Made by a program: the position numbers and the translations under genes
NCBI GenBank assembly: GCA_042852035.1
Contig: BAAFHK010000001.1
Location: forward strand, 120,001-152,000
Reading direction: 5' to 3'
Length of the DNA: 32,000 bases
Source of the DNA: Candidatus Saccharimonadota bacterium
GTDB taxonomy: Bacteria > Patescibacteriota > Gracilibacteria > BD1-5 > UBA2023
In this document: in pieces, positions 1 through 32,000 of the stretch
Numbering within the stretch: position 1 is the stretch's first letter
Layout: every line of letters begins with the position of its first letter
The notes under the pieces: model-generated
Told to the model about the DNA's origin: nothing
Seen by the model: the letters and a program-made list of their open reading frames with translations, nothing else
The model's database searches: none

Positions 1-1
1 T

Positions 2-1456
2 TATTCGCAGACAGATACAGAAGTTACGGCAAAGCTCTTCGAAGATCTTTTTGATGGGAATCATATTACTACTCTTCAGAAACTCATTAAGAAGATACAT
101 GGTGCGTATGGTCTTGTGTTTCTAGATCGAGAGCATCCAGATAAAATATTCTGAACCAAAAAGGGAAGCCCGATGGTAATCGGGTTTGGGAAGTGAGAAC
201 GATATGTTTCGTCCGATTATAGGGCTCTTATTGGTCTTATTGATGATTATATTATTCTCGAAGACGGAGATTTGTTCCTCATGACCCCAGAAACATATAC
301 AATCCTTTCTGAAGATACTCGAGTACAGAGGGAAACACATACTATTGATGAGGCTGAGAAACCTGCTGAACTCTGAGACTTTGAGCACTTTATGCTCAAA
401 GAAATATATGACCAAGGATCAGTTATACGAGATGTATTTCGTGGAAGGGTTGATTTCGAAAAAGCAACTCTCCACTCAGAGACTCTCGAAGCTATCGGTC
501 CTGATGACTATGATCGAGTGGTGATTGTGGCATCGGGGACCAGTTACCATGCTTGACTCATGGGGAAATACTATCTTGAAGAATATGCTGATCTTCCGAC
601 TGATGTTATTGTTTCTGCAGAATTTAAGTTCAAAAAGAAATTTATTGATCCGCGTACCCTCCATGTCTTTGTTTCTCAGTCAGGAGAAACTATTGATCTT
701 CTTGAGTGTGTAAAAATCGTGAAAGATCAGGGTGGTCATATTTTTGGTATTGTAAATGTGCCTGGATCAGCGATTGCCCGTACCTGTGGAAGGGGACTTT
801 ATACTCGAGCTGGTATAGAGGTGTGAGTTGCGTCTACGAAAGCCTTCTCTACTCAGGTAGTGACTTTCCTTATTATGGCTCTCCATTTCGGGAAAAAGAG
901 AAACCTCGATTATAGAAAATATCGAGATATTCTTTCTGCACTTGAACGGCTACCAGACGCTATTGAATCCCTTATTGCTAAAAAGTCTGAGATTCAGGCG
1001 GTCGCAAATACCTACTCTCAGTATAAAAACTTCTTTTTTATCGGTCGTAATGTCGAGCTTCCAATCGCAATGGAGGGATCTCTCAAGCTGAAAGAAATAT
1101 CATATATTCATTCAGAGGCGTATGCGAGCTGAGAGTTAAAACACGGTTCTATCGCCCTCATTGATGAAGATTTTCCTACGGTTATCGTCAATGGAGCTAC
1201 GTCACTCTATGAGAAAAATGTGAGTTCTGTCCAGGAAATTAAGGCGAGAAATGGGAAGGTAATTGGCGTCATTTCTTCTCTCGATAAAAAGAAAGATCTC
1301 TATGATGCAGTTTTAGAATTTGACTCGCTTCATCCAGAGGTGGACCCAATTCTTGAAGTAGTCATCCTCCAGCTCTTCTCCTATTTTGTAGCTCTTCATC
1401 TCGGACGTGAGATAGACAAGCCGAGAAATCTTGCAAAATCTGTAACCGTTGAATAA
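2..1456 (+). CDS. glmS: glutamine--fructose-6-phosphate aminotransferase (GlmS), 5' end cut by window edge
   Basis: One frame is free of TAA/TAG from the window edge to TAA at 1454-1456. It joins track ORFs 560-826, 860-1132 and 1220-1456 through in-frame TGA. Motifs: KGSPMVIGFGKGE, FMLKEIYDQ, VASGTSYHAG, GIEV-G-VASTKAF (TGA 824-826 on the conserved Gly), and the C-terminal NLAKSVTVE typical of GlmS. Confidence 0.95.
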
Positions 1457-1464
1457 TTTTAATT

Positions 1465-2259
1465 ATGCGCATTATCTCCTGGAACGTAAACGGTATCCGT
1501 GCGACCTATAATAAATGAGAACTTGGAAAATTCATCGAGGCTCATGATCCAGATGTTATCTTTATGCAGGAAATTAAGGCAACTCTAGATAAGCTTCCGG
1601 AGGAGTTAAGAGCTCCAGAGGGGTATGAGGCATTTTATAATTCAGCAGAAAAGCCCGGATATGCAGGGACGGGTATCTGGGTTAAAAATGAATATAGAAA
1701 GTATATTCATTCGATTCAGACAGGATTTGAAGGTGACCCAACCGCCAATGAATGACGAGTTTCACACCTTATCTTAGAAAAGGATGGAGAAATTTTTGAT
1801 ATATTTGGCATCTATTTTCCGAACGGTGGGAAAAGTGAGGAGGCTTGGAAGGGGAAAATCGTATTCTATCATGAATTTGCGAAACGCATGGATGAGCTTC
1901 GTTCTTTAGGGCACTATGTTCTTTGGGGGTGAGATCTTAATTGTGCGCATCATGAAATTGACCTTGCACGACCAAAGGAAAATGATGGAAAAATCTGATT
2001 TCATCCGGTTGAACGTGCTTGGCTCGATGGGAGGCAAAAAGATGGTTGGAGTGATATTTGGAGAGAAAAAAACCCCACAACTTCTGAGGTGTATTCTTGG
2101 TGGGATCCGGTTACTCGATCTCGAGAACGAAATGTTGGCTGGAGGATAGATGCTTGGTGGGGAGAATCAAAAATAAATGCAAAAATTCGCAATATAGAAT
2201 ATCTCCCCCTGCAAATGGGATCGGATCATTGCCCCATTTTGGTAAAAATTGATTTCTAG
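1465..2259 (+). CDS. xthA: exodeoxyribonuclease III (ExoIII/XthA family AP endonuclease)
   Basis: ATG 1465 to TAG 2257-2259, 264 aa with 4 in-frame TGA. Motifs: MRIISWNVNGIRA, IFMQEIK, WGGDLNCAHHEIDL, GWRIDA, GSDHCPI. Confidence 0.93.
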
Positions 2260-2266
2260 ATGAGAA

Positions 2267-3514
2267 CTAGAATGGACACTTTATATCGGTAGATCAGTTT
2301 TGACAATTCTTTTTCATATCTGGAATTGCCTTTTTCTCGAGGGCTTCAATAGTCGTAAGGAGATTGAGATGTATATCTACGAGATCATTGAGGAGTTTTG
2401 CATTGAGTGGTTCATCACCACTTTTGAGTTTGACAAGATTCCCCCAATAATTCGATATATCCGTAGAAATACGATTCTTCTCGCGAGAAAATGTGAGAGT
2501 CCGTTTAATAAATTCATCCGTGGTTTTTGATTGGAATATTTTTGGCTTTAGGCCTGATACTACCGTATCGAATCAAATCACATACTGTCTCTGACATTCA
2601 AAGTCAGCCTTTGCTCGTTCTTCAGGAGGGGAAGATGGGTCTGTTTTTTGTTCAGGGCAAGTAAGATTACTGAGCATTGCCTTCTTTGCATTTTGAGAAA
2701 GTCATTGTCTCGCCATTTCTACTTGAAGAAGGCGACTTTGAAGTTTGACATACTCTGCGGTTCCTTTGTTTTTTCATTGAAATAGAGCGATAGCCTCTTC
2801 CCAAGCTTTATGTCCATTTTTTGTTCCTTTTGTGAGATTTCCGATTTTTGTCATGATGGTTCATGCAATATTCTCGATATTTTGTTCACTATTACACGCG
2901 CTGGTAGCCTCTGGGGAATAGTTTGTTTTTATGGAGCTAATTAATGTGTCATATTTTTCGAGTCATTCAGGAGTGGTTGGATTTCCGGTAGAGGCAGTCC
3001 AAAAAAAACGTTCAATTTTTCTATTTACACGAAGAATATTTCCGATTCTTGTTTCAGGAGTTCAACCAGAAGGAAGCTTTGCATCGAGAGAACAAAGGGA
3101 TGTTATGCTTTCAAGAGTTGGTATAATCGTTGTATTCTCGAGGTTCTTGAAGAGTTTCCCTTGGTTTGTAACTGGACTCCTGGTCTTTCATTCAGCAGCA
3201 AGAGATACATTATAGAGAAAATCCATAGCAATATCACTCGGAAGACTGACGATGTCATCGGTAGCTGATCCATCAAGATCTATTCGATCAAGGTATTCGA
3301 GAAATCTTCTCTCTGATGCAAATGATCCCGCTGAGGTACCACACTTATTCGTTCCTCCTGCTTCGGTTCGTATTTTTGCAATTTCTGTTTTTACATCATT
3401 AATGTACTTTACTACTTCTGGGGGAGGTCATTTTTCTATGCTACAGGCAGCTCGAGCATCATTCATGAAAAATGGGAGGCTCAGCAATACGAGTATGGAT
3501 ATTTTTTTATTCAT
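2267..3514 (-). CDS. secreted protein of unknown function (signal peptide, Cys-containing)
   Basis: I checked every triplet of this minus frame and found no TAA/TAG over 416 codons in AT-rich DNA. N-terminus MNKKISILVLLSLPFFMNDARA looks like a signal peptide. ATG is 4 nt after the stop of the upstream gene. Several TGA=Gly codons. No family recognised. Confidence 0.75.
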
Positions 3515-3518
3515 AAAC

Positions 3519-5060
3519 TTATTTGACGGGTTTACTTTTCATGGGTTCAAGGATGGTCATAATATCTCGAATCTCAGCATTCATAGACATGGTAAATGCT
3601 TGTATTTCTGTGAGATCGGTTGAAAGTGAGTTGTAGTATGTTTGTCTTCATTCACGCATATATTCATTCATACATCCACTCATTTGAGCTGTGGAGACTG
3701 CCTCTTTTGGTCATATAGGACGAGCATCAAGTGATTTTGAGTCTGTAGTAGTTCATCTTCCGGCATATCACATTCCATCGATACTATTTGCTAGCGCTAG
3801 ATTCGTTGGCAATCCAGAGGAAATATATCCGCAATCAATAACCGCCTTGAGCTCCGCATTATCTTTTGCTTGAGTTCTCTCATCCTTATCTCTTCGTGTT
3901 GGTTGTGGTTGATTTCAGAGATAGATTCGAAGCCCCCCGATAGACTTCCAGAGCTGGAGATTTTTTATAGGGAATGAACCAGCATTATTCGTCATCTTTT
4001 GGTAGGCGAGGCTACTTTCTGAAATTGGGAGAAGGTGTTTCGTAAAGGTATCGAGTATTCATTCAATCGATATATTTTTCCCTCATCCGAGAGTAATATT
4101 TCCTCCAGGAACAGTCTTAATTTCAATACAAAACATACTTCCTTTTTGGCAGGGCATTTTATGGTAAAAATCATTTGATGCTGTTTTTGGTTGCGATCAA
4201 GATCCCTGATTATTAACATTATTTCATGCACTATATCCTCAGGAAGGATTATTTGAATATGTTCCACCAGCAATGGTAGAGTTTAACTCTTGAAGAAATG
4301 ATTCATCCAAATTTACATCAATTGGACCTGCAAGTCACGAGTTTGTACACGTGCTTCCAAGAAGGCTTTCTATGGTTTGAGATCATTGATTTCAGTTATT
4401 TGATCCTGAATTTGAATTTGATCCTGAATTTGAATCAGGCAAAGGAGCTATGATGGATGCTGTTCCAGTTAAGAGTGGGGGCGGGCTATTTCAAGCAAGA
4501 AGACTTGCAAGTGATTTGCTTGAGATGTTTTTCGTTCCATTATATTTAATCTCGGTAGAGAAAATAATCTGATTTATGCGCTCGATGTCGTAGATAATAT
4601 CGTAGTCTGAATTGGATTTATCACCATCGGCATAAAGTCATATAGAGGCTATTGTTTCTCTTGCGTTTTGCTCTTTTGAAATATCATCTTTGAGATTTTT
4701 ATATTCACTAGCTAGGCAGGTTGAGAGTTCATGGAATTGTTCTGAGTTTATAGATTTTCCTTTGAGGAGTCAATTTAATCAAGCGTAATTTTGGTTTTCA
4801 ATTCAAGCCAAAACCTGTTCATCTACCGGGGCATCTCCAAGAAGTTTTATGTTTTTACATTTTCTTCAGAATTGGCTAAAGCTTCCACTTTTTCTGAGTT
4901 TCTGAGTAACAAGTTTTTGCTGGATGGCATAAGTTCAGCTATCAATTTTTGAATAAAAATCAAATCATGGATTTTCTCATAAAAATCAGCCTTCAGCAAA
5001 AATTATACTTGGCACAAAGCACAAGATGAAGATGTATGAGAAACCGATAGTATTCCGCAT
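3519..5060 (-). CDS. large secreted protein of unknown function with Ser/Asn/Gly low-complexity linker
   Basis: Triplet-by-triplet check finds no TAA/TAG over 514 codons on the minus strand. N-terminus MRNTIGFSYIFILCFVPSIIFAEG is signal-peptide-like. Internal linker PDSNSGSNSNSGSNNGNQGS. Many TGA=Gly codons. No family recognised. Confidence 0.75.
4401..4436. repeat. 18-nt tandem duplication (tgatcctgaatttgaatt x2, 17/18 identical) inside the CDS
   Basis: Read directly from the sequence. It encodes the SNSGSN low-complexity linker of the 3519-5060 protein. Confidence 0.9.
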
Positions 5061-5229
5061 ATATACATATTGTAATGAAAATGAATAAAAAATGCAATTC
5101 TTCACCTATTTTCTCTTTTGTGAAAATATCTGTTTCATAAAAGATTCCTATCTAGAATAGAGACAAATTTGCACTCTTAAAAAAAACTCTATAATAGAAG
5201 CATATTTATTTTTTAAAGTTCATTGATAT

Positions 5230-5907
5230 ATGTTGAAATATCTTTTCATTGCGAGCTTACTATTACTGACGAGTTGTAATGCGACAACTCCTTCTTCTTG
5301 AAGTTCTTCAAACAATACAAAGGTAAATCCTCAGGTTCTTATTCCTTCTCCGACGTATGGCTCATGAAAGCATACGCTTACACTTTATGCAGATTTCCAG
5401 TGTCCAGCTTGTATCGTATTTTCGAAATTGGTATGACCGATACTTGAGGAATATGCAAATAAGGGATATCTCGTGATTACCTATAAACAATTTCCACTTA
5501 CCAATATACACCCAAATGCAGAGCGTGATTCTGTGGCGGCTCTTTGTGCGGCTGAACAGGGGAAATATATGGATTACAAGAAGGCTCTCTATGCTATGGA
5601 AGAGGCAAAATCAGGAGGTAAAGTATCTGATGAGGATCGCGTAAGTGCTGCTCAGTGAATTCTTGACGAAGCAAACCTCCGAGAGTGTCTTAAAACAGAT
5701 AAATATCTCCCACAAGTACGCGCAGAAATGGCGGAAGGTGATGCTGCTTGAGTTGGTGGCACTCCTACTGTATTTCTCGATGGAAAAAAGCTAGATCCAG
5801 CAGTCTATCGAGATACGAAAGTTCTTCGCACTATACTTGATAGACTCCTTGAGGTTCCAAGTACTTCGACTGATGGAACATCAACCGGAGCTCAAACAAC
5901 AAAATAA
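5230..5907 (+). CDS. DsbA-family thiol:disulfide oxidoreductase lipoprotein
   Basis: ATG 5230 to TAA 5905-5907, 225 aa with 5 in-frame TGA. Lipobox LLLLTSC. Thioredoxin active site FQCPACIVF. C-terminal GTPTVFLDGKKL typical of DsbA/BdbD-like proteins. Confidence 0.85.
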
Positions 5908-5911
5908 AAAA

Positions 5912-5940
5912 ATCCCTACCGCAAGGTGGGATATTTTTTT
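5912..5940. terminator. bidirectional intrinsic terminator between convergent genes
   Basis: Hairpin atccctacc-gcaa-ggtgggat is flanked by an A-run upstream and a T-run (5933-5940) downstream. Confidence 0.7.
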
Positions 5941-6530
5941 AGCTGTCTTCAGAGTTTTCTCCAGTAGAGGGCTAGCTTTGGTCATATTCATACTTCTTCA
6001 GCTTGTTCTCTTTCAGCTTCAGTCATCAGGTGGGGGAGATATCTTGCCTTTCTTTTTTCGAGATATTTCAGATTAAGTTGCTTTATATATTTGAAAACAG
6101 GAAGCTTGAACCAGGAAGTTATTTTTCCTCATTCTAATACAATAGATGAAGCAAGATCTATGACGACAGGTTCTCAAGAAGGGGTGATAATTATATCTAC
6201 CGAATGAGCAAAATCTGGGTCAGCAACTCATCGTGAGTGAATTTCTCTGAGTATGTGTCTGAGTTTTTCGAAAGTATCTTCTGGGATTTCTTTTCACTCT
6301 CTTTCCCGGAGGGTTTCTCATTCTACAAATACGCTAATAAATGATACAGGGGAATCTTGGCGTACAAGCTCTTGAACTCATTTTACTCCTTTAAGTCGTT
6401 CAAGGACTTTTACCTCATGAGCTGCCATGAGATGTGCAAAACGTCATTTTACAGTCTTTCGAACATAGGCAACTCAATTTTCTTCAAAGTAGTCAATTCG
6501 TGTTCATTTTGATTCAAATAAAACTTCCAT
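5916..6530 (-). CDS. small atypical protein-kinase-like (RIO/Kdo-kinase-like) protein
   Basis: ATG 6530 lies 2 nt after the pilB stop. 204 aa ending at TAG 5916-5918, inside the terminator stem. VAYVRK, HEVKVLERL, FVEGETL and HSRGVADPDFAHSVDIIITPSGEPVVIDLASS resemble the Lys / alphaC-Glu / hinge / catalytic-loop / DFG-like order of small kinases, with a degenerate catalytic loop. Confidence 0.6.
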
Positions 6531-6532
6531 AT

Positions 6533-7912
6533 TTATTCTATTACCTTAAAGAGCTCATCGAGACTTGTTTTTCCTTGCATGGCTTTGAGTATCCCATCTT
6601 CGCGCATGAGCATGAGGTCTTCTTTTCGAGCGAGTTCGATGATTTCTTTTGGGCTTCAGCCCTTTCTGATAAGGGCTCGAATATTATCCGAAAAGAATAA
6701 AACCTCATAAACTCCGATGCGTCACTTATACCCACTCATTCCACAGAGCTCACATCATTTCCCTTTGTAGAGAGTGTATCCATCGCGTTTTGCTGCAACT
6801 TCAGCCATACCGATATCCTTAAGCATCCACTCAATGATATCCATTTCTGATCTATCAGCATCGTATCGTTCGCTACAGTGTGGACAGAGACGACGCACGA
6901 GCCGTTGGGCGATGATGACATCGAGACCTGATGCGAGGATATAGGAAGGTACACCCATATTCATGAGGCGTTCTATAGTTTCTCAGGCGCTTTTGGTATG
7001 GAGGGTAGAGAGGACGAGGTGCCCAGTCATCGCCGCCTGCATCGCGATAGTTGCCGAATCAAGATCGCGGATTTCACCGATCATGATAACGTCAGGATCT
7101 TGGCGCATTAGGGCTTTTAACCCAGTAGAATAAAGATAATTTTTCTTCTCATCGACTTCACTCTGAACGATTCCTGGCAGTTCATACTCGATTGGGTCTT
7201 CGAGGGTGATAATTTTTCGATCTGGAGTATTCAGGGTCGTCATCATCGAATAAAGGGTCGTCGTCTTTCCTGATCCAGTTGGTCAGGTCACGAGGATAGT
7301 TCCATTTTTCTTCTTTAGAGCTTTATCGATCTGTCGCTTACTCGTCCACATGAATCCGAGATCACCTACGGTTGGTATAGATTTTGTTGAATCCAAGATA
7401 CGACAAACAGCATTTTCCCCATATCGCACTGGAAGAGTTGAGACACGTACGTCGATACGATCTCCATTATCAGTAATTCGATATTTCCCATCCTGAGGAA
7501 CTTCTGTGATATTGAGTTTGAGATTGGATTTGTATTTGAGTCGTTCGAGGAGGAGTTTATATTCTGATTTTTCGAGAGTAGTAATAGTGACGAGTTCTCC
7601 ATCGATACGGATACGGATGGCAATATTGGTATCAGATGTATCATAGTGGATATCTGAAGTTCATAATCCGAGAGCTCACTTGGTCATCAATGTAAGCGCC
7701 GCTTCGCTATCTTGGAGCCTGAGTTTTTCGTGAAGCGCATCAGCAAGAGGTCGGAAACGATCATTATCCATGTGACTATGAACTTTTTCTTTTGCCTCTT
7801 CGATTTTATCGTGAAACTCCTCCTCACTTGTGATGGTGGGATTTATTTTTGATTCAGCTTGATTTATTTTCTCAGAATGCTCTGATTCTTCCTCTTTTTG
7901 AGTATCTGGCAT
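6533..7912 (-). CDS. pilB: type IV pilus / type II secretion assembly ATPase (PilB/GspE family), short N-terminus
   Basis: Triplet check finds no TAA/TAG over 460 codons. It joins track ORFs 7676-7912, 6983-7246 and 6755-6964. Walker A is [12 protein letters not shown], with the first Gly encoded by TGA at 7283-7285. Other motifs: [22 protein letters not shown], and the tetracysteine CPHC...CELCG. Confidence 0.92.
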
Positions 7913-8003
7913 GCATACATCATAGCAGAAAGGTTCTCATTTTGCAAAATTGGATGCTTTCCTTTTTTTGGAAATATAGTATACTTCTTCTATGGGTTTT
8001 ATT

Positions 8004-8306
8004 ATGCGAAATGAGTCATTTACGTGTGAACACTGTGGGAGGTTAGTAGATATCCATCCAACTTGATCCGCTCGAAATCATTGTCCAGTCTGTCTTTATT
8101 CAAAACATGTTGATGATGTGAAGCCGTGAGATCGGCTTTCAAGCTGTCATGGGCTCATGAGTCCAGTCGGGATGGATTATCGTAAAGGAAAATGAGATAT
8201 GATTCGCCATCAGTGTCAAAAATGTGGGAAAGAAATGCTCAATAAAGTCGCACCAGATGATGATGTGATAGGATTTGTGAGAGAAAAAAATAAGAAAATT
8301 CTCTAA
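8004..8306 (+). CDS. RNHCP domain-containing zinc-ribbon protein
   Basis: ATG 8004 to TAA 8304-8306, 100 aa. Literal RNHCP motif (GSARNHCPVCLYSKH) plus CEHCG and CQKCG pairs. 3 in-frame TGA. Confidence 0.8.
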
Positions 8307-8313
8307 AAGAAAA

Positions 8314-9267
8314 ATGGAACGAAATTTTCTAGAATCATTCTCGAAGTATATAAAAAAAGATGATATTCTCATTCTCGCTGTGAGCGGGGGAGTCGATAGT
8401 ATGGCTATGGTTCATATGATTCTTTGTACTCATGACAAGGAGAAAATTATTATTGCTCACTTTGACCATTCACTCAGGGGGGATGAGTCAGATGGTGACA
8501 GGATATTTGTTGAGAACTATTGTCGAACAAGGGGGATTTTATTTGTATGAGAAAAACTTGATATATCTCAGCTTGCCCGAGAAGAGAAGATGAGTATAGA
8601 ACATGCTGCTCGAAAGTATCGTTATGAGTTCCTTTTTCGTATCGCACGAGAAAAAAATGCAGGATATCTTCTAACCGCTCATCATAGCGATGACCGAATT
8701 GAAACTGCTATTTTTAATCTCATACGATGATCGAAGCTCGCATGAATCCATGCACTTTCAGGACTCGAACATCGAGCATGAATTACTCTATTTCGACCCC
8801 TGATTGGGATAACAAAGGCTGATATTCTTGAGTATGCAGAGAAACATGGTATCGAATTTCGTGAGGATTCTACAAACAAAGACACCGAGTATCAGAGAAA
8901 TCATCTGCGAATTTCAGTGCTTCCTGAATTCGAAAAAATCAATCCTGAATATCGAAAGGTAATATCAACCTTTATCGAATATACCGAAGAACTCAAGAAT
9001 TGGATAGATCAGGAGGTGGAGAAATTTTTTGGAGAGAAAAGCGAGTTTTCTGCTCTAGAATTTGCTCACAAAACATCATTTTTCCAGAAAGAAGCAATCA
9101 GATACCTCTACGAGAAGACTCATCAAGGAACTATATGACTCTCAGAAGGCAATATTGACGAACTTATTCGATTTATCTGCACTGCCAATGGTGGGACGGA
9201 GAAGAGGATTGGTAAACTTATTTTAAAAAAGAAAACATCAACCATATACTATGGAGTTGATTTATAA
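8314..9267 (+). CDS. tilS: tRNA(Ile)-lysidine synthase
   Basis: ATG 8314 to TAA 9265-9267, 317 aa. PP-loop LAVSGGVDSMA, AHHSDDRIETAIFNLIRGS, LFRPLIGITKADI. 5 in-frame TGA. Confidence 0.92.
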
Positions 9268-9968
9268 AGGGCACTTGTTGGATCATATGGGGTTACTTTC
9301 CCATCTTTTGTAGTGATTTCGAGAGTGACATGAAACTCGTCATTTTCAATAATTTTTATTCATTTAATTCATAATTGATAGCGTCTATCGGCCTGTTCGA
9401 TGATAAGTTTCGAAATCACAGCCAAGGTTTTACAGCTTCATATTCATTGAGCAAGCACTTCTGATACGGTTCGGTTCTGTATAAGTCCATGCCATTCCCT
9501 TGCTAAATCTGGATCAGAGAGTAAGAATTTTCTCAGTGTGGGGCTATCAGCCATAGATTGAATAAATTCTAAACTCCCTTTTTCTAATGATGCAAATGCA
9601 CTATCAATAAATTCTTTCATATAGTCTCATGTAAGTCTTGTGTCAGCCCTCATTCGTCAGAGATATCTTTTGAGAATCATTTTTTGTGCTGGATTCATTC
9701 CTATCTTCTTCGGATCTATTTTATCAATAAATCATCATTGCTCTTCATCAAGTGGTACCTCACGAAAAAGTCCATAATTGAGTGCATCATATCGCATTTT
9801 TTCCCTGAGTATTTCAGTCCAAGGGTCGAGAATATCGGTAAGATTTTTTGGTATATTCTTTTCTTCGATACGTCGAAAAATAGGGCTAACATTTCCGAGC
9901 TGAAAATGGGGAAGTACGGATCCTTCCGCACGAAATTCAAAATTTTCACCTGTACTATTTTTTCACAT
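9249..9968 (-). CDS. hypothetical protein (239 aa)
   Basis: Triplet check finds no TAA/TAG over 240 codons on the minus strand. This is a different frame from track ORF 9716-9949. Starts MGKNSTGENFEF. Its 3' end overlaps tilS by 19 nt in convergent orientation. No family recognised. Confidence 0.7.
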
Positions 9969-10148
9969 ATATTCTAGTATATATAAAAAACAGAATTTTG
10001 TCATTTTTTCCTTGCATTTTCACATATTTTTTTATAATGTGCGTGCTTCAAACGTTTATCTACCGATAATCTCTCTTTATTTCCCGATTAAGATGAGAAA
10101 ATCGAAACATGGTCTTGTGACAGGAAGATGCATGTAACTTTTATTTTT

Positions 10149-10580
10149 ATGGCTAAAAAACCAACAAAAGTTGTAAAACTTCAACTTAAGGCTGGACAAG
10201 CAAACCCAGCACCTCCAGTTGGTACCGCTCTCGGTCCTACTGGTATCCAGATTGCAGAATTTTGTAAACAGTTCAACGACAAAACTAAGGACCAAATGGG
10301 AAAAATTCTCCCTACGGTTATCAATATCTACGAAGATCGAAGTTTTGACTTCTATACGAAGCAACCTCCGATGACTTGGTGGATTAAAGATGCGCTTAAG
10401 CTCGCATCTGGATCAAAAGAGGCTCATAAGACAAAAGTCGGACACCTCACTATGGCACAACTCAAGACCATTGCTGAAGGAAAAATGCCAGATCTCAATG
10501 CCAATGATCTCGATCATGCTATGTCTATCGTAGCAGGTTCTGCTCGTTCTATGGGTATCACTTCGGATCTCAAGAAATAA
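10149..10580 (+). CDS. rplK: 50S ribosomal protein L11
   Basis: [33 protein letters not shown]... to TAA at 10578-10580. The start is taken at the internal ATG of track ORF 10128-10580. No TGA codons. Confidence 0.96.
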
Positions 10581-10614
10581 TTTCTGAACTTAGGCCACTT
10601 GCGCCTAAGTTTAT

Positions 10615-10689
10615 GGCGCTATCGTCTAGTGGTTAGGACACGGGATTCTCATTCCCGGAACCGGAGTTCGATTCTCCGTAGCGCTACCA
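10615..10689 (+). tRNA. tRNA-Glu (anticodon CUC), CCA encoded
   Basis: Hand-folded cloverleaf. Acceptor GGCGCTA/TAGCGCT (G1-U72 wobble). D arm GTCT-AGTGGTTA-GGAC, with the TCGTCTAG..GGACAC context typical of bacterial tRNA-Glu. Anticodon arm CGGGA-TTCTCAT-TCCCG. T arm CGGAG-TTCGATT-CTCCG. Discriminator A followed by CCA. Confidence 0.9.
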
Positions 10690-10704
10690 TGTAAAAATCA
10701 AATT

Positions 10705-10728
10705 TCCTCACGAAAGTGAGGATTTTTT
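10705..10728 (+). terminator. intrinsic terminator after the tRNA
   Basis: Hairpin tcctcac-gaaa-gtgagga followed by tttttt. Confidence 0.8.
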
Positions 10729-10733
10729 AATAC

Positions 10734-10761
10734 AAAAAAAGGGGCCCCATGGGGGCCCCTG
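10734..10761 (-). terminator. intrinsic terminator of the 586-aa gene
   Basis: On the minus strand: aggggccccc-atg-gggcccc followed by ttttttt, starting 8 nt after the TGA stop. Confidence 0.8.
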
Positions 10762-10768
10762 AGCGAGC

Positions 10769-12529
10769 TCAGCGCTTCATGTCTTGGAGCAGACGAGCCC
10801 GTTGTTCGGGCGTCATCGCTTTCAGACGAGCATCGAGCTCGGCGCCATCAGCGCGCTGTATGCCATCCTTGCGGACGGCATCAGCGCGCGCAGCTGCACC
10901 ATCTTCTCGGGCCGTGCTTGCGAGCACTGGGATCGAGTCGTTCGAGAACGACTCGATATCCACAGTGCCGCTGCCCGTGTCCGAGTAGCCGATGGTGACG
11001 ATATCACCCTTCTCGGTGATAGGGAGGGTCACAGAGACCCCTGAGGTTGCCACGAAGATATGCTTCGGGCGGCCTTCTAGCCGGAAGTAGAAGAAGGTGT
11101 TGCCGCCACGGACGTCTTGTCCGAAGCGTTCCACCTTGCCACTGAACTTCTCCCGCTGTTTGAGCGGGTCGGCTACGGCCGAATTGCCTCGCGAGGCGAG
11201 CTTGCTCCGGTAGTTCCGGAGTGCTTCTTGTTTGGTGTCACCCACGCCGACGATTTCATAGTTCTCTACTGAGACCATCGCCACGGCCTTCACGAGTCCT
11301 GCGTTGTCCTTGAGGGGACCAACGTAGGTCGGTTTGCCGGCTATGTTGTAGATGATGAAGTTCGTCGCGTCGTACTTCATTGCCTGCGTAGCGCCTTCGG
11401 CCGATCTCTCGGCTTCACCTTCGGTCGCTCCCGCGACGTCATAGCGCTTGATAGCCTTGGTACGGCTGTCGATGAGGAGGAACGCCGTGATGCTGTTGTC
11501 CTTCCCCGTGGATGTCAGGCCCGAGTACCAGTAGGCTCGACCATCGTTGCCGTAGACGAGCCTGAGTTCCTTGTTCGAGGTCTTCAGGATTTCGTCATGA
11601 GCCCAGACAGCGTTCCACCAGCCGTGGATGTATTCACCCCACCAGTTGATTTGGTCATGGATGAAGTCTTCCGGCTGGATACGGTCCACCCATGCTGGTG
11701 CGTCTTCGATCGAGTACTCTTTCAGGGTGCCCGTCTCGACGTCGACAAGGATGATTCCAGTAGCGTCCTCTCCCGAGGCGCCAACCTTCTTCTGGTAGAT
11801 GGTGGCCACATAGTAGGGCCGGCCTTCGTCGTCGATCTCGAACGTGTAGTCCGTCACGCCACGGGTGGCGTAGCCGTTCATGTAGATGTGACGTTCGAGG
11901 TCTTGCCCGAAGTAGGCGTTCGGCTGGTAGCGAATATGGATCGGCTTGTCGCCAATCTTCTCGACCAGTCGGACGTTGTCCGGGTTCGTCGCCGAGACCA
12001 TGACATAACCAGGAGTACCTTCGCTCCCGAACTGGGACCACTTGCGGAACCCAGTATGCATGAGTGGAGCCACCCAGTAGAGGTCATCTTTCACCCGCTG
12101 GATGTGCATGTCACCGAGTACGACACGCGAGCCGAGACCAGCATCGCTGCCGAGTTGCTTGCTGCCAAGCTTCACGGCCATGTCGTGATCGACGATTCGC
12201 AGGTGGGCGGGATCCACCGGTGCAATGTCTTGGGTGAAGACCGATGTCTTGATATCACCCAGAAGGCTCCGGTAGTTGCCCGATTGGTGGATGCCCCAGG
12301 TGCTCACGGGCAGGATCACCACGAACATGACGAGTCCCAGGATCACTGGTGCTGCGCGCATGAGCGTGGCGCGATTGGCTTCATTCCTGCCAGCGAGCTG
12401 ACGGAAGATGAGCGGGATGCCGGCTGAGACGACCATGAGGATCCACAGGTCCGACCACCAGAAGTTGATGGTTGGAAGCGTCAGATAGGTCAGTAAAGCA
12501 CCTATTACAGCGATTGCGATATAGGTCAT
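10769..12529 (-). CDS. membrane-anchored protein of unknown function (about 3 N-terminal TM helices plus a ~500-aa soluble domain)
   Basis: 586-aa uninterrupted standard-code ORF. Strong SD (aaaggagaaggtcgcATG). GC-rich codon third positions. Hydrophobic segments IAIAVIGALLTYLTL, LWILMVVSAGIPLIF, APVILGLVMFVVILPV. Trp/Tyr-rich central region and an Ala/Arg/Asp-rich tail. TGA stop followed by its own terminator. Family not recognised. Confidence 0.85.
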   Translation of the reverse strand: MTYIAIAVIGALLTYLTLPTINFWWSDLWILMVVSAGIPLIFRQLAGRNEANRATLMRAAPVILGLVMFVVILPVSTWGIHQSGNYRSLLGDIKTSVFTQDIAPVDPAHLRIVDHDMAVKLGSKQLGSDAGLGSRVVLGDMHIQRVKDDLYWVAPLMHTGFRKWSQFGSEGTPGYVMVSATNPDNVRLVEKIGDKPIHIRYQPNAYFGQDLERHIYMNGYATRGVTDYTFEIDDEGRPYYVATIYQKKVGASGEDATGIILVDVETGTLKEYSIEDAPAWVDRIQPEDFIHDQINWWGEYIHGWWNAVWAHDEILKTSNKELRLVYGNDGRAYWYSGLTSTGKDNSITAFLLIDSRTKAIKRYDVAGATEGEAERSAEGATQAMKYDATNFIIYNIAGKPTYVGPLKDNAGLVKAVAMVSVENYEIVGVGDTKQEALRNYRSKLASRGNSAVADPLKQREKFSGKVERFGQDVRGGNTFFYFRLEGRPKHIFVATSGVSVTLPITEKGDIVTIGYSDTGSGTVDIESFSNDSIPVLASTAREDGAAARADAVRKDGIQRADGAELDARLKAMTPEQRARLLQDMKR

Positions 12530-12568
12530 GCGACCTTCTCCTTTCCTTCGAGAAGAATGTTAAAGAAT

Positions 12569-12581
12569 TGCTGTTACAGCA
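12569..12581. promoter_or_regulatory. perfect 13-nt palindrome TGCTGT-T-ACAGCA in the divergent intergenic region (candidate operator)
   Basis: Read directly from the sequence. It lies 40-52 nt upstream of the ATG of the 586-aa gene. Confidence 0.3.
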
Positions 12582-12634
12582 GCTTTTAAATTATACATTA
12601 ATTATTAGTTATAGCAAATAATCACATCATAATA

Positions 12635-12662
12635 TTGACAATATCCTGAAACTCTATACTAT
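12635..12662 (+). promoter_or_regulatory. candidate sigma70-type promoter for the 135-aa ORF
   Basis: TTGACA (12635-12640), a 16-nt spacer, then TACTAT (12657-12662). An overlapping TATACT sits at a 14-nt spacing. About 90 nt upstream of ATG 12753. Confidence 0.35.
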
Positions 12663-12752
12663 CATCGAACCCCTTGATGGGGCAAAAAGTGTCATGCTCG
12701 CCTGATCATCGAGTATGATGCACCTACAACGTGAGTTCCTGGAGATTTGTGA

Positions 12753-13160
12753 ATGGCAAACAGTAGTAATAAGCCCGCGGTCATTTTTGGCCACAATGTT
12801 GGTCGTGCTGAGGAGGACCTGAACATCCAGCAAGACCTCGGACGTCGGCGATTCGTGCCGGTCGCGTTCCGCGTCGGAACCCACAAGAACGAAGCGGGTA
12901 CCAATACGTCCACGCTGAAGTTATTGATTTGGGCAACCCGAAAAGGGCTCGGAAACAAGATGACGCTCGATGGCTTCCTCCCGTACTTTGCGGAGTATTG
13001 GAATGAGACCAATAACGGCACTCGCGCACCTTCCTGGTCGAGTCATCGCAACTTGCATGAACTTTGGCGTCTGTGGCGGCGTAATCCCAAGACCCTCGTG
13101 TCCGATGTTTTTGAGCTTTACGGCTCGGCATTTGCCCCGAAGGAGTCTGCCACTACCTGA
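12753..13160 (+). CDS. hypothetical 135-aa protein (island gene 2)
   Basis: ATG preceded by ggag 8 nt upstream. The composition is protein-like, unlike the Arg/Ser/Cys-rich shadow ORFs on the opposite strand. TGA stop, with a terminator about 100 nt downstream. No family recognised. Confidence 0.6.
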   Translation: MANSSNKPAVIFGHNVGRAEEDLNIQQDLGRRRFVPVAFRVGTHKNEAGTNTSTLKLLIWATRKGLGNKMTLDGFLPYFAEYWNETNNGTRAPSWSSHRNLHELWRLWRRNPKTLVSDVFELYGSAFAPKESATT

Positions 13161-13256
13161 CCAAGCTCACGAATACACAAACAAAATAGTTCCTGTGTAG
13201 AAATCAACCACTGATACTGGGTTTACCGATCCAGTTGTCACGTTCAGATCGATTTC

Positions 13257-13286
13257 AACCCCCTTACCCGGGGGTTTTCGTTTTTT
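13257..13286 (+). terminator. intrinsic terminator at the right edge of the island
   Basis: aaccccc-ttaccc-gggggtt followed by ttcgtttttt. Confidence 0.7.
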
Positions 13287-13308
13287 ATGAGGAATATTTC
13301 AATTTAAC

Positions 13309-13336
13309 TTGAGTCAGGTCGCTATCTCTATATACT
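13309..13336 (+). promoter_or_regulatory. candidate promoter of the desaturase gene
   Basis: TTGAGT, a 16-nt spacer, then TATACT. It ends 22 nt before ATG 13359. Confidence 0.4.
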
Positions 13337-13358
13337 TAATTAGAGTAACCTATCCTGT

Positions 13359-14351
13359 ATGGAAACCAATAATAAACAAAAATATAGTGAGCTATTCGGA
13401 GAATTAAGAAATCTCCTTATCGAAAAAAAACTTAACGGAACGGATTGGAAGTATGGTATTATAATGCTTACCATAGCAGGATTTCTCTATGCCATTGGGA
13501 TTTATTTTATGCCTCTATTCGGTCCGGTTCTCACAGTTTTCTATTTTTCTCTTCTCTTTGTTGAGATGGGGTATATTTCTCATGATATCATTCATAATCA
13601 ATACTTTCAGAGCGTGCGCATGAATCGAGCGATAGCCATGATCTATGCGAATATGGGTATCGGACTTTCATCATCCTGGTGGATTGAGAAGCACAATGTT
13701 GGGCACCATAATTCGACCAATTCTAATATTCATGATACGGATATTAGAGATTATGATGAGATTTTTACAGGAAGAGTGGGGAAGCATCCATTTTTTCATA
13801 AACACAAAAAAGTACTCTTTTGGATTGCTCCGATATTTCTCTATTTCAATCTTCTGATTGAGTCGTATAAATTCCTTTTCCGTAAAAAATATTTTCCTGA
13901 AATGTTGATGAATCTACTGTTCCTCCTTTTTCCAACATTATTGATAATCCAATTTGGTGCTATCATTTGAATTTTTGTATTTCTTGCTATAGGAGTTATT
14001 GTCGGAATGATTCTTGGTTATGTATTTATGGTGAACCATATTGGACTCGAGATTATCGATGGTCTTCATATAAGAGAATATGCATGGATTGATCTCCAGA
14101 CTCGCACCTCACGTAATATCTTATGAACACGTCTTACGACTGAGATTTTTTGAGGTCTTGATAAACAGATTGAACACCACCTCTTCCCACAGATTTCGAG
14201 GAGAAAGATTAGGAAGGTTGCAAAGGTGGTAAAGGAGTTTTGTATAGCAAATAATCTTCCATATCATGAAGTTTCCTTTTTTGAGGGACTTTCAGAAATA
14301 GCGCATACCCTAAAAACAGGAGAGACGCTCAATATTGGCAAATCCTTATAG
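13359..14351 (+). CDS. membrane fatty-acid desaturase (three His-box family)
   Basis: ATG 13359 to TAG 14349-14351, 330 aa with 3 in-frame TGA. His boxes HDIIH, HNVGHH and QIEHHLFP, with hydrophobic stretches between them. Confidence 0.88.
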
Positions 14352-15401
14352 CTTTGTTTTCTTTCAAAATGCTCCAAGTTGATTCGCGGCTTTTAGTGAG
14401 GTGACAGTTTCTCATTCTTCAACGAATGTTTGTACTTGCTTTTCTTCATAGAGTCATGCTTCTCGACCAAATCCATCACCATCAGCAACTGAAAGAGTAT
14501 CATATTCAGTAAGATCGAGAGAGAAAGAACGTATAAATTCAAATGTATTTACTCATTCATCATGGAATGTATGAATGCCTCATTCCTCGATTCCTTGGGG
14601 TAGAAATATTTTAGTTAGCCCAGTAGCAAAAACTGTTTTAACATTTTTTCCAGGTCACAAAGTCAATGTTTTAATAGTGAGGGGAGCTTCGAGAATCTCG
14701 AGAACCTCTTTGAGTCATACATTTCCTTCAGATTTTATTCGTTTACTGAGGTATCTCGTTCGAGCTAGTTGTACGAGTAATATTGCTTTTACTATTGGGA
14801 TGCCACCACCTTCAAGATAGGGAACAATGATTTCCGGCTTCCCATTTTTCCGCCCAATAAGGACGATTTCTTCAAGTGATTCCTCATATGCGGTGAGTCA
14901 AGGGGATTTATCAGCTCTTCCAGCAGGGAGTGTATATTTGCCTGCATCAGTCGGAGCTCAAGCATCTCGACGCAGAAGGGGAATTCTTTTTCCATCTTTT
15001 GTTTCTATGCTTAGAGCTGCCACTCAAGAAAAAAGTATACCCTCCTTTGATTTATTTCGTAGCTCCCCGACAGTGGCTATTTTTGGTGCATCAACTTTAT
15101 CATTGAGTCGCACGAAGGAATCTTCGGTGATGACGACATATGTTCCATCAGGATTTTGCTCAATAGAGCTCGCTTTATAAAAAACTTTATCATAGAGGGG
15201 ATGACTTTCTTGGAGGAGTGAAGCATTTGCTCATTCTCTTGTAAGTGAAAGGAGGTGTGCGTAGGCTACAAGTTCTTCTCCAGTTGATTCTCCCTCGATA
15301 ACTTGAGTTACCCCATCTTTCAGTTGAGCTTGAAGTTTTTCAAGGACTCATTCTTGAGTCTGGGTCGGTTGTACGACCCCTGTTTCATCAACTTTTACCA
15401 T
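14346..15401 (-). CDS. hypothetical protein (351 aa), possibly with a degenerate Nudix-like box
   Basis: Triplet check finds no TAA/TAG over 352 codons. Starts MVKVDETGVVQP. LPAGRADKSPGLTAYEESLEEIVLIG loosely resembles the Nudix box G-x5-E-x7-REUxEE. It overlaps the desaturase stop by 6 nt in convergent orientation. Confidence 0.68.
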
Positions 15402-15518
15402 AAGAAAGAGAGTAATATATGATTTATATTATAATTATTATTTAAATAGAGTCAAAATATTAACCTCAATTCTATATTGAATGAAATCAGAGTTTTGCAA
15501 TCCCTTAGAGAATCAATA

Positions 15519-15546
15519 TTGACTTTATAACTTAAGTTTCTATAAT
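15519..15546 (+). promoter_or_regulatory. near-consensus sigma70 promoter
   Basis: TTGACT (15519-15524), a 16-nt spacer, then TATAAT (15541-15546). It ends 24 nt before ATG 15571. Confidence 0.55.
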
Positions 15547-15570
15547 TATGAATTATTCTTATCCTGATCC

Positions 15571-15942
15571 ATGACTGCTACAAAAAGCCCTGTATTATTT
15601 GTTTCAATTTGAGATGCTCCACTTTGAGTAAGGTGAAGGTTATCCCAGTGACAATCGAGTCTGAATCTAGGTGTTAGTTCTCCTCAGCAGCTTTCAGCTA
15701 TGATAAAAGCCCATGTTTACGAATCAGTTACTATAATGAATCCATATGACTACCAAGTTGATTGAGGTTGAGTAATATCTTGAGTTTTTGCAGAGGTTTT
15801 TTGAGATATATATTTTGATCCGAAAACATGTAACTTTGCCAATAATCTTCCACAAACACTATTAACGGGTTCAAAAATTGTAGTTATTGATACGCGGTGA
15901 CATGTATCTTTGTTGATTATTAATCAAAAAATCGAACGCTAA
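15571..15942 (+). CDS. small hypothetical protein (123 aa) with unusually many TGA-encoded glycines
   Basis: This is the only frame on either strand without TAA/TAG across the otherwise gene-less 15402-15938 gap. 9 of 12 Gly codons are TGA. An alternative upstream ATG exists at 15481. TAA at 15940-15942. Confidence 0.45.
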
Positions 15943-17084
15943 TTCTTTTTATACCAAAATCGACACTCTTCACTTCCGTTGAGGAGTTTTTTATTGGCAA
16001 GACCATGTCGAATATCTACGGGGAAAGTAGTGATAAACCCTCATCCATATTCTCGTATTTCCTTGATCAGTTTGGTATATATTTCATGGAGTGATTCGCT
16101 TTCGAGACGTTTCCCATATGGAGGATTGGTTACGATAGTGTGATTATTATTTGTCGTAAGGTATTCTGTGCATGAAAAATTTATATCACCCGCAACGCCA
16201 GCACGTTCGGCATTTCTCTTGGCGATATCAATCATATTTTTATCTAGATCAGAAGCAGAAATGGTGTAACTTCCACTCGGGTAGATTTTGCTTTTAAGAT
16301 TTTCTTTTGCTTCCAAAAAAAGTGTTCGATTGTGAATTGGGAGGCTTTCGATACGGAAGTGCCTCATGAGTCCTGGGGCAATATTTCGTGCCATCATGGC
16401 AGCTTCGATAGCGATGGTTCCGCTTCAGCAAAATGGATCGAGCATCGGTTCTCGAAATCTCCAACCCGAAAAAGCAATCAGAGCTGCTGCAAGGGATTCT
16501 TTAATAGGAGCTTCTCATGATTCGGCTCTATAGCCTCGCTTATGGAGTGGGTCTCCAGTTATATCAAGAAGAATATGAGCAACATCATCGATAAGAAGGA
16601 TGAGGATATGAACTTCTACTGCATGGGCGTTATCGGGGGTATGGAGAGTTGAGTATATGGCTTTTTGCCCGACCGACTGAATTGTTGGGATACTTGTAAG
16701 AGTTGATCTCGTTGAGCTCGCCTCGATTACGATGACTTCTTTTCCGCTGAGGTAATCCCCCCATGTGATACTTGCGAGTACATCATGAAGCGTGTCAAAA
16801 TCGGTAATCTTTTCTTTCGCGATTTCGATATAGACCCGATTAGAAAATCGACTTCCAATAAGGAGTTTATAGAGAGTTTCGAGATTTCATTCTCCAAAAA
16901 CAAGTCGATCTTGACCGCTTGTTTGGCTGAGTCCTAGTCTCTCACTTTCTCTTCGTACGAGTGACTCAAGTCCCGATTGGCAGGTGAGAGTTATATGGAT
17001 ATGTTCTTTATCGAAAGGGGGGAGTTCGATTTTTTTGACTTCTTTGACGGGTGTTGCCGATTTTTTGTGCGCTATGATTTTCAT
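15939..17084 (-). CDS. THUMP-domain class I SAM-dependent RNA methyltransferase (RlmL/RlmK-like)
   Basis: Triplet check finds no TAA/TAG over 382 codons. It joins track ORFs 16887-17111 and 16041-16397. Motifs: LHKRGYR, DPFCGSGTIAIEAA and TNPPYGKR. Confidence 0.88.
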
Positions 17085-17168
17085 GTCTCGAGTATAGAGA
17101 GAAAGGCTCAAATGTAAAAGAATTCATAGAAATATTGACCAATTAAAAATTTTATATATTTTCATACT

Positions 17169-17669
17169 ATGAATCATCCAAAACCAATCCCATGAACTGA
17201 GTCTCTGGATTATAAATGTGCTACGTGTGAGTATGTTGCTCGATGAGCAAACGGTCGTGCATTTTGCATTCTTAATCAAAGTGTTCCAGGCGGGAATATT
17301 CCGAATGATATTTGAGTCCAAAGGCTTGAGGCGGGCATAGAGTCACGTCCTATCATTATTAGAAGGATTCTTGAATGAATGACTCATCCAGGTCAAGAAA
17401 ATGCCTGCAACTATCATAGTGAAAAGGTAAGAGATGAGGAAATGCAAGGGGTAGAACTCACACTTCTTGACTGGAAACAGAAACCAGTAGATGAGTGGGG
17501 ATTATCCGTACGAGTAACAAACGCTTTAAAAGTGGAACAGGTTACCTTAGAGGATCTTATCCAAATGGGTGCTTCAGGGTTTAGAACTCGATTGCGACGA
17601 ATGTGAAAGAAAAGTGAGGTGGAAGTAAAATTTTTTTTAAAAAGGATATGAGTAACCTGGAAAGAATAA
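17169..17669 (+). CDS. stand-alone RNA polymerase alpha-CTD-like (helix-hairpin-helix) protein with N-terminal Cys-rich segment
   Basis: ATG 17169 to TAA 17667-17669, 166 aa. WGLSVRVTNALKVEQVTLEDLIQMGASGFRTRLRRMGKKSEVEVKFFLKRIG parallels the RpoA CTD pattern (LSVRs.NCLK...DL....L......GKKSL.EIK..L...G). N-terminal part contains YKCATCEY...FC. Confidence 0.62.
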
Positions 17670-17716
17670 CGCGTCTTTCAGATTGCTTTTCATTCGCTTC
17701 TGAGTAGAAATATCCT

Positions 17717-19222
17717 ATGATTATCACACCTCTCGGTCATACCGAATTTCTCGTTGATATCGAGAATAATGAAAAGCGAAATGTTCGCATCATGGTTGAT
17801 GCTTGGCTTTCAGATTATGCGATTTGAGACCTTATGGAGCGCACAGTAAAGGTGAGGCTTAATCCTGAAAAGCTCAAAACTTTGGATGCTATATATATTT
17901 CTCACGCTCACTGTGATCATCTTGATCCATATACACTTCGTGAGATATATGAGCATGCGAATCCTACCCTTATATTGCCTTTTACGATGAGATATCTTGA
18001 GGGGCTTTTTCACGAATATCTTCCTGATGCTCAGGTTATTTGGCTTGAAAATAAAAAATCCTTTCATCTTCATGGTATTGAAATCACGGGATATATGTGG
18101 TCCAATCCAGTCATTACAAATGAAGATGATGTGATGATGCTTGCGATTTCGAATGATCGAGAGCTCGTTTTTGCTGAGATTGATACCGTTCCCGATATGG
18201 AGGATGAAGAAGTACAGAAATCTCTCTATAAGGTCTTTACTCGAAGAGATTATGAAACAACATGTTATCTCGCGAGCCGAAATTGTCTCGAAGGACAGAT
18301 TCCATACTATGATGTAAAACCCGAAAAAAGGAAAGCCTATCGAGATAACTATATCGCAGGACAAAAAGAAGAAATTGCCTTCCAATATGAACGATTCGAA
18401 TACGAAGAATTTACTCATCATCCGAACCTCTTTTCGCTCTCAGGATTTGTTCGTGGATTTATCTGACAGGGGATAGCATATCCACGAAAAATGAGTGAAG
18501 AACTTTTTGGTCTTGCTCTTTTTCCACTCGATGAATTCGTTTCTATCGAGAACGATTATGCAAAAAATGCTGGATACAATTTTCCACAAAAAGCACTTAT
18601 TCCTGGAAGGCAATACCGAGTTGAAAATGGAGGTATAGAAGTAGGGAGAAAGGAATTCTCTCTCTGAGTCCTCGAGAAAACACTCGTGAGTGAACAGAAA
18701 GAATTCAAAGAAAGGCAATATGCCAGTGCTCCACTCATTTCTCAAGACTTTTCTCTTGAGGATCTTATGAAAAGGAAAAGACAGATTCTCGAAATACTTA
18801 ATACTCGATTTCTCCCGTATTGGTCAGCTTCTTCAGTTGCGAGCCTCAGGGAATCGCTTCTGCGAAACCAGGGATTCTATCGTATACGGTTTTTTGTATC
18901 TGATTCGAGTGTTGTATTTGAATATAGTACTGCTCGAAGTGGTTTTTGTGAGGTTCCATTTGCGCAAAATATGAATATTGATGAAGAATATTGGCTTATC
19001 GATATTCTTGATTTTCTCGATGGAAAACTCGAAATGTACTCATCATTTTGGCATAACCTTGATCCGAAAAAGATCTACCGACTCTGGACATGCCTCGGAG
19101 CAAATTTTTGTAATAATGATCTCGTAGAAAAGAAATATCGATACCACTTTGAACGAGCAAGAAATGGGGATACAGCAATATGATTTGTAGAATGAATTCT
19201 TAGCACCATCCCTCATTCGTAA
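17717..19222 (+). CDS. MBL-fold metallo-hydrolase with ~280-aa C-terminal extension of unknown function
   Basis: ATG 17717 to TAA 19220-19222, 501 aa. It joins track ORFs 17834-18466 and 18686-19183 via TGA. Metal-binding motif ISHAHCDHLD. Confidence 0.8.
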
Positions 19223-19241
19223 CTATCATTGAAATTTTTTT

Positions 19242-19910
19242 ATGCACCTTCACGCCTATGTCGTACTCTGTCTCTATGCAGCGTTTCTCGCTATTCTTAG
19301 AGCATATCTCACATGAGATACTATTCTTGGTGGACTTGTCTGGAACCTGATTCTTGCACTTATTCCATATTTCTTCGCGATGTTAGCCGTGAAGGAAAAA
19401 GGATATCTTCACTGAATCTTTTTCCTTCTCTGGCTTTTTTTCTTCCCGAATTCTCTCTATATCTTCACTGACTTTATTCACCTCGGGAAACTTCCTGAAT
19501 ATATCCATTTTGATATTGTCCTGATTGCTACCTCTGCTCTTGCTGGGATGATATCAGGTTTTGCTTCACTTGAGCTCTTTCATATCTATTGGAATAAAAA
19601 ATACCATCACACAAAATGATGGATATTTGTAACGATTATTATGTGTCTCTCTATTTTCTGAGTCTATCTCGGTCGATTCCTCCGATTTAATAGCTGGGAT
19701 ATTCTCCATGAACCAGGAAGTCTCATACGAGAGATTGGATCAATTCTTATTGAACCAAATAGAGTTCCTATCATAGAAAATGTTTCGAGAGCAGGGGAAA
19801 GTCTCGTCTTCTGAGCGCATCCCATTAATGTGTATCTCTTTGTTGGCCTCTATTTTGGTCTCTATATGCTCCTCTATGTTTTTCTGTATCACTCAAAGAA
19901 AGTGAGATAA
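19242..19910 (+). CDS. polytopic membrane protein (DUF1361-like)
   Basis: ATG 19242 to TAA 19908-19910, 222 aa. Multiple hydrophobic helices. FFPNSLYIFTDFIHL and YLGRFLRFNSWDIL resemble motifs I recall from DUF1361. Confidence 0.7.
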
Positions 19911-20046
19911 TCATTTATTTTACCAAAGAAGGAACTAGTTTTGAATCTTTTAAAGACTTTGTTTGGTTGCTTGAGCTAGCGACATTTTTCCCGTCTAGTT
20001 AGATTATTGCTAGTATTAGATCTAAATATTAAGGAATCAATTATCA

Positions 20047-20529
20047 CTATTGCTTTCAAAACTCACTAATAAAACCTCAGACAGCATTGGGATTTACGAG
20101 ATAGAGCGCATGATCGATTTTTTTGTATCCTCATTCGATTTTATCTCAATAAAATATAATCCCATAGTACTCTGGACTCAGGTGATATTGCTTCATTGAT
20201 TTTTTTTCTTTCTCGATTTCTTTTTTTACATCATCAAGAAAGAAGTTTGATTCCCAGTTCCAATTTTTACTATCGAGCATGAGAATCTTCCCACCCGAAT
20301 AGGTAATCGCATGGCTGATTCCTCATATTCAAGATGGGGTTTCGCTTCCTGAATCTCTATTTTCATGATGATTTTTTGCCATGTTGACGGATAGGTTCTC
20401 TCTATTTTTCTCCGAGCCAAAATCTGAGGATTGACCTATCTTCCATTCGACTCACTTTGGCTGATATTTCTTATAACTTTTTAGTCAAGAATGCAGACGG
20501 GTTTTATGTATAACAGTTCCTCAAATCAT
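20047..20529 (-). CDS. hypothetical protein (160 aa)
   Basis: Codon-by-codon translation of the minus frame shows it is open from beyond 20640 down to TAG at 20047-20049. ATG 20529 was chosen because it leaves room for the divergent murC promoter. Ends ...HALYLVNPNAVGGFISEFGKQ. This is a different frame from track ORF 20226-20420. Confidence 0.6.
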
Positions 20530-20542
20530 AAAAAGAGTATTA

Positions 20543-20570
20543 TTGACTAACTTTAATATTATATCATAAT
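20543..20570 (+). promoter_or_regulatory. candidate murC promoter
   Basis: TTGACT (20543-20548), a 16-nt spacer, then CATAAT (20565-20570). Confidence 0.45.
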
Positions 20571-20622
20571 AATTTATTGAGGTCAATTTCAATTTTTTAT
20601 CTTTCTCGATATAATTCATTTT

Positions 20623-22089
20623 ATGAATACTTGAAAACAAAAACATCTTCATGTTATTGGTATTGGCGGGATCGGCGTTTCAGCACTCGCTCGATACTAT
20701 AAATATCTCGGGTACACTGTTTCTGGTTCTGATGGATCAAATTCTGCATTTCTCGATACCCTTCGAAATGAGGGGTTCGATATTTCTCTAGGTCATCATG
20801 CAAAAAACCTCTACGAATGAACGGACTTAGTTATTTATTCTGAGGCGATTATTACGAAGCCAGATCTCTCTCCAGAAGAGCAAATATATGCCAATCCAGA
20901 GCTTGCTCGAGCAAAAGAACTTCACATCGAACACCTCTCATACCCTGCGGCACTGGGGAGAATTTTTGATGCAAAACAGGGGATAGCTATTACTGGTTCT
21001 CATGGGAAGTCGACAACGACCGCGATGACGGCACTTATGCTCGCGAATGAATATTCGGATAATCCAACGATTGAGATTCCTGCTGATTGAGCTTTTGCTT
21101 ATACTCCGAATTCACCGGGATGTTCTGCCATCATCGGGACGCAGGTGCCTCAACTTGGAAATTCAAATTTCTATAGCGAGATACAAACAGAAAATTTCGT
21201 CATAGAGGCATGTGAGTATAAACGTTCGTTTCTTCAGTACCATCCCTATATTACCGTCATTACCAATATTGATCTTGATCATCTTGATTACTATAAGAGT
21301 CTTGAAGATTATATTTCTGCGTTTCAGAGTATCGTCGATCAGACCCGAGGATTCGTGATTGTCTCAGCAAATGATGAGAATTCAAAAAAGCTCAATATTC
21401 CTGAAGAGAAAAAGATTATCGTCGGAAATGAGAAAATTATATACTTTCCACGAGTTGAAGAACGAAAATGAGAAACTCTTGAGGTTTATACCGTTGAAAA
21501 ATTTCTCCCTCTTCCGAAGCTTTCTCTTCGGGTTCCAGGAAGCCATCTCGAGCAAGATGCATATCTTGCTTATACTGTGGGACGACTTCTCGGGATGCAA
21601 GATGCCATCATAATACCAAAGCTAGAAAACTACAAAGGTTCATGGAGGCGATCAGAAATCGTCTGAACAACAAAAAATGGAAATGTTCTCATGAGTGATT
21701 ATGGTCACCATCCGAATGAAATTCGCCCAACACTCAAGGCAATAAAAGAGAAATACCATGATAAGAAACTTTTTGTTGTTTTTCAGCCTCATCAATACTC
21801 ACGTACGCGCGAACTTCTCTCTGAGTTTGCGACCGCTTTTGCAGATATTGATACTCTTGTTATTCCCAATATTTATTTTTCCCGTGACAAAAAAGAGGAT
21901 GTCGAGTGGATGACGACTGAGAAACTGATATGAGAAATCGCCAAGAATCAACCGAAAGTTCAAGATGGCAATGGTCTCGAAAATACAGCCAGACTTGTAA
22001 TGGAATATGATGAAACAAATCCAGACTCATCTATTATTCTCCTTCTCGGGGCGGGCGATGTTGATAGACTGAGATATAAAGTGCTTTAG
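20623..22089 (+). CDS. murC: UDP-N-acetylmuramate--L-alanine ligase
   Basis: ATG 20623 to TAG 22087-22089, 488 aa with 6 in-frame TGA. Motifs: HVIGIGGIGVSALARYY, ITGSHGKSTTTAM, NIDLDHLDYY and DYGHHPNEI. Confidence 0.95.
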
Positions 22090-22095
22090 TAATGT

Positions 22096-23268
22096 ATGTT
22101 ATTCTCTCGCAACATTAGTATACTTCTCATTCTACGGGCAGTGAGATGGTTTTTGGTAGTGATGCCAATAATCACGATTTTTTACCAGAGGCATGGACTC
22201 TCGATGCAAGAAATTTTTCTCATTCAGTCAGTTTTTTCTATTTGAGTGGTTCTTTTTGAGGTTCCTACTGGCTATTTTGCTGATGTTATTGGGAGGAAGC
22301 AGTCGCTCATTATCGGTATGTTATTTGCAATAATAGGATTGGCACTTTATGCTTTTTCTCATGAATTTTGGTGATTTCTTTGTGCTGAGCTTATTCTCTG
22401 ACTTGGTTCAAGTTTTATTTCCGGGACAGATTCTGCGATGATATACGATACTCTTATTGATGAGGGGCATGAGGGTAAAAATAAAAAAATTCAATGATAC
22501 CTTCAATCGGTTTCCAGTATCTCGGAATCTCTTGCAAGTCTTCTTGGATGATTCCTTGCGGTAATAAGTATTTCTCTTCCATTTTATGTCGAGCTTGGCG
22601 TTTTTGTGATGTTTTTTCCTCTGGTATTCCTCTTAAAAGAACCCAATCGACATAAGCACAAGAATGCCGAATGAATACTGCGATGAATTACGAAGATTGT
22701 ACGATATTCGCTACATGAGCATAAAGAAATAAAATGGCTTATTATTTTTTCATGATTTTTTGGTTCTTCTACGCTTGTTATGACTTGGCTTCTTCAGTTA
22801 TATTTCACGAAAGTTGGAGTGCCACTTCAGTATTTTTGAGCTATTTGGATGATCTTCAATCTTTCGATAATACCATTTTCATTTCTTGCTCATAAGATTG
22901 AGTGACTTCTTGGCTGGAAATACTCTTTGATTCTCCTTTCACTACTTCCGGCACTCTGATACTTTTTTCTTGGTTTTTTCCAATCCATTATCGGACTTAT
23001 ATTTGTCTTTTTCTTTTATATTGCTCGAGGTTTTGGTTCGGTGATATTAAATGACTACGTCAATACTCTTATTTCTTCAGATATTCGGGCTACAGTACTT
23101 TCTGTTCAGGCTCTCGCATTTCGTTGAGTATTTAGCGTTATTGGCCCTATTATTGGTTGGATTACAGATGCTACATCAATGAGAATTTCCCTCTTTGTTG
23201 CTGGTTTTATTTTTCTTATGAGCACTCTTTCTTCGCTGTTTTTTCTTTGAAAAAATAAGTCTTTTTAA
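22096..23268 (+). CDS. MFS transporter
   Basis: ATG 22096 to TAA 23266-23268, 390 aa. Hydrophobic throughout. MFS motif-A-like PTGYFADVIGRKQSLIIG. Many in-frame TGA. Confidence 0.85.
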
Positions 23269-23286
23269 TTACGTAATAGAATTCAC

Positions 23287-23502
23287 ATGAACCCAGAAAC
23301 ACTGAGTCTCCAAGTTCCGAACTCTCTCGAACAAACTGATATATCGACGATGAATTTTTCTCCGACACATCTTTTTTGAATCAGCATAATAGTGATTGTG
23401 GTTTCTCATTTTGGTGCGCAGTATCTTGCATCGATTACTCCTCGAGGGTATTGGTTCTGGTTTACTATACTCAATATCGCTGTTTGATTATTTTTTATTT
23501 AG
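23287..23502 (+). CDS. small two-helix membrane protein (71 aa), hypothetical
   Basis: ATG 23287 to TAG 23500-23502. Hydrophobic segments ISIIVIVVSHF and YWFWFTILNIAVGLFFI. Confidence 0.45.
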
Positions 23503-23720
23503 TATTGCAATATTAAAAATATCACTAAAATGCGACTCTCTTTCGAGAGTATTTCTCTTTGAGTTTTCGAGTTCGATTTGAATCTCGTGAATCCAAAAAG
23601 AAATGTCCTTGATGAGCTCGAGTGATCGAAGCAAATCAACATGAATGATGCATTTGGCTGTCTGAGTTGTAAGACCAGGAGTGCCAGCCGATTGATTCTT
23701 TCATTCATGAAAAACATTTC

Positions 23721-23760
23721 CCGGACTGCGCCTTGAAGAATGGCAGTCCGGTTTTTTTTT
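23721..23760 (+). terminator. strong intrinsic terminator
   Basis: 9-bp stem ccggactgc/gcagtccgg with a 13-nt loop, followed by a run of nine T. Confidence 0.8.
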
Positions 23761-23796
23761 ATTGCATTTTTTTATTTTTTCTACACTATACCTTTC

Positions 23797-24327
23797 ATGT
23801 TATTTCTCATTCCTACAGATACGTGTTATTGACTTGCTTGAGAGTTTTCAGAGCAGGATTATAGTGCGATTAATGTCCTCAAATGAAGAGATGATACGAA
23901 GAGGCTTGCTCTCTTGGTTGAAGATTTTTCTGATATGAAACAATTTGTGACCTTGAGTGATGAACAAATCGATTTTTTAAGAAATTATCCACATCCATGG
24001 AGTTTTCTTGGGACAAGAAGTTCGAATTTTCAAATTCCTGAGTGGATGGACGGGGGAAAATATGAAAAAATTTCCCTGAGGGTTGCCAAGGTTTGTATCC
24101 CGAATTACTCACGAGCACTTTTTGGGGACACTTCTTTTCCATTCTTTCTTACTTCCGCGAATCTTTCTGGTCATTCTGAATCGAAAACTCTCATTGAGGC
24201 AGAGAGTGTTTTTCCTTGAATTTTCGGCATTGACGGAGGTTTATGTAATAGGCCCCCTTCAGATATATTCTCCATGAATGAATCAGGAGAGCTTGAGTAT
24301 TTGAGAAGAAATTATAATGTACAATAA
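23797..24327 (+). CDS. tsaC: L-threonylcarbamoyladenylate synthase (TsaC/YrdC family), short N-terminus
   Basis: ATG 23797 to TAA 24325-24327, 176 aa. Motifs: IPTDTCYGLA, LKGRDDTKRLALLV, FLTSANLSGH and IDGG. Confidence 0.85.
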
Positions 24328-24330
24328 AAA

Positions 24331-24357
24331 ACCTCTCAGTATTGAGAGGTTTTTTTA
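24331..24357. terminator. bidirectional intrinsic terminator between tsaC and aqpZ
   Basis: acctctca-gtat-tgagaggt, flanked by an A-run and a T-run. Confidence 0.85.
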
Positions 24358-24382
24358 TGAGAGAAATTTTTTATAAAGCTTC

Positions 24383-25045
24383 TTATCTCTTTTCACACCA
24401 CATATACGTCCAAGCCGCAACAACAGCACCAAGAAGTGGGGCTACCCAGAAAAGCCACAGTTGACTCCATGCATCACCGCCTGCCAATAGGGCTGGTCCA
24501 AGTGATCGAGCAGGATTGACGCTCGTACCAGTTACTGGGATAAATACGATATGTATCACTGCAAGCGTAAGACCGATAACGAGACCTGCAAGAGGCCCAG
24601 CACCTGACTTATCTCCAGTGGAAGCGAGTACCACTCGAACAAAAATCATAGTAGCAAGAAATTCAGCGATAAAAGCCTGAAGCGTACTAAAATCTCCTTG
24701 GATTACATTTTGCCCGAGTTTATCACTCATAAATGCTCCTGTGGCGATATAAGAAAGGACAGCAGCACCGATAATGGCACCAGCACTTTGCGCGACGATA
24801 TACCAGAGTCCTTCACTCCATTTCATTCGACCTGATACACACATACCGACCGTAACGGCAGGGTTTATATGGCAACCAGAAACATGACCAATAGTATATG
24901 CCATAGCTACCACAGCAAGACCAAATGCGAGAGCTATATGGAGATTTCCAGCAGTCATCCCAGCAAGTACAGCGGAGCCACAACCCAGAAGCACAAGCAC
25001 CATAGTGCCCATAGCCTCTGCAGCATACTTTTTCATATGTTGCAT
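24383..25045 (-). CDS. aqpZ: aquaporin Z / MIP-family channel
   Basis: Uninterrupted 220-aa ORF ending in TAA. Two NPA boxes (HINPAVT, SVNPARS). The start could instead be ATG 25036 (MKKYAAEA...). Confidence 0.95.
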   Translation of the reverse strand: MQHMKKYAAEAMGTMVLVLLGCGSAVLAGMTAGNLHIALAFGLAVVAMAYTIGHVSGCHINPAVTVGMCVSGRMKWSEGLWYIVAQSAGAIIGAAVLSYIATGAFMSDKLGQNVIQGDFSTLQAFIAEFLATMIFVRVVLASTGDKSGAGPLAGLVIGLTLAVIHIVFIPVTGTSVNPARSLGPALLAGGDAWSQLWLFWVAPLLGAVVAAWTYMWCEKR

Positions 25046-25264
25046 AGAAAAAAAGTGAAAAAATAAAGGAATCTTCGACTATGTGTTTTTGCTTTTTACG
25101 GAGGATTAACCTCACATATTTGTCTGAAAAAGAGTTGACCAATCTCTTTTTAGAGCATCGAACTTCGACAAAAAAGTCCGTAAAAAAGACAATTATATAT
25201 AATATCAAATTCCCTTCTTTGTCAAAAGAAAAGGTATTGACGAATAAAAATAGTGTACAAAATA

Positions 25265-25738
25265 CTAGTTGTCGCTTCCTCAAAATTGTCTGAGAAGTTC
25301 ATCTCTTGTTTTCGATCCGTTCTTTATTTGCATAAACCAGCTAAATATTCTGTTTTCATCAAGATTCGCTCAAGGGTAATAGATGTCGATACAATTCTTA
25401 AAATCTTCCACTTTAGTGCCCAAATGATCTCTAAATATCTCTTCCACATTTCATGCTCACCGTAAGATATAATCTATAATCATGAGAATCCGACGAAGAA
25501 ACCTCTCTTTCCTATCAAGTCTTCCTAACTCACGATCCGGTAAGTTTATAATTCATAACCTTCGGTCTTCAGGAGAAAGAAGTCAGGGAGTGGTAATGCC
25601 GGTAAGTACCCGCTGAATCTCAGCTTCATAGAAAGATCCCAATAATCAAGTAGGATTTCATGCCTTAATGGCCCTGATATAGCGATCGAGAGCGGTAGCA
25701 GTATCTTCAGTTCTAAATGATGGGGAGATTACAGCCAT
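25265..25738 (-). CDS. hypothetical protein (157 aa)
   Basis: Triplet check finds no TAA/TAG over 158 codons. ATG 25738 overlaps the miaA 3' end by 26 nt. Starts MAVISPSFRTEDTATALDRYIRAIKAG. No family recognised. Confidence 0.62.
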
Positions 25739-26654
25739 ATCGTTTATTCCACGTTATCTGCCGTTTTGCGTAGTTTCTTGAATGTTGTTGTACGAGACTG
25801 ATAGCATCTTCAAGAGTGGATTTTTCTTCGAGATAATCGACAACTTCTTTGTATCCTATAGTCTCGAGGCCAGGGCAGTGAGAAGTAAAACTTGATATAT
25901 TATACTTTACTTCTTCTATAAGTCAATTATTAAACATATCCTGAACTCGACTATCAATCTTTTCATAGAGGAATTTCCGATTTTCAGGACTATCGAGATA
26001 GGGAGTCACAAAAAATGGAGAGAATCGAAGGCTTTTTGTATTGTGAGATTCTCGTTTTGATCTTCAGGTATCACGCATGACTTCGAGCCCGCGTATAATA
26101 TATCGATAATTTGAGGGGGAAAGCTCTTTTGCATATTCCGGATCAACTTCAAAAAGCATATTCCAAAGAAATTCGTTTCATTTTTCTTGTCGAATTGCTT
26201 CGAGCTCGTTTCGATATTTCCAATCGGGAGGGTTCTCAGGAAAGGCCATATCATAGAGGACGGCATCGATATAAAGTCATGTTCCTCCGCATAAAATAGG
26301 GACAATATTCTCACTTTCCCAAAGAGGAAGATTGTCGAAATCGCGCCTATAGTCAATCATCGAATACTTCGTGTTCGGATCTATAATATCGAGTAAGTGA
26401 TGTGGAATTCAGTCCATCTCAGATGGAAGTATTTTTCAGGTGCCAATATCAAGTCATCTATAAACCTGGCGGCTATCTGCTGAGATTATTTCTGGAAAGT
26501 ACCCATGCTCCAAAAGGAGCCTTCCAATCTCTACGGAAAGTCCACTTTTTCCGCTAGCAGTAGGACCATAGATGACTATTATCTTCGGAAGGGTTGTCTC
26601 GCTTGAGAGAAATGAGAACAGATGTTTTTTATGCTCAAGTGACAGGCTTAGCAT
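25713..26654 (-). CDS. miaA: tRNA dimethylallyltransferase
   Basis: 313 aa. P-loop IYGPTASGKSGLS. YR-G-LDIGT-G-K, and CGGT-G-LYI with TGA at 26277-26279 on the invariant Gly. TAG at 25713-25715. Confidence 0.93.
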
Positions 26655-27795
26655 ATCGTTTTTTTAACTCCGCACGGATAGTGCTAATATAAACATCGAA
26701 ATCTTCTACAAGTCATATGAGGATCGAAAAAAGAGGCACTCCAATCAAGAGTCAAAGAAGTCCAAAAGCGTGCTCTGAAATGAGAAGAATAACAAAGGTG
26801 ATAAAGACAGGAAAATGAACATAAGAGGATACTATCTTTGGATTGAGATAATATGCCTCCACAGCATGAACTATCGCAATCATGGTGATAAGAGCTATTA
26901 CGACAGGAATGCCTCAGTAACCATAACCAAGTATAAGTATTGGTACTCAGGAAAGGAAGGTTCCAAACACGGGTATAAAACCACAGATAAATACAATCAG
27001 GGAAAGAGTGATAATAAAAGGGAAGGCTCCTCCATTAAATATGCTTATAAGTATGAGTCCAATACTGGTTAATACTGCATTTACGAGAGCAATGATTGAT
27101 TGGGCTTTAAAAATCAGACCAAAACCAGTTCATACCTTTCGAGCAATGATTGCCCACTCATCATAAAGAAATTGGAAGTTTCCATTTCGGATTTGGGCGA
27201 GAAATTTTTCGATGCGTACTCGTTCTATGAGAAACAAATAGGATAAAAGAAGGGCAAGGAGAAATTTTGTAAATATGATCCCTGCATTTGTTACATATGA
27301 GAAGGCTTTTTGTCAGAGTGATTTGAGATTCTCTGAGCTTACAAACTCTCAAACCATCTCCTTAAGTCAAAGATTCAAGTTTGTTGCTGTTTCTACTTTT
27401 GCGATGAAGTCTTCTCCCTGGCGAGCAATATTACCAGCATCATCTATAAATCTATCAATTTCTCCACCAATTTGAGGTATTATATTCACAAAGATAAATA
27501 CAAGAATCCCAATAAAAACGACATAAAGTCCAGTTATCACAATACTAACGGTTGCATATTTTCTTGCGAGGAGATGTGCTCTATCTCATTTTCAATGAGT
27601 TCCCCATGTGTGTATTTTTTGAGCAAGATAGGTTCAGAGCTCGAGAAAAATATAAGCAAAAAGGAACGTAATAAAAAAGAGTATAATGAAATTATTGAGG
27701 CTATATCCTATGAGAAATAGAATGGAGAAGGCAATCAACTTCCTCCAAAATACTGGTCCGAAAATGATAGGAAGCGCGTTTTTTAGAGTAAACAT
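26629..27795 (-). CDS. AI-2E family (PerM/UPF0118) transporter
   Basis: Triplet check finds no TAA/TAG over 389 codons. Polytopic. GFIPVFGTFLSGVPI and VEAYYLNPKIV are typical of the family. It overlaps the miaA start by 26 nt. Confidence 0.85.
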
Positions 27796-27849
27796 AATTG
27801 AAGACAGAGAGTCTATTTATTGTATAAAAATACAGAGAATTGCAACCTT

Positions 27850-29310
27850 CTAGAAAATTCCTTCGGCAATATTTGAGTTTATGGATTCTTTTAGTTCACA
27901 CAATACTTCCCAATTACCTCCAAATATTTGACTACACGTTTCTGCTATAAGATTGCGAATTTTTGGAGGATTGACTCGTTCATAATTCCATTTTTTTTGA
28001 AATATAAGCGTGAGATTGGTTCCATCCAGTGAAAATCTTGCCGTTTTAAGGTCTGTTGTAAGTGCTGGACTTACTTCGATAAGTTTTTTTATCAGGAGAG
28101 GAAACGAGAAGCTTATATCATTTTTTATTGCTTCATCTTGTGTTACTGTTGGCTGAGGTTGGATTTTTGTTTCTTCGTTTTGTTCAGGATTCTTTGCTTG
28201 AGCAGGAGGAGGCACTATTTTTTCTCATTTTGGTTCTCATTTTTCCTGAATTTTTGATGATTGAGTCCGATTGAGTGAATTTGTTTCGGTGGATGCAGGT
28301 TTTCCTGAGCGTTTGACTATTCTTAGGAGAGTAATTTCTATAAGCATCAATCCATCTGGGATATTTCTAATTCGCGAGTATGCATCTTCGATAAGATTCA
28401 TGATTTCGCTATAGACATAAAAATCTGAATCGTCGATATGTTCAAGCATAAGATCGCGCAATCGGTACATGAGCTGATCGAAAAATGAACGTACTTGAAT
28501 ATGTCGTTCTTTGAGTGAATCAATGATGCTACGAATGAGCGCGATATCGCTTCACTTCAGTCATTCAATAATCTTCTCAAGAAGGTCTTCATCGATAAGT
28601 GAAAGCGTATAGCGAACGTGTTCCGTTGATACTTCGTTATCGATGATATTCTGCTCGAGAAGGGTAAGGGCATCACGGAGTCAGCCACGTGCTGTTTTTG
28701 CGATGATTTGGAGAGCAGATTCCTCTGCGATGATTCACTCTTCTTTGGTTACAAAATTCAATCGGTCAATAATATCTCCGAAAGTAATTTTCTTAAAATC
28801 GAAACGAAGCGTGCGAGATCGTATCGTTTCCGGTACCTTATCAATTTCTGTGGTGGCAAGGATAAACTTAACATGTGCGGGTGGTTCTTCAAGGATCTTG
28901 AGAAGAGCATTAAATGCCCCAGTTGAGAGCATATGTACTTCATCAATAATATAGATTTTATATTTTCACTGATTTGGTTCGAATTTTGCTCTTTCGATGA
29001 GTTCACGAACATTCTCAACGCCATTGTTACTTGCTCCATCGATTTCTATGATATCGAGCATCGTGTCATTATCGAAGGCTCGACAATTCTCACATTCGTG
29101 ACAAGGATTTCATTCTTTTGGATTCGTGCAATTGAGTGCTTTTGCGAGTATGCGAGCACTTGTAGTTTTTCCTGTTCCACGTGATCCATGAAAAAGGTAA
29201 GCATGACTCACTCTTCATGATTTGAGGCTATTTCGGAGTATGGTTGTGATATAGTCTTGAGATACGACAGAATCCCAATCCCGAGGACGATATTTGGTAT
29301 AGAGAGACAT
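27850..29310 (-). CDS. dnaX: DNA polymerase III subunit gamma/tau
   Basis: 486 aa. It joins track ORFs 28735-28932, 28237-28470 and 27850-28215. Motifs: [21 protein letters not shown], zinc module [40 protein letters not shown] and SRTLRF. Confidence 0.95.
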
Positions 29311-29371
29311 GGCTCTACTATATGCAAAATCAGAGTGAAGGCAATAAAAATCTTCTCTTCTCTGAGTTTGG

Positions 29372-30199
29372 CTAATTCAGAATAACACTACTCTTTCAGC
29401 CATTGCCTGCTTCCCTTATAGGTTCAAATGTTACAGGAAATGCATTCACACGGATTGGCAGTCCTTTCTCATTTAAGTAGTCTTCCACATAGAGCATTTT
29501 ACATGCCTGTGATGCGGTACTTGCAAATCATACTACGTCTCAATTTTCATCTTTAAAAGAATTTCAAGATACTCAAGTAATTACAGCCTCCTCACAGGTT
29601 CTTCCTGATTTTTTTAGAAGATCGATATATTCTTGTCTACTGATATAAACAGTAGCCTGTCTCGGTATTTGTCTGTCCATATAGGCCCTTCCACTTATTT
29701 GAAAACAGGTGCTACTATTTTTGTCATCTCAATCTGGTAGGCATCAGTGCATGTGAACTTGCGCCATGTGAAGCATACCACCATAGAGGGATGATCGATT
29801 GAGTACCCTTGGATTATCAGTTGTTTCAAAAGAGATTCAGGATCCCTCTTTGTAGAGTCGAGTTAGACTTCTTGCAAGGATATAGTCTACTCAATCTTGA
29901 CCTCTTTTATATCCAGGGGTTACACAGTGTTTAGCGGTGCCAATAAATGTCTCAGTTCGGTCTTGAATGGGGATGCTTATTTTGTTAAAATGGCATATTC
30001 ATGCAACTTCTCAACGAACCTTCATTACCATATGTGCTACATTATTTGCTCGAGCCTCTTCAGCTGTGATGTATCGAATACGCGATGTGACAATATTTGG
30101 ATATAAGTCTATGGTTCTGGGTGCTTGAGCATTGGCAGTACTTACTGCTGCTGCAAGAGCAAATGATGTAAGAGTCGAACCGACAGAAAATTTGGACAT
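29372..30199 (-). CDS. secreted trypsin-like (S1 family-like) serine peptidase
   Basis: Triplet check finds no TAA/TAG. Signal peptide MSKFSVGSTLTSFALAAAVSTANAQA. His motif GTAKHC, Asp candidate DYILARS, and Ser motif IT-G-VSGNSF with the first Gly encoded by TGA. An alternative ATG exists at 30211. Confidence 0.72.
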
Positions 30200-30200
30200 T

Positions 30201-31046
30201 TTATATGACATTAGGGCTAGCGCTTTGATCGATTACGACTTTTTTTCCAGAGTTAAGGGGCTTTTTCTCAAGAGAATCCATTTTTACGTATCAGCTTACA
30301 TCCGGACCCGTATGAATAGTAAACTTGTAGTAACGAACCCCCTGAATCTCAATAACTTCTCAGGTAAGCCGTACGGCATTTCACTTTGAGAGATGTAGAG
30401 GGCTATCCTGCATTTTTAGAGTATCCCAGGTAAAATACCCAGAGTCAGACTTCAGAGTATATATTTGTCATTGTACTGTGGTATCGCGCATTTCTAGTGG
30501 CTTCGGTGCTGGAGCAGGGGAGTATTTTTTTAGAAATGCTTCTTCAAGTTTGCTTTGGGTCAGTGGTCAAAATGCGCCATCCACATCATCTCAGGTGAGT
30601 CCGAGTAATTCCTGGAGTTTTTTACAGTTTTCTACAGATTCTCTACTATAGATATCAGAATCATAGAATTTCTTGAATGCATTACGTATTCTCATTCATT
30701 CATCTCAGGATGGATGAATAATTTGTCCATCAGCAAAAATCGTAGTCGAACGTTTCTTGAAGGACATCATCTGCTCATGATTGTAGGCAAGTATTTTTGT
30801 ATCACTGTCATCGATAATGATCTTCGAAGGATTTTGGGCATCGAGTTTTATGACTTCGAGTTTTCCACGAGTATCCTCTTTAAGTGTTACGACTTCTTCA
30901 TCTGCCTTTTTCCTTGCATTAGCTCTCGCAATCGCTATTTCACGAACTTGTTCGCTCGAGAGATTATATCGAGACATATCGCCATATCCGACATTTTTTC
31001 TCTCCCCTGAGACGTACATACTAACATCAAATGCATTACGTGCCAT
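30201..31046 (-). CDS. protein with peptidoglycan-binding (PG_binding_1-like) repeat and SH3-like C-terminus
   Basis: 281 aa. It extends track ORF 30705-31046 through TGA. LQELLGLTGDDVDGAFGPLTQSKLEEAF matches the PG-binding helix pattern. C-terminal part is GEVIEIQGVRYYKFTIHTGPDVSGYVKMD. Its TAA stop is 1 nt before the protease ATG at 30199. Confidence 0.72.
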
Positions 31047-31169
31047 AGTATAATTGGTTATTTTATATATAATATATTATTTTCTTAGAAATGCAAGATA
31101 AGAATATTCCATAAAAAGTCATCATTTGTATTTCACTCTGATGAATTTTTTTAGAAGGAGAAGTGTCTC

Positions 31170-31637
31170 TTATTTCAATGTTTCGATTATATGATTACAC
31201 GATTGGATATCACTTGTTTTTTCAGCTTCTCTCAGAGTACAAGCGACACTATATACATCACCTCATACTGTTTTCCATGCCTCTTTGTGGTAAAATTCAT
31301 TTTGTCAGAGAGTGGTTGTGTATTCGACATATTTTCCAGGAACCCCTCAGACATTTAGATTATTTATTGCTAAGGCTCATCTTGCCTTATAGTGTTCGAA
31401 TATTTCAGCATCAGTCTTTGGGGTAACTATTTTTTGTTTTCCGGCGACGATAATTGATTTCGTTTTTTCATTGAGAAAATTGACATATCATCCAGTTTCT
31501 TTGCCCGCTTTCCATGATGAGGGATACTCTAGTTCCATTCAGTTTGTTCCCGTATATTTCGTATAACCGCCAGATCCACATGAGGTGAGAAATAAAGAAA
31601 GAACCGAAAAGATACCGAGAGAGAGTATTGCCTTCAT
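31170..31637 (-). CDS. lipoprotein, hypothetical (155 aa)
   Basis: MKAILSLGIFSVLSLFLTSCGSGG contains a lipobox. TAA at 31170-31172. 7 in-frame TGA. Confidence 0.68.
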
Positions 31638-31703
31638 AGAAAAAAATAATTATAGAATAGGCGTAACAAATTCAGTATAGACAAAATCAAAACAGAAACA
31701 ATA

Positions 31704-32000
31704 TTATCCCCTCCAGCTTTTTCCGACAAGCTTCTCAGTAATATGAAATACCCATGCAAAACGATGACGGGGTTTCTTGCGAAAACAAAGGAGCCAAACT
31801 GCAAGATTTGATCCTGCGAGATAGAGTGGATAGATAAGGTCATGAAAGGTATAATTTTCTACCGCTATAAGTGAAAATATTCAGGAGAGCATCGCGAGGA
31901 ACCAAGCCCATTTGTCTTCCGTTTCGGGTTCTTTGTAGAGTTTTGTGAATATAGAAATAGCACCCATTGCATCGATAAGGGTATTCGTAAAAAGAACAAT
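31704..32000 (-). CDS. membrane protein, 5' end outside the window
   Basis: The minus frame is open from the window edge to TAA at 31704-31706. Hydrophobic segments WAWFLAMLSGIFSLIAV and LYLAGSNLAVWLLCF. Family not assigned. Confidence 0.5.

Follow-up and report, generated by a model that had tools for sequence, protein, structure and literature searches.

Two GC-rich genes without in-frame TGA codons, ORF586 and ORF135, lie beside a tRNA gene in the window (the entire 32-kb stretch of DNA that was analyzed), whose source organism reads UGA as glycine. Judged from sequence comparisons, the pair probably represents an old, tolerated acquisition and not a recent jump over a genetic-code barrier; its age follows from the presence of the same genes in several related UGA=Gly genomes. 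The “island” appears to be two separate cassettes, each with its own putative sigma-70-type promoter, leader, Shine-Dalgarno sequence, coding sequence and intrinsic terminator, which probably entered a variable segment bounded by tRNA-Glu(CUC) and by an RlmL-like gene of this UGA=Gly JAEDAM01 episymbiont. We lean toward the explanation that two self-contained cassettes were acquired by a shared code-25 ancestor and have since been inherited, shuffled locally and ameliorated under purifying selection, although several observations given below fit it poorly.

The source MAG is HHAS10 (class JAEDAM01), an episymbiont whose bacterial partner is Zoogloea and for which Codetta has called UGA=Gly (PMC11393006). 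The host uses code 25. By codon count, TGA encodes 189 of its 619 glycines (31%). Five of the six TGA positions in host GlmS align with Gly of E. coli GlmS, and the Walker A motif of the T2SS ATPase reads LVTxPTGSGKT when TGA is translated as sense. The DNA in open reading frames of at least 100 amino acids increases from 17 kb with table 11 to 83 kb with TGA as sense, and table-11 frames are broken up throughout, the island excepted. The sole tRNA within the 32-kb window is tRNA-Glu(CUC); neither a release factor 2 gene nor a tRNA-Gly(UCA) was found within the same 32 kb.

The genes of the two cassettes are written differently. As originally noted, they contain no in-frame TGA, and their Gly codons (53 of 53 in ORF586 and 10 of 10 in ORF135) are all GGN; the probability of 0/63 under host usage (189/619) is 1e-10. 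Values of GC3 are 0.73 for ORF586, 0.64 for ORF135 and 0.32 for the host, and 1-kb windows across 10.5-12.5 kb have 56-58% GC versus ∼38% for the rest. Codon preference differs accordingly between island and host (AAG, 81% versus 29%; ATC, 82% versus 30%). Intergenic DNA of the island has a host-like GC content of 0.37, and thus the excess is confined to coding sequence. That these are the only two genes ending at TGA, as had been proposed, is true among TGA-free open reading frames, but can be judged for such frames alone. Note that host rplK is likewise TGA-free (0/10 Gly codons), as is a gene for an aquaporin at 24383-25045 (0/26 Gly codons, GC3 0.33), but both stop at TAA.

ORF586 (10769-12529, minus strand; stop TGA at 10769-10771) encodes a conserved membrane-anchored protein that has transmembrane helices at its N-terminus, followed by a beta-rich domain, and a helix at its C-terminus. 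It has more than 2700 homologs, and omega values of 0.13-0.19 across code-25 orthologs indicate purifying selection. Searches of Pfam, NCBIfam, PADLOC and PHROGs yielded no match that would suggest a function. The AF2 model has a pLDDT of 77.5, and when it was compared with the PDB using Foldseek nothing scored above a TM of 0.23, so no fold was assigned. The promoter and 5′ leader (12530-12617, minus strand) include TTGCTA-16-TATAAT at 12617-12590 and the Shine-Dalgarno sequence AAGGAG. This AT-rich leader carries a small hairpin (12569-12581) that covaries between copies (GCTG/CAGC versus GGTG/CACC). Promoter and leader are kept upstream of the copies in L001, L002 and L038, and they travel with the gene. 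The intrinsic terminator (10730-10760, minus strand), which consists of a 9-bp G+C stem at 10740-10760 and a T-run, is kept in the same three contigs, and in L001 a 2-nt indel in its loop shifts the frame.

ORF135 (12753-13160, plus strand; stop TGA at 13158-13160) encodes a small protein with only nine relatives among 1.84 billion representatives. Its match to HopJ (PF08888) over residues 33-103 exceeds the threshold but is marginal (27.4 bits, cut-off 27); the L002 ortholog has a precomputed PF08888 match, and the locus has no type III secretion context. Its promoter and leader (12635-12752, plus strand) comprise TTGACA-16-TACTAT at 12635-12662 and ∼90 nt of leader, in which two conserved hairpins total 17 pairs, two of them with compensatory changes. 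The structured 3′ region (13161-13295, plus strand) ends in an intrinsic terminator (13257-13276) and T-run. RNAalifold, applied to three sequences of this region, gave 40 pairs, of which 10 have double compensatory changes. The region is more conserved than the coding sequence, and its conservation is that of an RNA, not of codons. No Rfam family was detected in the ORF135 untranslated regions, also at a permissive threshold; sub-threshold Rfam matches near 10700-10865 correspond to terminator hairpins.

The TGAs that end both genes are the ancestral stops. Standard-code homologs of ORF586 (L007 and L008) terminate at the matching residue, with TAA as the stop; in L013, the ORF135 ortholog reads ACC TAA at the codons that are ACC TGA in the window; and the downstream sequence is conserved as RNA. 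Whether homologs end where the TGA is had been proposed as a check, and they do. In the host code, ORF586 would be extended by GARSGAPMGPLFLY to a TAA at 10727-10729 (minus strand), and ORF135 would be extended to a TAA at 13305-13307 (plus strand). The predicted read-through lengths of 14 residues and 49 codons are both correct by translation, and each TAA is positioned beyond the T-run of the respective terminator. The 14-codon “extension” of ORF586 is simply the terminator hairpin read in frame, and a cell that reads UGA as Gly would actually terminate at TAA 10727-10729. The next stop past the TGA occurs after 14 codons for ORF586 of the window, after 21 in L001, after 49 for ORF135 and after >40 in L002 and L005. 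A conserved continuation of TGA-terminated frames in other code-25 genomes had been named as evidence to the contrary. Such frames exist, but their extensions differ in length, are shifted in frame by loop indels and are conserved only as terminator or 3′UTR hairpins. The extensions were considered as real coding sequence and rejected on the basis of their variable length, the L001 frame shift, the L013 TAA and the compensatory base-pair changes.

The variable segment has conserved anchors. On the left is tRNA-Glu(CUC) (10615-10689, plus strand; ARAGORN and Rfam), and on the right is the RlmL-like gene (15939-17501, minus strand). A terminator scan revealed a host hairpin after the tRNA (10705-10722, plus strand), and an equivalent hairpin is present in L001, L021 and L039, whatever DNA comes next. 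The left border of the foreign DNA is at ∼10729/10730, marked by this hairpin. Beyond the cassettes, the segment also contains a fatty-acid desaturase gene (13359-14351, plus strand, 3 TGA) and a gene for 361 amino acids (14346-15428, minus strand, 12 TGA), both host-coded. In the window and in L001, ORF586 directly follows the 3′ side of the tRNA. The neighbor of a truncated tRNA-Glu-like 3′ end in L002 is the HopJ-like cassette, with ORF586 located farther on; the two cassettes differ in order and orientation beside the same tRNA among genomes. L013 has ORF135, the desaturase gene and the next gene in synteny, and ORF586 is absent there. L039 and L040 have the order rplK, tRNA-Glu, genes for a 101-amino-acid protein and a glutaredoxin, and RlmL-like gene, without any gene of the window's segment. 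In L021, a contig that ends 213 nt past the tRNA, the DNA in this stretch is AT-rich and unrelated, and ORF586 is absent from it. Contigs L016, L017, L022, L023 and L038 stop at or within the tRNA 3′ end. The absence of the cassettes from syntenic L039 and L040, together with GC3, codon usage and the position 3′ of a tRNA, upholds the proposal of a foreign origin.

Orthologs of ORF586 with 98, 84, 70 and 59% identity occur in other UGA=Gly genomes (L038, 97.3% in nucleotides; L001, 84% in amino acids; L002-L004, 70%; L005 and L006, 59%), and the flanks of all of them are UGA=Gly. L038, an independent assembly, has the same layout as the window, with 97.3% identity applying to the tRNA, ORF586 and the ORF135 leader; 39 of the 50 differences are at third codon positions. 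ORF135 has orthologs in L013 (TAA stop) and in L002 and L003 (TGA stop). In the ORF586 tree, the code-25 copies form one clade whose sister group is AT-rich (GC3 0.13-0.16). Values of dS among ORF586 orthologs range from 0.7 to saturated (NG86 with JC correction, which is rough at such divergence). Synteny between L001 and L002 extends to either side of the cassette, with a dS of 0.67-1.01 for the flanking host genes versus 1.32 for the cassette. The original prediction that the transfer was recent and not yet adapted conflicts with these four other UGA=Gly contexts, the single clade, the dS values and the similarly diverged flanks.

Under the explanation that we favor, both cassettes would have come from a GC-richer background in which TGA is a stop, and they would have been acquired by an ancestor common to several other UGA=Gly lineages, not recently in the HHAS10 strain. 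Sense codons are identical in both codes, and thus the ORF586 and ORF135 proteins are made correctly. The ancestral TGA would be read as Gly, so that the ribosome would enter the terminator or 3′UTR hairpins and add 14 or 49 residues or proceed to the transcript end. This tail is presumably tolerated, and hence TGA would mostly persist, with one ortholog having switched to TAA. Internal TGA has not arisen, presumably in large part since GGA is rare in these GGC-rich genes.

Amelioration toward AT is under way, as S>W outnumber W>S among polarized third-position changes (22:11, 38:9 and 21:8; by parsimony, which is rough at this divergence). Nevertheless, GC3 is higher than simple neutral decay would leave it. 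A two-state neutral model predicts GC3 values of no more than 0.60 after the divergence of the L001 and L002 flanks, even if starting at 1.0, and the 0.70-0.73 observed in three lineages is above this limit. W>S changes are 2-3 times commoner than the host regime predicts (P = 2e-4, 0.014 and 0.05). A GC excess specific to coding sequence next to host-like intergenic DNA would not be expected if an entire foreign fragment had decayed neutrally. The retention of TGA stops, the lack of TGA gain and the failure to find a source for the GC-rich phase also count against the favored explanation.

All five ORF586 copies examined (window, L038, L001, L002 and L005) stop at TGA and contain none internally, nor is there an internal TGA in any of the three sequenced ORF135 orthologs (window, L013 and L002). 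In host genes at a divergence similar to that of the cassettes, 7-20% of conserved Gly sites have switched between TGA and GGN. The TGA stop that these ORF586 copies share and the lack of internal gains hint weakly at constraint. GGA, the one-step precursor of TGA, is rare in ORF586 (6-15 per copy), and few gains are expected for this reason, which makes their absence weakly significant. The idea that the absence of TGA strongly proves a constraint by the standard code was downgraded on this ground and because TGA is also missing from host rplK and from the gene for the aquaporin.

Constraint of this kind would be exerted if the cassettes belonged to a gene pool that selection keeps dual-code-compatible (TGA-free and GC-rich) and that passes again and again between UGA=Gly episymbionts and bacteria with the standard code. 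We consider this unlikely. It would account for zero internal TGA in the five ORF586 copies and three ORF135 orthologs despite host turnover, for substitutions that are less AT-biased than the host's, and for the varying order and orientation beside one tRNA, and it has a precedent in TGA-free, code-11-compatible phages of Gracilibacteria and Absconditabacteria (PMC10746230). Distant family members do occur on viral contigs: a scan of IMG/VR with the family profile gave 14 loci, none of them a donor; identity did not exceed 41-42%, and very large contigs carry many of these loci. Against such a pool, no copy above 50% identity was found in a standard-code genome, phage and mobility genes are absent nearby, there is no PHROG match, and the scarcity of GGA weakens the argument from TGA absence. 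Furthermore, the backup stop is near for ORF586 of the window (14 codons) but far for ORF135 (49) and for L002 and L005 (>40).

Recent transfer, in one event or several independent ones, from GC-rich standard-code donors such as a Zoogloea-type host or its phage is improbable. Zoogloea is GC-rich, the GC3 of three lineages exceeds neutral decay for long-resident genes, every copy is TGA-free and TGA-terminated, and the tRNA-adjacent spot is variable and a place where assemblies break. However, no standard-code donor with >50% identity to ORF586 was present among 5.8 billion proteins, though bacterial hosts outnumber episymbionts in the same metagenomes. Scans of genome and metagenome contigs with ORF586 gave 38-47% relatives only (Flavobacterium and metagenome contigs), with neither a donor nor a close relative among them. 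The closest matches outside the clade whose contigs were examined (L007 and L008) are on standard-code contigs with 23-26% GC. The suggestion that the donor was the bacterial host or prey is not supported by these AT-rich contigs or by best outside matches of at most 50%. Recent transfer is also difficult to reconcile with the monophyly of the code-25 copies and their AT-rich sister group, with the two flanks of comparable dS that L001 and L002 have in common, with an AT-rich promoter and leader conserved along with the gene, with the lack of an integrase or att repeats, and with an ORF135 family that is tiny and met only in such contexts.

A bolder possibility, to which we give little credence, is that active maintenance keeps the cassettes free of internal TGA, terminated by TGA and rich in GC through use under the standard code as well, either by repeated exchange with a GC-rich partner or its mobile elements or by expression of their DNA or RNA in the partner cell. 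If so, the GC3 excess specific to coding sequence, the retained TGA stops and the absent TGA gain would all be explained, and such traffic would also involve the hot spot at tRNA-Glu and the UTR structures that are conserved. An assembly artefact, that is, a GC-rich segment from a co-binned or mis-assembled standard-code organism, might be suspected from the sharp GC step and from relatives' short-read contigs often breaking at the tRNA, but can be dismissed, since the segment is on a single contig with host DNA on either side, its junctions recur in independent assemblies (L038 with the same layout, L001, L002-L004, and L005 and L006, on UGA=Gly contigs), and the NCBI 750-kb HHAS10 contig includes the gene.

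Genomic islands and islets acquired next to tRNA genes by horizontal transfer are a general concept. The cassettes resemble them in atypical GC content and codon usage, location 3′ of a tRNA, patchy distribution among close relatives and accessory gene content. Unlike them, the segment has no integrase-like ORF and no mobility or phage genes in or beside it, a search for att-type direct repeats of the tRNA 3′ end gave none, and the foreign DNA (∼2.6 kb, two independent cassettes) begins past the terminator hairpin of the tRNA. No donor lineage closer than the recipient's relatives was found, with standard-code homologs at no more than 50% and the code-25 copies monophyletic.

TGA-free phages have been predicted for code-25 Gracilibacteria and Absconditabacteria (Liu, Jaffe, Chen, Bor and Banfield 2023, mBio; PMC10746230). 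Their TGA stops are backed by a downstream stop, making their products viable under either code, and the authors concluded that no fundamental barrier exists in that direction (PMC10746230). The cassettes share with these phages the lack of in-frame TGA and a UGA=Gly host. They differ in being two small chromosomal cassettes that lack phage genes, are fixed in several lineages and are far GC-richer than the host, and in having backup stops (14, 21, 49 and >40 codons) that are not always close. All integrated prophages of code-25 genomes in that study were TGA-dense (PMC10746230), and the cassettes, long-term integrated yet TGA-free, contrast with this pattern.

That such a transfer remains expressible had been called unusual, which is an overstatement. 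A move from the standard code to one with UGA as sense leaves every sense codon unchanged, and therefore this is the permissive direction, in which a tail is added to no genes but those that end in TGA; Liu et al. 2023 (PMC10746230) made the same argument for the TGA-free phages. Reassignment of a stop to sense would then act as a one-way filter, through which standard-code genes could enter a UGA=Gly genome and remain functional for long, with the read-through tail as the sole visible scar. The stops of the orthologs, mostly TGA and TAA in one, would catch a slow repair step in progress. The parts that could lead somewhere new are only the amelioration-resistant GC3 and the conserved UTR structures. 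Note also that, for genes of this kind, calls made with code 25 carry spurious C-terminal tails that correspond to terminators or 3′UTR RNA, an example being the NCBI annotation of ORF135 on the 750-kb HHAS10 contig, HHAS10_01280 (P0121), which is the 184-amino-acid read-through product.

Under the standard code (table 11, with TGA as a stop), open reading frames are short throughout the window except between 10.7 and 13.2 kb. When TGA is taken as sense, ORFs of at least 100 aa cover 83 kb instead of 17 kb, and genes for GlmS, Xth, a T2SS ATPase, TilS, L11, a desaturase, MurC, MiaA and DnaX are recovered. Five of six TGA positions in GlmS match Gly of E. coli GlmS in alignment, and the Walker A motif of the T2SS ATPase reads LVTxPTGSGKT, where “x” is a TGA position. 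The 25 host genes counted (8209 codons in all) have a GC3 of 0.318, with TGA at 189 of 619 Gly codons (31%). The source genome, HHAS10, is a MAG of JAEDAM01 (formerly Gracilibacteria), family UBA2023, which was identified by FISH as an episymbiont of Zoogloea in activated sludge and assigned UGA=Gly by Codetta (PMC11393006).

Both ORF586 (10769-12529, minus strand), which encodes a conserved membrane-anchored protein, and ORF135 (12753-13160, plus strand), which encodes a small HopJ-like protein, are free of TGA and have frames that stop at TGA, as the original prediction held. Their GC3 values are 0.73 and 0.64, and TGA is used at 0/53 and 0/10 Gly codons, respectively; at host usage, the probability of 0/63 is 1e-10. 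The predicted extensions of 14 residues (GARSGAPMGPLFLY) and 49 residues match translation to the TAAs at 10727-10729 and 13305-13307, with predicted read-through junctions of ...DMKR-G-ARSGAPMGPLFLY and ...SATT-G-PSSRIH.... The 184-aa NCBI call HHAS10_01280 (12753-13307, plus strand; GAB0174249.1, “Candidatus Altimarinota bacterium”, on a 750-kb contig) is exactly the ORF135 read-through product, and its first 135 residues are 100% identical to ORF135. Absence of TGA is not peculiar to these two genes. Host rplK (10149-10580; 0/10 Gly codons) and an aquaporin (MIP family) gene (24383-25045, minus strand; 0/26, P about 7e-5 at host usage; GC3 0.33, host-like) also lack it, though these stop at TAA. 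TGA-Gly use therefore varies between host genes, and highly expressed ones may avoid it.

Sequence comparison shows the terminal TGAs to be ancestral stops followed by non-coding tails. ORF586 ends ...LLQDMKR-TGA, and its standard-code homologs at loci L007 (...LLESVKK*) and L008 (...LLESVKKK*) end at the same residue and one residue later; the ORF135 ortholog at locus L013 ends at the same codon (ACC TAA, versus ACC TGA in the window). All three use TAA. The ORF586 tail is its terminator palindrome translated in frame, and it is 14 codons long in the window, 21 in the relative L001, where a 2-nt loop indel has shifted the frame, and >40 in the relative L002. The sequence 3' of ORF135 forms a multi-stem fold in which 10 of 40 pairs have double compensatory changes (from three distinct sequences only). 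What HHAS10_01280 carries as a 49-residue tail is the 3'UTR with its terminator, translated in frame by code 25, and the case brings such annotation artefacts to light. In other assemblies, P0002 (607 aa), P0122 (161 aa, with a 5' extension through the leader) and P0248 are over-extended in a similar way.

The “island” consists of two cassettes, each of which supplies its gene with a separate promoter, a Shine-Dalgarno sequence and a terminator made up of a G+C hairpin and a T-run. For ORF586 these are TTGCTA-16-TATAAT (12617-12590, minus strand) and a hairpin at 10760-10740 with a T-run at 10730-10739; for ORF135 they are TTGACA-16-TACTAT (12635-12662, plus strand) and a hairpin at 13257-13276 with a T-run at about 13284-13290. 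The in-frame TAAs that would serve as stops in a UGA=Gly cell lie past both T-runs. Terminated transcripts would be non-stop, unless a translating ribosome melts the terminator. The left edge of the foreign DNA is directly beyond the terminator hairpin (10705-10722) of tRNA-Glu(CUC) (10615-10689). Note that the 223-nt spacer between the two genes is 37% GC, compared with 34% in host intergenic DNA, and the GC excess is therefore restricted to coding sequence.

The original prediction attributed these genes to a recent cross-code transfer. That reading fails, in that the cassettes are old and common to several UGA=Gly lineages. Relatives of ORF586 at 98% (P0001, L038), 84% (P0002, L001), 70% (P0003, L002-L004) and 59% (P0004, L005/L006, GCA_031539165.1) amino acid identity were found, and flanks of the close copies use UGA=Gly: L001 host genes contain 4-19 in-frame TGAs, an L002 response regulator reads KIExLSLGADDY and L005 PolA reads NMPVQxTAAD (“x”, TGA position). 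All ORF586 copies in UGA=Gly context have no internal TGA and stop at TGA, and those in L001, L002 and L005 are GC-richer than their flanks (0.56, 0.57 and 0.50 versus 0.39, 0.41 and 0.44). In a neighbor-joining tree they form a single clade, L005(L002(L001,window)), whose sister comprises two sequences. Of these two, the contig examined was that of L007, which is standard-code with 23% GC; L008, a related copy, comes from a contig of 26% GC, and the GC3 of these copies is 0.13-0.16. Between window and L001, ORF586 has a dS of 0.71 and an omega of 0.125; between window and L002 the values are 1.1 and 0.19, and the L005 comparison is saturated. L038 is 97.3% identical to the window over the tRNA-ORF586-ORF135 leader, with 39 of 50 coding differences at third codon positions; purifying selection is therefore at work within the UGA=Gly population. 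L001 and L002 have both cassette flanks in common, and dS values of 0.67-1.01 for flanking host genes versus 1.32 for the cassette fit co-inheritance since their split.

The genes are foreign in origin, old and common to UGA=Gly lineages, and the “code conflict” is benign, its sole effect being an added C-terminal tail. Phages free of in-frame TGA are also described for code-25 Gracilibacteria and Absconditabacteria, and in these a TGA stop, where used, is backed by a further stop downstream; the authors concluded that such elements function under both codes, with no fundamental barrier, and integrated prophages in the same data are TGA-dense (Liu et al. 2023, PMC10746230). The cassettes share this code compatibility but differ in being chromosomal, non-phage and long retained. 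The case shows that a stop-to-sense code change is permeable in one direction.

Layout 3' of tRNA-Glu differs among relatives. The window has rplK and tRNA-Glu (both forward), ORF586 (reverse), ORF135 and the desaturase gene (both forward). L001 has the same tail-to-tail tRNA-Glu/ORF586 junction without ORF135, L002 has the tRNA 3' end and hairpin followed by ORF135 (forward) and ORF586 (reverse), and in L013 ORF135 adjoins the same desaturase gene without ORF586. In L039/L040 (L11 87%), T2SS ATPase, tilS, rplK and tRNA-Glu are followed by a 101-aa gene and glutaredoxin, then by an RlmL-like gene homologous to window 15939-17501 (minus strand). In L021 the tRNA is followed by unrelated, AT-rich DNA, and five independent short-read contigs of relatives (L016, L017, L022, L023 and L038) end at or inside the tRNA-Glu(CUC) 3' end. 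The DNA 3' of this tRNA therefore forms a variable spot, and the interval to the RlmL-like gene (window 10690-15938) is a hot spot of variation between strains that lacks an integrase. The cassettes are like a tRNA-linked island in composition, position and variability; they differ from one in that a search of the spot found neither integrase nor att repeats and that no donor can be named, all ORF586 relatives outside the UGA=Gly clade having ≤50% identity. In L001 (11847-12334, minus strand), the tRNA-Glu(CUC) beside ORF586 does not follow rplK but belongs to a cluster of four tRNAs (Gly-UCC, Ile-GAU, Pro-UGG, Glu-CUC); tRNA and cassette have therefore changed their place in the genome together. 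At 6758-8671 (minus strand) of L018, a more distant relative (L11 88%), and on as far as the end of that locus (10466), cas1, cas2 and a gene of >1200 aa lie some 4 kb downstream from rplK-tRNA-Glu; these probably form a CRISPR-Cas locus in this broad neighbourhood.

GC3 retention and conserved UTR RNAs are the loose ends. Third-position changes polarised by parsimony gave S>W : W>S ratios of 22 : 11 (window lineage), 38 : 9 (L001 lineage) and 21 : 8 (window/L038, recent); with this net GC-to-AT flux, cassette GC3 is falling. W>S changes are 2-3 times commoner than under host equilibrium (P = 2e-4, 0.014 and 0.05). Under two-state neutral decay over the L001/L002 flank divergence, GC3 would be ≤0.60 even from a start of 1.0, whereas 0.70-0.71 is observed, and ORF135 has GC3 of 0.56-0.65 in three genomes with saturated host synonymous sites. 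All these figures are rough, yet the retention is explained only in part. It may come from a source that was very rich in GC and decays slowly, from replacement out of a GC-rich pool, from codon selection, or from biased gene conversion at a hot spot of recombination. Over comparable divergence, 7-20% of the conserved Gly sites in host genes change between TGA and GGN; that the cassettes show zero TGA gains is therefore mildly surprising, though less so given how rare GGA is (6-15 codons per copy).

The ORF586 family has >2700 members, patchy across many phyla, and searches of Pfam, NCBIfam, PADLOC and PHROG gave no assignment. Its AF2 model (pLDDT 77.5) has N-terminal TM helices, a beta-rich domain and a long C-terminal helix, with no convincing match in the PDB. 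ORF135 scores barely above the HopJ threshold (27.4 bits versus 27) and has just nine detectable relatives among 1.84 billion representatives. Its UTRs (5' leader and 3' region: window 12664-12752 and 13161-13295, plus strand; L013 1464-1561 and 1961-2108; L002 10221-10312 and 9700-9842, minus strand) matched no Rfam family and are conserved above the CDS, in genomes with saturated host synonymous sites. The leader contains two conserved hairpins, and these flanks may harbour a regulatory RNA not yet described, or an sRNA that derives from the 3'UTR.

Follow-up and report, generated by a model that had tools for sequence, protein, structure and literature searches.

Genomic islands linked to tRNA genes combine deviant GC content and codon usage with a position 3' of the tRNA, and the same combination is found at the locus described here, which lies in the window (the whole 32-kb stretch of DNA that was analysed) from the Candidatus Altimarinota/JAEDAM01 MAG HHAS10. 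In contrast to such islands, the GC-rich segment has neither an integrase nor an att duplication, and its presence and absence in relatives does not follow that of a single unit. Horizontally acquired genes undergoing amelioration show a directional decay from GC to AT that is likewise seen in the two genes of this segment, but, unlike in the usual ameliorating transfers, the acquisition here would have crossed a genetic-code boundary. HHAS10 belongs to JAEDAM01, lives as an episymbiont with Zoogloea, reads UGA as glycine, and has type IV pili and ComEC (PMC11393006).

The smaller of the two encoded proteins has a profile match to, and the same predicted fold as, the HopJ family (PF08888), represented in the PDB by VPA0580 of Vibrio parahaemolyticus (2qhq/2qm2). 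Compared with the known family, the window clade is very divergent and small (a search of 1.84 billion representative proteins found just 9 relatives), and its members are GC-rich, end in TGA, and always have a predicted structured RNA 3' of the gene. Whereas the family name refers to delivery by a type III secretion system (T3SS), the window clade sits in CPR episymbionts. No T3SS is known from CPR episymbionts, and the 32-kb window contains no T3SS genes. Small RNAs derived from 3' untranslated regions (UTRs) or embedded in terminators have a conserved multihairpin structure, with an intrinsic terminator at its end, just past a coding sequence. The element here appears to be built in this way, but no Rfam family matches it.

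The larger protein (586 amino acids [aa]) is homologous over its full length to proteins of Bacteroidota, Clostridia, and CPR (41 to 50% identity) and only distantly to phage and plasmid proteins (23 to 31% for the phage and plasmid members compared; 23 to 47% for the homologues in phage and plasmid collections). Examples are a Flammeovirga "cell shape-determining protein," the "membrane associated protein" B521_0014 of Lactobacillus phage 521B, and the BFVD entry A0A6G5YLZ4, the model of which resembles the predicted structure of the 586-aa protein at a TM score of 0.69. Unlike these other family members, the window copy is GC-rich, terminated by TGA, and located inside a recoded genome. We propose, with a probability that we put at roughly 0.55, that both genes were acquired horizontally long ago, that their donor was very GC-rich and used the standard code, and that they are still losing GC.

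Anatomy of the GC-rich segment

An earlier note on this DNA, made from its letters alone, reported a compositionally foreign, GC-rich segment with two divergent open reading frames (ORFs; 586 aa on the minus strand and 135 aa on the plus strand) beside tRNA-Glu, free of mobility genes and flanking direct repeats, and GC profiles, ORF calls, and ARAGORN agree with that description (Table 1). The segment has a GC content of ∼55 to 60% across 10740 to 13160, against 36 to 40% in the backbone. In 200-nt windows, GC is 0.555 to 0.63 across 10700 to 12499, 0.35 to 0.395 in the intergenic region (12500 to 12799), 0.52 to 0.565 across 12700 to 13199, and 0.30 to 0.40 past 13300, while the rest of the 32-kb window never exceeds 0.44 in 1-kb windows. 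GC at third codon positions (GC3) is 0.73 for the 586-aa gene (z = 10.7) and 0.64 for the HopJ gene (z = 8.3), with 28 backbone ORFs as the reference (mean, 0.319; standard deviation, 0.038). In its deviant composition beside a tRNA gene, the segment resembles a tRNA-linked island. The neighboring genes encode a PilB-like T2SSE protein, TilS, rplK, a desaturase, an RlmL-like protein, an MBL-fold protein, and a DUF1361 protein, and no integrase, transposase, or recombinase is found among them. When up to 3 mismatches were allowed, the 26-nt 3' end of the tRNA was still found only once, and a search around the GC-rich segment recovered no flanking direct repeats.

Table 1 Features of the GC-rich segment and its flanks (window coordinates)
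Feature	Position	Strand	Basis or remarks
tRNA-Glu(CUC)	10615-10689	+	ARAGORN; Rfam tRNA 61.8 bits; backbone gene
tRNA-Glu terminator hairpin, AT-rich	10705-10722	+	Terminator scan
Predicted intrinsic terminator of 586-aa gene	10733-10760 (hairpin 10760-10740)	-	Terminator scan
586-aa membrane-protein gene	10769-12529	-	ORF; stop TGA at 10769-10771
Predicted promoter TTGCTA-16-TATAAT, 5' UTR, and SD of 586-aa gene	12530-12617	-	AT-rich; sigma70-like
Predicted promoter TTGACA-16-TACTAT, 5' UTR, and SD of HopJ gene	12635-12752	+	Sigma70-like
135-aa HopJ-family protein gene	12753-13160	+	ORF; stop TGA at 13158-13160
Predicted conserved structured RNA element	13166-13292	+	Directly 3' of HopJ stop codon; ∼125 nt
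Desaturase promoter	13309-13336	+	Backbone
FA_desaturase CDS, HHAS10_01290	13359-14351	+	Backbone; 3 in-frame TGA; 100% identical to HHAS10_01290

Each gene has its own Shine-Dalgarno (SD) site and hairpin terminator, with an AT-rich region between the two genes, as already noted from the sequence, and to these can be added a separate promoter for each. The sigma70-like promoters lie back to back, at 12617 to 12590 (minus strand) for the 586-aa gene and 12635 to 12662 (plus strand) for the HopJ gene, and SD-like AAGGAG and GGAG motifs precede the respective ATG codons. The terminator of the 586-aa gene starts 9 nt past its TGA; 8 of the 9 bp in its stem are G-C, and T7 comes directly after the stem. 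A homologous GGGGCCCC hairpin is also found 3' of the TGA in the relatives L001 and L005. The promoter and UTR of this gene, the latter with a small conserved hairpin (12568 to 12582), are conserved in L001 and L003 and partly in L005. We read the segment as two independent, self-contained monocistronic units placed back to back. The first (12617 to 10733, minus strand) would encode an extracytoplasmic protein that is anchored in the membrane and belongs to a very large family without a curated model, and the second (12635 to 13292, plus strand) a HopJ-fold protein followed by a ∼125-nt structured RNA ending in a terminator.

A large protein family without a curated model

Full-length homology and a common architecture place the 586-aa protein in an unnamed family with three transmembrane (TM) segments and an ectodomain. 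Among 8,000 candidates scored, 2,737 were homologues at an E value of ≤1e-3, and at least 584 of 600 matched stretches in GTDB genomes were confirmed as relatives. The family spans Bacteroidota, Clostridia, CPR, and phages, and its alignment contains 53 invariant columns. In the AlphaFold model (pLDDT, 84.4), three predicted TM helices at the N terminus and further helices at the C terminus frame a beta-rich ectodomain and an OB-like barrel. No model in Pfam, NCBIfam, PADLOC, or PHROGs matches the protein, and 43 family members searched against Pfam and NCBIfam gave nothing usable. A sequence-profile search of the PDB returned no match; in a fold search of the PDB all full-length alignments had TM scores below 0.2, and only weak propeller-like or short local OB-like resemblances were seen. 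The surroundings of 80 GTDB loci of the family showed neither a conserved partner gene nor a HopJ gene, and the only synteny was specific to Flavobacterium. We also considered a mobile-element origin, which was dropped because IMG/VR holds no close relative and the phage and plasmid homologues are distant only.

A HopJ-fold protein and a predicted structured RNA

The window HopJ protein scores 27.4 bits against PF08888, marginally above the cutoff of 27.0, and 8 of 11 clade members match this model (best E value, 9.6e-14). A profile of the clade matches 2qhq/2qm2 with an E value of 2.5e-5, and the same two entries are the sole PDB matches below an E value of 0.01 in a Foldseek search with the AlphaFold model (pLDDT, 87; probability, 1.0; TM score, 0.48 to 0.60). 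The small protein is thus predicted to adopt the HopJ fold of the solved member VPA0580. The statement in the earlier note that neither protein matches a family has to be revised accordingly, given PF08888 for one and >2,700 homologues (E ≤ 1e-3) for the other; its reading of them as functionally uncharacterized stands. NCBI annotates the HopJ gene as HHAS10_01280, which is 100% identical to the window ORF and has a length of 184 aa, since under code 25 the frame stays open to 13307; P0121 is likewise 100% identical to the window protein. The same code extends the 586-aa ORF to 10727 (14 additional residues). Both genes are under purifying selection, with a dN/dS of ∼0.15 for HopJ (window versus L096; dN, 0.25; dS, 1.72) and of 0.09 for the 586-aa gene (window versus L003, both inside a recoded backbone), with 0.13 and 0.19 in other comparisons.

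The RNA element 3' of the HopJ gene is predicted to fold into a closing stem around three hairpins, the last of which is the terminator (13257 to 13276, plus strand). It is better conserved than the coding sequence, and its indels are not multiples of 3. The consensus fold has 37 pairs, 10 of them with compensatory changes, and is 96.7% paired; none of 500 shuffles reached the observed values, slid controls gave 0, and folding of the single sequence gave a z score of -3.1. A covariance model matched only downstream of HopJ genes, at six loci. No Rfam match was found in 13155 to 13300 at an E value of ≤1, nor any match to the pattern of the element in JGI metagenomes or IMG/VR. A SECIS-type recoding element was rejected because the reading frame past the UGA is not conserved, as indels past the TGA are not multiples of 3 and the L004 gene has TAA there. 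On this comparative evidence, the element is a putative structured RNA, tied to a HopJ-fold gene, that has not been described before.

Code signature and probable loss of GC

TGA makes up 2.5% of codons in the genome and is absent inside the 586-aa gene (P = 4e-7), where none of the 53 glycine codons is TGA. In the backbone, 224 of 674 glycine codons (33%) are TGA; nine copies of the two genes, taken from five or six lineages, have 258 glycine codons, none of them TGA. Eight of these nine copies end in TGA at the conserved protein end, past which the sequence is unconserved as protein; the L004 HopJ gene, which also has the lowest GC3, ends in TAA. The lack of internal TGA fits an origin outside the recoded lineage. 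By a rough estimate, made from the retention fractions of a decay model for 4-fold-degenerate sites, the two TGA signals alone (no sense TGA, terminal TGA kept) are not statistically compelling once incomplete amelioration is allowed for.

Polarized synonymous changes run predominantly from GC to AT, with 22 GC>AT versus 11 AT>GC changes on the window branch, 38 versus 9 on the L001 branch, and 18 versus 5 on the recent window and L003 branches combined. A 4-fold mismatch of 0.37 to 0.57 together with a GC content at these sites (GC4) of ∼0.70 is compatible with neutral decay that started at an ancestral GC4 of ≥0.9, although for the 586-aa gene at the depth of L005 the fit requires an extreme ancestral GC4 of ∼0.95 to 1.0. 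The idea that GC3 is held at equilibrium was dropped for the 586-aa gene, which is roughly compatible with plain decay in the 4-fold-site model. HopJ alone stays hard to fit in this way, as its GC4 is 0.63 to 0.87 in four lineages where the decay model would predict ≤0.5.

Under our preferred explanation, the genes entered an ancestor of one subclade of the JAEDAM01/BD1-5 episymbionts, which read UGA as glycine, probably in a single ancient acquisition, and entry would have been followed by inheritance, rearrangement, purifying selection, and slow GC loss. An acquisition across the code boundary would have turned stop codons into sense codons: because the host has no UGA stop, ancestral TGA stops would now be read as glycine, and the HHAS10 proteins would therefore either end in unconserved extensions (14 and 49 aa) or be translated until the ribosome reaches the transcript end. 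In the L004 lineage, the stop would have been repaired to TAA. The anatomy, homologies, synteny, selection, and code signature are observed, whereas the type of donor, the single acquisition, and what happens to translation at TGA are inferred. Two points against this explanation are that the promoters and UTRs are AT-rich, so that they were not imported unchanged from a GC-rich donor, and that no GC-rich, standard-code donor was found among the homologues. With regard to Zoogloea as a possible donor, no Betaproteobacteria were among the matches listed. Homologues more than 59% identical to the 586-aa protein were, among those scored, all in recoded low-GC backbones.

It is unlikely, in our assessment, that the genes are instead native to CPR and actively kept rich in GC and free of TGA. 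The force behind this could be selection on synonymous sites, or it could be GC-biased gene conversion (gBGC) at recombination-prone host-interaction genes, and the same bias would have driven stops from TAA to TGA. A neighbor-joining tree does place the clade beside very low-GC relatives (18 to 28% GC) with the same C-terminal helix, not beside Proteobacteria; these neighbors use TAA or TAG stops, one being a named Gracilibacteria MAG and one having in-frame TGA. HopJ also keeps its high GC4 beside a desaturase gene near synonymous saturation (4-fold mismatch, 0.64 to 0.70 for matching pairs), and the GC>AT excess peaks on the shortest branches, a pattern that later purging of these changes would produce. 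However, the excess is also present on longer branches (38 versus 9), the L004 and L008 copies do decay, and there is no evident reason why these genes alone would be affected. The gBGC effects known from bacteria are far smaller than a GC3 shift from ∼0.3 to 0.7.

Recurrent refreshment, in which homologous recombination would again and again exchange the resident copies for GC-rich alleles, also seems improbable to us. The alleles would come from other JAEDAM01 lineages or an unsampled standard-code pool, with uptake via ComEC and the type IV pilus, and HHAS10 does have competence genes. The 4-fold divergence of HopJ (0.46 to 0.57) is below that of the adjacent desaturase, and the RNA element, tRNA, and promoters could act as recombination anchors. 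In addition, the window groups with L096 in the tree of HopJ plus RNA and with L004 in the desaturase tree, a conflict that points to later exchange among lineages and away from strictly vertical inheritance. Against refreshment, this incongruence is weak because only 22 to 52 four-fold sites are available, and no reservoir sequences were found in 5.8 billion protein clusters, JGI metagenomes, or IMG/VR.

We give little credence to a further reading, that the genes are kept "standard-code clean" (no UGA sense codon, a terminal UGA, GC-rich codons, and portable sigma70, SD, and terminator signals), which could reflect function in, or exchange with, a GC-rich standard-code host like Zoogloea. 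Alternatively, a UGA placed before a strong structure or terminator could be a working end of translation even though UGA is read as glycine, in which case the conserved RNA past the HopJ UGA would belong to that mechanism.

Synteny and separate histories of the two units

The same GC-rich genes occur in low-GC, TGA-recoded backbones of at least six independent assemblies, and GC-rich copies within backbones having in-frame TGA were found in L001/2, L003, L004, L005-7, L008/9, L096, and L097, from different sequencing runs. The earlier note had regarded the presence of the segment in relatives, with TGA sense codons, as evidence against its view of a recent arrival; the genes are indeed present in relatives, and the TGA sense codons are not. 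The junction TTTTTTAATACAAAAAAAGGGGCCCC between the tRNA-Glu side and the terminator of the 586-aa gene is identical in L001, whose copy of the gene stands at a dS of 0.71, and the tRNA-Glu itself is nearly identical in L001 and L005. HopJ and its RNA lie upstream of the desaturase in four lineages (window, L004, L096, and L097), the desaturases of which share 71 to 81% aa identity.

These observations contradict the proposal that a two-gene accessory cassette, forming one undescribed system, was recently inserted at tRNA-Glu, which we consider highly improbable. The proposal drew on the sharp GC boundaries, adjacency to the tRNA, and absence of sense TGA in two TGA-ended genes, and the genes are also adjacent in L005 and L006. 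Elsewhere they occur apart, with only the 586-aa gene in L001 and only the HopJ gene in L004, L096, and L097, and in L005 they are convergent, versus divergent in the window. Homology with L001 stops at 12620 and that with L004 begins at 12634, which places both break points precisely in the gap separating the -35 boxes. The missing integrase and att repeat and the 80 GTDB loci described above count against a cassette as well. A search with a tRNA-Glu pattern for relatives or an empty site had no match in JGI metagenomes. A defense or toxin-antitoxin pair finds no support in 0 PADLOC matches, the separate occurrence of the genes, and the lack of a conserved neighbor. An assembly chimera, in which DNA of a GC-rich organism was misjoined into the MAG, has the abrupt change in composition as its sole point in favor and is rejected, since L003 (SRR14932559), at 97% identity, extends across the AT-rich intergenic side as well as the tRNA side and equivalent GC-rich/AT-rich junctions are present in assemblies of seven or more further runs.

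Implications

Roles of the two proteins in the envelope or in host contact of the episymbiont are a guess on our part. The analysis also draws attention to a very widespread family of membrane proteins without a curated model and to what appears to be an undescribed structured RNA that accompanies a HopJ-fold gene in a bacterium dependent on its host. If the preferred reading holds, the locus would be a natural case of genes that crossed a genetic-code boundary and survived, with TGA-stop genes under purifying selection in episymbionts that read UGA as glycine and the change from TGA to TAA in one lineage as the expected repair. The "code barrier to horizontal transfer," and the way it is resolved, could then be tested directly in a CPR organism with a known host.

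A compositionally foreign island in a UGA-recoded genome

The GC jump and fall-back described in the earlier note are real: in 200-nt windows, GC is 0.555 to 0.63 across 10700-12499, drops to 0.35 to 0.395 in the intergenic region (12500-12799), recovers to 0.52 to 0.565 across 12700-13199, and is back at 0.30 to 0.40 beyond 13300, while no 1-kb window in the rest of the 32 kb exceeds 0.44. We also confirmed the two divergent ORFs beside tRNA-Glu, each with a hairpin terminator (see table). The neighboring genes (encoding a PilB-like T2SSE protein, TilS, rplK, the desaturase, an RlmL-like methyltransferase, an MBL-fold protein, and DUF1361) include no integrase, and neither a further copy of the tRNA's 3' end nor flanking repeats were found. 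At 10128-10689, tRNA-Glu comes after rplK and leads into the GC-rich genes, in the place where the usual rplKAJL cluster has rplA; in a relative's contig, L001, the same tRNA sits instead within a tRNA-Glu/Pro/Ile/Gly cluster. The large-gene 5' UTR contains a small hairpin, GCTGCTGTAACAGCA (12568-12582), retained by L001 and L003 and in part by L005.

Features of the island, its relatives, and the large protein
Feature	Location	Strand	Basis
Large ORF, 586 aa	10769-12529	-	ORF call
Small ORF, 135 aa	12753-13160	+	ORF call
tRNA-Glu(CUC)	10615-10689		
Terminator hairpin of tRNA-Glu	10705-10722		Consensus scan
Terminator hairpin of large gene	10760-10740	-	Consensus scan
Promoter of large gene, TTGCTA-16-TATAAT	12617-12590	-	Consensus scan
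Promoter of small gene, TTGACA-16-TACTAT	12635-12662	+	Consensus scan; back-to-back with large-gene promoter
RNA element, three hairpins, last is terminator	13166-13292	+	Conservation, covariation
Terminator hairpin at end of HopJ/RNA element	13257-13276	+	Consensus scan
RNA element copies	L004 1958-2108; L096 1417-1560; L097 1401-1546		
RNA element copy	L005 7795-7945	-	
Large protein, three N-terminal helices, read as TM helices	Residues 2-77		Predicted model
Large protein, ectodomain of repeated helix-plus-sheet units	Residues ~90-450		Predicted model
Large protein, beta-barrel	Residues 459-530		Predicted model
Large protein, two C-terminal helices	Residues 540-585		Predicted model

At 100% identity, the small ORF matches HHAS10_01280 and the desaturase HHAS10_01290, genes on a 750-kb contig of a "Candidatus Altimarinota" MAG. 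HHAS10, a JAEDAM01 bacterium (o__BD1-5, f__UBA2023) equipped with type IV pili and ComEC, was located by FISH amid the Zoogloea cells of activated sludge, and its class, c__JAEDAM01, has UGA reassigned to glycine (PMC11393006; PMC9530719). Across 28 backbone ORFs of the window, TGA accounts for 2.5% of all codons and 224 of 674 glycine codons (33%), and GC3 is 0.319 ± 0.038. The large gene has a GC3 of 0.73 (z = 10.7 versus the backbone) and TGA at none of its 53 glycine codons (586 backbone-like codons would contain zero TGA with a probability of 4e-7), and the small gene has a GC3 of 0.64 (z = 8.3) with TGA at 0 of 10. The island is compositionally foreign.

Both genes terminate in TGA, and their stop codons have become glycine codons in these hosts: under code 25, the large ORF gains 14 codons, running through its own terminator hairpin, and the small ORF gains 49, the NCBI annotation accordingly being 184 aa. 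In a relative's contig, L005 (5938-8460, +), the code-25 large ORF would continue for ~250 more codons, antisense across the HopJ gene; a long junk tail would be expected there if the TGA were read through efficiently, and one may ask how translation is brought to a stop. At L008 1-660 (-), within the recoded, 44% GC backbone of GCA_031539165.1, lies another GC-rich gene (GC 0.60, GC3 0.80), unrelated to these two, without in-frame TGA and with an AT-rich promoter region; genes that look written in the standard code may be a class of their own in such genomes.

Two separately inherited units

A chimeric assembly, the artifact weighed in the earlier note, is rejected by L003, a contig from an independent run that aligns at 97% nucleotide identity over 10684-12744 (98% amino acid identity for the large protein) and so spans both junction sides. 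L001 and L002 (two runs; 84% amino acid identity) carry the large gene at 56% GC within a 39% GC backbone whose genes each have 4 to 19 in-frame TGA codons. They align colinearly with the window between 12620 and 10610, through the promoter, coding sequence, GGGGCCCC terminator, and tRNA-Glu, and the junction TTTTTTAATACAAAAAAAGGGG between tRNA-Glu and the large-gene terminator is identical. Their outer flanks are unrelated to the window (a tRNA-Pro/Ile/Gly cluster on one side, DUF2339/TSP_3 on the other) and contain no HopJ gene. In L005 to L007 (three runs; 70%) the order is large gene, HopJ gene (convergent, not divergent as in the window), tRNA-Glu. In L008 and L009 (GCA_031539165.1; 59%) the large gene is TGA terminated, with a GC3 of 0.49 versus 0.40 for gyrB.

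Using the desaturase as the query, we found three further lineages, L096, L097, and L098; L004 had been found earlier with the small protein. In L096 the HopJ gene (70% amino acid identity, GC3 0.79, TGA end) lies immediately upstream of the desaturase, past which synteny with the window continues for ~6 kb. L097 has one additional gene between HopJ (50%, TGA end) and the desaturase, and L098 lacks HopJ. L004, with HopJ at 57% and the desaturase at 81% identity, has the lowest HopJ GC3 (0.56) and reads TAA at 1958-1960, homologous to window 13158-13160, where the window, L096, L097, and L005 have TGA; this looks like a stop repaired once the gene had entered a UGA=Gly genome.

The large gene is absent from the 1 to 1.4 kb of sequence available upstream of HopJ in L004, L096, and L097, and 0 of 80 GTDB loci of the large-gene family carry HopJ, which together with L001 and L002 contradicts the proposed two-gene cassette. 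Homology to L001 stops at 12620 and homology to L004 starts at 12634, between the two -35 boxes, so what was taken for a shared control region consists of two promoters that abut, one for each of two separately inherited units. Nor was acquisition recent, since the tRNA-Glu junction is common to L001 at a dS of 0.71 and HopJ lies upstream of the desaturase in several lineages. The earlier note had set against its own reading a GC-rich segment universally present at this locus in relatives, with TGA sense codons; GC-rich genes do occur in relatives with TGA-recoded backbones, but they lack TGA sense codons, and, L004 excepted, they keep their terminal TGA. We therefore reject a recently inserted two-gene system in favor of two old, self-contained units.

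A structured RNA travels with HopJ

In five lineages, the ~130 nt from the HopJ stop to the T-tract are more conserved than the coding sequence, with invariant blocks that include CTCACGAATAC, GTAGAAATC, and GATTTCA; indels here are not multiples of three, indicating that the region is not coding. RNAalifold places a closing stem around three hairpins, the terminator last, with compensatory changes at 10 of 37 pairs and 96.7% of cells paired. These fold values were reached by 0 of 500 shuffles, double changes were zero in all slid controls, and the window copy alone takes the same fold (-37.3 kcal/mol, z = -3.1). A covariance model gave one match per locus, each directly 3' of a HopJ gene, and none elsewhere in 183 kb; in L005 and L097 the element stays with HopJ though HopJ does not adjoin the desaturase. 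Rfam yielded no match, and the motif was not found in JGI metagenomes or IMG/VR.

A HopJ-family protein and a widespread membrane family

The earlier note assigned neither protein to a recognized family. The small protein is HopJ by Pfam (27.4 bits against a cutoff of 27; 8 of 11 clade members match, best E value 9.6e-14), by its clade profile against PDB 2qhq/2qm2 (VPA0580, a putative HopJ effector; E value 2.5e-5), and by predicted fold (AlphaFold pLDDT 87.1; 2qhq/2qm2 the only PDB matches, probability 1.0, TM 0.48 to 0.60). Its clade is tiny, with 9 matches among 1.84 billion representative proteins.

The large protein has 2,737 homologues among the 8,000 scored candidates, though no Pfam or NCBIfam model matched any of the 43 family members scanned. 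At least 584 relatives were confirmed in GTDB genomes (584 of the 600 matched stretches listed), including Flavobacterium, Clostridioides, Terrisporobacter, Pelosinus, Gracilibacteria, and Saccharibacteria; one homologue in a Saccharibacteria MAG (L012 4089-5819) has a GC of 0.59 and a GC3 of 0.76 versus 0.49 for the rest of its contig. In a PDB fold search with the AlphaFold model (pLDDT 84.4, pTM 0.75), full-length alignments all had TM < 0.2 and confident matches were short, local, and OB-like; BFVD contained one full-length homologue (TM 0.69). Distant homologues occur on plasmids and in Lactobacillus and Enterococcus phages. Those in two Lactobacillus phages, vB_Lcr_AB1 ORF25 (L094 5911-7587) and 521B B521_0014 (L095 4890-6593), share 23 to 24% identity over ~80 to 85% coverage, and in the temperate vB_Lcr_AB1 the gene lies between replication genes and an ArpU regulator. 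No conserved neighbor of the family emerged across the 80 GTDB loci, and PADLOC returned zero matches.

A probable old acquisition, selection, and GC decay

Substitution patterns argue that both genes are functional in these hosts: for the large gene, dS and dN/dS are 0.10 and 0.09 against L003, 0.71 and 0.13 against L001, and 1.09 and 0.19 against L005, and for HopJ, dN is 0.25 and dS 1.72 against L096. The window-L003 divergence certainly arose within the recoded lineage. Polarized synonymous changes (GC>AT versus AT>GC) number 22 versus 11 on the window branch, 38 versus 9 on the L001 branch, and 18 versus 5 in the recent window/L003 split; parsimony inflates the bias on deeper branches. 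This excess is amelioration in progress.

At identical amino acids, 4-fold mismatch in the large gene is 0.37 between the window and L001 and 0.51 to 0.57 against L005, with GC4 at ~0.70 in all three, and simple F81 decay toward a GC of 0.32 reproduces these values only with an ancestral GC4 of ~0.9 to 1.0, a value characteristic of genomes at 65% GC, the Zoogloea host among them. Direct transfer from Proteobacteria has no homology support, since in a neighbor-joining tree the GC-rich clade is adjoined by relatives of very low GC (18 to 28% GC, GC3 0.12 to 0.24, TAA/TAG stops) with which it shares the C-terminal "ELDAR..KMTPE" helix; they include a named Gracilibacteria MAG and a relative carrying in-frame TGA. 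The search likewise returned no donor: the only homologues above 59% identity are P0001 to P0004, and the backbones of L001 to L003 and L005 to L009 are all TGA recoded.

HopJ fits this decay less well. Its 4-fold mismatch is 0.46 to 0.57 and its GC4 0.63 to 0.87 (window, L096, L097, and L005; few sites), and mismatch in the adjacent desaturase is near saturation (0.64 to 0.70 for matching pairs), a depth at which decay predicts a HopJ GC4 of ≤0.5, to which L004 alone conforms. In addition, the trees disagree within ~1.5 kb: for HopJ plus the RNA element (12753-13292) the window is closest to L096 (69% amino acid, 77% nucleotide identity), and for the desaturase (13359-14348) to L004 (81% versus 72% amino acid identity). 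The site counts are small, and either later exchange between lineages or constraint on synonymous sites may lie behind these discrepancies.

The evidence best supports a history in which the genes were acquired long ago from a standard-code donor of very high GC and would since have been retained under purifying selection while slowly ameliorating; against it stand the failure to find a donor, the HopJ GC excess, and the tree conflict. We speculate that the two proteins and the RNA may act at the envelope of the episymbiont or at its interface with the host.
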